Shown here: positions 1 to 64,000 of the stretch, in pieces | How positions within the stretch are numbered: the stretch's first letter is position 1 | How the letters are laid out: every line of letters starts with the position of its first letter | DNA from: an uncultured Flavobacteriales bacterium | GTDB taxonomy: Bacteria > Bacteroidota > Bacteroidia > Flavobacteriales > Schleiferiaceae | Assembly (NCBI GenBank): GCA_943787925.1 | Contig: CALSOH010000003.1 | Location: forward strand, 166,431 to 230,430 | Length of the DNA stretch: 64,000 bases | Direction of reading: 5' to 3' | Notes under the pieces: model-generated | Told to the model about the DNA's origin: nothing | Seen by the model: the letters and a program-made list of their open reading frames with translations, nothing else | Databases searched by the model: none | Program-made: the position numbers and the translations under genes

Positions 1-1
1 T

Positions 2-2548
2 GAGGTTCGCAAGGAGTTTTCCGTGCTCGAGTTGATCAATGGATACCGCTCTCGTGGACACCTTTTTACCCAAACCAACCCCGTTCGCCAACGTCGTGCC
101 TATCTGCCAACATTGGACTTGGAAAATTTCCGCTTGAGTGAGGGAGATTTGGATACGGTATTCCAAGCCGCGGTGGAGGTGGGCATGCCTGGTCCGGCGC
201 CGCTGCGAGATATTGTGGCACATTTGCAGGCGATTTACTGCCGCTCTATCGGAGTGGAATACATGTACGTGCGCCAGCCTGAGGTAATTAAGTGGGTACA
301 GTCCTTTATCCATCCGAACGACAACTATCCGGCACTCAGCCAGACAGAAAAGCGGCACATTTTGCACAAGCTCAATGAAGCGGTTGCGTTTGAATCCTTT
401 TTGAATACCAAGTTTGTCGGCCAGAAGCGCTTTTCCATCGAAGGGGCTGAGTCGGTGATTCCTGGTCTTGACTTTATGCTGCAGCGCGGTGCAGAACTGG
501 GCGTAGAAGAAGTAGTTCTGGGCATGGCCCATCGTGGCCGGTTAAATGTCCTGACCAACTTGTTTGGGAAGCCGGCTTCGCAGATTTTCTCCGAATTTGA
601 GGGAAAGGAATTTGCGGAAGACGACTTTGATGGCGACGTGAAATACCATTTGGGTTATACGACGGAGCGGACTTTGGCCAATCAGAAAAAGGTCAAGATG
701 AATATTGCGCCCAACCCATCGCATTTAGAGGCGGTCGACCCGATAGTGGTGGGCATTGCGCGGGCAAAATGTAAAGGCAGTTATTCGGGAAACTTCGACA
801 AAGTATTGCCCATCCTCATCCATGGAGATGCGGCCGTAGCCGGGCAAGGCGTGGTCTATGAGACCCTGCAAATGGAGCGCCTGACAGGCTATTCCACGGG
901 GGGCACCATCCACGTCGTAATCAACAACCAGGTGGGATTTACCACCAACTATATGGACGCTCGTTCCTCCACGTACTGTACCGATGTGGCCAAAGTGGTT
1001 TTGGCGCCTGTACTTCACGTGAACGGCGACGATGTGGAATCCGTGGTGCATGCCATGCGCTTTGCCATGGAGTACCGTCAGCGCTTCCACCGCGATGTCT
1101 TCATCGATCTCTTGTGCTACCGCAAGTACGGGCACAACGAAGGCGACGAGCCCCGCTTTACGCAGCCCTTGCTGTACAAGGCCATTTCGCGCCATCCCAA
1201 TCCCCGGGAGATCTACTTCCAGAAATTGCTCGGCGAAGGCCAAGTGCCCAACACCTTGCTGAAGCAGTTGGAGGGAGAGTTCAAGGACATGCTGGAAGGC
1301 CAGTTTGATACGGCCAAGAAGATTGAAAAGAATGTCATCGTGCCCTTCATGCTGGACGAGTGGCAGAACTTCCCCGCAGCGAAGAACGGCGACGTGCACC
1401 ACCTGCCTAACACAGAGGTAGCACGTGAGCGCCTGGACGGAGTGGCAAAGGCCCTGACGACGCTTCCAGACGGCAAAAAATTCTTTACCAAAATCGTACG
1501 CCTCATTGGCGACAGGGCTGCGATGGCCTTTGAACGCAATGCCCTGGATTGGGGTATGGCGGAAATGATGGCCTATGGCACCTTGTTGCAGGACGGCTTT
1601 AACGTCCGAATTTCCGGGGAAGACGTGGAGCGCGGTACGTTTAGCCACCGCCACGCCATCATCAAATTGGAAGATTCGGAGGAGAAGGTGAGTCTGGTCG
1701 ATCAGGTGCCCCAGAAAGCTGGGCGCTTTGCGATTTACAATTCCCATTTGAGCGAGTACGCCGTGCTGGGCTACGACTATGGCTATGCTATGGCGAGCCC
1801 AGAGACCTTGGTGATTTGGGAGGCGCAGTTTGGCGACTTCTCCAACGGTGCCCAGATCATTATTGACCAGTTTATGGCGGCCGCTGAAGACAAGTGGAAG
1901 GTGCAAAACGGCATTGTGCTTTTGCTGCCCCACGGGTATGAAGGCCAGGGGGCGGAGCACTCTTCGGCCCGATTGGAGCGCTTCTTACAGCTCTGTGCGC
2001 AGAACAATATGTTTGTGTGCAATACGACGACGCCGGCCAATCACTTCCATTTGTTGCGTCGTCAGATGCATCAGAAATTCCGCAAGCCCCTGGTGGTCAT
2101 GAGCCCCAAGAGTTTGTTGCGTCATCCCTTGGCGACCTCCACGATGGAGGAGCTCAGCGCTGGGCAGTTTCAGCCTGTGATGGGGGACGATTTGGACCCC
2201 AAAGGCATTCGCAAGGTGGTCTTGTGTTCAGGCAAGCTATACTATGAGCTGCTGGAAGAGCGCCAGAAGCGGGAGGACAGCCAAACGGCGTTGATTCGAC
2301 TCGAGCAGCTCTATCCCTTGCCAGAAGCGGCCCTCGAGGCAGAACTGGCTAAATACCCATCGGACGTGAAGCTGGTATGGGCCCAAGAAGAGCCTGCCAA
2401 CATGGGTGCATGGTCCTACCTGCGCACCAACACGGATTTGCCGCTTCAGCGCGTCTCGCCCGCGGCATCTGCAGCCCCTGCATCTGGATCGCACCAGGCG
2501 GCACACCATACTCAACATGCGACCATTCAAAAAACATTTGACTGCTAA
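2..2548 (+). CDS. sucA: 2-oxoglutarate dehydrogenase E1 component (5' partial, continues upstream of the window)
   Basis: Frame is open from nt 2 with no true start in the window. Long E1o-like sequence (HGDAAVAGQGVV, LLLPHGYEGQGAEHSSARLERFLQ). The E2 gene follows 11 nt downstream. Confidence 0.95.
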   Translation, partial: EVRKEFSVLELINGYRSRGHLFTQTNPVRQRRAYLPTLDLENFRLSEGDLDTVFQAAVEVGMPGPAPLRDIVAHLQAIYCRSIGVEYMYVRQPEVIKWVQSFIHPNDNYPALSQTEKRHILHKLNEAVAFESFLNTKFVGQKRFSIEGAESVIPGLDFMLQRGAELGVEEVVLGMAHRGRLNVLTNLFGKPASQIFSEFEGKEFAEDDFDGDVKYHLGYTTERTLANQKKVKMNIAPNPSHLEAVDPIVVGIARAKCKGSYSGNFDKVLPILIHGDAAVAGQGVVYETLQMERLTGYSTGGTIHVVINNQVGFTTNYMDARSSTYCTDVAKVVLAPVLHVNGDDVESVVHAMRFAMEYRQRFHRDVFIDLLCYRKYGHNEGDEPRFTQPLLYKAISRHPNPREIYFQKLLGEGQVPNTLLKQLEGEFKDMLEGQFDTAKKIEKNVIVPFMLDEWQNFPAAKNGDVHHLPNTEVARERLDGVAKALTTLPDGKKFFTKIVRLIGDRAAMAFERNALDWGMAEMMAYGTLLQDGFNVRISGEDVERGTFSHRHAIIKLEDSEEKVSLVDQVPQKAGRFAIYNSHLSEYAVLGYDYGYAMASPETLVIWEAQFGDFSNGAQIIIDQFMAAAEDKWKVQNGIVLLLPHGYEGQGAEHSSARLERFLQLCAQNNMFVCNTTTPANHFHLLRRQMHQKFRKPLVVMSPKSLLRHPLATSTMEELSAGQFQPVMGDDLDPKGIRKVVLCSGKLYYELLEERQKREDSQTALIRLEQLYPLPEAALEAELAKYPSDVKLVWAQEEPANMGAWSYLRTNTDLPLQRVSPAASAAPASGSHQAAHHTQHATIQKTFDC

Positions 2549-2559
2549 ATCTCTCTCCC

Positions 2560-3759
2560 ATGATTCTTGACATGAAAGTTCCCTCCCCCGGTGAGTCCAT
2601 ATCTGAAGTGGAAATTGCCAGCTGGTTGGTCAGCTCTGGCGACTACGTCGAAAAGGACCAAGCCATTGCGGAAGTGGATTCGGACAAGGCCACTTTGGAA
2701 TTGCCCGCTGAAATGAGTGGGGTGATTGAAATTTTGGTGGAGCCCGGCACCACCGTGGCGGTGGGCCAAGTCGTCTGCAAAATTGACACCTCGGCAGAAG
2801 CACCTGCGGGCGGCGCAGCGAAACCTGCCGCAGCTGCGGCACCCAACCCTATGCCTGTGGCGGCCAGCGCGAGCACCCAGACCTATGCCACGGGCACTCC
2901 TAGCCCTGCCGCCAAGAAAATTCTGGATGAAAAAGGAATTTCCGCAGTGCAAGTGCAGGGTACAGGCAAGGATGGTCGCATCACGAAGGAAGATGCCGTC
3001 AACGCGAAAGTGGCCATGGGGTCGACAACCTCCGGACGCGGCGAAACCCGTCAGCGTATGAGTGCACTTCGCCGCAAGTTGGCGCAGCGCTTGGTCTCTG
3101 TCAAGAATGAAACAGCCATGTTGACCACGTTCAACGAGGTGGACATGAAGCCTATCATGGATTTGCGCAAGCAGTACAAAGAGGCCTTTGCCGAGAAGCA
3201 CGGCGTCGGCTTGGGCTTCATGAGCTTCTTTACGTTGGCTGTGGTTCGTGCTTTGAAAATGTACCCGGCGGTGGCCAGCATGATTGACGGCGACGACATG
3301 GTCAGCTTTGACAGCACGGATATCTCGGTAGCGGTGAGTGGCCCCAAAGGCTTGATGGTGCCGGTGGTTCGCGACGCAGACACGCTAGATTTTGCAGGCG
3401 TTGAGTCGGCCATCAAGGATTTGGCAACCAAAGTGCGCGATGGAAAAATCACGGTCGATGAAATGACGGGAGGGTGCTTTACGATCACCAATGGTGGGGT
3501 CTTTGGATCCATGCTCAGTACACCTATTATCAATCCCCCGCAGAGCGCCATTTTGGGTATGCACAACATTGTCGAGCGCCCCGTCGTGGTGAACGGTGAA
3601 ATCGTGGTACGCCCCATTATGTACGTCGCCTTGAGCTATGACCACCGCATCATTGACGGCCGCGAATCCGTCGGTACGTTGGTGGCCATCAAAGAGGCCT
3701 TGGAGAACCCCGTGGAGCACTTGATGGGCGGAGACGCCAAGAAGGGCCTCGGACTCTAA
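2560..3759 (+). CDS. sucB: dihydrolipoyllysine-residue succinyltransferase (2-oxoglutarate dehydrogenase E2)
   Basis: N-terminal lipoyl domain (EVDSDKATLELPA), Ala/Pro-rich linker, and a C-terminal acyltransferase core with SYDHRIIDGRE. Confidence 0.95.
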   Translation: MILDMKVPSPGESISEVEIASWLVSSGDYVEKDQAIAEVDSDKATLELPAEMSGVIEILVEPGTTVAVGQVVCKIDTSAEAPAGGAAKPAAAAAPNPMPVAASASTQTYATGTPSPAAKKILDEKGISAVQVQGTGKDGRITKEDAVNAKVAMGSTTSGRGETRQRMSALRRKLAQRLVSVKNETAMLTTFNEVDMKPIMDLRKQYKEAFAEKHGVGLGFMSFFTLAVVRALKMYPAVASMIDGDDMVSFDSTDISVAVSGPKGLMVPVVRDADTLDFAGVESAIKDLATKVRDGKITVDEMTGGCFTITNGGVFGSMLSTPIINPPQSAILGMHNIVERPVVVNGEIVVRPIMYVALSYDHRIIDGRESVGTLVAIKEALENPVEHLMGGDAKKGLGL

Positions 3760-3769
3760 TCCCAATCCC

Positions 3770-4537
3770 TTGATCGATACGCACACGCATCTAGACAATC
3801 CGCAATTGGCGGAGGATATAGATGCCGTGATGGTGCGTGCTTTGGAGGCTGGCGTCACCCACATGTTTATTCCCAATGTGGACGACGAGAGTTGGCCCCG
3901 AATGCAATCCCTACAAGCCCGGTATCCGGAACAAATTCGCTTGATGCTGGGGCTGCACCCTTGCGATGTGGGCGAAGATTGGGAAGCGGTATTGGACCGC
4001 TATGAGGCGCTTTGGGCGGAGCATGCGGCCGACTACATCGCCGTTGGGGAAATTGGCCTGGACCTGTACTGGGACAAGACCACCTTGGACCGGCAGTTGG
4101 CGGCCTTACACCGCCAATTGGACTGGTGCGTGACCTATGGCAAACCGTTTAGCATGCACGTTCGAGAGGCTTGGGGCCCCACGATGGAGGTCTTGCGCCA
4201 GCGCGCATGTCCCGAGTTAAAAGGGGTGCTCCATTGTTTTACAGGATCCACGGAGATCGCTCAAGAACTCATCGCCATGGGCCACTCGCTTGGCATAGGC
4301 GGGGTGGCTACGTTTAAAACGGCTAAAGTGGTCGAGGTATTGCGGGAAGTGGGCTTAGACCAGGTGGTGCTGGAGACCGATAGTCCGTACTTAGCGCCCG
4401 TGCCTCATCGGGGAAAGCGCAACGAAAGCAGCTACACCCGTTTGGTCGCTCAGCACCTAGCCGATTCTCTGGGATTGACAACCGCGGAAGTAGACCATAC
4501 CACGACCGCCAATGCGCGTCGTATCTTCCGGATGTAA
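3770..4537 (+). CDS. TatD-family metal-dependent hydrolase
   Basis: Begins (TTG) MIDTHTHLD, the HxH metal motif. 255 aa with a TatD-like pattern throughout. Confidence 0.85.
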   Translation: MIDTHTHLDNPQLAEDIDAVMVRALEAGVTHMFIPNVDDESWPRMQSLQARYPEQIRLMLGLHPCDVGEDWEAVLDRYEALWAEHAADYIAVGEIGLDLYWDKTTLDRQLAALHRQLDWCVTYGKPFSMHVREAWGPTMEVLRQRACPELKGVLHCFTGSTEIAQELIAMGHSLGIGGVATFKTAKVVEVLREVGLDQVVLETDSPYLAPVPHRGKRNESSYTRLVAQHLADSLGLTTAEVDHTTTANARRIFRM

Positions 4538-4547
4538 AGCCGGTTGC

Positions 4548-5538
4548 ATGAAACTTCTACTCATTTATACAGGGGGAACCATAGGAATGGTTCAAAGCGA
4601 AGAGGGGGATTTGCATCCTTTTGACTTTGATCAGTTGCTCAAATTGGTTCCCGAAGTAGCCCGCCTAGATGCACAGATTGAAACCTGGCAGCCCTGGGAA
4701 CCCATGGACAGCAGCGACATGCAGCCGGAGCATTGGGCCCTACTCGCCAAAGGCATGGATGCGCGCCGAAAAGACTACGACGGCTTTGTCGTCCTTCATG
4801 GAACAGATACGATGGCGTACACGGCTTCTGCGTTGAGTTTTATGCTATTGAACTTTGGAAAACCCGTTGTTTTCACTGGAAGCCAATTGCCCGTGGGGGT
4901 CCTTAGGAGCGATGCGCGTGAAAACCTCATCACGGCGCTCGAATTGGCGATGGCCACGGATGCCGCGGGCGCCCCGATGCTCCAAGAGGTGGCTATTTAT
5001 TTTGAATACCAGCTGCTCCGGGCCAACCGCGCCTACAAGCGTTCTTCCCAGAACTTTAACGCTTTTGAAAGCCCCAATTATCCACCCTTAGGCGGAGGCA
5101 GGTGTCTGCCTTGCAGCTATCATGCAAGACACTCTCTGTGGAGGCCTACGGGCACGTACCAGGTACCTCCTGCGTCGGATACGCGTCGGTGGGGTGCTTC
5201 TGCTTCTGGTGCCAGGGATGGATCCCAGCGTTTGGCTCGGAGGCTATCTGTCTGGATGCACGGTCTGTGATGTGGTCAGTCCTGCACACCTTTGGGAGCG
5301 GCAATGCGCCGAACTGGGACTGGCTTCCACCGCGCTTGGATCGAAGCCGGACAGCAGCGCGGCATCTCCTTCCTCAATGCGTCCCAATGTCCGATGGTGA
5401 GGGGGTGTTCGTCAGCCTGCCTATGCCGCTTCCCGAACGCTTCGCCATGCGGGCGTTTTCTCCGCTGGGGATATGACCTTAGAAGCGGTGATCACTAAGT
5501 CCATGTGGCTGTCTCGGCCAGGGCAAGCAGGGGGCTGA
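4548..5538 (+). pseudogene. ansA: type I L-asparaginase, interrupted by several frameshifts in its 3' half
   Basis: MKLLLIYTGGTIGM and HGTDTMAYTASAL lie in one frame up to about 5095. AEAGV, PGMDPSV, VLHTFGSGNAPN, IEAGQQRGISFLNASQCPM and AGVFSAGDMTLEAVITK then appear successively in different frames. The last frame ends at TGA 5536-5538. Confidence 0.85.
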
Positions 5539-6016
5539 GCTTTTCGCGAACGGCTTTTGCGCACCAATCTTGGCGGGCGAGCGCTCGTTTATAGACCTGC
5601 GCCGAGGGCTCCTGGGCGAGTTCCATTTGAATCGCTTGCTGTTTGTCTATGGCATACCACTTGTGAAGTTCCTCGGTACATAGGTATGTGCTAGTGTCCG
5701 GATTCGCTTTAATGCGTGCCACGAGGTCCATGGCATACGCGTGGTCGGGGTCCCCAGGTTTTGCCATGACCGTCCAATCGGGCTCGTGAGCTGCAAGGGT
5801 CTTTGGGATGCTTCGTCCGCCATTGGTGAGGTAGGCATCCATGAGTTCCAAATTTTGATCGCGAAAGAGACCCGACTTTCGCTTCAATGCGACCATTGCT
5901 CGCTCTGTGCGATCGCAGCTTGGACCGGTATGCTCTGTGCGCCGTCCCCACACCAATGTTCGTTTATGATCAGCCATTTGCTGCCCTGTGGCGCATTCAA
6001 GGCAGGCCACTTCCAC
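5495..6016 (-). CDS. hypothetical protein (possible frameshifted 5' extension to an ATG at about 6192)
   Basis: 173-aa ORF with no recognisable family. An upstream ATG at 6190-6192 opens MNLNLAYQAYWEK in another frame. Confidence 0.45.
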   Translation of the reverse strand: MEVACLECATGQQMADHKRTLVWGRRTEHTGPSCDRTERAMVALKRKSGLFRDQNLELMDAYLTNGGRSIPKTLAAHEPDWTVMAKPGDPDHAYAMDLVARIKANPDTSTYLCTEELHKWYAIDKQQAIQMELAQEPSAQVYKRALARQDWCAKAVREKLSPLLALAETATWT

Positions 6017-6279
6017 CTCGGGATTCAGTTGGAAACGGCTGACAGAGTCGCTTCACTCTTTGTTGATTGATCGGGAGGTAGCGGTCCATGCCCTCCAAAT
6101 CTTTGGGCATCGCTTGCAGCAAGTCGTCCAAATAGGTCTCTACCGGTAAGCGCCTTTTCCCAATACGCCTGATAGGCTAGGTTCAAATTCATAGCTACAA
6201 AGGTCTTGCTACAGTCCGTGTATAGTCAAACGTTTGCAGGGCAGGCCTTTTATGTATCTTTGCCGCCCACAACATCTTT

Positions 6280-6366
6280 GGAGAGGTGTCCGAGTGGTTG
6301 AAGGAGCACGCCTGGAAAGTGTGTATACGGGAAACTGTATCGGGGGTTCGAATCCCCCTCTCTCCG
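6280..6366 (+). tRNA. tRNA-Ser (anticodon GGA)
   Basis: GGAGAGG/TCTCTCC acceptor stem, D arm GTCCGAGTGGTTGAAGGAGC, anticodon loop CTGGAAA, long variable arm, T arm GGGGGTTCGAATCCCCC. Confidence 0.9.
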
Positions 6367-6380
6367 CAAGAACGACGCAA

Positions 6381-6407
6381 AACCCACGATGCAATCGTGG
6401 GTTTTTT
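6381..6407 (+). terminator. rho-independent terminator after tRNA-Ser
   Basis: AACCCACGAT-GCAA-TCGTGGGTT hairpin followed by a T run. Confidence 0.75.
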
Positions 6408-6588
6408 GATTTCTGGGGTGCGGTAAGCTTGATTAGCGGCAGCCCAGAAAAACAAAAATCTGCGCGCCGTAGGCGTAAATAGTTTTGTGTCGTCTTGCAG
6501 GGTCCCCCTACGGGGATCACCCGACCAAAGGGAAGGGTAATCCTCCTATCTTTAGTAAGGTAACCTTGACGGCCAACCCCCATACGCC

Positions 6589-8401
6589 ATGAAACACCCC
6601 CATCTCCTTGCGGTCGCTTTAGCGGCTTCCTCTTTTCTGAGCCTCCACGCACAAGTAGGGCCCATTTTTGAAAACGGCCAAGCGCAGAAAGTACCTGCTT
6701 TTGAGAACCCAAAGGAATGGATTCGGGAAGACCTCTGGGTAGAAACAGAATTTGACACCGATGGGGATGGGATTTTGGACCGAATGCACGTCGATGTCAC
6801 CCGCCCTGCCCAAACCAATGAGGGCCTGAAACTTCCAGTTATCTATGAAAGTAGCCCGTATTATGCGGGAACGGCAGGAAATGATCGGGATCTTTTTTGG
6901 AACGTAAAGCATGAATTGGGGGAAGTGCCAGAACCGCCAAGGCATACCGAAGTGGTGCGAAAAGGGGAACGCCCGATTCTTTCGAATTCACAAATCAACA
7001 CCTGGGTTCCCAGAGGATTTGTAGTGGTGCACTCCAGCTCGCCAGGAACGGGGTTGTCGGATGGTTCACCCACGGTGGGAGGAGATAATGAATCCTTAGC
7101 GCCCAAGGCAGTTATTGAGTGGCTTACAGGCAAAGAAAACGGGTACTCCACGCGCACGGGAGACGAAAAAGTCTATGCCTTTTGGTCCACGGGAAAGGTG
7201 GGTATGACAGGAACGTCGTACAATGGCACCTTGCCCCTAGCCGCGGCTACAACGGGCGTGGAAGGCCTGAAGGCCATCATCCCTGTTGCGCCGAATACCT
7301 CGTACTACCACTACTACCGATCGAATGGATTAGTGCGCAGTCCTGGCGGGTATCTCGGCGAGGACATAGATGTGCTCTATGAGTTCATCCATAGCGGAGA
7401 GGAATCCAAACGCGCATTTTGGGAATAGAACCGTTCGGGACGAAGTCATGCGGGCAAATATGGACCGAGCAACAGGGGACTACAATGATTTTTGGGCCGG
7501 TCGTGATTACCTCCATGACCTTGGGCCAATGCGCGCTGCACTCCTGATGTCCCACGGTTTCAATGATTGGAATGTGATGCCTGAGCACAGCAACCGCATC
7601 TACCAGGCGGCCAAGGATATGGGGCTTACCTGTTCAAATCTACTACCACCAAGGTGGCCACGGTGGCCCCCTCCCTTGGAGATGATGAATAAGTGGTTTA
7701 CCCATTTTTTGTACGATGTTGAAAACGGTGTCGAGGAAGAACCCAAAGCCTGGATTGTGCGGGAAGGGGATCTGCGCTCCCAGCCCACTCCGTATGCGGA
7801 TTTCCCCAACCCTGCCGCGGAACCCGTCGCCTTGCACCTGCGAAAAGGCGGCAGTGCCGCAGGCCGATTGAGTTTGAAAAAGCCACGCGCTGGACGGGAA
7901 CGTTTGGTGGATGACGTAGCGTTTTCTGGGGCTGATTTGGCCAGGGCATCCGCATCCAACCACAGGCTGCTTTATGTTACACCTGTGCTCAAAGAGGCCG
8001 TTCACCTTTCTGGTCTGGCAACGGTGCGCATTCGCTTGGCTTCATCTAAACCCGCCGCAAACCTTTCCGTTTGGTTAGTGTCCTTGCCCTGGGATTCCTC
8101 AGATCGAACGCCCATATACCACAACATCATTACCCGTGGATGGGCCGATCCTCAAAACCATGCGAGCGTGCGCAGCAGTGAGCCGCTTGTGCCAGGCACC
8201 TATTATTCCTTGAGCTTTGATCTGCAACCGGACGACCAGGTCATTCCTGCGGGGCAACAAATTGGACTCATGATTTTTTCAAGTGATCAAGAGTTTACGC
8301 TGCACCCAGAAGCCGGTACCGAATTGACTATAGACTTAAAGAACACGGAACTTCTACTGCCCATTGTAGGGGGTAAAAAGGCGTTCAAGTCTGCGTGGTA
8401 A
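6589..8401 (+). pseudogene. Xaa-Pro dipeptidyl-peptidase (S15 family), frameshifted
   Basis: Signal peptide, then a PepX-like sequence split between ORFs 6589-7428 and 7370-8401. A further short out-of-frame patch at about 7628-7672 hides VQIYYHQGGHGG. Confidence 0.8.
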
Positions 8402-8410
8402 GGCCTGCCT

Positions 8411-8533
8411 TCAAGGAGTAGTTATCCCGTCGTAGACGACCACCTTTTTCCATAAGTGCTGGTAATTTTCAATAAAGGCCAGATGGATGGGGTGCGACTG
8501 GTAGGCATCCTGGGCTTCTACCGATTCGCATTC
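8411..8533 (-). pseudogene. possible remnant of a Dabb (stress-responsive alpha/beta barrel) protein
   Basis: Minus-strand frame reads ECESVEAQDAYQSHPIHLAFIENYQHLWKKVVVYDGITTP-stop. There is no in-frame start, and the upstream part is only readable in another frame. Confidence 0.3.
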
Positions 8534-8587
8534 GGGTGGGTTTAAAGGCAAAAAATACGCAAATCGGCTGTGGAATACCTTTGCCGA

Positions 8588-9886
8588 ATGAAAGAAAAGT
8601 GGATGAGCCGGCTGGCCGCGGGAATCAGCATCGTCGCGGGAATGTCTTTATTTGGCTGGAGCGTCAAGCAAGTGAGTACGGGCCAATCGACCTGGCCCGA
8701 AGGTCTACAAGCGCCCCTTCGCGCCTTTGTGGGCTTTTTGGACGTTTTTGAAGCGGCGAGGGAAGAAGTGTCAGCCCTTCCCGAAACCTTTGTGAAGACC
8801 CCCGAAGATTTTCAACCGGTGAATACGCTAGACGAGGATGTGGTCGTGCTGACCAGCTTCCACAATGCCGAGGATACGCGCACCGTAGCCCTTCTCAATC
8901 TGCGCACAGGAGAAACGCTGAAAACCTGGACCATTGCGCAATTGGCCGTGCCTCAAGACCGAATTGTGCACAGCATCATGCTGCCGGACAGCTCCTTGAT
9001 TTATGGGCTGGATTGGTATTCGGGGCTCGATTCGGATCGATAAAAACAGCCAGCGCATTTGGCACCAGGACAGCATCATCCACCACCACGGAAAAAATTT
9101 GGCGGCGGACAGTACCCTATGGGCCTGTAGCTATGAGAAGGAAGCCGGGCAAGCCGTTGTACTATAGGCCCGTATTTCGCAACGGGAATGGGGCCGCTTT
9201 CCCTACCTAGACAACCATATCACGCAAATTCATGCCTACACAGGGGAGGTTTTGTTCCACAAAAGTTTGACCGAAATCCTCATGGAAAATGGACTCACGC
9301 ATGTGCTGGTCAAAAGCGAAACCCCCGGCGACCCCATTCACGTCAACGATATCGAACCGGTCCTACACGACGGTCCCTATTTCAAGCGGGGCGATCTGTT
9401 TATCAGCGCCCGGAATGGCTCCTGGATCATGCACTATCCGACCCTGCTACCGGCAAAGTTATTCGCCTCCTTGAGGGCCCTTTCTACAGCCAGCATGATG
9501 TGGACATTGAATCCGACAGCACCCTCACCGTTTTCAACAACAACTGCCTCCAGAATGAGCGGCCCCACCCCGTCCAAAGTGGCCCATGAGCGCGCTCGCG
9601 TCCTATGAGGTCGGGTCCTTTAGCTCCCAAGCAGTACGTATCTACTCTAAATCGCCCTCGGCTTGGACGTGCTCGATCGGGAGCCGTCTGGGAGGCCAAT
9701 GACCTCTTCAGCTTTCACCGAGGGCATCGTGGACGCACCTCCCTGGGTGGCGGCTACTTTGTCGAGGAGCAAAACAGCAGTGTGCTCTGGGTGATTCAAG
9801 ATGGTCTGGTGCGCTATAAAAACGTCTTGTCCTCCCACCATCCAGGCTACCACCATTTGGCCAACTGGGCGCGGGTGATGCCTTAA
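8588..9886 (+). pseudogene. arylsulfotransferase (ASST)-like protein, multiply frameshifted
   Basis: N-terminal TM anchor. ASST-like segments (GDPIHVNDIEP, FYSQHDVDIESDSTLTVFNNN) are spread over at least 4 ORF fragments in three frames. Confidence 0.6.
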
Positions 9887-9932
9887 GCGTTTCTGGAGCT
9901 GCTTGTGCGAGCCGTCGCAGTTGGGCATGCGT

Positions 9933-21965: not shown

Positions 21966-22376
21966 ATGAAAAACGTGCGGGTAATTTCCATGGGAGCCGC
22001 CGTGCTGGCAGGTTTGGCAGGCGCGATCCCCACCTTGGGGATCTGGTTCTCGGGTTCTAATAGTATGGTAGGTTCGGCCGTTGTTTTGACGGTGGTGCTC
22101 GTGATCGTCGCAGCCCTTCTAGCCGTAGCTAGTTCTGTGAATGGAATGCTGATCAACCCCACGGGTCTCCGCAGTGCGGCGATTGGTGTGGGCTCACTCC
22201 TCGGCATTTTTGTCCTGAGCTATGTGCTAGCTGACGGTTCTGATTTCGCCATGTATGAAAATGTAGATGAGACGACCACCAAATGGGTGTCTACCGGCTT
22301 AAATGCTTTCTACATCTGCTTCATCCTGGCGGTGGGAGCTGTTTTGTATTCTTCTTTGTCTCGTATTCGTAAATAA
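21966..22376 (+). CDS. small membrane protein embedded in the exbB-exbD cluster
   Basis: 136 aa with 4 hydrophobic helices. Its position between exbB and exbD is common in Bacteroidota. Confidence 0.55.
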   Translation: MKNVRVISMGAAVLAGLAGAIPTLGIWFSGSNSMVGSAVVLTVVLVIVAALLAVASSVNGMLINPTGLRSAAIGVGSLLGIFVLSYVLADGSDFAMYENVDETTTKWVSTGLNAFYICFILAVGAVLYSSLSRIRK

Positions 22377-22388
22377 GCTTTTGGCCTC

Positions 22389-22961
22389 ATGGCTAGAAAT
22401 AAACGATCCATTCCGGAAATCAATGCAGGGTCGATGGCTGACATCGCCTTCCTGCTCTTGATCTTCTTCCTGGTTACTACAACCATGGATGTGGACAAGG
22501 GCTTGATGGTGAAGCTTCCACCGTGGTCCGAAGAACCACCACCCGATAACAACGACATCCGTGAAAAGAACATTTTTGTGGTACTCGTCAACTCCAACAA
22601 CCAATTATTGGTTGAGGAGGAATACATGGAGCTCCCGAATCTTCGCGCTGCAACCAAGTTGTTCATTGATAACAATGGAGATGGCTCATGTGAGGATTGC
22701 CGTGGAGCGCGCGACCCAAAGAGTTCAGAAAACCCTTCCAAGGCGATTATTTCGCTGCAAAACGACCGGGGCACCAACTATGACATGTTTGTCAAAGTGC
22801 GCAACGAGTTGTTGGGAGCCTATTCTGAATTGCGTAATGAGCTGGCCGAACGCAAGTACGGACGTCCATACGATTTGTTGAATGAAGAGGCACAGACGGC
22901 CATTTCGGAAGTCTACCCCCAATTCATTTCTGAAGCTGAACCTGTAAGTGTAGGAGGATAA
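22389..22961 (+). CDS. exbD: ExbD/TolR biopolymer transport protein
   Basis: EINAGSMADIAFLLLIFFLVTT N-terminal TM signature. Confidence 0.88.
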   Translation: MARNKRSIPEINAGSMADIAFLLLIFFLVTTTMDVDKGLMVKLPPWSEEPPPDNNDIREKNIFVVLVNSNNQLLVEEEYMELPNLRAATKLFIDNNGDGSCEDCRGARDPKSSENPSKAIISLQNDRGTNYDMFVKVRNELLGAYSELRNELAERKYGRPYDLLNEEAQTAISEVYPQFISEAEPVSVGG

Positions 22962-23446
22962 TGGCACAGATTCGCAAGAAAAAATCCAAAGAAACTCCCC
23001 CCGTATCCACGGCCTCTCTGCCGGATATCGTGTTCATGCTGCTTTTCTTCTTCATGGTAACGACGACCATGCGCGAGGTGACTTTGTTGGTCCGCGTGAA
23101 GAAGCCCAAGGCAACAGAGATTCAGAAGTTGGACCGCAAGGATTTGACGACGTACATCTACATGGGGGCTCCCCGGAACACAGAGCTCTACGGTTCAGAA
23201 CCCCGTATCCAGCTGGACGACCAATTGGGCAGCGTGGGCGATGTACAGTCCTTTGTCATCCTCAAGCGCGAGGAAATCAACGAGGCTGAGCGTCCTAAGT
23301 TCACCGTCTCCATCAAGGCAGACATCGATGTGAAAATGGGTTTGATATCTGACTTGAAGCAAGAGCTTCGCAAGGCGCAGGCTTTGAAGATCAGCTACTC
23401 AACCAACCCTGCAGGTTCTCCGGAAGAATTGTACAAGACCTACTAA
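22961..23446 (+). CDS. exbD: ExbD/TolR biopolymer transport protein (second copy)
   Basis: TASLPDIVFMLLFFFMVTT signature. Start overlaps the upstream stop. Confidence 0.88.
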   Translation: MAQIRKKKSKETPPVSTASLPDIVFMLLFFFMVTTTMREVTLLVRVKKPKATEIQKLDRKDLTTYIYMGAPRNTELYGSEPRIQLDDQLGSVGDVQSFVILKREEINEAERPKFTVSIKADIDVKMGLISDLKQELRKAQALKISYSTNPAGSPEELYKTY

Positions 23447-23472
23447 GCGTTCTAAACGTCTATACCACAAAT

Positions 23473-23500
23473 GCCCGGCGCGAAAGTGTCGGGCTTTTTT
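23473..23500 (+). terminator. rho-independent terminator after exbD2
   Basis: GCCCG...CGGGC hairpin followed by TTTTTT. Confidence 0.7.
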
Positions 23501-23504
23501 ATTG

Positions 23505-23553
23505 GCTAGAGAGCTAGAGAGCTAGAGGGCTGGGAAGCTAGAGGGCTAGGAGG
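23505..23553 (+). repeat. 8-bp tandem array (GCTAGAGR) x6, the linker motif of the CTAG repeat family
   Basis: gctagaga gctagaga gctagagg gctgggaa gctagagg gctaggag. The last unit contains the stop codon of the minus-strand four-helix-bundle gene. Confidence 0.9.
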
Positions 23554-23959
23554 AAGCAGGGCTTTTCATGTCTTCATGCTTCTTGACCGAATGGTGCTTC
23601 CTTTTTTCAGATGTACTGGTTTTGCTAAGTAAAGCGTTAAGGGAGATTTTGAGCTTTTTGGCTTCTTCTATCAATGCGGGAGTGTGGAATACACCTGGCT
23701 GGAGTTTTTCCAAAATGTACAGGAGACTCATGACTTCATCTAGAGACCCTCTGCTTATTCGGAGAAAATAGGCAAACTCCTTATCCCGGCCTCTCCCGGA
23801 GCCTTCGGCAATATTCAGGTGGATGGAAAGGGTCGCCCGCAAAAGTTGATTCTTGAGGTAAAACTCACGGCTAAAAAAGGAATGGTAGCTGAGTTCATGG
23901 ACTTTCAAAAAGAAGTTTTGGCTCGAATGCCAGACGCGCAAGGAGGTGTAGTCAATCAT
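23546..23959 (-). CDS. four-helix-bundle protein (23S rRNA intervening-sequence protein / Avd-like family)
   Basis: MIDYTSLRVWHSSQNF, LRATLSIHLNIAEGSGR, RISRGSLDEV, characteristic of the family. GC is lower than in the neighbouring genes. Start taken at the internal Met. Confidence 0.8.
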   Translation of the reverse strand: MIDYTSLRVWHSSQNFFLKVHELSYHSFFSREFYLKNQLLRATLSIHLNIAEGSGRGRDKEFAYFLRISRGSLDEVMSLLYILEKLQPGVFHTPALIEEAKKLKISLNALLSKTSTSEKRKHHSVKKHEDMKSPASS

Positions 23960-24045
23960 GCCTACAAGTACGTACACCTTCTAAATGCAATCGGGAATAA
24001 ACGAAACAAAGTGTTTTAAATGGTTGGAATATGAAGCTCCAGCTC

Positions 24046-24220
24046 CAGGGCGAAGCCCGAGCCCTCTAGCCCTCTGGCTACAGCGCGTAGCGCGTGCTCT
24101 CTAGCCCTCTGGCTACAGCGCGTAGCGCGTGCTCTCTAGCCCTCTGGCTACAGCGCGTAGCGCGTGCCCTCTAGCCCTCTAGCTACAGCGCGTAGCGCGT
24201 GCTCTCTAGCCCTCTACCCT
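24046..24220 (-). repeat. CTAG-rich hairpin repeat array, 5 x 35 bp, overlapping the CPBP gene stop codon
   Basis: CAGGGCGAAGCCCGAGCCCTCTAGCCCTCTGGCTA followed by four near-identical CAGCGCGTAGCGCGTGCTCTCTAGCCCTCTGGCTA units. Confidence 0.92.
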
Positions 24221-25063
24221 CCTCCTATTCAGGAGAATCCCCAATAATATGGCTAGCCCAGTTGACACGATAATACCCCACCAAGGAACATCCACCTCCA
24301 GGTTCCCGTATTGATTGGGTCCAGCATCAAGGGTCCAATAGTAGGTGAGGCCATTATGGAGAACATGTGCGCCCATAGTGACCCAGAGACGCCCGGAAAG
24401 CCAGTACAGACCGCCTAGGATGAGTCCAGCGCCCAGCAAGAAGGGCCATTGCACGAAGTTCATGTGACCCAGCGCAAAGGCGAGGGAGGCGCCCAGGATG
24501 GCGAGAAGGGGGCTAGTTCGGTCGTGCAGGAGGCGTTGAACGGCGCCGCGGAAGAGGATTTCTTCGGAAAGTGCGGCGACCAAGACAAAGGTGGCCAGGC
24601 TAAAGAGTTGATCGGCCAGGGTGGGGAAGAAGAGCATTTTTTCGACGGCGCGGTCGGAGGCGTGGGCGGATTCGAAGTGGGGCGCCATGAAGGCCCAATC
24701 GGCGGAGAGGGTGGACCAGAGTTCGGTGCACCAGGAGAGGAAGGGAAGGCTCAAGGGGAGGATGGCCCAGGCGAGGAGGCTGTCAATCCACGACCAGGGA
24801 CCTTGCGGCAAGGTGGGAACGAGGGGTTTTTCGCGCCAACGTTGCATCAGGTAGAGGCCGGGCAGGGCGAACATGAAGAGTGTGTATAGGGCTTGACCCA
24901 GGAGAAGGGCGCGGCCGGCGCTGGCTTCGGGGCGTGCGACAATGTCCTCAATGGTCATTCCGGTGTAGCCAAAAAATTGAAGGGCTTTCGGCGCGAAAAG
25001 ACCGGCCAACAAGGTGCCCGCCAAGATGGCTAAAAGGAGGGTGAGGACTTCGCGTTGCTTCAT
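24206..25063 (-). CDS. CPBP-family intramembrane glutamic endopeptidase (CAAX protease-like)
   Basis: Multi-TM protein with SEEILFRG and ALGHMNF motifs. Start set at MKQREVL, because the longer ORF overlaps dusB antisense. Confidence 0.8.
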   Translation of the reverse strand: MKQREVLTLLLAILAGTLLAGLFAPKALQFFGYTGMTIEDIVARPEASAGRALLLGQALYTLFMFALPGLYLMQRWREKPLVPTLPQGPWSWIDSLLAWAILPLSLPFLSWCTELWSTLSADWAFMAPHFESAHASDRAVEKMLFFPTLADQLFSLATFVLVAALSEEILFRGAVQRLLHDRTSPLLAILGASLAFALGHMNFVQWPFLLGAGLILGGLYWLSGRLWVTMGAHVLHNGLTYYWTLDAGPNQYGNLEVDVPWWGIIVSTGLAILLGILLNRRRVEG

Positions 25064-25087
25064 AGAATGGGGAAGATAGGTATGCCG

Positions 25088-25095
25088 TAATTTTG
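25088..25095 (+). promoter_or_regulatory. candidate -7 box (TAATTTTG) upstream of dusB
   Basis: TAnnTTTG match 20 nt upstream of the ATG at 25116. No clear -33 element. Confidence 0.35.
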
Positions 25096-25115
25096 CGGGA
25101 CTAAAAATCGTATAA

Positions 25116-26111
25116 ATGGCGCGGATTGCGGATATCGAATTAGGGGATTTCCCATTATTGCTTGCTCCGATGGAGGATGTGAGCGATCCGCCTTTCCGTG
25201 CGCTGTGCAAGCAGCACGGTGCTGATTTGATGTATACCGAATTTATTTCGTCGGAGGGCTTGATTCGGGATGCCACAAAATCGGTGGCCAAATTGGATAT
25301 TTTCGAGTACGAGCGCCCCATAGGCATCCAAATTTTTGGAGCCGAAATTGACTCCATGCGCGAAGCCGCCGCCATCTGCGAGGAGGCCAATCCCGACATC
25401 ATCGACATCAACTACGGCTGCCCTGTCAAGAAGGTGGCCTGCAAGGGTGCCGGAGCGGGAATCCTCCAGAATATCCCCAAGATGGTCAGCATGACAGCGG
25501 AAATTGTCAAAGCCGTCAACAAGCCGGTCACCGTGAAAACGCGTTTGGGCTGGGACGAGGATAGCAAATACATTGTGGAAGTGGCCGAACGCCTGCAAGA
25601 CGTGGGCATCCAAGCGATCAGCATCCACGGCCGAACCCGCAAGCAGATGTACAAAGGCGATGCGGACTGGACCCTAATCGGCGAAGTCAAGAACAACTCG
25701 CGCATGACCATCCCCGTCTTTGGGAACGGTGACATCGACAGCCCCGAAAAGGCCATCGAAATGCGCGACAAATACGGCGTCGACGGCGTCATGATTGGCC
25801 GCGCCTCCATCGGCTACCCCTGGATTTTCAACGAAATCAAGCACTTCATGGCGACCGGCCAGCACCTCGCTGCCCCCTCCCTGGAGGACCGCGTTCAGGC
25901 TGCGCGCCGGCACCTAGAATTGGCCATTCAATGGAAGGGCGAAGGGCTTGCCATTACGGAGACGCGCCGGCACTACGGCAATTACTTCCGCGACTTCCCC
26001 AATTTCAAAGACTACCGCATGACGCTAGTGACCTCCAACGAGGTCGATGAACTCATGGCCACTTTTGATGCGATCATTGAAGAATACGGCCCGAGCTTGG
26101 CCCTGGTCTAA
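25116..26111 (+). CDS. dusB: tRNA-dihydrouridine synthase
   Basis: LAPMEDVSDPPFR, INYGCPVKKV and GNGDI motifs. 331 aa. Confidence 0.92.
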   Translation: MARIADIELGDFPLLLAPMEDVSDPPFRALCKQHGADLMYTEFISSEGLIRDATKSVAKLDIFEYERPIGIQIFGAEIDSMREAAAICEEANPDIIDINYGCPVKKVACKGAGAGILQNIPKMVSMTAEIVKAVNKPVTVKTRLGWDEDSKYIVEVAERLQDVGIQAISIHGRTRKQMYKGDADWTLIGEVKNNSRMTIPVFGNGDIDSPEKAIEMRDKYGVDGVMIGRASIGYPWIFNEIKHFMATGQHLAAPSLEDRVQAARRHLELAIQWKGEGLAITETRRHYGNYFRDFPNFKDYRMTLVTSNEVDELMATFDAIIEEYGPSLALV

Positions 26112-26117
26112 AGGCGA

Positions 26118-27317
26118 TTAGGATTGGCCACGAAGTCCACTCAATGGACTCTGCAAGCGGGCCGTGGCGCCCCAGCCTAGGAGGGCGCCTACGAACAAAA
26201 CGAAGGCAAATACGACCAAGGATTGCCCCGCATGGAATGCCATGGGGTAGGATTCCACCACATAGCCTGACCCCAATTTGACCCATCCAAACGTGGATTG
26301 ACCCCAGACGAGCAGCGTGCCGAGAATCCATCCCCCCAGTCCTCCAACCGCACTGACCCACATGGCACTCCACCAGAAGCTGCGACGCACCTGTGTTTCA
26401 GACATGCCCATGGCGCGTAGAATGGCCCGCTGCTGGACTTTCTCCATGCCGAGCAACACGGTGGCACTGTAGAGCCCTAGAGAGGCTAGAAGCACGATAA
26501 ATGCGAGAATAGCGCTCGTGATCATGCCTTCACTGCGCATCACCCGGAATAGTGCGGCCTCGCGATCTTCGGGTGTTTGGCCCATAAGGGCTTCTCCGTG
26601 CGAACCGACTAGTGCCAGCACTTCTTCCTTCGTCCGTCCCCAACAATGAATGGCATCTATCCGCTCGTCGTGGGTCCAACCTTGAAGGGTGGTCAAGTCA
26701 ACTACGATGTGCTGTTGGTCGATTTGAGGGTGGACAAAAAAGATGGCCTCGGGAGACAGGATTTCCCGATGGAATGCGGAGGATAGGTCAAAACTGGCCC
26801 CCATGTCCGATCGCGGCCATAACAGTTCCAGGCTCTCGCGGCCGCTTAATTCTAGGTATCCCAGCTGACCAGCCACGCCATAGCCCAAATAAGTCACCCC
26901 AGGATAGCCCTGAGGCATGAGGGCGGATGTCAAGGAGTCCATCCATGGATGGGCGGTCCATAGGGGCTGAGGCATTCCCTCTACCGTGACAAGCACTTCG
27001 CGCTGCGCCGAACGCAACAGGGCTTTTTGAGATTGGACTGGTATCCAGGTGAGTCCGGAGTCTGACTCCAAGGCGGCGATGTGCTCGGATGTCAGATCAA
27101 ACCGAGACCCCTCGCGGTGGACCAATGTGACCTCAGGGTGCACGTTTTGGTAGGTTTCCAGCACCAATTCTTCCAAGCCATTGAACGCGGACAGCACCAA
27201 AATCATCGCGGAGGTCCCGACTGTGACGCCCGCGGCAGCCGCCCAGGTGACATAGGTCGAGAGCGTACGCCCCCGCAAGAAGCGTCCCCCGAGTTTCGCT
27301 GGATGGGACGGATTCAA
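26118..27317 (-). CDS. FtsX-like ABC transporter permease (LolC/E-like)
   Basis: N-terminal TM helix, large periplasmic loop, C-terminal FtsX domain with 3 TM helices. Adjacent to rbfA, as is common in Bacteroidota. Confidence 0.8.
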   Translation of the reverse strand: MNPSHPAKLGGRFLRGRTLSTYVTWAAAAGVTVGTSAMILVLSAFNGLEELVLETYQNVHPEVTLVHREGSRFDLTSEHIAALESDSGLTWIPVQSQKALLRSAQREVLVTVEGMPQPLWTAHPWMDSLTSALMPQGYPGVTYLGYGVAGQLGYLELSGRESLELLWPRSDMGASFDLSSAFHREILSPEAIFFVHPQIDQQHIVVDLTTLQGWTHDERIDAIHCWGRTKEEVLALVGSHGEALMGQTPEDREAALFRVMRSEGMITSAILAFIVLLASLGLYSATVLLGMEKVQQRAILRAMGMSETQVRRSFWWSAMWVSAVGGLGGWILGTLLVWGQSTFGWVKLGSGYVVESYPMAFHAGQSLVVFAFVLFVGALLGWGATARLQSPLSGLRGQS

Positions 27318-27323
27318 GGGCGT

Positions 27324-27683
27324 TTATTTAATGGGGTTTTCACCTCCTTCGCGGAGCAGTCGATCGATATTTGCTTCGTACTCCATGGAGTCATCGAGGT
27401 GGTAGTGCAAGGCGGGAATGATGCGCAACTGATTGCGCACTTTTTGAGCCAACGCGGCGCGTAATTTCGGGGCCTGGTCCTCGCAAAAGGCCATGACGGA
27501 TTCAGATCGATCGGTGGGAAAAACGGACAGGTATACCCGACACAGGCCCAAATCCGGGGATACGCGAACTTTGCTCACCGAGACGAGGGTGCCGGGAAAA
27601 TCACTGGCGGCGTTGGCGCGAAAAATTTCGGCGAGATCTCGCTGCAATAAACTAGCAATTTTCTTTTGACGCGTGCTTTCCAT
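27324..27683 (-). CDS. rbfA: ribosome-binding factor A
   Basis: 119 aa, with the pattern RQKKIASLLQRDLAEIF ... VSVSKVRVSPDLGLCRVYLS. Confidence 0.9.
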   Translation of the reverse strand: MESTRQKKIASLLQRDLAEIFRANAASDFPGTLVSVSKVRVSPDLGLCRVYLSVFPTDRSESVMAFCEDQAPKLRAALAQKVRNQLRIIPALHYHLDDSMEYEANIDRLLREGGENPIK

Positions 27684-27731
27684 GAGGCAAAAGTACGCCG
27701 GTACTCGGGATAAGGCAGTACTTTCGTGGGG

Positions 27732-29618
27732 ATGACCCCATTGCGACGGATTTTAGGGATGGCGGGCGCCTATCGCGGCGCTTTTTCCGGGGCAGCGCTA
27801 TTTTATGTGCTGTATACCGTCGTGTCTCTCGTGTCCCTCGGGATGATTATCCCCGTACTGGATGTCATTCTCGTGCCGGAGGGCGCGCAGGAAGTCCGGC
27901 ATTTTCCCGCGGGCTGGGGCGACATGAACGCCCAGGATTGGGTGGCCCATTATGTGGCTCAGGCGGTCAGCCGCTATGGTTCCTTGGGAACCCTTTGGCG
28001 TGTATCCTTGGCGGCATTTGGATTGTTTATCCTAAAGAATGCCTTCCGCTACATCGCCTTGTGGCACATGGCCACCCTTCGGACGGGCATTACGGCCACG
28101 CTTCGCCAGGCGCTCCATCAAAAAGTGATGCGTTTGAGTCCTGCTACGATGCAAGAAAGCCGAAAGGGCGATATTTTGGCCCGGTCCTCAACCGATGTCA
28201 CGGAAATTGAATGGGCCATTTTAACCGGGTTGGAGCTGCTTGTGCGCGAACCCCTCGTCATTCTTGGCTCGCTGATTGTCTTGGTGGTGATGAGTGCCAA
28301 ACTCACCCTGCTTCTAGTGGTGGTGGGCCCACTTGCAGCATGGCTCCTCAATCGGGTAAGTAAGCATTTAAAACGGAAATCTTCCACCGCTCAAGACCGC
28401 TTAGGTCAGGTCTTATCTGCCCTGGAAGAAAGCATTAGCGGGCTGCGTATTCTCCAAGCATTTCAAGCCGAAGCATACCAGCAAAACCGATTCGAGCAGG
28501 TCAACCAAGGAGCCTTTTCCGCGACGCGCGACGTGCACCGCCGAAGAGATCTGGCGAGCCCGCTGTCCGAATTGATCGGTGTGTTCGCCTTGTTGCTCAT
28601 CCTGTTTTACGGAGGGCGTGAGGTCCTGCTCGGTCATGGGCTGACGGGAGCCACGCTGGTGGCGTACTTGCTCTTCTTCTACCAGCTCATCCCGGCCTTC
28701 AAGTCGGTTTCCATGGCCCTCTACAACCTGCAAAAGGGCAATGCGGCGGCGGAGAGACTCTTTGAGGTCTTGGACCTCCCCGAAACCCTGCGCGACCCCG
28801 ACGTGACGGAAGCCTGGACCTGCCCCGCCAACGGTCCCGAAACCATTGAATTCCGGAACCTCCACTTTACCTACCCCGGCGCTTCCCGCCCCGCCCTCCA
28901 AAACTTCAACCTGACGATTGAGCGTGGCCAAACGGTCGCCCTCGTCGGCCCCTCCGGAGGCGGTAAATCCACCCTCATCCACCTCGCCCTTCGGGCCATG
29001 GACCCCGACCAAGGAGGCATCTTCTTGGAGGGTCATCCCATTGCGCCGTACCGAGGCGAAGCACATGAGGCGCATGAAATGCAACGCCCGCCCATGCCCT
29101 TGCAGGACCTGCGGGCCGTCATGGGCCTAGTGACCCAAGACCCCATCCTCTTCCATGGCACCGCACTGGAAAATATTGCCTTGGGGGATGCGTCTCCCGA
29201 TTTGGATCGCGCCAAGAAGGCCGCCAAAGATGCCCAGGCCCTAGCCTTCATCGAGGACTTGCCCGGCGGATGGAATCACATCTTGGCTGAGGGTGGGCAG
29301 TCCCTGTCGGGCGGTCAGCGTCAGCGCATGGCTTTGGCGCGTGCGCTCTACCGAAATGCCCCCATACTGCTTCTGGATGAAGCCACCTCCGCCTTGGATG
29401 CCGAAAATGAACGCCTCGTGCAGGAGGCGCTGGACGCAGCAAGTTCGGGCCGAACGACCCTCGTCGTAGCCCACCGTCTGGCCACCGTCCAGAAAGCAGA
29501 TCGTATCCTTGTGCTGGATCAGGGCCAAATCGTCGAGGACGGGAATCACCCGCAATTGCTCGCCAAGGGCGGGCTGTATGCTACCTTGGTACAAACGCAA
29601 GCACTGCAAAGCACATGA
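27732..29618 (+). CDS. ABC transporter ATP-binding/permease protein (MsbA-like exporter)
   Basis: Six-TM exporter domain, Walker A GPSGGGKST, signature LSGGQRQR, Walker B LLLDEATSALD. ATG at 27732 preferred over GTG at 27726. Confidence 0.88.
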   Translation: MTPLRRILGMAGAYRGAFSGAALFYVLYTVVSLVSLGMIIPVLDVILVPEGAQEVRHFPAGWGDMNAQDWVAHYVAQAVSRYGSLGTLWRVSLAAFGLFILKNAFRYIALWHMATLRTGITATLRQALHQKVMRLSPATMQESRKGDILARSSTDVTEIEWAILTGLELLVREPLVILGSLIVLVVMSAKLTLLLVVVGPLAAWLLNRVSKHLKRKSSTAQDRLGQVLSALEESISGLRILQAFQAEAYQQNRFEQVNQGAFSATRDVHRRRDLASPLSELIGVFALLLILFYGGREVLLGHGLTGATLVAYLLFFYQLIPAFKSVSMALYNLQKGNAAAERLFEVLDLPETLRDPDVTEAWTCPANGPETIEFRNLHFTYPGASRPALQNFNLTIERGQTVALVGPSGGGKSTLIHLALRAMDPDQGGIFLEGHPIAPYRGEAHEAHEMQRPPMPLQDLRAVMGLVTQDPILFHGTALENIALGDASPDLDRAKKAAKDAQALAFIEDLPGGWNHILAEGGQSLSGGQRQRMALARALYRNAPILLLDEATSALDAENERLVQEALDAASSGRTTLVVAHRLATVQKADRILVLDQGQIVEDGNHPQLLAKGGLYATLVQTQALQST

Positions 29619-30031
29619 CCTCCCCCCACTTCACTCACATCGACCACCTCGGGATAGCCGTGGCCAATTTGGCAGAGGCGGAAGCCCGTTATACGGCGAT
29701 GTTTGGCGTGGAACCCTACAAACGGGAAGAAGTGGAGCGCGAAGGGGTGATGACGAGTTTTTTCCAGGTGGGCCCCAACAAGATTGAGCTTTTGGAGGCG
29801 ACGAAGGCAGACAGCCCTATTGCCAAGCATGTGGAGAAGCGCGGGGAAGGGTTGCACCATGTGGCCTATTTGGTGAAGGACATTCGGGCCGAAATGGCGC
29901 GCCTCAAAGCGGAAGGTTTTCAGCTGCTGAGTGAGGAGCCCAAGCCGGGCGCTGACGGCATGTTAGTGGCCTTTGTGCACCCCAGGACGGCGGGAGGCGT
30001 GCTCGTAGAGCTTTGCCAGCCCCAATTCTAA
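29615..30031 (+). CDS. mce: methylmalonyl-CoA epimerase (VOC family)
   Basis: HIDHLGIAV, IELLE, SPIAKHVEKRGEGLHHVAY, VLVELCQ. ATGA overlap with the upstream gene. Confidence 0.85.
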   Translation: MTSPHFTHIDHLGIAVANLAEAEARYTAMFGVEPYKREEVEREGVMTSFFQVGPNKIELLEATKADSPIAKHVEKRGEGLHHVAYLVKDIRAEMARLKAEGFQLLSEEPKPGADGMLVAFVHPRTAGGVLVELCQPQF

Positions 30032-30037
30032 TCGATG

Positions 30038-30703
30038 CTAGATGAACTGCTTGGCCTTCCAACCGTGTTGGAGGGCGGCTTCGACGTTGGCGGCGTTGTC
30101 GTCGAGGAAAAATACCTGTGAGGCGTCTTTGATGCCCAAGTGGCGGTCGACGGCTTGGTAGATGCTGGGGTCGGGCTTTCGGAGGCCGAGGTCGTAGGAA
30201 TAGAAGACGTTTTGGAAGCAGCGGGTGAATTCGGCATAGGCGCGGAGGCCCAGGCGGCGCTTGACTTCGTCGATGTGAATTCGGTTGGTATTGCTAAGAA
30301 CATGCAACGTGTAGTTCTGGCCGAGGGCGCGAAGTTGGCCCATCAACCAGGGCTGCAGGTCCAAAAGCAGGGCATTCCACGCGTGGTCAATGCTGGAATC
30401 GGCCGCGGCATAACGGAGGTGCTGGCGAAAGGCCCCCCGGAATTCGGCGGAGGTGATGGCATCCGTTTCAATCGCTTGGTAGGCGTTGTGCGTTTGGTAG
30501 CCCAGCTCGCCCACGGTAAACGTGGGACGGGCCCCTAAAGCCGTAAAAGCCTCAGCGCTGAGGCGGGGCTCGATGTCAATGAGCACTTTGCCAAAGTCCA
30601 AAACAATGTGCCGGGCATCGCCGGCCCATTCGGCGATCTCGTGGGCACGAAACCGTCGAATGGGAGGCAATGGAGCCGGTAAAGCGGAGGTAAACAGGGG
30701 CAT
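30038..30703 (-). CDS. HAD-superfamily hydrolase (subfamily IA-like)
   Basis: VLDFGKVLID (motif I variant), LSNTN (motif II), KPDP ... FLDDNAANV (motifs III/IV). Confidence 0.75.
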   Translation of the reverse strand: MPLFTSALPAPLPPIRRFRAHEIAEWAGDARHIVLDFGKVLIDIEPRLSAEAFTALGARPTFTVGELGYQTHNAYQAIETDAITSAEFRGAFRQHLRYAAADSSIDHAWNALLLDLQPWLMGQLRALGQNYTLHVLSNTNRIHIDEVKRRLGLRAYAEFTRCFQNVFYSYDLGLRKPDPSIYQAVDRHLGIKDASQVFFLDDNAANVEAALQHGWKAKQFI

Positions 30704-30712
30704 GCGAGGCAG

Positions 30713-33700
30713 TTAGGGCGTCCAGCGCGGCAAGAGGGGCAGCGCGGTGTTCTCAATGCGGCTCGTGAACTCGCGGTAGTCCGTGTCCAAGAACTGCGTT
30801 ACTAGGCTGATTTCCTCGCGGGTGCGCTTCTCCCAGGTGGCATGCATGTTCAAGGTGTTGCTGCTGGGTTTGCCGCGCAAGCTCCAGAGGTAGCCGCCAA
30901 ACTGGCCGTTGACGGAGGCCCACGTTTCGGGCTGCTCGTAGTAGCCTTTGACGTCTTCCTTGCCAAAGAGGCGCAGGCGGTGCTCTTCAATCCCCTTCTT
31001 CAAGGTTTTGATGTCCTCCAGCAAAGGGCTGACGAGGGCGCTGTCTTCAGGGCTGTCTTTGCGGTCCTTCAGGATGCGTTCCAAACTGCTCAGGCCCTCG
31101 TTGGCCTCGTAAAGGGCCGAAAGTGCCTCCGAGAATTCTTGGTTAATCCCATACAGGCTGCGTTGGAACTCGATCTGAGCCGCCCATTCCGCTTCGCCCA
31201 TGTGGATGCGTGGGTCGTCGATAACCTCTACGCGTGCCGTGTCGCTCACCCCGTTCAAAGTGAAGACGGCGCTGTAGGAACCGGGAGCCACCGTGGCGCC
31301 GCGGGGATCAGATTTCTCACGCTCCTCGTTGCGCTTGCCCCAACGGGGACGTTGACTGCCTTTTTCAGCGAGGTCCCAGGTGAAGCGGTAGAGACCTTCG
31401 CGCTCGTCTTTGTCGAGCTTGCGCTCGATGTGGCGGATGACTTCGCCTTGCGCATTGTAGAGGTCGATAACCAGGGGCTCTTTGGAGTCCTCAGGGACAT
31501 CGAGGTGCAGCACAAAGCGTGCGCCGCCGCCGCGGTTCTCCCCTTTGAAGTCGGCCCAGCCTTGGAAGCGAATGCCATCGGAGACGCGGGTTTCGGCATG
31601 AATGGCCAAGGGCGCGTCGAAGGCGGTGAGCGTTCGGCCCTGAGCGGCGCCCTTCACCATAGCGCGCAGGGGACGCAGATCGTCCAGCACCCAGGCGGAA
31701 CGGCCAAAGGTGCCCAAGACCAAATCCTGCTCGCGCTCTTGAATGGCCAAATCTTGGACCGGCATAGTGGGAAGCCCCTTCCAGGCCTGCCAAGTCCGGC
31801 CGTAGTCGGTGCTGAGCTTGCAAGCCCGTTTCCGTGCCCAAATACAAGATGCTCGGCACTTCGTTGTCTTGAATCACGCTCAGAGTGTGGCCCGTCATGC
31901 CCGCCTTGGCGACCAGGTTGGTCCAGGTCTTTCCGTAGTCTTTGGTGTGGAAGAGGTAGGCGTTCCAGTCGTTTTGGCGGTAGTTGTTGACCACCACAAA
32001 GGCTTCGCCGGCGTCGTAGGCCGAAGCGTGGATGTGAGGCACCCAGGCGCCTTCTGGGAAGGCCCTTGATCTTGGGGCTGCAGTTGGTCCAGGTGGCGCC
32101 ACCGTCCTTGCTGACTTGGATGTTGCCGTCGTCGGTTCCGACCCACAGAGGTTTTGGGGTTTTTGGGCGAGGGCGCAATGGTCAAAATACAGGTGTGGTT
32201 CTCGGCGCCCGTCACGTCAAACGTGAGGCCGCCGGATTCGAGGGCCTTTTGCTTGTCCGGGTTGTTGGTGGTCAGGTCGGGGGAGATAATGGTCCATGTG
32301 CGGCCCTGGTCGGGGCTGTAGTGCACGTACTGGGAGCCATAATACACTCCGTCGTCATTGCTGGGGTCGCCGGCAATCGCCGCATTCCAATGCCAACGCA
32401 GCCATTCGCCGTCGGGATGGACGGGCTTGATGGATTCGGTCATGCCCGTGAGCATGTCCACGCGAGCCAAAGAGCCCTCCTGGGCCATGGCATAGGCGAT
32501 GCGGGGGTTGCTGGGGTGGGGCAGCACGTCAAAACCGTCGCCAAAGTAGAGCTCTTGCCATTCGTTGTTGCCGATTCCCGTCCCAATCCATGAGTAGGCG
32601 GGCCCGCGCCAAGATCCGTTGTCCTGCATGCCTCCATAGACATTGTAGGGCAGTTGGTTGTCCACGCGAATGTGGTAGAACTGTGCTACGGGCAGGTTTT
32701 CCACAAAGCGCCAACTATCACCGCCATCCCAGGAGATATTCAAGCCGCCATCGTTGCCTTCAATGATGTGGCCGGGGCGGTTTGGGTTCAGCCAAATGGC
32801 GTGGTGGTCCGGGTGGACTTTGGAGTAGGGTGTGGCAATTCCCCATGTTTTACCTCCATCGGTGCTTTTGGAAACGAGCGTCCAAAGGGAGTAAAGGGTT
32901 TGGTCGTTGAAGGGATCCACAAAGAGGTCCGAATAGTAGAAGGGGCGGTTGCCGATGTTCTCGTCTTCGCTGATTTTGAACCACTTGAATCCACCATCGT
33001 TGGAGCCGTACAAGCCATTCTTGGCTTTGTTTTCAATGAGCGCGTAGACTTTTTTGGGGTTCCCCGGAGCAATGGCAATGCCCATTCGGCCCAGTTCGCC
33101 TTCTGGAAGTCCATCTTCGGAGGTCCGCTTGGTCCAGGTTTCGCCTCCGTCCAAGGTCACGTACATACCGCTGCCTTCGCCGCCGGATTTGAAGATCCAG
33201 GGCCAACGGCGGTATTCCCACATGGCGCAGATCAACTTATTGGGATTGACCGGATCCATGACAAGGTCAGCCGCACCGGTTCGCTCGTTGTTGTAGAGCA
33301 CTTTGGACCAGGTCTTGCCGCCGTCGGTGGTTTTGTACACGCCGCGGTGTGGGCTATCGCCCCACGCCACGCCGATGGCCGCCACGTAGACGGTGTTCGG
33401 ATTTCGGGGGTCAATGACAATGCGGTGGATGTGCTTGGTCTCTTTCAAGCCGACCAGCTGGAAGGATTTTCCGCCGTCTACAGATTTGAAAAGGCCGCCG
33501 CCGCTGGATTGTGAATTTCGGGGGTTGCCTTCGCCGGTACCGACCCAAATCACATCGGGATTCGTGGGGTCGATCTTAACAGCGCCAATGCCTGCGGTGG
33601 GCTGATCGTCCCAAATAGAGGTCCACGACTGCCCCGCATTTTCGCTCACCCAGACTCCGCCGGAGGCCGTGCCCACGAATATGTGGTTGTCGTTTAGGGG

Positions 33701-33850
33701 GTTGACGTCAATAGACGTGACACGGCCAGACATGCCTGCTGGGCCAATGTTTCGGAATTTCATATCCTCCAACACATCGGGAGAAATGTTCTGTGCATAC
33801 CCTGCTCCGGCAAGGGCAAGCGCCATGATAGATAGGACTAACTTCTTCAT
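30713..33850 (-). pseudogene. sortilin/VPS10-like BNR (Asp-box) repeat glycosidase-like protein, frameshifted at least 3 times
   Basis: Signal peptide and many SxDxGxTW Asp-boxes. The reading frame changes near 32150, 32060 and 31800 (ORFs 31895-33850, 31654-32178, 31491-32102, 30713-31765). Confidence 0.8.
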
Positions 33851-33876
33851 TCCGGGAAGATAGTGCCCGGAAGCCT

Positions 33877-34773
33877 TTAATCCGCCACCTTGTACTTGCG
33901 TGGTGTGGTCCCAAATTTCTTTTTGAATGCCGCGATAAAATGACTGGGATTGGTGTATCCGATGTCAAAGGCCACCTCATTCACAGACTTACCTCCGGCA
34001 TCAAGCATACGCCGCGCATGATTTAGTCGCGTGTCCATCACAAAACCGTAGACGGTGTTCCCATACACTTCCTTGAATCCCACTTTGAGGCGGTAAGCAT
34101 TGAGACCTGTTTGGGCCGAAAGCTGGGCAATGGTGGGCGGACTTTGCCAACGGTCCAAAATAATGGACTTCGCTTCGCGAATTTTCCGAACGGTCTCCTC
34201 GTCCTTGAGGAAGGGACAGGCGACCACATTGGGTTCCGAGGTGTGGAAATACAATCCAAGGAGTTCCAAAATTTGGCCTAAATGCGCCACACGCTGCGCA
34301 TTCGGGCTAAGGCGTTCATGGAATAACCCCTCCAAGAGTATCTGCATGGCGGCATCCACTCCGCGCTGGTCATAGATGGGGCGCTGCATGTCTTTTTGAT
34401 TCAAGAAGGGCAACTCTTGGGCGTCTTGGCCATCCCGCATGAAGAGTGTGTGCATTCGGGAAAAAGACAATCGAATTCCCACCATGCGGTGTCCCGCAGG
34501 CATGCGAACCTGAGCCCGCAAGGCATCCTTGGGATTGTAGATGAAAAAGCTTTGGCCCTGAGGGAGGGGCCGCATGTACATGGGGCCAAACTGAAATGCC
34601 ACGTCCCCTTCCATGCTGAAGAAAAGATGGATGTGGTCTGGCTGCACATCCAGAGGGCGCGCCGATTCATCGTCGCCCATTGTCACGCGGACGACTCCGA
34701 TTCCCTCATAGAGATCGAGAAAATCACTGGAGGCACTCTTTGGGGTATTTCGGGCGTTGGATAGAAGGGGCAT
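33877..34773 (-). CDS. AraC-family transcriptional regulator
   Basis: C-terminal dual HTH (GYTNPSHFIAAFKKKFGTTP) with an N-terminal sensing domain. Confidence 0.88.
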   Translation of the reverse strand: MPLLSNARNTPKSASSDFLDLYEGIGVVRVTMGDDESARPLDVQPDHIHLFFSMEGDVAFQFGPMYMRPLPQGQSFFIYNPKDALRAQVRMPAGHRMVGIRLSFSRMHTLFMRDGQDAQELPFLNQKDMQRPIYDQRGVDAAMQILLEGLFHERLSPNAQRVAHLGQILELLGLYFHTSEPNVVACPFLKDEETVRKIREAKSIILDRWQSPPTIAQLSAQTGLNAYRLKVGFKEVYGNTVYGFVMDTRLNHARRMLDAGGKSVNEVAFDIGYTNPSHFIAAFKKKFGTTPRKYKVAD

Positions 34774-34906
34774 AGACTAAGAAATAGAGCGCAAAATTAA
34801 GCACTTACACTATGTTTAACGTATATTTTTGAGGTTTTGTTTTTGGGGCATTGTTTTTCATATCGGGGTATTTAGGCCCGCTTTTGCCCCCGTATTTTTG
34901 TCTCCG

Positions 34907-35071
34907 ATGAAGCAATTACGTCTCTACCGAAGCATTCTTCGCGAAGAAGGTTGGGCCGCCCTGGTTAAGAAGACCGGGAAGCCCGCGGCCATTGGCCTAT
35001 TTCTATTCTTCCTTCTCAAAGGCATCGGCTGGCTTGTGCTGGCATACGGGGGCTTTGAGTTGTTATTCTAA
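34907..35071 (+). CDS. small membrane protein (hypothetical)
   Basis: 54 aa starting at MKQLRLY, with a single hydrophobic helix. A hairpin at 35081-35114 follows. Confidence 0.35.
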   Translation: MKQLRLYRSILREEGWAALVKKTGKPAAIGLFLFFLLKGIGWLVLAYGGFELLF

Positions 35072-35157
35072 GTGTTTTTTAGCCCAAATTCATCCCAACC
35101 AAGTGCTTTGGGCTGCGTACTTTTGCGCTCTTGTCAGGTTTTAGAATACCTGGTAAC

Positions 35158-35230
<73 letters not shown>

Positions 35231-35497
35231 CTAAACCCTCATCAGAATTGGTGGGGGTTTTTTGTTGCTATCAGTGGGTTTAGGATATAAAGAACCTTTG
35301 ATGAGTCTTGTTAGACTTGAGGCCAAGTTAGAGATTCTGCGACTCACTCTGCGACTCACTTTCACCATTCCCCTCGTTTACTTGCCTCAACATCCTCTCT
35401 TGTTTCACAGATGTGGATTTCATAATGCCCCATTGTTTGGTTAAAGCACTTGTAGCCCTTCCTCCCATTGGGGGAGGTCTGTGGAATCATATAGGGT

Positions 35498-35842
35498 TCA
35501 GTTAGCCTCTTGTTCGCTCTCTTCAGTTTGGCTAATGGGTCTTCGTTCATATTCTTCTATTAGGAGGTTTGATAGTCGTCCGAGTTCTACATCTGTTAAG
35601 AGGTGTATGCCCTTTTCTAACTCTTGGATAGAGGCTATTTCTATGGCGTTTAGACGCGGTAAGATGAAGGGAAGTAGTTTGGATAGTCCTTGTATGTACT
35701 CTGTCCCTATGGGGAGGGATTCAAGGCTTTCTTTTAGTTTGTTTGGGTTGATGGTTTCTTGGATGTACTCTCGGATGTTGGTAGCGATTGGGTCTTTGGG
35801 TCTTCCTTTTGGATTCCCACTTTGTCCTTTCTTGAATGGCAT
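35498..35842 (-). CDS. DUF5681-like small protein (phage/mobile-element associated)
   Basis: MPFKKGQSGNPKGRPKD N-terminus typical of DUF5681. Start set at the ATG rather than the upstream TTG. Confidence 0.5.
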   Translation of the reverse strand: MPFKKGQSGNPKGRPKDPIATNIREYIQETINPNKLKESLESLPIGTEYIQGLSKLLPFILPRLNAIEIASIQELEKGIHLLTDVELGRLSNLLIEEYERRPISQTEESEQEAN

Positions 35843-36621
35843 TGATACTGGTTGTTTATTAAATAACTCCAACAATGGATTTGGCTACATATGTAATAGA
35901 AAAACCCTTTTTAGTTACTTATATGTAGGGACAGAGAAATACGCCTACTAAACTTCAGTCACCGTAAGCAAGATGGACGGCTGTTGGTTCGGGCAATAGG
36001 GCCCGTGTAGCAACGGGAGACTTCCTTCCATTTGGGATTGACAAATGAAAAGATGGAAGGCGCTTTGGCAAACTGGATTTCCAGCAGACTTGAGGCGTTA
36101 AAGGTTGACAGCGATGGCGAAGAACTCAACGGAAGTGACATAACATTTCCTACTTCAATAACTGTGAGTACCCGAGTTGGTCGGAAGTGTGGGGACTTCT
36201 TCTGACCGACTTGGGTTTCTCTCTTAAGTCTCTGAATCTAACAAAAGTGACTTAATGCTATAGATGTCAACATTCAACCTTGATTCGTTGATAAAAAGTC
36301 AGTAAATAGGTTACTACTTACTTGATAATGTGGACTTTAGGCTCTACCTTCGTTTCAGTTTCCACTGTGTTACACTGACTAAAACAACTCTAACTAAACT
36401 GTTTCTAACAGAAACAAAAAAGTTGAAACGCAAGGGTAGTTCTCAATACGGGATACCTATGCCAAAGAATTACACCAAGAGTCTTTTTGAAATCTGTTGC
36501 AATTGGGACTATCTCTTCATCTCCCTATGCTTATTGGTATTATATTTATAAACTAAATTACCTTCTCTACACTTGTCTTTCTATGGTCGGTGTATCAAGT
36601 AACTAATGTTCAACTATTGTT

Positions 36622-37434
36622 ATGAAAAAGATTATCCTCTGCCTTGCTATGCGTTCTGTTTTTAGTTTGGTCCTTATCCTCTGTTCTGTCGTTGGCTCTT
36701 TATCGGTCAATGCACAAGTAGGGGTCGGGACGAGTACCCCAGATGCTTCGGCAGCATTGGACGTCTCTTCTACCACTCAAGGTTTGTTGCCTCCAAGAAT
36801 GACTGCTGCGCAACGCAATAGCATTAGCAATCCTTCTGCAGGGCTGATGTTATGGTGTTCTGATTGTGGTGCAAATGGTGAATTAAATGTTTTTAACGGA
36901 ACTGCCTTTACCGCTATCGACGGTAGCGCAGCAGCAGCAGTCTCCCTCCCAGCCATAGGTGACGTTAGAGCAAACGGTGTTGTATTTTGGGTAGACCCTA
37001 CTAATCCCTACCAAGGCTTGGTATGTAGTTTTACAGATGTTGGCAACTATACGTGGGGTTGTAGTGGTACTGATATACCAAGCGTCGCAAATGTTCCATT
37101 TCCTCCTGCTTATACTGATGTTGGTGCGAGAATAGGAGATGGTAATTCCAACACTACTAATATATTAGCAAGTTGCCCTTCTGCTCCCGCTGCCTTAGCA
37201 GCAAGGACATTAGGAGCAGATTGGTTTTTACCAAGTTGGTTTGAGTTAGAGGAAATGTTTTTAAATAGAGTGGTTATAGAGGCTGTCTCTGGTTTTAGTC
37301 CATTTGGCACTGACTACAATAGCTCCACGGAATTTAATGCCACCTACTATGTGGGTTATCACGGCCAAAACTTTCCGGGCTTAATCCATAAGGCTAATTA
37401 TTCTTTTAAAGTACGTGCGGTTCGGGCTTTTTAG
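36622..37434 (+). CDS. secreted DUF1566 (Lcl C-terminal domain)-like protein
   Basis: Signal peptide, VGVGTSTPDASAALDV ... GLLPPRMTAAQRNSI N-terminal motif, then GVVFWVD ... DWFLPSWFELEEMF, typical of DUF1566. Confidence 0.6.
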   Translation: MKKIILCLAMRSVFSLVLILCSVVGSLSVNAQVGVGTSTPDASAALDVSSTTQGLLPPRMTAAQRNSISNPSAGLMLWCSDCGANGELNVFNGTAFTAIDGSAAAAVSLPAIGDVRANGVVFWVDPTNPYQGLVCSFTDVGNYTWGCSGTDIPSVANVPFPPAYTDVGARIGDGNSNTTNILASCPSAPAALAARTLGADWFLPSWFELEEMFLNRVVIEAVSGFSPFGTDYNSSTEFNATYYVGYHGQNFPGLIHKANYSFKVRAVRAF

Positions 37435-37869
37435 TAACAATTAAGCGAAGCGTTCGGTTCTCGCTTTGAAACAACATCAAGCGTAGCAGCTAACTAAAGA
37501 CTGGGCATATCCTCAACTTCAACTGCTGTCACTTCTAACCCCCTGAGGTGAGCGCCCTACCTCCTATAAATAGCCTTTGATGAAGATGTATTTCCGAGTA
37601 ATCTCAGCTTTAGAGCAGCTATCTGATATTTCTTAACCCTTTGTCGGTCAAACACTGAAACCGAACTACATTTAGGGTCTTGGCGCTGAATTGTCGCTAG
37701 AGAGCCTGATTTATCGTATACACACAGAGGGGGGGGCTAAAACGCCCCCGTCTTTTACCAATAAGTGCCGTCACCCGACACCTTAAGAACAGCTGACGTT
37801 TACTGTTGAGATTTTGGCTTGAACTTTTAAGAATCTAAACCTTCCTATGGAAGTGAAAAACCAACCAAT

Positions 37870-38920
37870 ATGATGAAGCAGGTAACTACAATTTTAGCCA
37901 TACTCGTGGGATTTACGATGAGTGCGCAAACAGACAACACTTCCTACGGGACTGGTGCATTAGGTAGTATAGTATCAGGAGGAAACTACAATAGTGCTTT
38001 TGGAAAGGATGCATTATTGAACACTACAACTGGGGATATGAATACAGCTGTAGGTCGTTCTGCGTTGAAAAATAACACAACGGGACAGGGTAATACCGCA
38101 GTAGGGGATCGTGGCTTAGTGGCTAATACAACAGGCAATAATAATACTGGAATTGGCATTGGTGCTCTATATAGTAACATCAATGGAGGCTTTAATTCTG
38201 GTGTTGGTTTGGATGCCCTAGTTTTTAACACTTCAGGGAGCTACAATTCGGCTTGTGGTAATGCATCTTTATATAACAACACCACGGGGAGTTACAATAC
38301 GGGATTGGGCTACAACGCTAGGGCTAGTTCGGTTAATGCGATAAACCAAACAGTTCTTGGTTACAATGCTGACGGTCAATCCGATAATTCCGTGACGTTG
38401 GGGAATAGTGATGTAACAGCGGTGTATATGGCTGAGGATAAAGGGGCGACGGTCTATGCAGCAGGGCTTGATCTTAAATAGCTTTTCCATCACGGCCACT
38501 TCGACTGTTCTCACCCTCGCTGGAGATTTAACCATCAACTCGGATGCACGCCTAAAGGACAACATCCAACCATTAGGCTCTACCCTTGACAAACTCCATC
38601 AGATAGAAGGCAAGACCTATTCATTCAAAAAGGATGAGGAGCATACACCCAAGATTGGGGTATTGGCACAAGAGGTGCAAGCCGTATTCCCAGAACTGGT
38701 TACGGAAGGTGCTGATGGCATCCTATCGGTCAACTATCAAGGACTTGTTCCCGTATTGATTAATGCCATCAATGAGCAAGACGGCCAAGATTGCAGCCTT
38801 GAGGCACAGAATGAACAACTCGCTATTGCCTCTCAAAAGATTGCGGCACTTGAAGAGATGGTTCGCTTTTTAGCCGTACAGCAATCTCAAGCCACATCAT
38901 TTTTACAAGCAGGATTATGA
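37870..38920 (+). pseudogene. tail-fibre domain protein with C-terminal S74 intramolecular-chaperone domain (frameshift near 38460)
   Basis: Signal peptide and NT(T/S)G-type head repeats (ORF 37870-38481). SDARLKDNIQPL ... IGVLAQEVQAVFPELV ... VNYQGLVPVLINAINEQ lies in the next frame (38456-38920). Confidence 0.7.
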
Positions 38921-40387
38921 TCACACAAACTACCAAGACCATGGTGCTCGCATGCACCCTGATCACCATAAACTTTGCTGCTTTTGGTCAAAACTTGGAG
39001 GTGGCTTCAGGCGGACTTCTGTACCTGTCGCCCGGGGCGGTGGTAACGGCGGGCGGTAACTTTTCTAATGCGGGGACTGTTACCCTTGATGCCTCCACGA
39101 CGGCCTACAGCCAGTTAAAAATCTCAGGTACGGCCACCGGGGATGTGGTACAGTCTCAGTACCTCGAAGCTGGCTCTCATTTAGTATCATCACCGGTATC
39201 ACAGGGGTTTACGACGACCTCTGGCGATAAGACAAAGCTCTATTCCTACGACGCGGCGGCCGGAAATTGGGCTACAATAGGCGCCAACTTTGCCACGGCA
39301 GGTCTTGGCTTCGCGGCGCGGGTGGACGCCACGCAGATTCCGTTTTTAACGGCTGCAGCCAATGCCAGTGTCACGGGACTCCGAACACGTCGATGACCCA
39401 CACCTTGGGCTTTTTGGCTCCAATTCACTTGCAGGTGGGTCTGGAACGGGCTGGAACCTCATCGGCAATCCCTACACCTGCGGACTGGATTGGTCTACGG
39501 TTTCACTGACCAACGTGAATTCAGCCTTTTACATCTGGGATCCCGCAACTACGAGCTACAAGTACTACAGTGGTGCTGGGCTGCTATTACCAACCCGGTA
39601 ATTCCCCCCATGCAGGCATTTTGGGTGCAGGCGACTCAAGCCGGTGCGTCCATTGCCACGACAATGGCTAACCACGGCACGGTCTCTAGCAGCCCCGCCT
39701 ACTACAAAACCATTCACGACAACCTCGTTGTCACGGTCACCAAGGTGGGAGACTCCGCCACGACAGACCGCCTGTGGGTGGCCAACATCCACGGAACGAG
39801 CGACGGCTTTGACGGCGCCTACGACGCCTGGAAGATGACCAACGGCCCCACGATGCCCAATGTCTTCACCTGGGATATGGGCGAGCGCATCGCCATCAAC
39901 GCCACGCAGATTGATGCGGCCAAGGTGCTCCCTATGGGCTTTAGCTACGCAGTGGCTGGCGAGAAGTTTGGTAGTACGCCTCGAGCAGGTAACCGGAGGC
40001 CAGTACTATGACGTCTACCTCGAAGACAAGCTCACCGCTAGCTACCACGACCTCAACCAAAGCGACTACGCCTTCACCCACCAGGGCTGGACTCAGGAGG
40101 GTCCGCGTTTTGCGCTTCACTTTAGCTTAAGTACGGTAGGGGTAGAGGAGCCCAATGCTGCCGACCTCTTTGTGGCCTATCAAAACCAAGATCGTATTAT
40201 GCTGCGCTCCATTGGCGAAGGCTTTAGCGCCTACCGCCTCTATGGCCTCAACGGTCAGGAGCTATCGCGCGGACCCTTGACCCCGGGCATGCAGAGTATT
40301 GCGGCGCCCACCAGCGCGGGACTCTACCTCATTGAGGCCTATGGGCCTCAGGGATCCCTGCGCCAGAAATTCATCATTGTATACTAG
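38917..40387 (+). pseudogene. T9SS-sorted secreted protein, frameshifted at least 3 times
   Basis: Signal peptide at 38917. Fragments lie in three frames (38917-39396, 39362-39601, 39490-40011, 39860-40387). The C-terminal sorting domain ends GLYLIEAYGPQGSLRQKFIIVY. Confidence 0.65.
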
Positions 40388-40694
40388 CCTGCAGTTATGA
40401 AGAATATCTATTGCCATTATGCTGCTCTTCTCGCTCGATAGCGCGAGGGCAAGACAGCGAGAACGCCTTTGAGGAGGCCTTCGAAGACATGTTTCAGTAC
40501 GAGGAACCAGTGTGGATCCCGCAAAACACTCCGCCTCCCCACCCGTTCCCCTCGACGGAGGCCTTGTAGCCCTACTGGCCGCAGGTGGCGCCGTCGCCTA
40601 CAAGAAGTACCGATCGGCCAAGGCATAACTGACAATGGGAACGGCATTATATAGCCCGCACCAAACCACGTCAAAATGACTTAGGTGTTTGGTT

Positions 40695-41372
40695 CTACGC
40701 AAAATGCAGCGTCCGCCATCCGTAGGCCTCGGCGGCTGATGCAATGTTGGCGGCGTTGTCGTCGACAAACAGCACTTCGGCGGGCGAGGTAATGCCCAGC
40801 TCGCGGTCCACGGCCGCATAAATCGCAGGGTCGGGCTTGCGCAAACCCATGTCAAACGAGTAAAACACGCGCTCAAAGCAGCGCTCAAAGGCTGCATAGC
40901 GCTCACGCAACGTCTTGGTGTCATGAGATTCCTCGCTTTTTGGTACTTGGTGGAAATCAAAATTCTCATGGACCGTTTCTTCGACCATGAAGGTGATCCA
41001 GGTAGAATCGTACCGGTAGGGGTCAACCTCCAGCCAAAAGTCTTGACCCTGTATGTACTCTCCCACAAATTCTTCTACCACAAGTGTATCCCTATTCATG
41101 CGAAAGGCATAGGGTTTTTGAAAGTGCAGATCTAGTCCTTCTGAGAGCATGACCGACCAGGCTGAATCCGGCCAGCCCTCCCAGCCGCGGTACTTCAAGG
41201 CTTCTTGGTGCGTGAGAAAAGGGAAGAGATCTAGGTCCCCTTCCGCATGCCCGCTATCTGAAGTGACCGTTGCCCGCGCCACATACTGAGCATTATCCTG
41301 GGGTTGGCAGGATATTACCAAGCCTACGAAGCTAAAAGACAGCAGAATCAGGCAGACATTTTGCACCTTCAA
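40695..41372 (-). CDS. chimeric lipoprotein-like ORF with a C-terminal HAD-hydrolase fragment
   Basis: TTG start and lipobox-like LVISC, then about 150 aa of unknown sequence. The last 70 aa or so resemble the C-terminus of the HAD gene at 30038-30703 (VFYSFDMGLRKPDP ... FVDDNAANI). Confidence 0.5.
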   Translation of the reverse strand: MKVQNVCLILLSFSFVGLVISCQPQDNAQYVARATVTSDSGHAEGDLDLFPFLTHQEALKYRGWEGWPDSAWSVMLSEGLDLHFQKPYAFRMNRDTLVVEEFVGEYIQGQDFWLEVDPYRYDSTWITFMVEETVHENFDFHQVPKSEESHDTKTLRERYAAFERCFERVFYSFDMGLRKPDPAIYAAVDRELGITSPAEVLFVDDNAANIASAAEAYGWRTLHFA

Positions 41373-41390
41373 AAGGTACGTATCCCCGCC

Positions 41391-41398
41391 TATATTTG
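41391..41398 (+). promoter_or_regulatory. candidate -7 box (TATATTTG) upstream of the DinB/YfiT-like gene
   Basis: Exact TAnnTTTG match 17 nt upstream of the ATG at 41416. Confidence 0.4.
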
Positions 41399-41415
41399 AA
41401 GTTCAAACCCTTTGT

Positions 41416-41940
41416 ATGGATCTGGAAACCTTAAAATACCCTGTAGGCCCCTTCAAGCTGCAGACCGACTTTACTGAACACGATTTGGACTCTTGGATGG
41501 CCATCTTATCGGACCTTCCTCAACAGTTGCAGCAAGCGGTGGATTCCATGTCCGATGAGCAGCTGCAAGCCCCTTACCGTCCGGAGGGCTGGACCCGAAC
41601 GCAAGTCATACACCACTTGGCCGATAGCCATATGAATTGCTTTGTTCGGTGTAAGTTGGCTTTGACCGAACAGGATCCAACGGTCAAGCCCTATGACGAG
41701 CGGGCTTGGGCCCTTACGCCGGATGCGACGGACCTCAACGTGGGGGCCAGTTTGGACATTTTGCACGGCTTGCACTACCGATGGAACCAATTTTGGTTGA
41801 GCTTGGAGGGAGAGGATTGGAAGCGCGACTACTACCACCCCGAAAATCAACGCGACGTCACGCTGGCCGAAGCATTGCAGTTCTATGCTTGGCATAGCCG
41901 CCACCATTTGGCGCATGTCCAATCGACCTGGATGCCTTAA
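41416..41940 (+). CDS. DinB-superfamily YfiT-like putative metal-dependent hydrolase/transferase
   Basis: YPVGPF, PYRPEGWTRTQVIHHLADSHMN, PYDERAW and YAWHSRHHLAHV closely parallel B. subtilis YfiT. Confidence 0.85.
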   Translation: MDLETLKYPVGPFKLQTDFTEHDLDSWMAILSDLPQQLQQAVDSMSDEQLQAPYRPEGWTRTQVIHHLADSHMNCFVRCKLALTEQDPTVKPYDERAWALTPDATDLNVGASLDILHGLHYRWNQFWLSLEGEDWKRDYYHPENQRDVTLAEALQFYAWHSRHHLAHVQSTWMP

Positions 41941-41977
41941 ACACTTTTCTCTACCCTTTGTTAAACCCCTGTACACC

Positions 41978-42524
41978 ATGAAAAAACACCTCCTTTACAC
42001 CCTGATTGGCGGAACGATTTTGTTCTTTTGGCAATTTTTGTCCCATGCCGCGCTGAATCTCCATGCGGACGCGCAGCAGTACACCCCGGTACAATCCGAA
42101 ATCCTCGATGCCATTGCCGCGGCCGGCCTAGAACCCGGTCAATACATGTTAGGCCAACCTGGACCTACGGAAACGATGGAGGAATGGGAATCTGCCATGG
42201 ACGCCTTGGAGGGCAAACCTTGGGGCTTATTGAACTATCAAACGGTGGATCACAGCGATATGATCATGCCCTTGATTCGAGGCTACCTCATTGCGCTTCA
42301 TAGTTGCCGCATTGTTCTTCTGGTTGGTTTCCAACCTGAAGGCTGTAGACGTTAAAAAAGGCCTCTTGGTTGGTGTAGCCGTGGGCATGATTTCCTATTT
42401 CTTGGAGCCCTATTCTGACTTTATTTGGTACAAGACGCCCGGTATCGTGGCGCACCTGATGGACGGTATCATTCCTTGGGCCGTTTTAGGTGCACTCGCC
42501 GGTAAAATGGCTAAAAACGCCTAG
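41978..42524 (+). pseudogene. membrane protein (unknown function), one frameshift near 42290
   Basis: ORF fragments 41978-42355 and 42291-42524 join into a single TM protein of about 180 aa. Confidence 0.45.
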
Positions 42525-42525
42525 C

Positions 42526-43616
42526 ATGAAACACCTGCTAACCCTTTTACTTTGCCTGGGTGCAGGTAGTCTTCCCTCTTGCACAGGAGGGGGCTTCAGC
42601 GTCCCCTTCATTGATGCCCGTATCCTCAGCGGCCGGACTATGCCGAAATTTCTTCCTGGGCGGCCCATCCCGCCATCGAATGGGGCAGCGGCAAGCGTTC
42701 GCGCGCCACGGAACGTTTGGACCGGCGTTTGGAAAAAAAGTACGGGGCGATTCCCATCGCGGTTCCGACGTTTTTCATCTACCCGACCCTTTACTTTGAG
42801 GGCAGCAGCTGGAATGCCGATTGCTTCGACGCCGACCTACCGCCAAGAAATCAACGATTGGCCCCTGGCCAATCAGGCTCAGTGTCTTCACACGGAGTGG
42901 GGCTGGTGTACGCACCGCACTACCGCCAAATGATGTACCGGGGCTACTACCCGGAGTCCCCGTCAAGAATACCAGCGACGCTTTGGTGGCCTATGACACC
43001 GCCTTTGCCGATGTGAAGCGCGCCTTCGAGACCTTCATCGCCTTGAATCCGGAGGGCCGCTACATTTTAGCGGGTCACAGCCAAGGCACGGGCCACGCCA
43101 AACGCCTCATGATGGAGGTCATTCTGCCCAACAAGGATCTACGCCAAGGCCTGCTCGTGGCCTATTTGGTGGGCAACACGGTGACGGCGGAGGACATGGG
43201 CGACTTCCCGCTCTGTACGGATCCGACCCAACACGGGACTGCTGGATGGGCTGGCGCAGCTACGGCAAGGATTTTTACCCCAAGAAATTCGGGCCCGAAC
43301 TACCCCGTGGTCAACCCCATCACCTGGTCAGATTCGCCCAAACGCAGCCGCCGCTACCAGCACATGGGGGCGCTCTATTCCAATGGAAAGGTCCTTCTTG
43401 CGCCACGGGGTGAGTGCCCGAATTGATCAAGGAACCCTGCGCATCGAACGCTTGCGCGGCCCCCTAGGATGGTTCTTCCGATGGGAAGATTACCACCGCG
43501 CGGATTACAACATGTTTTGGTTCAACATTCGGGAAAACCTCTACCAGCGCGTGCAAAATGCGGAACTATCCACCGAATGGACCTCCGAGCCCTACATCGG
43601 GTCCGAATTGGATTAA
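42526..43616 (+). pseudogene. DUF3089-like alpha/beta hydrolase lipoprotein, multiply frameshifted
   Basis: Lipoprotein signal (LPSC). DVFFIYPT, VYAPHYRQ and ILAGHSQG motifs are distributed over at least 4 frame-shifted fragments. Confidence 0.6.
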
Positions 43617-44020
43617 TTCCAGAGAAACTTCAGCTGGCTGTGAAAGGCGGCGTCCACATCCTGACGTTTGCTCTCCACCAACTCAAAAAAAGTGAACGCA
43701 AACAGCCAAGATGTCCAAGCATCCTGGTTGTCGTCAAAAGCTTGGTGCGCCGAATTGCGCTCCCAAAACAAATGAAGGGTACGCAAACAATGGTAGCCAT
43801 CTTCCCAGTGGGGCATGACCCAGCCGGGCATATCGGACAATTGTCGAACTGTAATGAGGGCGCGTTTTTCGTGGTACTGAAGAGGCAAGGTGCTCATTTC
43901 GAGTAACTCGACCACCAACCGCTTGAGGAATGGCAAAGCCGCTTGGACGAGGCGTTCCTCTCCAAAGAAGGAGGGATCTCTCCAGCGAATGGCTTCCGAA
44001 TCAAGCAGTTTTTCCATCAT
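43613..44020 (-). CDS. hypothetical protein
   Basis: 135-aa ORF with no recognised family. Codon usage resembles that of the neighbouring genes. Confidence 0.4.
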   Translation of the reverse strand: MMEKLLDSEAIRWRDPSFFGEERLVQAALPFLKRLVVELLEMSTLPLQYHEKRALITVRQLSDMPGWVMPHWEDGYHCLRTLHLFWERNSAHQAFDDNQDAWTSWLFAFTFFELVESKRQDVDAAFHSQLKFLWN

Positions 44021-44102
44021 AGATAAATCTCTAACAAAGATTCACAAGATTGGTTTTGGGTTATTCTGCATTTCTGAGTTTGCTCGTACATTTGCCGTCC
44101 CC

Positions 44103-44177
44103 GGGCAATTAGCTCAGTTGGTTTAGAGCATCGCCTTGACAGGGCGGGGGTCACAGGTTCGAATCCTGTATTGCCCA
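44103..44177 (+). tRNA. tRNA-Val (anticodon GAC)
   Basis: GGGCAAT/ATTGCCC acceptor stem, D arm GCTCAGTTGGTTTAGAGC, anticodon loop TTGACAG, T arm ACAGGTTCGAATCCTGT. Confidence 0.9.
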
Positions 44178-44184
44178 CAACGCA

Positions 44185-44213
44185 CCCGGCGCTGAAAAGC
44201 GCCGGGTTTTTTT
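44185..44213 (+). terminator. rho-independent terminator after tRNA-Val
   Basis: CCCGGCGC-TGAAAA-GCGCCGGG followed by T7. Confidence 0.8.
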
Positions 44214-44322
44214 ATGGCGCTTTGTGAAGCTGGGTTCTAAGAAAGCGGCATGAAAAACCGGCATCGCCCCGCGATGGCGGGTGCGTTGTGTTGTTCACCC
44301 TGAAAAGCGGAAGGGCGCAGCC

Positions 44323-44375
44323 AATCCTGTATTGCCCACCAACGAACCCGGCGCTAAAAAGCGCTGGGTTTTTTT
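44323..44375 (+). repeat. direct repeat copy of the tRNA-Val 3' end plus its terminator
   Basis: AATCCTGTATTGCCCACCAACGAACCCGGCGCTAAAAAGCGCTGGGTTTTTTT is almost identical to 44162-44213. Confidence 0.85.
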
Positions 44376-44397
44376 GTGCCCTTCCTATCTTTAAGGG

Positions 44398-44664
44398 ATG
44401 ACCTTGGACCTCTTTTTTCAGATCCTTCCATGGGCCCTACCGGTGTTGGCGTTGGTTTGGATGGCTAGCTTGAATCCCACAAGCCGTTTTGCCCAGAAAT
44501 ATGGCATCAATCTGCGGCCCGTCTACTGTCCAAATTGTGGGAAGAAGCAATCACGCGTTCGGGCACCCAAGGACAATGAAGAGGCTATGTTCGGGGGATG
44601 GACCTGCTCGGCATGTGGAACCCGCATGAATAAATACGGGCAGAAAAAAGACGGCAAGGGGTAA
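44398..44664 (+). CDS. small membrane-anchored zinc-ribbon protein (hypothetical)
   Basis: N-terminal TM helix, then CPNCG ... CSACG (a 4-Cys ribbon). Confidence 0.45.
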   Translation: MTLDLFFQILPWALPVLALVWMASLNPTSRFAQKYGINLRPVYCPNCGKKQSRVRAPKDNEEAMFGGWTCSACGTRMNKYGQKKDGKG

Positions 44665-44698
44665 AACGCGGCCGGGATTCCCTTCGTAACATTGTGCC

Positions 44699-45420
44699 AT
44701 GCCCCACATTCTTCACGCCATTTCTGGTCCGCGTAACATTAGCACGGCGTTGCTGTATGCGTTTGCGCAGCGACCAGGCTGCCAGGTGGTGGATGAGCCC
44801 TTTTATGGACCCTTTTTGGAGCGCACCGGATTGGGCCATCCGGGCCGAAGGGAGATCCTAGCAGCGGTTCCCCGGACAGCGGGAGATGCGGCCGAGGCGA
44901 TGCGCAGGCTTTTTGAGAAGCACCCCGGGGAGATTTACCTGAAAAATATGGCCCACCACATGGTGGACATGCCCTGGGACTGGGCGTCGGAGGCGGCGCA
45001 TATTTTTTGGATTCGGCACCCGAGGAAGGTAATTCGGTCCTTCGCCAAAGTGTGGCCACAGGTGACCTTGGAAGACATTGGCATCCATGAACAAGTGGCG
45101 CAATGGGCCAAAATCCAGGCTTTTTCAGGCCCGAAAATCTTGGTGGACAGCGATGAAATGCTCGCGAATCCAGCAGAGACCTTCCCCAAAATTTGTGCGG
45201 CGCTAGGCATACCTTCCATGCGGAAATGCTTCAATGGCCTGCGGGCCCCAAGCCCTACGATGGCCCTTGGTGGCCGCATTGGTACAGCCAGGTGCATGCG
45301 AGTACGGGATTTGGTCCGGCAAATGCACTTGGAGAACCCTTAACGGGCCGCTATGCCGAGGTGGAAGCCGAAGCGCTGCCCTACTATGAAACCTTATACT
45401 CACACCGTTTAGCTCTTTGA
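44699..45420 (+). pseudogene. sulfotransferase-like P-loop protein (one frameshift near 45205)
   Basis: GPRNISTAL (5'-PSB-like loop) and IRHPRKVIRS (3'-PB-like motif). The C-terminal part (WPAGPKPYDGPWWPHWY ...) lies in ORF 45193-45420. Confidence 0.55.
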
Positions 45421-45421
45421 T

Positions 45422-46321
45422 ATGCTACAATCCTACGATCCCCGAAATGCCGAAATCCAAGTTTGGGTAGGCGATGGCCTGGTGCCGCGCGACCAGGCCA
45501 AAGTGTCCGTTTTTGACAGCGCCGTTCAGGGCGGCGATGCCGTTTGGGAAGGGATGCGCGTCTACCAGGAGGGCGTCCTTTGCTTGGACCGCCATTTGGA
45601 TCGCTTGATGGATTCGGCCCAAGCGATGGCCTTTGCCCACATTCCCAGCCGCGAATTCATCACGGATGCGATTAAGGCGACCTTGAAGGCGAATGGGATG
45701 ACGCATGATACGCACATTCGGCTCACGCTGACGCGCGGTGAAAAAATCACCTCGGGCATGGATCCTCGCCTAAACCAAAAAGGCTGCACTCTCATTGTGC
45801 TGGCCGAATGGAAGCCGCCCGTCTACGACAACGCCAAAGGGGTTCGCATCGTGACCTCGGCCATTCGCCGCAACAGCCCCATGCACGTGGATTCTAAAAT
45901 TCACCACAACAATCTGATCAACAATATCTTGGCTAAGATTCAGGCCAATCATGCTGGCGTGGACGATGCCTTGATGCTCGACAATTTGGGCTTTATCGCG
46001 GAGATGAATGGGACCAATATTTTCATGGTGAAAGACGGCGTTTTGCTCACCCCGCACGCCGATGCCTGCCTGCATGGAATTACCCGGGCGCTCGTGATCG
46101 AACTAGCCGCCGAGCTCGGCATTCGATGTGTGGAGCGCAACCTGAGCCTGACCGAACTCTACGCCGCCGACGAAGCCTTTGGAACTGGTTCTATGGGCGA
46201 ATTGACTCCCGTCGTGGAAGTGGATGGACGCGTGCTCCAAAACCGCCGCGGTTCCAACGTCACGCAGCAGTTGACCGAGGCCTTCCACCGCTTGGCGGGC
46301 CGCTACAGCACCGCCTTGTAG
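45422..46321 (+). CDS. class IV (branched-chain / D-amino-acid) aminotransferase family protein
   Basis: 299 aa with fold-type IV PLP enzyme patterns (VFDSAVQGGDAVWEGMRVY, AEMNGTNIFMV, GITR). Starts 1 nt after the upstream gene. Confidence 0.82.
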   Translation: MLQSYDPRNAEIQVWVGDGLVPRDQAKVSVFDSAVQGGDAVWEGMRVYQEGVLCLDRHLDRLMDSAQAMAFAHIPSREFITDAIKATLKANGMTHDTHIRLTLTRGEKITSGMDPRLNQKGCTLIVLAEWKPPVYDNAKGVRIVTSAIRRNSPMHVDSKIHHNNLINNILAKIQANHAGVDDALMLDNLGFIAEMNGTNIFMVKDGVLLTPHADACLHGITRALVIELAAELGIRCVERNLSLTELYAADEAFGTGSMGELTPVVEVDGRVLQNRRGSNVTQQLTEAFHRLAGRYSTAL

Positions 46322-46323
46322 CA

Positions 46324-46755
46324 CTACTTTATTCGGATATCTAGCGCCTTCACATGGGCCATGGTGGCGACCATCAATTCTTCTAACACGGCCAAATCCA
46401 CATCAGCGAGTTTGTTGATGTACAAGCACCCTGCTCCGGTTTTGTGCTTGCCCAATCGGTCTAAGTACGCCCCGAACTGCTCCAGCCCCCCCAAACAGAG
46501 GTAGAGGGAAAGGGAGGTTTTTCGAGGGGAAAAGCCCAGCAAGAACCAATCCCCTTCGCGGCCGGTGGCATAGCGGTAGCGCATGTCGCCGTAGCCGACG
46601 ATGCTGGCCCCCCACATGCGTCCTGGATGGCCCGAAATTCGCTGCATCATGGCATGCACCTGCAGGGCATCTTCGCGGCGACCGGCGTGCGCCATGGCCC
46701 CCAAAAATTCTGTGACGGGCAGGGTAGTAGGTTGCGTTTTATTCTCTTGCGCCAT
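46324..46755 (-). CDS. DUF1801 (YdhG-like) domain protein
   Basis: 143 aa with the pattern MWGASIVGYG ... LGFSPRKTSLSLYL ... GAGCLYINKLADVD. Confidence 0.7.
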   Translation of the reverse strand: MAQENKTQPTTLPVTEFLGAMAHAGRREDALQVHAMMQRISGHPGRMWGASIVGYGDMRYRYATGREGDWFLLGFSPRKTSLSLYLCLGGLEQFGAYLDRLGKHKTGAGCLYINKLADVDLAVLEELMVATMAHVKALDIRIK

Positions 46756-46759
46756 GGCG

Positions 46760-48001
46760 TTAGTTCAGCATTCCGGCCGCAACCGTGGCACCGGACGTTT
46801 CGTCGACGAGAATAAATGAACCGGTAATGCGATTTTGGCGGTAGGCGTCCATGACCAAGGGCTTGGTTGTTTTCAGCTGTACTTGCGAAATGCTGTTGGT
46901 GCTGAGCGGACCTTCAGGCGCCTGGAATTCCAAGGCGAGGATGTCCAATACCCCATCTACCTGACTGATCATCGCCCGCGCATCGGCACTCCCATGGCGG
47001 ATGATGTACTTGGCTCCGGGGCGTTGCGCCTGGTTGTCCAGCCAGCACAAGGTGGCTTGGGGGCTTGATTCAAGGCGCGGCGCGGCCCCCGCCACGAGGG
47101 TGTCTCCCCGGGAAATGTCGACGTCTTCGGTCAAGGTAATGGCTACCGATTGGCCGGTGTGGGCTACCGTCAAGGAGGTGTCCCCGAGGAGGATTTGGTC
47201 CACATGGCTTTGTAGTCCAGAAGGCTGAACGCTAACCACATCCCCTACGCGGATCTGACCCGAAGCCACGCGCCCGGCGTATCCTCGAAAATCATGGTGG
47301 GCATCGGAGTGGGGCCGAATCACCGTCTGAACCGGGAAGCGGAAATCGCTCGTGGCTTCTGGGCGTGCCACTTCCACTGTCTCCAGATGGCGAAGCAAGG
47401 TCGGCCCCGCATACCAAGGCATGTGGGGGCTTGGGTCGACGACATTGTCGCCCAAGAGGGCCGAAATGGGGATAAATGCGACGTGCTGAAGGCCTGCAGC
47501 CGCTTGGACCGAGGCATAGGTTTCGACAATGGCTTGGTAGGCTTCCTCGGAAAAGTCCACCAAATCCATTTTGTTGATGCAAACCATGATATTGGGAATC
47601 CCCAATAGACCGGCCAAAAAGCTGTGTCGGCGGGTCTGCTCCACCACGCCATGGCGGGCGTCCACCAAAATCAGCGCCGCATCCGCCGTGGAGGCCCCCG
47701 TCACCATGTTGCGGGTGTACTGGATGTGGCCCGGGGTATCCGCGATGATAAACTTGCGGGCTGGCGTGGCAAAATACCGGTAGGCCACGTCAATGGTGAT
47801 GCCCTGCTCGCGCTCGTCTTTCAAGCCGTCGGTCAAGAGGCTAAAATCGATGCGCTCCAAGCCCTTGCGCTGAGAGCTTTTTTCGACCGCTTCCATTTGG
47901 TCGATGAAGACGCTTTTGGAGTCAAAAAGCAAGCGGCCAATGAGGGTGGATTTTCCGTCATCGACGGAGCCAGCCGTGGTAAATCGTAGTAGGTTCATCA
48001 T
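46760..48001 (-). CDS. cysN: sulfate adenylyltransferase subunit 1 (GTPase)
   Basis: GSVDDGKST G1 motif, DTPGH, NKMD. 413 aa. Confidence 0.93.
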   Translation of the reverse strand: MMNLLRFTTAGSVDDGKSTLIGRLLFDSKSVFIDQMEAVEKSSQRKGLERIDFSLLTDGLKDEREQGITIDVAYRYFATPARKFIIADTPGHIQYTRNMVTGASTADAALILVDARHGVVEQTRRHSFLAGLLGIPNIMVCINKMDLVDFSEEAYQAIVETYASVQAAAGLQHVAFIPISALLGDNVVDPSPHMPWYAGPTLLRHLETVEVARPEATSDFRFPVQTVIRPHSDAHHDFRGYAGRVASGQIRVGDVVSVQPSGLQSHVDQILLGDTSLTVAHTGQSVAITLTEDVDISRGDTLVAGAAPRLESSPQATLCWLDNQAQRPGAKYIIRHGSADARAMISQVDGVLDILALEFQAPEGPLSTNSISQVQLKTTKPLVMDAYRQNRITGSFILVDETSGATVAAGMLN

Positions 48002-48012
48002 CGTATCAGGGC

Positions 48013-48909
48013 TTAGAAATAGCCTTCTTTTTTGCGTTCTTCCATGGCGTTCTCGCTGCGCTTATCGTCCTCGCGGTTGCCGCGTTCTGTTTGGCGGGAG
48101 GTTTCGATTTCGCGGATCACATCGTCCAATTCGGAGGCGTGGGATTCAAGTCCCCCGGTAATTGTGATGTCACCCAGGGTGCGGAAGCGCACCATTTTTT
48201 CTTGGGGCACTTCGGTGGGGCGCAGGGTGATAAAATCGCTGACAGGAATCCAGGAATTGCTGCGCCAAATGACCTGCCGAGGGCGGGCAAAGTAGAGCTC
48301 GGGAAGCTCGATGTTTTCGCGTCGGATATAGTGCCAAACATCCATCTCCGTCCAGTTGGAAATAGGGAAAACGCGGAAGTGCTCGCCTGGGCGCTTTTTG
48401 CCGTTGAAGAGGTTCCAGAGTTCGGGGCGTTGGTTCTTGGGGTCCCATTGGCCAAAATCGTCGCGGTGGCTGAAGAAGCGCTCTTTGGCACGGGCCTTTT
48501 CCTCGTCGCGGCGTGCACCCCCCATCAAGCAGTCAAATTGGTGGGCTTCAATGGTTTCCAAAAGCGTAGTCGTTTGCAAACGGTTGCGATTCGCTGCCAT
48601 GCCTGTCTCCTCTTGGACGCTACCGCGGTCGATCGAGTTTTGGACCAGCCCAACAATCAGGCGGGTGTGCATTTTCTCGACAAAGGCGTCGCGGAAAGCG
48701 ATGGCCTCCGGAAAATTATGTCCGGTGTCGACGTGTACCAGGGGAAAAGGGAGGTTGGCGGGAGCAAAGGCTTTTCGGGCCAAATGGCTCACCACAATAG
48801 AGTCTTTGCCCCCCGAAAAGAGGATGCCCGGATTTTCGAATTGCGCATAGACCTCGCGAATGATGTACATCGCTTCGGCCTCCAATTCATCGAGATGGTC
48901 GTAAATCAT
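48013..48909 (-). CDS. cysD: sulfate adenylyltransferase subunit 2
   Basis: [22 protein letters not shown] (PP-loop). Start ATG overlaps the cysC stop (ATGA). Confidence 0.93.
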
Positions 48910-49493
48910 GAGTGTAAAAATGCAAGGATGGTTTGACGGCATTCCGTCAAAGAGTTCAGATCCGTCCGCACGTGGACGTCGGGCTGTGCAGGGGCTTCAA
49001 AAGGGGAGGAGATGCCCGTGAAATCTGGGATTAAGCCTTGACGCGCCTTGGCGTATAAGCCCTTGACGTCACGGGATTCGCAGACCTCCAGGGGGCAGTC
49101 TACGTAGATTTCGACAAATCGCTCCGTGCCGACGATGCTGCGTGCTTTTTCGCGGTCCGCGGCGAAAGGGCTCACGAAGGCGGTCAAAACGATGAGGCCG
49201 GCGTCAGCCATGAGTTTAGCTACCTCGGCTACCCGGCGAATGTTTTCCGTACGGTCCGCCTCGCTGAAGCCGAGGTCTCCATTGAGGCCATGTCGTAGGT
49301 TGTCTCCGTCGAGCAAGAAGGTGTGGCGGCCTTGGGCATGAAGCTGTACTTCGAGATCGTTGGCGAGGGTGCTTTTGCCGCTGCCGCTCAGCCCCGTGAA
49401 CCAAAGGACTTGCCCTCGTTGGCCCAGGGCTTTTTCGCGGTTAGAAGGCCCAATTTGGTATGATTGTCGTACGACGTGTTCGGAGGATTTCAT
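48906..49493 (-). CDS. cysC: adenylyl-sulfate (APS) kinase
   Basis: [12 protein letters not shown]-loop, [16 protein letters not shown]. Confidence 0.93.
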
Positions 49494-49496
49494 GGC

Positions 49497-51242
49497 TTAC
49501 AGGAAAAATAAATACGTGAGAATAACCACGGAATAAATCAACGTAATCCAGGCCCCAAAACGCAGGTAATCCCGCGATTGGTAGGCCCCTGGACCCATGA
49601 CCATGAGGTTGGTTTGGTAGCCGAAGGGTGTTAAAAACGCGTTGGAGGCCCCAAAGGCCAGAGCGAGGAAGCCGTGCAGGGCACTGAGTTCGGGCTGGCT
49701 AGTGATGCATACAGCGACCACGGGGAACATGAGGGCAACAGCCGCCACATTGGTCATCAAGTTGGTCAGGACCGTGGTGACTCCGAAGATGAGGAACACC
49801 CAAGTAAAGGCAGAAAGAGACGTGGCGGCGGGGAGGAGGACAAAAAGGTCATCCATCAGTCCCGAGGCCATCAAGGCTTTGGAAAATCCAAGGGCACACA
49901 TCAAAATGACCATGAGTTCCCAATCCAGGGATTTTTTGAAGTCCCCCCATCCGAGCCATCCCACCGCGGCTAAAGTCCCTGCAAATCCTAGGAGCATGGT
50001 CAAAAAATCTACCTGTCCTAGGGCGTAGCTCGCGGCAAAACCCAAAATGCCGAGGGCGAGAATTCCTCGTTTGGCAGGGGTCAAGGGTTGAAGAGGGGCT
50101 TGGGTTGTCAAGCTATATACATGCTTGGAATCGGCCATCAGTTCGTCGTGGCGCGCACCTGCAATGAGTAGAAGTAAGTCCCCCGCTTGTAGGATAATGT
50201 CCCCAATTCGACCCTGCATACGCTCACCGCGGCGATGTACCGCAACGATGGCGGCATCATAGCGCTGGCGGAACTGGGAGCCGCGCACTTGGGCCCCGAC
50301 CAAATCGCTACCGGGTGGGATCATCACTTCAACCAAGGCGGAATTCGCCGCACCTTGGGTCAGTTCCTCTTGTGGAAGGGCTAGCCCCGAATTGGAGCGG
50401 GTCAGGTCGCGCACGGCATCCAGGGCACCCGCAAAAAACAGCCGGTCACCCCCCTCCAGGATTTCTGTGGGGCTGACCGGGGCGATGAGGCGTTGGCCGC
50501 GAACGATTTCGACTAAAAAGAGGCCATGGACTTGCCGGAGGCCGGCTTCTTGGACGGATTTGCCCGTGAAGGGGCTCTGCGTTAAGACGCGAGTCTCCAC
50601 GGTGTATTCGCGGGACTTTTCTGCACTTTCTACAGCGTGTTTTGGGAGAAAACGCCCCGCCAAGCCTGCCATGGCGAGTACCCCGACCATCACAACACCA
50701 AGGCCGGGAAGGAGGTAATCCGTTGTATGTAAAATTTTCAAGCCGTTCTCCTCCAGCAGGCCGTTGAGAACCAAGTTGGTGGAGGTACCAATGACGGTGA
50801 GCATTCCGCCGAGGGTGGCGGCAAAGGCCAAGGGCATGAGGTAGGTCGATGGGGACTGCCGATTGCGAATCGCCCATTGACGAACAGGTCCCATGAGTAG
50901 GGCCACCACGGCCGTGTTATTGAGCACCGCGGACAAGAGTGCGGTAGGGGTCAAAATGCGAAGCAAAAAGCCACGAGGGGTGGCGTGCTGCGTCCAACGT
51001 TGCAGGGCTTGGGCCAACCCGAGCCGAGATTGCACGGCCCCCGCCAAAATCATCAAAAGAAAGAGGATCAGGAGGGACGGCGTAGTGAGGGTCCCGAGGA
51101 GTTCAGATGCGGAGGTATAGCCAAATAGGACGAGAAACAAACCACCCGCCCCAAAGGCGTGTACGGGCTTGATGCGCTTGGAAAAAAGCGCCAAAACTAC
51201 CGTGCCATAAACGCAGAGTAAAAGGATGTGGGCCGTTTGCAT
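49497..51242 (-). CDS. SLC13/DASS-family anion permease with two central TrkA-C domains (putative sulfate transporter)
   Basis: Multi-TM halves flank two TrkA-C-like domains. First gene of the cysC-cysD-cysN operon. ATG at 51242 preferred over TTG at 51251. TATCTTTG box (minus strand) at 51249-51256. Confidence 0.8.
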   Translation of the reverse strand: MQTAHILLLCVYGTVVLALFSKRIKPVHAFGAGGLFLVLFGYTSASELLGTLTTPSLLILFLLMILAGAVQSRLGLAQALQRWTQHATPRGFLLRILTPTALLSAVLNNTAVVALLMGPVRQWAIRNRQSPSTYLMPLAFAATLGGMLTVIGTSTNLVLNGLLEENGLKILHTTDYLLPGLGVVMVGVLAMAGLAGRFLPKHAVESAEKSREYTVETRVLTQSPFTGKSVQEAGLRQVHGLFLVEIVRGQRLIAPVSPTEILEGGDRLFFAGALDAVRDLTRSNSGLALPQEELTQGAANSALVEVMIPPGSDLVGAQVRGSQFRQRYDAAIVAVHRRGERMQGRIGDIILQAGDLLLLIAGARHDELMADSKHVYSLTTQAPLQPLTPAKRGILALGILGFAASYALGQVDFLTMLLGFAGTLAAVGWLGWGDFKKSLDWELMVILMCALGFSKALMASGLMDDLFVLLPAATSLSAFTWVFLIFGVTTVLTNLMTNVAAVALMFPVVAVCITSQPELSALHGFLALAFGASNAFLTPFGYQTNLMVMGPGAYQSRDYLRFGAWITLIYSVVILTYLFFL

Positions 51243-51389
51243 GGTTGGCAAAGATATAATATCCTACTAAAATGGTAGGAATTAAATGGCGAGGCATTTC
51301 TACTGGCCTTTCTCCGAGTGTCAGCTGCCCATTATCGAACGGAGTGGGAGGACTTGTTTGGCCCTTATAGCCCCCGTACCTTCGGATCT

Positions 51390-52904
51390 ATGAAGCGACT
51401 TCCCTTTACCAAATCGGACCTCTGGATTGCCTTGGGTTTTCTCCTGTGCTACCTGGCCATTTTTGATGCCAAATTGGACCTCGGCGGCGACAATGCGGGC
51501 TACTACATTTTGGGACAGTCGCTGCACAGCGGTCAGGGCTACACGGACATTCACCTACCTGGGGCGCCAGCGGCCAAGCATTTCCCTCCAGGCTATCCTG
51601 CGGTTTTGGCGGTTTTCATGACTTTTTCGGACAGTTTTGAATTCCTAAAGTGGATGAATGGACTGCTCTTTTTGGGCGCCCTGCTCATGCTGCAACGCCT
51701 CTTTGTCCGAATGACCCAAAACCCACTCCTCGCATGGACCGCCTTGGGCCTCACCCTATTGAATGCGCATCTTTTGCGTTCGTCCACCATTTTGATGTCC
51801 GAAATCCCCTTCCTCTTCTTCTCCGTCGCCACCCTTTCGTGCCTCGTCAAATGGAAGGATTCCGAAACTCCCTTTTGGAAGTCCCCGTGGTTCTGGGCCA
51901 TGCTCGTGCTGAGTTCCGCCTCCTACCACATTCGAACAGCGGGCCTTGCCCTCATCGCCGGCATCGGCCTCTACCTCCTCTTTGAAAAGAAATGGACCGC
52001 CGCGGTCGGCTACGGGGTGGGCTTTATCGGCCTCGCGCTGCCCTGGTTCTTGCGCGGCAAAGCCCTGGGCGGCAACCCCTACCTCCAGCAGCTCATCCAA
52101 GTCAACCCCTACCGCCCCGAAGAAGGCGTACTCACCGCCAGCGGCTGGCTGGACCGCATCCAAACCAACGGATGGCGCTACCTCACCCAAGAAATCCCCA
52201 ACGGCCTATTTCCCAAGTTGGACGTGGTGTACTCGCTGGACGAACCCACCGGATTCTTCCTCTACGGCAGCCTATTGGTGATTTTGGTCGTCTTTGGCAC
52301 CTTCAAAATGCCCAAACTCCGCATGATGTGGGCCGGCTACCTCGCCGCTTCCGCCGCCATCTTCCTGCTCTGGCCCGAAGTCTGGTTTGGCGTGCGCTTC
52401 ATGCAGCCCCTCATCCCATTCCTGCTCCTGGCCGCCACGGTGGGCGCATGGGAAGCCCTCAAATGGGCGCAAAACCGATTCAAGCTGCCCTCCTGGGTGG
52501 CGTCCCCCTATATGTTGATGGCGGCAGGTTTGATTCAACTTTCGGCCGTCACGAAGCTTCGCGCCGATAGCCAAGACCCCGTGGGTTCCCAATACGCGAA
52601 CTATTTTAATATGGGTCGCTACGCGGGCCAAAACCTACCCGCCGACGCCGTCATTGCCACCTACAAACCGGCCCTCTTTTACCTCTATGCGCAACGCCCC
52701 TGTGTTCGATTCCCATCTCTCGAAGACCACGACGCCTTCATCGCCAAACTCAAGGAGCAAGGCGTGACCCACGTGGTCGTCGACCAACTAGGCTATTCGG
52801 CCATTGGCCGATACGTGGTGCCCGCTATTCAGAAATACCCCGAACGCTTCCCCCTCATTCTGCAGTTGCCGAATCCGGATACGTATTTGCTGCAGTTGAA
52901 ATAG
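51390..52904 (+). CDS. membrane glycosyltransferase (GT39/ArnT-like)
   Basis: About 12 TM segments. N-terminal GGDNAGYYILGQSL ... FPPGYP loop is typical of PMT/ArnT-like enzymes. Start set at MKRLPF. Confidence 0.6.
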   Translation: MKRLPFTKSDLWIALGFLLCYLAIFDAKLDLGGDNAGYYILGQSLHSGQGYTDIHLPGAPAAKHFPPGYPAVLAVFMTFSDSFEFLKWMNGLLFLGALLMLQRLFVRMTQNPLLAWTALGLTLLNAHLLRSSTILMSEIPFLFFSVATLSCLVKWKDSETPFWKSPWFWAMLVLSSASYHIRTAGLALIAGIGLYLLFEKKWTAAVGYGVGFIGLALPWFLRGKALGGNPYLQQLIQVNPYRPEEGVLTASGWLDRIQTNGWRYLTQEIPNGLFPKLDVVYSLDEPTGFFLYGSLLVILVVFGTFKMPKLRMMWAGYLAASAAIFLLWPEVWFGVRFMQPLIPFLLLAATVGAWEALKWAQNRFKLPSWVASPYMLMAAGLIQLSAVTKLRADSQDPVGSQYANYFNMGRYAGQNLPADAVIATYKPALFYLYAQRPCVRFPSLEDHDAFIAKLKEQGVTHVVVDQLGYSAIGRYVVPAIQKYPERFPLILQLPNPDTYLLQLK

Positions 52905-52978
52905 CTAGGTAGCTAGAAAGCACGCGCTTCGCGCTGTAGCTAGAGAGCACGCGCTTCGCGCTGTAGCCTTTTGGCTTA
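52902..52978 (+). repeat. CTAG-rich hairpin repeat array (2 units), starting at the GT39 stop codon
   Basis: TAGCTAGGTAGCTAGAAAGCACGCGCTTCGCGCTGTAGCTAGAGAGCACGCGCTTCGCGCTGTAGCC. Confidence 0.9.
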
Positions 52979-53052
52979 AACGTTTATTCTCTTTTACCCT
53001 AAAAATGTGGTGTGGACCTTCGCCGCGCGCCCGGACTTTCGATTACTTCGCC

Positions 53053-53124
53053 AAGCTCAAGCCCTCAAGCCCTCAAGCCCTCAAGCCCTCAAGCCCTCAA
53101 GCCCTCAAGCCCTCAAGCCCTCAT
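53053..53124 (-). repeat. 8-bp tandem array, about 8-9 copies (GCCCTCAA on plus = GCTTGAGG on minus)
   Basis: Seven perfect GCCCTCAA units (53061-53116) plus degenerate flanking units. Lies just downstream of the M43 protease gene in that gene's sense. Confidence 0.92.
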
Positions 53125-53150
53125 AGCTCTCTAGCGCGTCAAAGGCGCAC

Positions 53151-55217
53151 CTAGCCCTTCACCACCCACCGCAAAGTCTTCACCTCACTGGGGCTGGCTA
53201 CCCAGCGAACGAGGTAGAGCCCTGCGGGTAGAGCGGGGAGTTGGAGTTGGCGTTGGGTGACGGGGTGTGAGAGTACCGTCCGGCCCAACGCATCCAAGAC
53301 GTAGACTTGACCATTCGTGCTGGGGAGGCTGAGGGTGCTGCCCCCGGCGCTCGGGTTGGGCGCCAGGATAAGTTCTTGCGAAGAAAATTCTTCTTCGCTC
53401 ACCGTGGTGCTGAAGGAGACGTCGTCCAAGTACACGTTGTTGCCGCCGCCACTGATGAACTCAAATTTGATCATCACCGAGGAGGCATTGTTCATCCCCG
53501 TGAAGGGAACGGTGGTTTCTTGCCAATCCGCTGCACTCGGGATATAGAGGGAGGAGGGATAGTAGGTGCTCGTGCCCAGTTGGAAGGCGGGGATTAGGCG
53601 CTGAAGCGCCCAGGTTTGGCCGCAGTCCGTGCTCGTGAAGATTTTTAGTTGGTCGTTGTCGGACGAGGTTTTGCGGGCAAAGGCATGCGAGAAACGCAGT
53701 TGCTTGGCGGTCATATTGCTCACGGAGATGGGGCCTGCGATGAGGGCATCGCCCCCCCCGGTGCCGGCCACGTTGAAGTTGTCCAACACGTAGGAGTGGG
53801 TGCCGGACTTGGCGGCAGCACTCGTGCGCACCCATTTGATGTTGTCGCCGTTGTTCTCGACCACCCAATTGCCGTTGGGCAATGCATCTTCCATGGTCGC
53901 CGAAAAGAAGGGGCTGTAGGTGGTTCCTCCTGCGGGCCGAACCGTAATCAGCTCGCTGTACTGCTTCATGCTGTTGCCGGCCGCGTTCTGGATTTCCAGT
54001 TTAACATCATAGACCCCGGGGGCATTGAAGGTGAGCAGGGGGTTCGCAATGATAATGTGTTGCTGGTTGCCGTTGTTTTGGTCCGCGATGGTGTAATGGA
54101 AGCTGGTGAGCGTTTGGTAGGCGGACAAATCCGTGAACTGCACCTGCTCGCCGGTGCAGAGGAGGGTTCGGTCCACCGTGAAATCCGCGACGGGGGCGCA
54201 GGTGACGGGATTGCCATCCACGCCGGTGAAGGCCAAATTGCCCGACGTGCACAAGTTGCCGCGCAAGGTCAAACTATTGAGTACGGATTTGGCACGTGAC
54301 TTTTGGTTCTGCGTGAACGTATTCATGCAGTTGTCGTCGCTGTAGTCCATGTAGTTCTCGACCATGTCGGGAAGGTCCGGGTTATCGTTGCTACAGGTGT
54401 TCTGCGTGCTGTTGTTGCATCCGTTGGACGACGAGGCAACGGGCGGGGTATCGTAGCAGTTATCGCCTTGGCTGCAACCGCCCTGGAAGGTGTGGTAGAG
54501 GTTGAGGTAGTGCCCGACTTCGTGGGTGAGCGTTCGGTGTCGGGTGCCCGCTGACGTGCCAATGCTGCCCAAGTTGTCGTGCCGAATCACAATCCCATCC
54601 TGGGTGAGCGGGATGCCATTGTAGGGGAAGGCCGAATAGCCCAAAGTGATGGATCCCGGGCTTGTCCCTGACAGGTTAATCTGCCGAACGACCCAAATGT
54701 TTAAGTACTTCGTGTTGTCCCAACCAATGAGGGATTTTACGTTGTTATTGGCGGCCAGACTCAAATTGGTCTGCGTCCGGGTCACCCCATTGGTGCATCG
54801 GCCATTGGGGTCTTTTTTAGCGATCCGAAACTCCACTTCCATATCCGCCGCCACAGGTTTAAAAACGGCACGCAATAAACCCGTGTCGGGATTCATGCGG
54901 CGCATATCCTCGTTGAGGATGTCGATGGCGTCTTGCAATTGGGCCTCCGAGATATTGTCGCTCTGATCGTACCACATGACATGAAAAACGACCGGGATGA
55001 TGTGCACGACCGATTCCGCGCCGGAAGCGTCCTGGGTCATTTGCGCTTCCATGATGGCCTCCGTCTCGGCCAAAAGGGCGGCGCGTCGCGGATTATTTTG
55101 CATCTCCCACGCAAGCTGTTCATCCGCGCCACAACGCTGTATGGTTTGGGCGTGAAGCCCTGAAAAACCTAGTATGAAAGCGGAAAGAACAGGGAAGATG
55201 ACAGGAAAACGAAGCAT
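53151..55217 (-). CDS. M43 (pappalysin/cytophagalysin-like) zinc metalloprotease with PKD domain and T9SS sorting domain
   Basis: Signal peptide, HEVGHYLNLYHTF zinc site, PKD-like module, C-terminal LYLVRWVASPSEVKTLRWVVKG. Confidence 0.85.
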   Translation of the reverse strand: MLRFPVIFPVLSAFILGFSGLHAQTIQRCGADEQLAWEMQNNPRRAALLAETEAIMEAQMTQDASGAESVVHIIPVVFHVMWYDQSDNISEAQLQDAIDILNEDMRRMNPDTGLLRAVFKPVAADMEVEFRIAKKDPNGRCTNGVTRTQTNLSLAANNNVKSLIGWDNTKYLNIWVVRQINLSGTSPGSITLGYSAFPYNGIPLTQDGIVIRHDNLGSIGTSAGTRHRTLTHEVGHYLNLYHTFQGGCSQGDNCYDTPPVASSSNGCNNSTQNTCSNDNPDLPDMVENYMDYSDDNCMNTFTQNQKSRAKSVLNSLTLRGNLCTSGNLAFTGVDGNPVTCAPVADFTVDRTLLCTGEQVQFTDLSAYQTLTSFHYTIADQNNGNQQHIIIANPLLTFNAPGVYDVKLEIQNAAGNSMKQYSELITVRPAGGTTYSPFFSATMEDALPNGNWVVENNGDNIKWVRTSAAAKSGTHSYVLDNFNVAGTGGGDALIAGPISVSNMTAKQLRFSHAFARKTSSDNDQLKIFTSTDCGQTWALQRLIPAFQLGTSTYYPSSLYIPSAADWQETTVPFTGMNNASSVMIKFEFISGGGNNVYLDDVSFSTTVSEEEFSSQELILAPNPSAGGSTLSLPSTNGQVYVLDALGRTVLSHPVTQRQLQLPALPAGLYLVRWVASPSEVKTLRWVVKG

Positions 55218-55333
55218 GATTCAAGCGTATTTTTGCGAGCCCCTAAGGTACTTTGCATTTAGAGGTCCTTGAACCTTTGGGTATTTGCAATTAATGTGCG
55301 TATCTTCGCAGCCCCAAAAAATATTGCTGAAAA

Positions 55334-55777
55334 GTGGATACGCTTAGCTACAAAACAATCTCTGCCAACAAGGCAACCGCCCAGAAGACCTGGGTCGTTG
55401 TAGACGTCAATGGTCAATCATTGGGTCGCGTGGCCTCTCTCATTGCTAGCCGTTTGCGCGGCAAGCACAAGCCCAATTTCACTCCCCACGCAGATTGTGG
55501 TGATAATGTTATTGTTATTAACGCTTCGGCTGTCACGCTTTCAGGTACCAAAATGGATACTAAGCAGTACATCCGTTACACGGGCTATCCCGGTGGTCAG
55601 CGCTTCAGCACACCTGCCTTGGAAATGGCCAAGAACCCTGAGCGCGTTTTGGAAACAGCCGTACGCGGCATGTTGCCCAAGAATCGCCTGGGTCGTGACT
55701 TGTTCCGCAACATGTATGTATATGGTGGTGCCGAGCATCCCCATGAAGCTCAACAGCCTGTCTCCATCAACGCTTAA
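55334..55777 (+). CDS. rplM: 50S ribosomal protein L13
   Basis: (GTG) MDTLSYKTISANKATAQKTWVVVD, 147 aa. Confidence 0.95.
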   Translation: MDTLSYKTISANKATAQKTWVVVDVNGQSLGRVASLIASRLRGKHKPNFTPHADCGDNVIVINASAVTLSGTKMDTKQYIRYTGYPGGQRFSTPALEMAKNPERVLETAVRGMLPKNRLGRDLFRNMYVYGGAEHPHEAQQPVSINA

Positions 55778-55789
55778 GATCGGTAATCT

Positions 55790-56182
55790 ATGTCTACCTC
55801 TTCTACTCACGCCATTGGCCGTCGTAAAACCTCTGTCGCACGCGTTTACATCAAAGAAGGATCCGGAACCGTTTCCGTGAACAAGCGTGAACTCAGCAAT
55901 TATTTCTCGACAGCTCAGCTGCAGTACAAAGTAAACCAGCCCTTCTCCATCACGGAGACTCTGGGCAAGTATGATGTGAAAGTCAATGTAGAGGGCGGTG
56001 GCATCACCGGCCAAGCCGAAGCGATTCGCTTGGGTATCTCTCGTGCGTTGGTTTCTATCAACCCTGACTTCCGCGCTTTATTGAAGCCTGATGGCTTGAT
56101 GACCCGTGACCCACGCATGGTCGAGCGTAAGAAGTTTGGTCAAAAGAAAGCGCGCAAGCGTTTCCAGTTCTCCAAGCGTTAA
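55790..56182 (+). CDS. rpsI: 30S ribosomal protein S9
   Basis: [11 protein letters not shown] ... [17 protein letters not shown], 130 aa. Confidence 0.95.
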
Positions 56183-56275
56183 TCGCAGGAGTATTTGGTT
56201 TAGTATCCAAACTGGACAGATCGCTTGGCGCTACTGTTTGGTTGACTTAAGTGAACGTAAACCCCAATCTCAACT

Positions 56276-57028
56276 ATGGCTCAAACGCCTGACATTCAAC
56301 AACTCCTCGACGCCGGTGTCCACTTCGGTCACTTGACGCGTAAGTGGAACCCCAACATGGCTCCGTACATCTACATGGAGCGCAATGGTATCCACATCAT
56401 TGACCTGCAAAAGACGCAGCGCAAACTTCAAACGGCGACCGATGCTATGGCGAAGATTGCCGGTTCTGGCCGCAAGATTCTTTTCGTTTCTACCAAGAAG
56501 CAAGGAAAAGAAGTTGTCGCTGAAACGGCTAAGGCTTTGAATATGCCCTACATCGTGGAGCGCTGGCCCGGTGGTATGTTGACGAACTTCGTCACCATCC
56601 GCAAAGCCATCAAGAAAATGACCAACATCGACAAGATGAAGGAGGACGGCACATTTAATACGCTGTCCAAGCGTGAGCGCCTACAGGTGGATCGCGTTCG
56701 TGCCAAGCTCGAAAAGAACTTGGGTTCCATCTCCGACATGAGCCGCCTTCCGGCTGCCTTGTTTGTCGTGGACATCATGCGTGAGCACATCGCGGTAGAA
56801 GAAGCCCGCACCTTGGGCATCCCTGTCTTTGCGATGGTCGACACCAACTCCAATCCGAACTTGGTAGACTACGTGATTCCTGCGAATGACGATGCCTCCA
56901 AGTCGATTACGGTTATTATGAACTCTGTATCCGAAGGTATCAAGGAAGCCTTGAGCCAGCGCAAAGCGGAAAAAGAAAAAGCCGGCAACGAGAAGCTAGA
57001 GAAAGCTGCTGCGAAAGTTGCCGAATAA
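56276..57028 (+). CDS. rpsB: 30S ribosomal protein S2
   Basis: LLDAGVHFGHLTRKWNP ... RWPGGMLTNF, 250 aa. Confidence 0.95.
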   Translation: MAQTPDIQQLLDAGVHFGHLTRKWNPNMAPYIYMERNGIHIIDLQKTQRKLQTATDAMAKIAGSGRKILFVSTKKQGKEVVAETAKALNMPYIVERWPGGMLTNFVTIRKAIKKMTNIDKMKEDGTFNTLSKRERLQVDRVRAKLEKNLGSISDMSRLPAALFVVDIMREHIAVEEARTLGIPVFAMVDTNSNPNLVDYVIPANDDASKSITVIMNSVSEGIKEALSQRKAEKEKAGNEKLEKAAAKVAE

Positions 57029-57035
57029 CAAAAAC

Positions 57036-57058
57036 ACCGGGGCAACAGCCCCGGTTTT
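57036..57058 (+). terminator. hairpin/terminator (possibly an attenuator) between rpsB and tsf
   Basis: ACCGGGG-CAACAG-CCCCGGT followed by TTTT. Confidence 0.6.
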
Positions 57059-57088
57059 ACTTACAAACCGACTAAAATTTTTACAATC

Positions 57089-57913
57089 ATGGCAATTACT
57101 GCTGCAGATGTAAACAAACTTCGTCAAATGACCGGAGCAGGCATGATGGACTGCAAGAAGGCCTTGACGGAAGCCAATGGAGATTTCGAAGCGGCGATCG
57201 ACGTATTGCGCAAGCAAGGTCAGAAGGTCGCAGCCAAACGTGCGGATCGTGACGCTACGGAAGGTGCGGTGATCGCGTTGACGAACGCGGACCAAACGCG
57301 CGGTGTCGTCATCAGCTTGAACTGTGAGACCGACTTTGTCGCCAAGAACGAAGGATACGTGGCCATGGCTACGAAAATGGCTGAAGTGGCCCTGGCGGGC
57401 TTCCCTGCTAACAAAGAGGCCCTATTGGCCTTGGAGTACGAAGGTGGGTTGACCATTTCCGATAAATTGACCGAGCAAACGGGAGTGATCGGTGAGAAAA
57501 TTGAGATTTCCTACTACGAGTCCATCGAAGGCGCTTGTGTTGCTTCGTACATCCATGCTGGAAACAAATTGGGCACGTTGGTCGCTTTGTCGGCCTCAGC
57601 TCCTGAAGCCGGGAAGGATGTCGCGATGCAAGTAGCCGCCATGAACCCTGTCGCCTTGAACAAGGATGAGGTTCCCGCCGCAGCCATCGAGCGCGAATTG
57701 GAAATCGCCCGCGACCAAATCCGTCAAGAGGGCAAGCCCGAAGAGATGGTGGATCGCATTGCCCAAGGCAAATTGGGCAAGTTCTTCAAGGAGAATACCT
57801 TGGTGGAGCAAGACTTTATCAAGGACAGCAAGCAATCTGTCGCCAATTACTTGAACGGTGTTCAAGCGGGCCTCGTGGTCACCGGCTTCCGCCGTGTGGG
57901 CCTCGGTGTCTAA
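57089..57913 (+). CDS. tsf: translation elongation factor Ts
   Basis: MAITAADVNKLRQMTGAGMMDCKKAL, 274 aa. Confidence 0.95.
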   Translation: MAITAADVNKLRQMTGAGMMDCKKALTEANGDFEAAIDVLRKQGQKVAAKRADRDATEGAVIALTNADQTRGVVISLNCETDFVAKNEGYVAMATKMAEVALAGFPANKEALLALEYEGGLTISDKLTEQTGVIGEKIEISYYESIEGACVASYIHAGNKLGTLVALSASAPEAGKDVAMQVAAMNPVALNKDEVPAAAIERELEIARDQIRQEGKPEEMVDRIAQGKLGKFFKENTLVEQDFIKDSKQSVANYLNGVQAGLVVTGFRRVGLGV

Positions 57914-57937
57914 GACAATCTTTTGTACACAGGACTG

Positions 57938-57978
57938 GCGCCGTGCCGAGGGCAACCTCCGCACGGCGCTTCTTTTTT
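57938..57978 (+). terminator. rho-independent terminator after tsf
   Basis: Perfect 9-bp stem GCGCCGTGC/GCACGGCGC followed by TTCTTTTTT. Confidence 0.8.
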
Positions 57979-57993
57979 GTCGTGAATTCTGAC

Positions 57994-58024
57994 TTGAGCC
58001 CTCGGGCCGAGCGCACTATCTTTG
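57994..58024 (+). promoter_or_regulatory. candidate promoter for pyrH (TTG-N20-TATCTTTG)
   Basis: TATCTTTG at 58017-58024, 17 nt upstream of the ATG. TTG at 57994-57996 lies at -33 spacing. Confidence 0.45.
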
Positions 58025-58041
58025 AATGAATCAAGCAACCC

Positions 58042-58752
58042 ATGAAGTACAAACGCATCTTACTAAAACTCAGCGGGGAAGCCCTGATGGGGGATAAATC
58101 ATTCGGTCTGGACCCCAAGCGATTGGCGGATTATGCGGCCGAAATCAAAGCCGTAGTCGCCCACGGGGTGGAGTTGGGCATTGTGATTGGCGGAGGAAAC
58201 ATCTTCCGCGGCCTACAGGGAGCGGGCGACGGCGTCGATCGCGTTCAAGCAGACCACATGGGCATGCTTGCCACGGTCATCAACGGCCTGGCGCTGCAGT
58301 CCGCCCTAGAATCTATCGGGGTACAGACGCGTTTGCAGTCCGCCATCGAAATGGACAAAGTCTGTGAACCATTCGTTCGCCGCCGAGCCGTGCGACACCT
58401 GGAAAAGGGCCGTGTGGTCATCTTTGCTGCGGGCACGGGAAACCCCTACTTCACAACGGATACAGGGGCCACCTTGCGGGCGATTGAAATACAGGCCGAC
58501 GTCATCTTGAAGGGGACACGTGTCGATGGCATTTATACGTCCGATCCCGAGAAAGATGCGACGGCCACCAAATATGAAACGATTTCCTTCAAAGAAGTAT
58601 TTGATAAAGGTTTAAATGTGATGGATCTGACGGCCTTCACCTTGAGCAATGAAAACAAACTACCGATCATCGTTTTTGACATGAATAAGCCCGGCAACCT
58701 GTTGAAATTGGTGCAAGGCGAAAGTGTCGGAACCCTGGTCACTCAATCTTAA
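58042..58752 (+). CDS. pyrH: UMP kinase
   Basis: [14 protein letters not shown] ... GGGNIFRG ... TGNPYFTTD. Confidence 0.95.
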
Positions 58753-58773
58753 TCGACGTCGCCCCCGATTCCC

Positions 58774-59337
58774 ATGGAAGAAGAAATTGAATTCCTCATC
58801 GACAGTATCAAAGAAGACATGGATAAGCCCTTGTCGCACTTGGATAAGGCCTTGCTCAAGCTTCGGGCCGGCCGGGCAAATCCCAGTATGCTCGATGGCA
58901 TCGCGGTAGAATATTACGGATCCATGGTCAAGTTGACCCAAGTGGCCAATATCAACACGCCGGATGCCCGCACCTTGTTCGTACAGCCCTTTGAAAAGAC
59001 GATGATTTCCACCATTGAAAAGGCCATTCTGAACGGAAATTTGGGCTTTAACCCCCAAAACAACGGGGAGATGGTCATCATCAACATTCCGCCCTTGACC
59101 GAAGACCGTCGCCGCGAATTGGTGCGCATGGCCAAGGCCGAAGGGGAAGACGCCAAAGTGGGTATCCGAGCGATCCGCAAGACGGGGATGGACGAGGCCA
59201 AACGTATGGAAAAAGATGGCCTCAGCGAAGATGGCCGCAAATCCTTGGAGGACGACATCCAAAAAATTGTCGATCAGTACATTGCTTCCGTGGATGCCAA
59301 AGTGGCAACCAAAGAAGAAGAAATCATGAAGGTATAA
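58774..59337 (+). CDS. frr: ribosome recycling factor
   Basis: LRAGRANPSMLD ... PPLTEDRRRELVR, 187 aa. Confidence 0.95.
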   Translation: MEEEIEFLIDSIKEDMDKPLSHLDKALLKLRAGRANPSMLDGIAVEYYGSMVKLTQVANINTPDARTLFVQPFEKTMISTIEKAILNGNLGFNPQNNGEMVIINIPPLTEDRRRELVRMAKAEGEDAKVGIRAIRKTGMDEAKRMEKDGLSEDGRKSLEDDIQKIVDQYIASVDAKVATKEEEIMKV

Positions 59338-59343
59338 ACCCCC

Positions 59344-59799
59344 ATGAAGAGCCTGCAGGAGGAAATCCAGCAACGCAAATGGCAGAACGACCAGCAGCTC
59401 GCATTGGTGAATGTTCTTTTCACCTACCATTGGCTCAAGGACCGCATGTCCGATGCCCTAAAGCCGTATAAAATCACGATGCAGCAGTACAATGTGCTGC
59501 GCATTCTCCGCGGGTCGCACCCGAAAGGGATGGCGGCGGCCCGGATACGTGAAGGCCTATTGGACAAAACCAGCGATGTTTCGCGCCTGTTGGACCGCCT
59601 TGAAAAGTTAAATTTCGTGGAGCGCCAGAACTCCCCGGAAGACAAACGGGTCACCGAAATATTTTTGACACTTCGGGGCTTGGAAATTTTGGGCCAAATC
59701 CGCTCAGTGGATAAACTCCACAAAGAGCATCTCCCCAAAGTCCTTTCGGACGAGGATGCTCAGTTACTCAGCGCCTTGCTGGATAAGATGCGGGGCTGA
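59344..59799 (+). CDS. MarR-family transcriptional regulator
   Basis: Winged-HTH pattern (ITMQQYNVLRIL ... DVSRLLDRLEKLNFVERQNSPEDKRV). Confidence 0.85.
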   Translation: MKSLQEEIQQRKWQNDQQLALVNVLFTYHWLKDRMSDALKPYKITMQQYNVLRILRGSHPKGMAAARIREGLLDKTSDVSRLLDRLEKLNFVERQNSPEDKRVTEIFLTLRGLEILGQIRSVDKLHKEHLPKVLSDEDAQLLSALLDKMRG

Positions 59800-59814
59800 G
59801 GTCGCTTTGCTCCC

Positions 59815-59859
59815 GCTAGAGGGCTGGAGGGCTCGCGCTTCGCGCTGTAGCTAGAGGGT
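59815..59859 (+). repeat. single CTAG-rich hairpin repeat unit downstream of the MarR gene
   Basis: GCTAGAGGGCTGGAGGGCTCGCGCTTCGCGCTGTAGCTAGAGGGT. Confidence 0.85.
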
Positions 59860-59864
59860 CCCGA

Positions 59865-60266
59865 TTACTTGCAGGTGGCCGTATCGTGCCCTTCCTTCCA
59901 GAGATACCCGGTGTATGGTCCTTGGAATTGGTCAGAGGTCCAGGCCATGACGTTGCAATCGCAGGAGAATTCCACGTACTGCTTGGAAATGTTTCCAAAA
60001 TTTAAATCGATCACGATGCTATCCCCGTCCATGTACCACGTGTGGGGATTTGGAATGGCATCCGCCATGCTGCCGAAAGCCCCATTCGAAGAATAGATGG
60101 TATACACGAGACTATCGGCTGTAAACTCATACAGCGTAGTGGGCATAAGGACCCATCGGCCTGTCACCGTGCATTCCACGGGAGGGTCCTTTTTTTCGCA
60201 GGAAGTGAAGGCGATGGCCATCAAAAGGGCCAAACCTGAAAGGAGAAGGAGAGGGTGCTTTGTCAC
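59865..60266 (-). CDS. lipoprotein (hypothetical)
   Basis: Lipobox AFTSC after a signal sequence. 133 aa. Confidence 0.5.
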   Translation of the reverse strand: MTKHPLLLLSGLALLMAIAFTSCEKKDPPVECTVTGRWVLMPTTLYEFTADSLVYTIYSSNGAFGSMADAIPNPHTWYMDGDSIVIDLNFGNISKQYVEFSCDCNVMAWTSDQFQGPYTGYLWKEGHDTATCK

Positions 60267-60340
60267 TTTATCGGGAAGCTGTTACGTTCTGCCGATAAAA
60301 GTAGATCATTCCCTATTCCATTGTACAGGATGTAATCTCT

Positions 60341-61942
60341 TTATTGTAAAGACTTTACGTGCTTCAATAAGGCCATCGTAGAAGAGTCGTGTGCGCCCAG
60401 CTCACCGTCGCCTTCCAATTCGGGAAGGATGGCATTGGCCATTTCCTTGCCCAGTTCTACGCCCCATTGGTCGTAGGAGTAGACGTTCCAAATCACGCCC
60501 TGGAAGAAGATTTTGTGCTCGTACAAGGCGATTAAGGCGCCCAAGGCGTAGGGAGTTAGCGCGTCGAACAAGAGGGTACTCGTCGGGCGGTTGCCTTCGA
60601 AAACTTTGTAGACGGTGGCTGCTTGGGGGCGGCCGATGGCGAGGGCCTCTGTTTGGGCCAAGAAGTTGCTAAGCAGTTTGGCGTGGTGTGCGTGCAGGGG
60701 ATGCTGCGGCTGAACGGAGGCGATGAAATCGGCGGGAATGAGTTCCGTGCCTTGGTGGATGAGCTGGTAGAAGGCATGCTGGCCATTGGTGCCGGGTTCG
60801 CCCCAAACAACGGGGCCGGTGGCGTAGGTGACGCGCTCCCCGTTGCGGTCCACGTACTTCCCGTTGCTCTCCATGTCGGCTTGCTGCAGGTAAGCTGCGA
60901 AGCGGTGCAGGTACTGGTCGTAAGGAAGGACCGCGTGGCTCGCGGCGTCCATGAAGTTTCGGTACCAAATGCCCAAGGCAGCCATGAGCATGGGGATGTT
61001 TTGGCGGAAGGGGGTTTGGGCCGTGTGCTGATCGATCGCATGGGCGCCGTCCAAGAACTGCTGGAATCCGTCGGCCCCGATGGCGATGCACAAGGGCATG
61101 CCGATGGCGCTCCACACGGAATAGCGACCGCCGACCCAATCCCAGAAGCCAAAGGTGTTCTTTTGGGAAATGCCAAAGGCCTTCACCTTTTCCAGGTTGG
61201 TGCTGAGGGCCACAAACTGCTTTTGCGTACAGGCAGGGTCGCCCAATTGCTGGATGAGCCACGTGCGCGCCGCTTCCGCATTGGCCATGGTCTCTTGGGT
61301 GGTGAAGGTCTTGGAGGCGACGATGAAGAGGGTGCGCTCGGGATCCACTTGGAGGAGGCATTCGTGCAAGTCCGAACCGTCCACGTTGGCTACAAAGTGC
61401 ATCTGGATACCGCGATCGCTGAAGGGCTTCAGGGCCTCAACGGCCATGCGGGGCCCCAAGTCGGAACCGCCGATGCCGATGTTGACGACGTGGGTAAATT
61501 TCTTGCCTGTGAAGGACTTTTTGCGGCCGTCGCGGATGGCTTCGGCAAAGGCAAACATGCGGTCGCGTTCCCCTTTGGCCAGGGCGCGGGCGTCCTCGCC
61601 GTTAACGAGGAGGGCTTCGGTGCGGGGGTCGCGCAGGGCGCTGTGCAGGACGGCGCGGTTTTCGGTTTGGTTGATGGCCTCCCCAGAGAGCTGAGCTTGG
61701 AGGGCTTCGGGGGCACCGCATTCGGTGAAGAGCTGCTCCAAGAGGTTCAAGGTGGTTTCACTCACGCGGTGCTTGGCGTAGTCGAACAGCAGCAAATCGG
61801 CTACCCGAACGTGCATGCGCTCAAAGCGATCCGCCTCCGACGCGAGCAGGTCGCGCAAGTGCCAATTTTTGGCTTCGACGGCATGGGCTTCTAGGGCTTT
61901 CCATGCAGCAGTAGTAGTAGGGTTGACCGAGGGGAAGGACAT
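60341..61942 (-). CDS. pgi: glucose-6-phosphate isomerase
   Basis: 533 aa with [23 protein letters not shown] and [11 protein letters not shown]. Confidence 0.95.
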
Positions 61943-61947
61943 AGGGG

Positions 61948-62481
61948 TTAGGGATTTTCGGAGGTAGGGGCCTCAAACCAAGAGGCATACATCACGTAGT
62001 TGGTGGCAATGCGTTCGACTTCGCCCTTTGTGAGTTCGGGGCTGATGTCTTTGATTTTTTTGGCGGGGATGCCCGCAAAGATGCTGCCGGCGGGAACGTG
62101 GGTGCCGGCGGTGAGCACGGCGCCGGCGGCGATGATACTATTAGATTCCACCACGCAGCCGTCCATGATGATAGACCCCATGCCGACGAGGACGTTGTCG
62201 TGCAGGGTGCACCCGTGCACAATGGCGTTGTGGCCTATGCTCACATTGTCGCCGATGGTCGTAGGAAACTTTTGGTAGGTGCAGTGGATGACGGCGTTGT
62301 CCTGGACGTTGACGCGGTGGCCCAATCGGATAAAGTGGACGTCGCCGCGCACGACGGCGTTAAACCAAACCGAACATTCCTCGCCCATCTGCACGTCCCC
62401 CACCACGGTAGCGGTAGGCGCTAAAAAGCAGCTGTCAGGGATGTGAGGAGTATGGCCTTGGACGGGGAGAATGGTTGGCAT
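61948..62481 (-). CDS. gamma-class carbonic anhydrase / LbH (YrdA-PaaY-like) family protein
   Basis: Left-handed beta-helix hexapeptide repeats and conserved His residues ([10 protein letters not shown]). Confidence 0.85.
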
Positions 62482-62493
62482 AGTCCCAGAAAG

Positions 62494-63096
62494 TTATACC
62501 GGAACGACGTCATCCACCAAGGTGGGCAGCATGCGCTGCAGGATGTTTTTGATGCCTTGCTGAAGGGTCAGGGTGGAGCTGGGGCATCCCGCACAGGCGC
62601 CTTGAAGCTGCACTTTGACCACTTTGTTCTCATAGGCGACAAAGGCAATGTTGCCTCCATCTTGGGCGACGGCGGGCTTCACAAACTCCTCCAAAATATC
62701 GACGATACGCAATTCGATGTCACCCAGACCTTCCAGTGGATCCACGGCGGGCGCCTCTTCGGATTCGGCTGTTTGCGCTCCTTTGGGCGTACCAGTGAGT
62801 ACCGGTTTACCGGCTTGGATGTAGTCCAGAATAAACTGGCGGATCTCCTGAGTCACCGTTTCCCATTCCACCACATTGTACTTCTGAATCGCAATAAAAT
62901 TGCTCGACATAAAGACCTCTTTGACAAAGGGAAAGTGAAAGAGTTCGGTGGCCAAAGGAGAAATTGCCGCCTCTTCGATGTTGTGGAATTCCACATGGTC
63001 GACATCGACCACCATTTTATTGGCGACGAACTTCATGACTGCCGGGTTGGGAGTCATTTCCGCATAAATGCTGACGGGAATGCGTTGAATTTCCAT
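62494..63096 (-). CDS. NifU-family Fe-S cluster protein (Nfu N-terminal domain plus NifU C-terminal domain)
   Basis: C-terminal GACAGCPSS motif. The N-terminal part resembles the Nfu/NifU_N scaffold domain. Confidence 0.8.
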   Translation of the reverse strand: MEIQRIPVSIYAEMTPNPAVMKFVANKMVVDVDHVEFHNIEEAAISPLATELFHFPFVKEVFMSSNFIAIQKYNVVEWETVTQEIRQFILDYIQAGKPVLTGTPKGAQTAESEEAPAVDPLEGLGDIELRIVDILEEFVKPAVAQDGGNIAFVAYENKVVKVQLQGACAGCPSSTLTLQQGIKNILQRMLPTLVDDVVPV

Positions 63097-63220
63097 AGGA
63101 CAAAGGTACCGAATGCATTTGGCATGCGCCCGCCGTTCTGGCCTTATTTTTGCTCAACTTAGCAGGATTCTGACGCGCAGGACATGGGTTCTGTGTTCGA
63201 AGCCCTCAAAACAGACGCAG

Positions 63221-64000
63221 ATGCTTGATTTTCTACTTTACTTCCTGGTCCTCAACGTCTACGGTTCGTTGATCACGTGGAAATTTTTTGCCGCCAATGG
63301 AAAGCCCGTCTGGGCTGCCTGGGTTCCCGTGTACCGAACCTATGTGTTGACCCAGCTCGCAGACCGCCCTCGCTGGTGGACCTTCTTGTGCTACATCCCC
63401 GTCGTGGACAATGTGATGTCCCTGATTTTGACCTACGAATTGCTGCATATGCACGGCTTTCGGGAGAACAAACACATCTTCTTGAGTATCGCTACGCTGG
63501 GTCTGTACGTCGGGTATTTGAATTATTCGGCCGAATTGAAACCCGGGACCCGCGACGATGCCGAAATCCGCCGCCGCATGCCCGCGACGGTGAACCACAT
63601 TTTGTTTGCCGTGGTGGCGGCTGGCGCGATTCGAATGACCACCTTCGAGGCCTATAACATCCCGACCGGCTCCATGGAGAAGACCCTCATGGTGGGCGAC
63701 TACCTCTTCGTGAGCAAGATGCACTATGGCTTGCGTTTGCCCAACACACCACTCAGCATCCCCTTGATGCACAATTTGATTCCGTATACGCAAGCGCCGA
63801 GTTACTTGGAATGGATTCAGCTTCCCTACGTGCGGATTCCCGGCTGGACCCAGCCCAAGAAGGGCGATGCCGTCGTCTTCAATTTCCCGACCGACCCTGA
63901 CCGCCCCGTCGACAAGAAAGAAAACTACGTGAAGCAATGCGTGGGAACTCCCGGGGACACCTTGAAAATCGTGGACCGCCAGGTTTACACGAATGGCGAG
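63221..64000 (+). CDS. lepB: signal peptidase I with N-terminal membrane extension (3' partial, runs off the window)
   Basis: My translation from ATG 63221 gives MLDFLLYFLV ... IPTGSMEKTLMVGDYLFVSK ... VKQCVGTPGDTLKI. The frame is open to nt 64000. It is absent from the ORF track because there is no stop codon in the window. Confidence 0.85.
   Translation, partial: MLDFLLYFLVLNVYGSLITWKFFAANGKPVWAAWVPVYRTYVLTQLADRPRWWTFLCYIPVVDNVMSLILTYELLHMHGFRENKHIFLSIATLGLYVGYLNYSAELKPGTRDDAEIRRRMPATVNHILFAVVAAGAIRMTTFEAYNIPTGSMEKTLMVGDYLFVSKMHYGLRLPNTPLSIPLMHNLIPYTQAPSYLEWIQLPYVRIPGWTQPKKGDAVVFNFPTDPDRPVDKKENYVKQCVGTPGDTLKIVDRQVYTNGE

Follow-up and report, generated by a model that had tools for sequence, protein, structure and literature searches.

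A lysine-less fold-type IV protein paired with a Sulfotransfer_5 sulfotransferase: a proposed two-part sulfation module

Two adjacent genes in the window, that is, the whole stretch of 64,000 nucleotides analysed here, make up an uncharacterised two-part sulfation module that is widely mis-annotated as a branched-chain aminotransferase. Gene 1 encodes a predicted sulfotransferase; gene 2 encodes a protein related to class IV aminotransferases in which a histidine occupies the position of the Schiff-base lysine. We consider the chances about even that each gene supplies one half of a single conserved enzyme module. The sulfotransferase would move a sulfo group from PAPS to a small acceptor, probably anionic and resembling an amino, keto or hydroxy acid, and the partner, presumably incapable of lysine-based ping-pong transamination, would bind this acceptor or convert it further. 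The features of the pair are as follows:

44699-45420, + strand: gene 1, predicted sulfotransferase, 240 codons (Pfam PF19798, Sulfotransfer_5)
44699..45214, + strand: N-terminal 172 codons of the sulfotransferase, in the frame of 44699 (PF19798 positions 5-163)
45213..45214, + strand: frame break, one base missing in a short run of C; reading continues in the -1 frame
45214..45420, + strand: C-terminal 68 codons of the sulfotransferase, in the frame of 45193 (PF19798 positions 163-223)
45422..46321, + strand: gene 2, fold-type IV (class IV aminotransferase-like) protein of the His-type, 299 aa (PF01063, Aminotran_4)

The sulfotransferase and its pairing with gene 2

Gene 1 is spread over two open reading frames in the assembly. 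The first (44699..45343, 214 aa) matches PF19798 at profile positions 5-163 (E 3.7e-36, 125.1 bits) and the second, in another frame (45193..45420), at positions 163-223 (E 1.3e-9, 38.2 bits), both exceeding the gathering threshold of 23.2 bits. The two frames match consecutive stretches of the profile and therefore represent a single gene of 240 codons. Once they are joined, a repair foreseen in the original prediction, the product is 93% identical over 240 aa to the orthologue P0001. The PAPS-binding-like motifs on which the prediction of a sulfotransferase-like gene was founded, GPRNISTAL (residues 10-18) and IRHPRKVIRS (residues 105-114), are present and fall on family-invariant columns. 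The N-terminal part holds the 5'-phosphosulfate loop (SGPRNISTA), the DEP motif with E33, K82/H87, and the 3'-phosphate motif R106-P108-S114. Among 27 diverse PF19798 members S9, P11, R12, N13, S15 and T16 as well as R106, P108 and S114 are invariant, and all of them are present in gene 1; the columns of E33, K82 and H87 are likewise invariant in the alignment of the family. The C-terminal part carries the family motif W-P-x-G-P-K-P-Y-D-G-P-W-W-P-H-W-Y. The AF2 model of P0001 (pLDDT 95.8) has a sulfotransferase fold: the top 18 matches of a Foldseek search against the PDB are all sulfotransferases, the best being CurM ST (E 3.4e-8), OLS ST, TPST2 and Stf0. The signature for PAPS binding and catalysis is complete, and gene 1 can be assigned to the sulfotransferases, with an activity predicted from motifs and modelled fold.

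The sulfotransferase domains of CurM and OLS (PDB 4gbm and 4gox) are the best PDB matches of gene 1 in both sequence and fold, with an identity of 16-18% and a TM-score of 0.55-0.59. They share with gene 1 the phosphosulfate loop P-R-x-x-S-T, the 3'-phosphate motif R-H-P-x-x-V-I-x-S and, following strand 2, an acidic residue (E33 in gene 1). Both are polyketide synthase domains whose substrates are carrier-bound beta-hydroxyacyl chains; a thioesterase comes next, and sulfation makes the leaving group for the next domain. The Sulfotransfer_5 protein, in contrast, is either free-standing or fused to a fold-type IV domain, and its C-terminal motif W-x-x-G-x-K-x-x-D-G-x-W is found in the Sulfotransfer_5 family only.

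The stop codon of gene 1 (TGA, 45418-45420) and the ATG of gene 2 (45422) are separated by a 1-nt spacer, as the original prediction had it, and the tight coupling of the pair is conserved. Within a set of 61 genomes of the family, the sulfotransferase is found in 29 and the partner in 27 of those, the other two being contig-end cases, whereas the partner occurs in none of the 32 sulfotransferase-negative genomes (Fisher p about 3e-15, uncorrected for phylogeny). The sulfotransferase precedes the partner in all Flavobacteriales loci and follows it in Marinicella and other Gammaproteobacteria; both gene orders are found across three phyla. The genes are also adjacent in Actinobacteria and other Bacteroidota, every partner being devoid of the lysine, and two Rhodobacterales with a lone sulfotransferase harbor a partner with Asn at the lysine position elsewhere in the genome, unlinked. 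The plant fusion named in the original prediction is real: both domains, Sulfotransfer_5 followed by Aminotran_4, lie on one chain in Chlorella sorokiniana (P0126), in the stramenopile Ochromonadaceae CCMP2298 (P0131) and in the plant Zygophyllum (Zb1G011066; PMC13725701). Eight further proteins besides P0126 and P0131 carry both domains. A protein of 1449 aa that combines PDZ and guanylate-kinase repeats with both domains (P0170) was judged to be a merged eukaryotic gene model and left out. The Arabidopsis BCAT-like proteins presumably belong to the eukaryotic fusions as well. Gene 2 is the obligate partner of gene 1: the two are inherited together and coupled in translation, and they have been fused repeatedly. 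The AF2 model of one fused protein (pTM 0.52) has no confident inter-domain interface.

The flanks of the pair differ between clades, and a search of them across clades for a conserved third gene found none. Neighbouring genes include a PlsC-like acyltransferase in two lineages and an SDR epimerase, SulP, and PALP together with EamA in one lineage each. Literature searches on PF19798, the plant BCAT-like proteins and At5g27410/At3g05190 returned domain listings and omics tables only, with a function never reported; they yielded no biochemically characterised PF19798 member, and an acceptor, product or cofactor is reported for none.

The lysine-less partner

Gene 2 matches PF01063 (E 9e-51, 173 bits, cut-off 28.5), which upholds the predicted fold-type IV. 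It does not look like a normal class IV enzyme, however: it falls below the cut-offs of all 23 NCBIfam models, BCAT equivalogs included, and its His161 sits on the column of the Schiff-base lysine (K160 of E. coli IlvE) in three independent alignments (HMMER to the BCAT 5cm0 and to PDB 7z79/9j32, MAFFT, and hmmalign of 150 representatives). In the HMMER alignment to 5cm0, H161 is placed on the catalytic lysine and the flanking anchors AIRRN and NNILAK are ungapped. The canonical short BCATs (Geoglobus acetivorans 5cm0; E. coli IlvE) have the fold of gene 2 and about 40% identity to it. The roles of the residues concerned, namely the Schiff-base lysine, Glu194, the phosphate cup R60/T222/T258, Tyr165 and Tyr96, are described for BCATs in PMC9309667. 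Gene 2 retains the pyridine-N Glu194, the phosphate-cup Arg61 (in HLDRL), the equivalent of Arg98, GITR and TG(S/T), here TGS, in common with the BCATs. Unlike them, it has Leu165 for the PLP-ring Tyr165 and His98 for Tyr96, which binds the substrate carboxylate in BCAT, in addition to the change of Lys to His; further differences are a DxRN motif added at the N-terminus and one residue inserted after K108. Since His161 takes the place of the Schiff-base lysine, classical transamination by the gene 2 protein is unlikely, and the transamination step of the original prediction becomes doubtful in this sense. For the same reason, the name 'branched-chain amino acid aminotransferase' is very unlikely to be correct.

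The substitution is a property of a whole clade. Among the best 150 representatives the lysine column holds His in 75, which include all top matches, Asn in 13 and Lys in 39, and the Lys-bearing members are at most 44% identical to gene 2. Every Sulfotransfer_5-linked partner examined has His or Asn at this column. His-types and Asn-types fall into a single clade (support 0.93), inside which the Asn-type is nested (0.99); the Asn-type subclade comprises plants, Chlorella, Marinicella and the Variovorax protein 7z79. Residues conserved specifically in the lysine-less clade are DxRN, W42, K108, K131 and N196, all of which gene 2 has. The phosphate-binding Arg and the GITR and TGT motifs are common to both types. 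The Asn-type has lost His161 along with the pyridine-N Glu and the ring Tyr, yet partnership and fusions persist, and the shared function may thus not need B6 chemistry.

The closest solved structure to gene 2 is a Variovorax paradoxus protein named 'Aminotransferase, class 4' (PDB 7z79 and its variant 9j32; E 1e-58). This protein is a member of the lysine-less clade and has the DxRN N-terminus and the equivalents of W42, K108, K131 and N196 in common with gene 2, from which it differs in having Asn at the lysine position and Ser for the pyridine-N Glu. The fusions of stramenopiles and other marine eukaryotes are His-type like gene 2 and 56-65% identical to it, whereas Chlorella-type fusions are Asn-type.

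Possible functions of the pair and the frame break in gene 1

The mechanism we prefer, tentatively and as a possibility that falls short of probable, is one in which PLP or PMP is bound by the His-type partner without a covalent link and His161 serves as acid/base. Glu194 and the phosphate cup would be retained for holding the cofactor, and sulfation would serve the reaction of the partner by providing either a good leaving group or an electrophilic donor of the sulfo group. The model for this is provided by ColD and E1, PMP-dependent sugar dehydratases in which His replaces the Schiff-base lysine; their cofactor is bound non-covalently, and the base that drives the elimination of a beta-substituent is the His. 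ColD and E1 are fold-type I enzymes with nucleotide-4-keto sugars as substrates, and the analogy is one of logic only, not of homology. A bifunctional enzyme of a new kind, to which we assign a small probability, would unite a PAPS sulfotransferase with a His-based fold-IV B6 domain that has no lysine. It might use sulfate as the leaving group of a PMP/His elimination or replacement, or might use PAPS to sulfonate a B6-stabilised carbon nucleophile; in a concrete version, a PAPS-dependent route would start from an enamine derived from serine or pyruvate and yield sulfopyruvate or cysteate. To our knowledge, the activity 'PAPS:2-aminoacrylate C-sulfotransferase' of the old literature was never cloned, and a literature search for this orphan enzyme gave nothing relevant.

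The partner could instead be a catalytically dead pseudo-aminotransferase that acts only as an oligomerisation scaffold, acceptor-binding or regulatory subunit in a single sulfo-transfer step. We regard this as rather unlikely, although it has to be weighed seriously. The loss of the Schiff-base lysine throughout the clade speaks for it, as does the nested Asn-type, which keeps its partnership and fusions with the pyridine-N Glu and ring Tyr gone; the phosphate-binding Arg, GITR and TGT of both types could hold the sulfate or phosphate of a ligand. It also fits the existence in the PDB, next to 7z79, of 9j32, which is the same protein with Lys at the lysine column. The rate of evolution points the other way, the partner being under strong constraint and 78-98% identical where the sulfotransferase is 52-94% identical (79% versus 53% between Flavobacteriales clades), and so does the identity between bacterial partners and eukaryotic fusions given above. 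In His-type members, moreover, the column of H161 never varies and that of H162 hardly does, Glu194 is kept, and the polar residues specific to the clade are conserved. Slow evolution combined with such invariant and conserved residues fits an active site better than a scaffold.

A different question is whether the module works in this strain at all. As assembled, gene 1 is truncated at 214 aa and contains 42 wrong residues. The break, originally placed near 45205, is real in the assembly but lies at about 45213-45214: gaps in blastn alignments against four relatives (L004, L005, L006 and L007) reveal the missing base, and in tblastn the two frames abut at residue 172/173. That the gene is a recent pseudogene, leaving the module non-functional here, is unlikely. 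This reading has on its side the one-base deletion itself and the fact that, among the 29 family genomes carrying the gene, the present one is the only one in which it is split. Set against it are the C-terminal 68 codons, which in the shifted frame are free of stops and still about 85-91% identical to orthologues, and the intact state of both the partner gene and the PAPS operon. Compared with all four relatives, the window has single-base indels at 17 or more sites, which cluster in two patches (31.8-32.1 kb and 42.3-45.2 kb); a conserved gene of 1044 aa contains 3 of them over a span of 330 nt, and a gene of 360 aa about 12. They are mostly insertions of non-repeated (non-homopolymer) bases, an error-like spectrum. 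The orthologues, of 240 aa, are unbroken in 28 of the 28 other family genomes that have the gene. Because of these indels and the unbroken copies, the frameshift is taken as an artefact; judged from the sequence, it is probably an assembly error and not an inactivation, and the module is therefore probably functional in the organism. A programmed frameshift was ruled out, since 45208-45216 contains no slippery heptamer and the orthologues are all single ORFs.

We note that the partner might also, in line with the original prediction, be an ordinary class IV aminotransferase with a PLP-lysine, acting on a keto and an amino acid and leaving its product to be sulfonated by the sulfotransferase. 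The strong match to PF01063, the ilvE_I score close to its cut-off (234.9 versus 245.55 bits) and the retained equivalent of R98, Glu194 and phosphate cup are in keeping with this, and K159, two residues upstream of H161, is a Lys in most His-type members. However, Arg takes the place of K159 in some His-type members, and the Asn-type varies at this position; all 75 close relatives have His on the lysine column, and the alignment runs ungapped from one anchor to the other; Tyr165 and Tyr96 are both replaced, and the NCBIfam cut-offs are missed throughout (the best-scoring model, PRK08320, gives 254 versus 363), which leaves the reading quite improbable. Lastly, an incidental adjacency, with gene 2 a housekeeping branched-chain aminotransferase unrelated to gene 1, would agree with the database names of the homologues but is extremely improbable: both the phylogenetic profile and the existence of fusions refute such an IlvE role, the catalytic lysine is missing, and a separate bona fide ilvE_II lies elsewhere in the genome (C1:337776-338489, 329 bits versus a cut-off of 250).

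PAPS supply and significance

The genes convergent with the pair are:

46324..46755, - strand: DUF1801 protein, last gene of the PAPS operon (PF08818 E 2.7e-10)
46760..48001, - strand: cysN, sulfate adenylyltransferase large subunit (TIGR02034 531 bits versus 336)
48013..48942, - strand: cysD, sulfate adenylyltransferase small subunit (NF003587 447 bits versus 195)
48906..49493, - strand: cysC, APS kinase, which makes PAPS (PF01583 E 7e-69; TIGR00455 256 bits versus 139)
49497..51251, - strand: DASS/SLC13-type anion permease with two TrkA-C domains (PF03600 E 1.5e-44, PF02080 E 2e-23)

The end of the DUF1801 gene (46324) and the stop of gene 2 (46321) lie 2 nt apart, so that the convergent arrangement is as first described. 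The PAPS-making operon, too, is confirmed: cysN, cysD and cysC each exceed at least one curated NCBIfam cut-off and share one direction of transcription, and the permease, syntenic with cysCDN in two relatives (L003 and L006), is presumed from this context to be a putative sulfate importer. The proposed link of the pair to the operon holds as regards the supply of PAPS; the adjacency is conserved only in the closest relatives, within the genus, and not in other Flavobacteriales or Gammaproteobacteria. One actinobacterial pair adjoins a SulP sulfate transporter. Searches of the whole genome (99.2% complete) for a PAPS/APS reductase (CysH) with PF01507 (PAPS_reduct) gave cysD alone, and those for a sulfite reductase with PF01077 (NIR_SIR) gave no match; PAPS in this genome can therefore only feed sulfation. 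Three other sulfotransferase genes of the genome (Sulfotransfer_3) could equally consume it. APS kinase is present in 56 of the 61 family genomes, and its co-occurrence is for this reason uninformative on a PAPS dependence of the pair.

The two-part protein is found in marine Flavobacteriales, Gammaproteobacteria, Alphaproteobacteria, Actinobacteria, green algae, stramenopiles and land plants. With the strict tie between a lysine-less partner and a PAPS sulfotransferase, what was a curiosity of annotation becomes a problem that enzymology can test, and in the split version of the bacteria the two proteins to be handled are small and soluble. For streamlined marine bacteria able to make PAPS but unable to reduce it, the module offers a candidate source for a sulfated or sulfonated metabolite, which would belong to the organic sulfur pool of the ocean. 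The bifunctional sulfonation route, if true, would constitute a sulfite-independent path to sulfonates in a genome unable to reduce PAPS.

The gene pair and the frame break

The locus comprises a sulfotransferase gene and its aminotransferase-like partner and, convergent with both, an operon for the synthesis of PAPS that ends in a DUF1801 gene:

44699-45343, plus strand: first ORF of the sulfotransferase gene, 214 codons (PF19798, Sulfotransfer_5, profile positions 5-163, E 3.7e-36)
45193-45420, plus strand: second ORF of the sulfotransferase gene, in another frame (PF19798, profile positions 163-223, E 1.3e-9)
45422-46321, plus strand: partner, 299 codons (PF01063, Aminotran_4, E 9e-51)
upstream of the DUF1801 gene, minus strand: cysN, cysD, cysC and a DASS/TrkA-C permease gene (ORF list and profile searches)

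The first two ORFs match successive stretches of PF19798 and are therefore a single gene of 240 codons, broken at about 45213-45214. Its stop (45418-45420) precedes the ATG of the partner by one base, the DUF1801 gene ends two bases past the partner stop, and cysN, cysD and cysC each exceed at least one NCBIfam cut-off. The original prediction had described these domains, the 1-nt spacer, the 2-nt gap and the convergent operon accurately; the frame break it reported near 45205 exists, but lies about 8 nt from that position.

Relative to four related loci (L004-L007), the window is one base short in a run of C at 45213. Read across the break, as had been proposed, the gene encodes a protein that along its whole length shares 93% identity with P0001, an unbroken protein of 240 aa, and 76-79% with further proteins from Cryomorphaceae and Schleiferiaceae MAGs. 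At least 17 further single-base indels in the window are absent from all four relatives. The sites include:

31819, 32055 and 32149: three insertions in a 330-nt stretch of a 1044-aa gene, relative to L004-L007
42295: one single-base indel, relative to L004-L007
42581-43396: about a dozen indels in a 360-aa gene, relative to L004-L007
44177: one-base deletion at the 3' end of tRNA-Val GAC (44103-44178)

Three of the breaks in these patches fall in the 1044-aa gene, one in a 212-aa gene and about twelve in the 360-aa gene. The tRNA reads ...GCCCA-CA in the window and ...GCCCACCA in all relatives, a deletion in a run of C and of the same kind as that in the sulfotransferase gene. Because most indels are inserted bases that extend no repeat and are grouped in patches, their spectrum resembles uncorrected long-read error rather than mutation. 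The sulfotransferase gene is present in 29 of 61 genomes of the family and is split in two only in that of the window. We infer that the break is an assembly artefact; a real pseudogene, truly inactivated in this genome, is unlikely.

Three codons ahead of the partner stop, the window carries one extra base (46311) relative to L005 and L006, which turns the C-terminus ...STPI into ...STAL and places the stop 2 nt from the DUF1801 gene; either an indel error like the others or a true difference could account for it. Two near-identical, GC-rich hairpins that resemble terminators (ACCCGGCGCT-loop-AGCGCCGGGT ahead of a T run) lie 160 nt apart at 44184-44207 and 44344-44371. They are flanked by tRNA-Val on one side and, on the other, by the gene for a small zinc-ribbon protein (44398-44664), which is kept upstream of the pair in close relatives.

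Sulfotransferase fold and lysine-less partner

An alignment of 27 diverse sulfotransferase homologues shows an invariant phosphosulfate loop (S9, P11, R12, N13, S15, T16), 3'-phosphate motif (R106-P108-S114) and family-specific C-terminal motif (W180, D188-G189, W191, W195-Y196), together with D32-E33-P34, K82 and H87. The AlphaFold model derived from it, of very high confidence (pLDDT 95.8, pTM 0.92), best matches the CurM and OLS 'activating' sulfotransferase domains, tyrosylprotein sulfotransferases and Stf0 in the PDB, with TM-scores of only 0.45-0.59; the only, weak, sequence match is the CurM sulfotransferase. No close relative with a solved structure was found, nor an assay of one in the searched literature. 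With PF19798 on both halves and these fold matches, the gene encodes a genuine sulfotransferase-fold protein, as first proposed.

The partner remains below the cut-off in all 23 NCBIfam models matched. Among solved structures, PDB 7z79 (Variovorax 'Aminotransferase, class 4', E 1e-58) is closest to it, and archaeal BCATs come next. In a HMMER alignment to the BCAT 5cm0, ungapped from the conserved anchor AIRRN to the anchor NNILAK, the catalytic lysine (...NIKSLNYLNN...) corresponds to His161 (...SKIHHNNLINN...); MAFFT with two lysine-bearing paralogues of the same genome gives the same register. The column holds Asn in 7z79 and Lys in 9j32, the same protein. Among the best 150 representatives out of 1.8 billion proteins, 75, including all top matches, have His, 13 have Asn, and 39 have Lys, each of the latter at most 44% identical to the partner. 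With residue roles taken from PMC9309667, His-type proteins retain the pyridine-nitrogen Glu and the phosphate cup, while Leu replaces Tyr165 and His replaces Tyr96; in the Asn-type the Glu is also gone. Both types share a set of derived residues: an N-terminal DxRN, W42, K108 with a one-residue insertion, K131 and N196, all of which canonical enzymes lack. FastTree groups both types as one clade (support 0.93), inside which the Asn-type forms a subclade (0.99); this topology suggests that Lys first gave way to His, and His then to Asn. Elsewhere the genome has a true ilvE_II and a gene resembling PabC. Judged by these residues, the partner is not a normal aminotransferase.

Co-inheritance, fusions and PAPS supply

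In every informative Flavobacteriales locus the sulfotransferase gene comes first and the partner follows after 1-13 nt. Marinicella and other Gammaproteobacteria have the partner first, and the two genes overlap slightly. In answer to the proposed check for a conserved neighbourhood, the adjacency recurs in further Bacteroidota and in Actinobacteria, and every adjacent partner is lysine-less. Within the family, 27 of the 29 sulfotransferase-positive genomes carry the partner orthologue beside it (the other two are contig-end cases), and none was found in the 32 negative genomes (Fisher p about 3e-15, 61 genomes, uncorrected for phylogeny). Two Rhodobacterales with a lone sulfotransferase gene possess an unlinked Asn-type partner. 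The partner is better conserved than the sulfotransferase (78-98% versus 52-94% identity for the same genome pairs). Ten long proteins, among them those of Chlorella sorokiniana and of the stramenopile Ochromonadaceae CCMP2298, carry Sulfotransfer_5 followed by Aminotran_4 in a single chain, and a plant fusion, of the kind named in the original prediction, is reported in PMC13725701. Another genome of the same genus (L035:1014-2567, G047) has an in-frame 517-aa ORF in which Sulfotransfer_5, without its last helix or the invariant Tyr230, runs straight into the His-type partner; this represents either a fusion in a bacterium or the result of a deletion or of misassembly. In G044 and G054 (same family, genus g6) the order is reversed and the partner only 40-41% identical to that of the window, which suggests that this family has gained another version of the module by horizontal transfer. 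Co-occurrence, adjacency and fusions together show that the pair is one unit.

The proposed link to the PAPS operon holds in the window and its closest relatives, but not beyond: the pair adjoins the permease-cysC-cysD-cysN operon only in its own genus (L003, L006, L007 and G014, with a partial view in L004), and this was seen neither in the next Flavobacteriales clade nor elsewhere among the loci compared. A whole-genome search of the window's genome (99.2% complete) found cysD as the sole PAPS_reduct-family gene, hence no PAPS/APS reductase, and likewise found no sulfite reductase (NIR_SIR), although the sulfate-to-PAPS operon is complete. Since both reductases are missing, its PAPS has no assimilatory outlet and must serve sulfation. 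Further users could be three Sulfotransfer_3 genes elsewhere in the genome:

C3:266978-267670, Sulfotransfer_3
C1:108616-109263, Sulfotransfer_3
C2:265780-266322, Sulfotransfer_3

In an actinobacterial Ornithinimicrobium MAG (L051:5066-9102), a partner-sulfotransferase pair with a 4-nt overlap lies beside a SulP-family sulfate transporter.

No third conserved gene pointing to a pathway was found in the neighbourhoods compared. At one locus (L050:342-1412, P0124) Sulfotransfer_5 is fused to a FlK-type hotdog thioesterase, a layout reminiscent of the CurM ST-TE; an Asn-type partner gene precedes it, and two AMP-binding enzymes, a carrier protein, a DapB-like reductase and an acyl-CoA dehydrogenase follow. 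In a Bacteroidota locus (L047:2612-9130) the pair is translationally coupled to an NAD-dependent epimerase/dehydratase (SDR), with a glyoxalase-fold gene after it and a divergent sulfatase upstream.

Possible function of the module

A PAPS-type sulfotransferase and a lysine-less fold-type IV protein are thus co-inherited, often fused and predicted to be expressed together, in a cell whose PAPS is available only for sulfation. The sulfotransferase would sulfonate a small acceptor, which the partner may bind or convert. We tentatively prefer, as one possibility among several, that the His-type binds PLP or PMP without a covalent link and uses His161 as acid/base, as in the PMP dehydratases ColD and E1, which also have His in place of Lys; sulfation would supply a leaving group or a sulfo donor. 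Somewhat less probable is that the partner has lost all catalysis and acts as a scaffold or binding subunit, a reading favoured by the Asn-type lineages, because the B6-binding Glu is lost there too. An AF2 model of a fused protein (pTM 0.52) defined no interface. The classical transamination of the original prediction is improbable, as the partner, with His161 at the lysine column and no NCBIfam cut-off reached, is probably incapable of it.

The Sulfotransfer_5 and Aminotran_4 architecture is already catalogued, one lysine-less member already has a deposited structure, and the pair in the window represents a module that is widespread, with nothing unusual about this copy. The searched literature nowhere combines three findings made here: the partner of the sulfotransferase is systematically lysine-less, in a His and an Asn type; it is strictly co-inherited with Sulfotransfer_5; and the PAPS supply of this organism has no reductive sink.

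Follow-up and report, generated by a model that had tools for sequence, protein, structure and literature searches.

A palindromic repeat module with a co-varying inner stem pair forms the arms of a composite intergenic element in uncultured Schleiferiaceae

The window analysed here, a 64,000 nt stretch of contig CALSOH010000003.1 from an uncultured bacterium of the Schleiferiaceae (Flavobacteriales), contains a composite repeat element between a glycosyltransferase gene and a convergent peptidase gene, with the following features:

52902-52904, plus strand: TAG stop codon of the GT39/PMT-family glycosyltransferase ORF 51318-52904 (from the ORF list; Pfam PF02366, PMT, E 4.4e-9)
52905-52965, plus strand: left arm of the composite element, with CTAG-containing linkers of 7-8 nt and two 27-nt hairpin units
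52920-52937, plus strand: hairpin module 1, GCACGCGCTTCGCGCTGT, with inner stem GCGC/GCGC and variable pair C-G
52947-52964, plus strand: hairpin module 2, of the same sequence as module 1
52966-53055, plus strand: conserved core of ~90 nt, GCCTTTTGGCTTAAACGTTTATTCTCTTTTACCC...GTGGACCTTCGCCGCGCGCCCGGACTTTCG...GCCAAG, with 24-25 copies in its own genome
53056-53135, minus strand: right arm, ~10 copies of CTCAAGCC, which is (GGCTTGAG)n on the minus strand
53134-53148, minus strand: degenerate inverted hairpin module GCGCGTCAAAGGCGC, with a 4-bp GCGC/GCGC stem and a 7-nt loop
53151-55217, minus strand: convergent Peptidase_M43 gene (Pfam PF05572, E 1.1e-22), whose stop codon adjoins the degenerate module

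The left arm begins one base after the stop codon of the GT39 gene and was detected by Tandem Repeats Finder as a repeat of period 27 (2.2 copies, 96% match), with CTAGGTAG, CTAGAAA and CTAGAGA as linkers. Module 1 has a TTC loop and A..T at its outer positions, and its 4-bp stem plus triloop amounts to -5.2 kcal/mol as RNA and -3.8 kcal/mol as DNA (nearest-neighbour energies); module 2 is the terminal unit, which joins the core in nearly all copies. The right arm (period 8, 9.9 copies with the same program) mirrors the GCTAGAGR linker array in inverted orientation, and other copies share this layout of a hairpin/8-mer array, the conserved ~90-nt core and an inverted 8-mer array; at the site of the degenerate module they carry GCGCC-GAA-GGCGC.

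Further units, and a gene associated with one of the arms, lie elsewhere in the window:

14361-14472, plus strand: solo, core-less array downstream of the katG-side ORF, with three G-C-type units (14379-14396, 14414-14431 and 14441-14458)
17243-17450, minus strand: six-unit array in which C-G and G-C units are mixed
23546-23959, minus strand: gene of the 23S_rRNA_IVP family (four-helix bundle; Pfam PF05635, E 8.7e-22)
24042-24215, minus strand: five-unit array, four C-G units with loop TAC and one G-C unit
59815-59860, plus strand: single unit GCTCGCGCTTCGCGCTGT, with inner pair C-G and outer positions T..T

The sequences compared by an earlier sequence-only reading are present as it gave them, AGCACGCGCTTCGCGCTGTAG at 52919-52939 and again at 52946-52966 on the GT39 side, and GGCTCGGGCTTCGCCCTGAGG at 14378-14398 on the katG side. 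The katG array sits between the stop codon and a canonical hairpin-plus-T-run terminator (~14509-14545). The only mismatched hybrid of this genome, GCGC...GCCC with a C.C mismatch, is at 17255-17272, and the T..T of the unit at 59815-59860 leaves its outer 'pair' broken.

The consensus unit, GC[W]CG[N]GC-TNC-GC[N']CTG[W] (18-21 nt), represents the palindromic building block of an intergenic repeat family with a modular structure, which occurs in a small subclade of uncultured Schleiferiaceae. The genome under study (1.84 Mb) contains 60 units in 33 loci, and a total of 301 units were gathered from five related Schleiferiaceae genomes with a collection pattern that left the tested positions free; the sets used were the 60 units from its own genome, 230 from four genomes and 71 from the hold-out genome G046. 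Modules are strung head to tail as arms, as direct repeats of period 27 or 35 separated by 8-nt GCTAGAGR linkers, and the recurrence of CTAG every 8 nt places a stop codon in three frames on both strands. Unlike in a CRISPR array, the 7-15 nt CTAG linkers joining the units are themselves repeats, and no unique spacers were found. Outside the variable pair the stem letters hardly vary, partly due to how the units were collected, and the T after the stem, which the sequence-only reading had described as a conserved bulge, is constant across the family. Among 230 units, the tetranucleotide that follows the stem was GTAG in 81, GTGG in 58, GAAG in 36 and GAGG in 19, and CGTC in none. A census of perfect hairpins of at least 5 bp with a 3-nt loop turned up another repeat, and is uninformative for this family because its stem has only 4 bp.

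The inner stem pair was Watson-Crick in 291 of the 301 units from the five genomes (96.7%), as C-G in 165, G-C in 98 and a third type, T-A (GTGC...GCAC), in 28, with 10 units non-Watson-Crick. The two positions were paired in 59/60 units of its own genome, in 225/230 of the four genomes and, as predicted, in 66/71 of the hold-out; among 150 distinct units the proportion was 97.3%, versus 46.6% in shuffles and no more than 63% in slid controls. Mutual information between the inner positions reached 1.17 bits (88% of the maximum; 0.25 for the next best column pair), while the loop-centre base, which lies between them, was almost independent of both (0.12). A permutation stratified by genome and by four other variable columns gave a null mean of 181 paired units and a maximum of 198, versus the 225 of 230 observed (p<2e-4). 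The inner positions, 8 nt apart, were complementary on every left-flank, loop and right-flank background; at least two pair states occurred on 15 of 132 flank/loop backgrounds, and the three states share flank and loop contexts. Downstream of the GT39 gene, the orthologous locus carries the series CG,CG in genome G000, TA,TA,CG in G001 and C.A,GC,CG in G020, where the C.A unit is an apparent one-step intermediate. Matched stems are worth -5.2 to -6.0 kcal/mol versus -2.3 for mismatched ones (RNA nearest-neighbour), so that hybrids lose ~3 kcal/mol.

The change from G-C to C-G previously read from two units therefore holds, and the case is stronger than was claimed because of the third pair type; the independent variation that further copies could have revealed did not appear at this pair. 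A G/C stem of 4 bp capped by a 3-nt loop is retained, the two sides of its varying position change together, and it is very unlikely that the double substitution is a by-product of subfamily descent. From this covariation we infer that intra-strand pairing, as a hairpin or a cruciform, is probably what is conserved, rather than the letters themselves. The previous interpretation, that RNA or ssDNA structure is under selection, is fair for the inner pair, although sequence cannot separate selection from its alternatives. The 28-nt units are too short for a tree from which independent origins of the pair types could be counted, and each derived type might have arisen only once, followed by spread of the cassette, in which case the formal evidence is of two events.

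A second double substitution, T-A to A-T at the outer pair (positions 3/18), had also been taken to preserve pairing, and this is true of the two units compared but not reliably of the family. The outer pair was Watson-Crick in 204 of the 301 pooled units from five genomes (68%) and is thus unpaired in about a third of them; the combinations in its own genome (TA 18, AT 13, TT 12, AA 10, TG 6, AG 1) showed no association (Fisher p=0.28). Mutual information was 0.16 bits, not above ordinary neighbour linkage, and stratification by genome and inner type left a Mantel-Haenszel odds ratio of 2.5 (p=0.025). Most of the association comes from subfamily linkage and the outer 'pair' is at most weakly constrained, while the proposed third outer pair, between C and position 19, was formed in only 60 of 150 distinct units. 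The record is thereby corrected to one co-varying pair that is solid and another that is not.

The evidence is one of covariation and not of folding energy, because single units, whose folding had been proposed as a check, did not outperform dinucleotide shuffles when folded on either strand (z ~0). The same was seen for the whole 266-nt element on both strands (z +0.33 and -1.25), and thermodynamic stability was dropped as an argument. Choosing a strand by counts of G.U wobbles was likewise dropped, with too few cases among the 301 units (2 T.G versus 2 C.A). Rfam searches of the whole window at the gathering threshold retrieved only 3 tRNAs, and at E up to 10 only a chance miRNA match on the 8-mer array was found within 52850-53200. 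No intrinsic terminator (a stem of at least 5 pairs directly followed by a T run) was found in 52700-53400 on either strand, nor did a promoter/terminator scan of the element find anything; a short T-rich stretch, CCTTTTCGCTT, with only 4 T in 8, follows the terminal unit in most copies.

The loop is TNC in 259 of the 301 units (86%), and includes TGC besides the TTC and TAC previously noticed. The opposite strand of these 259 units reads GCGNAGC (GCGAAGC, GCGCAGC, GCGTAGC, GCGGAGC), with the middle loop base free and the G and A kept, which is the GNA sequence rule of a known DNA mini-hairpin; the other 14% of loops break the rule, the commonest exception being AAA on the opposite strand. Among all 64 GCNNNGC sequences, the mini-hairpin forms with GNA loops only, with a Tm of 70-76 C versus 39 C for the related RNA r(GCGAAAGC), and this stability is missed by nearest-neighbour parameters (PMC13037366). 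The likeness to the d(GCGNAGC) mini-hairpin of Hirao, Yoshizawa and colleagues thus lies in the same GNA rule, here on the strand opposite to gene sense; the review cites phage replication origins and promoters as natural examples and lists no dispersed family of chromosomal repeats (PMC13037366). Unit stems were calculated as -2.7 to -4.2 kcal/mol with ViennaRNA DNA energies. The units thus match the mini-hairpin motif, and the corresponding hairpin in vivo is putative.

The family consists of a short GC-rich palindrome with many extragenic copies, mainly downstream of genes, as is characteristic of REP sequences. Units lie 3' of a co-oriented ORF at 27/33 loci, often a few bases past the stop codon, with a convergent ORF on the other side at 28/33; from this co-orientation and from the position of the katG array before a terminator, they are probably transcribed. 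The cores were found between convergent ORFs in 18/24 cases, versus 17% of all intergenic gaps. Replication direction was read through the sign of the local GC skew, and core orientation agreed with it in 22/24 copies of genome G000 (p=3.6e-5), where genes overall are only 51% co-oriented with the skew. The agreement extended to 13/13 copies in G006 and 6/6 clear cases in G023; in G009 the two copies examined disagree with the rule, at places where the skew is weak. Solo arrays showed little replication bias (7/10).

The hairpin is the arm module of a larger, undescribed REP/BIME-like intergenic element. The core is present in 8/34 genomes of the genus and, by exact-pattern scan, only in Schleiferiaceae MAGs and one labelled Cryomorphaceae; in G023 the same core is flanked by arms of other 8-mers. 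The consensus fold of 22 core copies (RNAalifold -2.8 kcal/mol) had zero covariation, ruling out a structured small RNA, since the sequence is conserved without a conserved fold. A small ORF was also ruled out; the copies do not share its candidate ATG and are offset from one another by 1-nt indels. The number of units in the tandem arrays changes quickly between close species, which shows that replication slippage is active. MITEs have terminal inverted repeats with a target-site duplication, and a related autonomous IS; the inverted arms seen here are oligomer arrays of variable length that reach the flanking stop codons.

Once in the window, at 23505-24215, the place held elsewhere by the core is occupied by the PF05635 gene, with the hairpin arm 24042-24215 on one side and an inverted 8-mer arm (23505-23549) on the other, and in genomes G002 and G004 arms of other 8-mers flank IVP genes in the same layout. 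There is no PF05635 gene between the arms of the 52905-53148 element, whose payload is the 90-nt non-coding core. The IVP gene was ruled out as a mobilising factor, as, over 34 genomes, the distribution of the gene did not follow that of the core. A RAYT/Y1 transposase (PF01797) was found in none of 26 genomes of the genus, with the control search positive in 6/14 reference genomes, and a reverse transcriptase (PF00078) was absent across the genus with controls working.

Among known systems, the closest resemblance is to the REP/BIME sequences of Enterobacteria and Pseudomonas (including BIME-1/RIP and REPINs), which are also short GC-rich imperfect palindromes present tens of times in a genome, confined to a few related species, and with inverted palindromes around a conserved central motif; in BIME-1/RIP units, two inverted REPs surround a conserved protein-binding motif. 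REPs are extragenic and mostly follow genes, where the neighbouring ORFs converge or point the same way (Di Nocera et al., 2013; PMC3733652), which is the placement of the Schleiferiaceae family. They are also defined by a conserved GTAG or CGTC tetranucleotide at the end of the palindrome (PMC3733652), whereas the Schleiferiaceae units lack a conserved tag and only about a third of them have GTAG. Other differences are the RAYT/Y1 transposase not found in the 26 genomes, a partner that applies to GTAG REPs, the stem of only 4 bp with a 3-nt loop, and the alignment of the core-bearing elements with replication. As in BIMEs, two arms are inverted around a conserved core, but within an arm the units are direct repeats joined head to tail by 8-nt CTAG linkers, with no alternating orientation.

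The cassette at 23505-24215 recalls the intervening sequences of 23S rRNA genes, with a PF05635 gene between inverted arms, but the cassettes described here are outside rRNA genes and the 52905-53148 element has no gene. BOX elements of Streptococcus pneumoniae and the MIRU of mycobacteria are also modular intergenic repeats, with a variable number of internal modules and fixed end modules; to our knowledge they are not built from inverted oligomer arrays, and we know of no report of replication polarity for them nor of any sequence or module similarity to the Schleiferiaceae element. Finally, tandem intergenic units of 7-8 nt, at many loci per genome and with a lineage-specific sequence, form the STRR heptamers of cyanobacteria, the GGGAATC-type heptamers of Xanthomonas and Nostoc (PMC4692102) and the TAACTGA repeats of Beggiatoaceae (PMC4679880); in Schleiferiaceae, however, the arrays are paired in inverted orientation on either side of a payload, and hairpin modules interrupt them. 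We found no specific repeat family described in the literature for Schleiferiaceae or Flavobacteria, nor any description of composite elements in which inverted 8-mer arms enclose a core or an IVP gene.

The explanation that we favour, and consider rather probable, is that of a family of palindromic modules in which intra-strand pairing is kept, with the constraint most likely at the level of ssDNA. Modules form arms, two of which, inverted, flank a payload that is usually the ~90-nt core and once here the IVP gene. The constraint would most likely act on ssDNA during replication or propagation of the element, and the two sides could stay complementary through the loss of copies that fail to pair, through hairpin-templated correction, or through a combination of these. 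In the choice between RNA and ssDNA we lean to DNA because the opposite strand reads the extraordinarily stable GCGNAGC class, so that d(CAGCGCGAAGCGCGTG) would be more stable than its complement, and because core-bearing elements are oriented with the direction of replication. Against DNA stand the failure to find an enzyme acting on DNA hairpins in the searches for RAYT/Y1 and reverse transcriptase, the 14% of loops that depart from GNA, the small replication bias of solo arrays and the two discordant copies in G009.

Selection on RNA pairing, with the units in the 3' untranslated region, is possible but on the unlikely side. Unit hairpins, or a stem between the two arms, might block 3' exonucleases, end transcription or provide an RNase III site, after the model of REP elements and of 23S rRNA intervening sequences. 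With 27/33 loci 3' of a co-oriented ORF, an RNA role would explain polarity equally well, the katG array precedes its terminator and should thus be inside the transcript, and the T-rich CCTTTTCGCTT and the energies favouring matched stems (-5.2 to -6.0 versus -2.3 kcal/mol) agree with this possibility. So do the arms around the 23S_rRNA_IVP gene, the classical context of this family being a stem excised by RNase III. However, the element has no terminator-like site or Rfam match, both unit and whole element fold like shuffles, and wobble intermediates show no strand preference (2 T.G versus 2 C.A of 301). Moreover, the UNC triloop has no known special stability in RNA, while its DNA complement has it, and an RNA role leaves unexplained why core orientation tracks replication while that of genes overall does not.

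An extension of the DNA-level explanation, which we put forward only as an unlikely one, is that the hairpin units are the working parts of new replication-polar, transposase-less 'hairpin-arm cassettes' of Bacteroidota. In these, inverted arrays of lineage-specific 8-mers studded with GCGNAGC mini-hairpins would flank a core or an IVP gene, and hairpins would form in ssDNA at the replication fork, causing arrays to expand and the payload to be propagated or inverted. In this reading the core is an orientation-dependent chromosomal signal with its G-rich strand on the leading strand, comparable to signals of the Chi or KOPS type.

Hairpin-templated mutation in the absence of selection is distinctly unlikely as a separate cause. 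Template switching on ssDNA within a quasi-palindrome would copy one arm from the other, reverting a single substitution or 'compensating' it mechanically; quasi-palindrome mutagenesis is the general basis for such a correction mechanism. It accords with the motif of an unusually stable DNA mini-hairpin on one strand, the fast shifts in array unit number between close species and the double changes on otherwise identical backgrounds (15 backgrounds). Nothing in the sequence separates this mechanism from purifying selection, and since hairpin formation is required here too, we regard it as a version of the favoured explanation and not as a genuine alternative.

It is quite improbable that pairing is unconstrained, with the GCGC/GCGC, GGGC/GCCC and GTGC/GCAC cassettes each arising once and their complementarity inherited as 11-nt blocks were copied whole and swapped between arrays. 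The three types are common to all five genomes and so predate the species splits, the inner positions are only 8 nt apart, and the rare mismatched units look recombinant, such as that at 17255-17272, with halves of two types. Yet the loop-centre column is nearly independent of the inner pair (0.12 versus 1.17), which points to recombination or recurrent mutation inside the block while complementarity survives, and the orthologous GT39 locus shows change in place via a C.A intermediate. Even with two founding events, both derived types are perfect Watson-Crick pairs, and the other stem columns almost never vary, which is partly a collection effect. A double-stranded protein-binding site, as an operator-like palindrome with half-sites for a dimer, is highly improbable: the nearly invariant stem letters besides the variable pair, and a core conserved in sequence without a fold, suggest that proteins bind somewhere in the element, but a homodimer, which reads its half-sites separately, should accept a C half combined with a G half as readily as symmetric sites, while only 10/301 units are asymmetric here, and three symmetric variants would need three proteins or an uncontacted base, which would not co-vary.

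Compensatory change in stems of the REP type is a known sort of evidence and does not open a new field by itself. The three states of the inner pair provide a clean marker for the turnover of units between strains. Together, the GNA rule in the loop and the replication-linked orientation of the core point to a hairpin at the DNA level, which would be unusual for a chromosomal repeat family without a RAYT transposase.

A 528-aa ORF (51318–52904; Pfam PMT/GT39) ends in TAG at the first three bases of the region 52902–52978, and immediately 3′ of this stop codon are linkers containing CTAG and a 27-nt unit present in two identical copies (period 27, 2.2 copies with Tandem Repeats Finder). The units compared in the sequence-only reading are present as it gave them:

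52919–52939 and 52946–52966: hairpin unit AGCACGCGCTTCGCGCTGTAG, inside each 27-nt unit
14378–14398: comparison unit GGCTCGGGCTTCGCCCTGAGG

Between GGCTCGGGCTTCGCCCTGAGG and AGCACGCGCTTCGCGCTGTAG, as that reading described, the inner stem changes from GGGC/GCCC to GCGC/GCGC and position 3/18 from T..A to A..T. At 14361–14545, the katG-side array has a stop codon on one side and a canonical hairpin-plus-T-run terminator (ca. 14509–14545) on the other; because it sits between them, it probably belongs to a 3′ untranslated region rather than being the terminator.

A pattern search in which the loop bases and all four positions under test were set to N retrieved 60 units at 33 loci from the genome containing the window (1.84 Mb, four contigs, 99% complete). 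The family is confined to a few species of one genus (the source assembly, G000, and its relatives G001, G006, G020, and G046), with merely one to three weak matches, of two mismatches each, in G005 and G023. All inserts within arrays were hairpin modules in a collection made by linkers alone, with the hairpin unconditioned. A different palindrome, AGCGCT-ACC-AGCGCT, has 19 intergenic copies across contigs C1–C4 of the same genome; there was no match to it within the window allowing one mismatch.

Covariation at one stem position, running through three pair types, is far above what linkage accounts for, and the remainder of the 4-bp stem is almost invariant. The double substitution proposed for the inner pair thus holds family-wide, with Watson-Crick pairs in 291 of 301 units (96.7%) from five genomes, including 66 of the 71 from G046, a hold-out genome that we looked at once the prediction was set.

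States of the inner pair in the hairpin units.
Own genome, 60 units: C-G 43, G-C 14, T-A 2; not Watson-Crick 1 (C.C)
Four genomes, 230 units: C-G 131, G-C 72, T-A 22; not Watson-Crick 5
Hold-out G046, 71 units: C-G 34, G-C 26, T-A 6; not Watson-Crick 5
Five genomes pooled, 301 units: C-G 165, G-C 98, T-A 28; not Watson-Crick 10

The chief concern for covariation is the relatedness of units, for which the Fisher test on the own-genome C/G table (1.5e-12) is uncorrected, and internal controls were therefore used. Among 150 distinct units the pair was matched in 97.3%, versus 46.6 ± 3.8% after shuffling and no more than 63% with a slid partner. The two columns share 1.17 bits of mutual information (88% of the maximum), compared with 0.25 bits for the next-best pair, of adjacent columns, and just 0.12–0.13 bits between either of them and the loop-centre column, which lies physically between them. 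All three pair states were found on each left-flank, loop and right-flank haplotype, and 15 of 132 complete 26-nt backgrounds carried at least two states. When the 3′ base was permuted solely inside strata defined by genome and four other variable columns, the 225 observed matched pairs exceeded both the null mean (181) and the null maximum (198). The orthologous arrays downstream of the GT39 gene differ in pair states and unit number: CG, CG in the window (52905–52965); TA, TA, CG in G001 (L001, G001:C174); and C.A, GC, CG in G020 (L003, G020:C112), where the C.A unit is, apart from the mismatch, of the same type as its neighbours. It looks as if the pair changed in place through a one-step C.A intermediate, with unit-level orthology being uncertain.

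The T-A to A-T compensation proposed for the outer pair (positions 3/18) is true for the two units compared, but not for the family, where this helix is not reliably kept. In the own genome the positions are independent (TA 18, AT 13, TT 12, AA 10, TG 6, AG 1; Fisher p = 0.28); in the five genomes pooled, 204 of 301 units are Watson-Crick and T..T (63) is as frequent as T..A (62). A free shuffle gave an excess (66.7% observed vs. 49.3%), which is mostly linkage to the inner-pair subfamily. The mutual information of 0.16 bits is not above that of unrelated neighbouring columns, stratified permutations gave p from 0.007 to 0.16, the Mantel-Haenszel odds ratio across genome by subfamily strata was 2.5 (p = 0.025), and just 55% of units inside the G-C subfamily were matched. 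The next pair proposed further out, of C with position 19, was matched in 60 of 150 distinct units. From these statistics the outer helix is at best weakly constrained. An alternative register, with A3 pairing with the constant T, blurs any test of outer pairing.

Of the 301 units, 259 have a TNC loop, nearly all of them TTC, TGC or TAC, so that the reported TTC and TAC both occur but TGC has to be added; only the co-varying pair is more variable than the middle base of the loop. On the opposite strand the unit centre reads GC-GNA-GC. Of the 64 GCNNNGC sequences, those with GNA loops alone give an extraordinarily stable DNA mini-hairpin (Tm of 76, 73, 71, and 70°C for N = A, G, C, and T), unexplained by standard thermodynamic models, and the corresponding RNAs are markedly less stable, with, for example, a Tm of just 39°C for r(GCGAAAGC) (2026 review, PMC13037366). 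C-GAA-G is also kept in other, non-homologous hairpin modules of the arms, for example GCGCC-GAA-GGCGC in the own genome and GAGCGC-GAA-GCGCTC in G023. The GNA rule and these modules are suggestive, without being proof, of a hairpin formed as DNA by the strand antisense to the gene.

Hairpin arrays are not free-standing and belong to a larger element, since at 24–25 places in the own genome the last hairpin unit leads into a conserved core, followed by an inverted array. At the GT39 locus these are:

52966–53055: core, ca. 90 nt, conserved, non-coding
53056–53135: inverted 8-mer array 3′ of the core, CTCAAGCC (other strand, GGCTTGAG)

An inverted hairpin module sometimes comes after the inverted 8-mers. 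The core is considered non-coding because its copies differ by small indels; it had neither an Rfam match nor a conserved fold. Of 34 genomes of the genus searched with a sequence-only model, 8 have the core, at 13–46 copies each; exact matching against a single genome for each species gave hits solely in MAGs titled Schleiferiaceae bacterium and in one titled Cryomorphaceae. In G023 (L002, L008–L017) the core is the same and the flanking 8-mers are different, of the GGTTAGCT/GTTTGTTGG types and likewise inverted, with a GC-rich TTC/GAA hairpin at both outer ends. The window also contains, at 14577–14640, a (AACCAACGAACG)n array and then CAGCGCGAAGCGCT; this resembles the right arm of the G023 type (an inverted array of GTTGGTT-type 8-mers plus a hairpin with a GAA loop), so a second arm type may coexist in the own genome. 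By crude ORF calls, convergent ORFs flank 18 of 24 cores, versus 17% convergent among all intergenic gaps. The 8-nt CTAG period places TAG in every frame of both strands, and arrays can thus start at, and even provide, stop codons. In the fragmented MAGs G001, G020, and G046, cores and hairpin units are often less than ca. 200 bases from contig ends, and these repeats seem to be one of the chief reasons why assemblies break in this group.

A relative of the element in the window (23505–24215) carries a gene, the single PF05635 gene, in the place held by the core in other copies:

23546–23959, minus strand: 23S_rRNA_IVP family ORF (PF05635, E = 8.7e-22)
24042–24215: five-unit hairpin arm, on one side of the gene
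23505–23549: inverted 8-mer arm, on the other side

The equivalent exbD-side locus of G020 (L076, G020:C60:1–1000) has the same arms with the IVP gene reversed, as would be expected from recombination between inverted arms. In G002 (L077, G002:C243) and G004 (L078, G004:C38), which lack the core, the gene lies between inverted arrays of another 8-mer, of the GGTTAGCA/AGGTTGGC type. The arm 8-mers thus differ among relatives (G002, G004, G023), indicating that arm sequence is lineage-specific and the layout conserved. The IVP gene is present in 10 of 34 genomes without tracking the core, which rules it out as the mobilising factor.

An unexpected result was that most cores are oriented in keeping with the sign of local GC skew: 22 of 24 in the own genome (binomial p = 3.6e-5), including 11/11 on the negative-skew contig C2 and 7/7 on the positive-skew contig C3; all 13 in G006; and all 6 of those in G023 where skew is clear, the five others being in flat-skew windows. 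Neither of two cores agreed in G009, where skew is weak. Just 51% of all ORFs were co-oriented with skew, and solo arrays, without a core, followed the upstream gene in 8 of 10 cases and replication in 7 of 10. From this orientation rule, the GNA strand of core-linked arms would be the leading-strand template and the sequence of the Okazaki fragments. In structure-prone repeats, hairpins on the nascent lagging strand favour expansion and those on the lagging-strand template deletion; such a bias could account for hairpin units surviving chiefly in one arm.

Taken from sequence comparison, intra-strand pairing appears to be the property conserved. Selection on RNA or ssDNA structure, which the sequence-only reading argued from both pairs, is a reasonable interpretation of an inner pair that co-varies beyond linkage, but the second pair is weak. 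The GNA rule, together with the polarity of the cores relative to replication, makes us lean towards the hairpin acting as single-stranded DNA rather than as RNA. A role at the RNA level is nevertheless alive, given the gene-sense polarity of the arrays and the probable location of at least one of them inside transcribed sequence, after a stop codon and ahead of the canonical terminator near 14509–14545. Hairpin-templated correction could also yield identical covariation without selection, although the hairpin must form there too. A double-stranded dimer-binding site is unlikely, as its half-sites would be independent with no need to co-vary.

The closest known elements are REP/BIME, which have in common with this family the placement, the palindromes and a mosaic with a conserved centre; conversely, the defining tag is not conserved, the arms are direct oligomer arrays and there is no RAYT, as searches of the genus, each with a working control, found neither a Y1/RAYT transposase nor a reverse transcriptase. 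Stem covariation in REP-type repeats is an idea already known; what is worth pursuing is the mini-hairpin signature of the GNA type, the orientation linked to replication and the architecture common with the IVP-gene cassettes.
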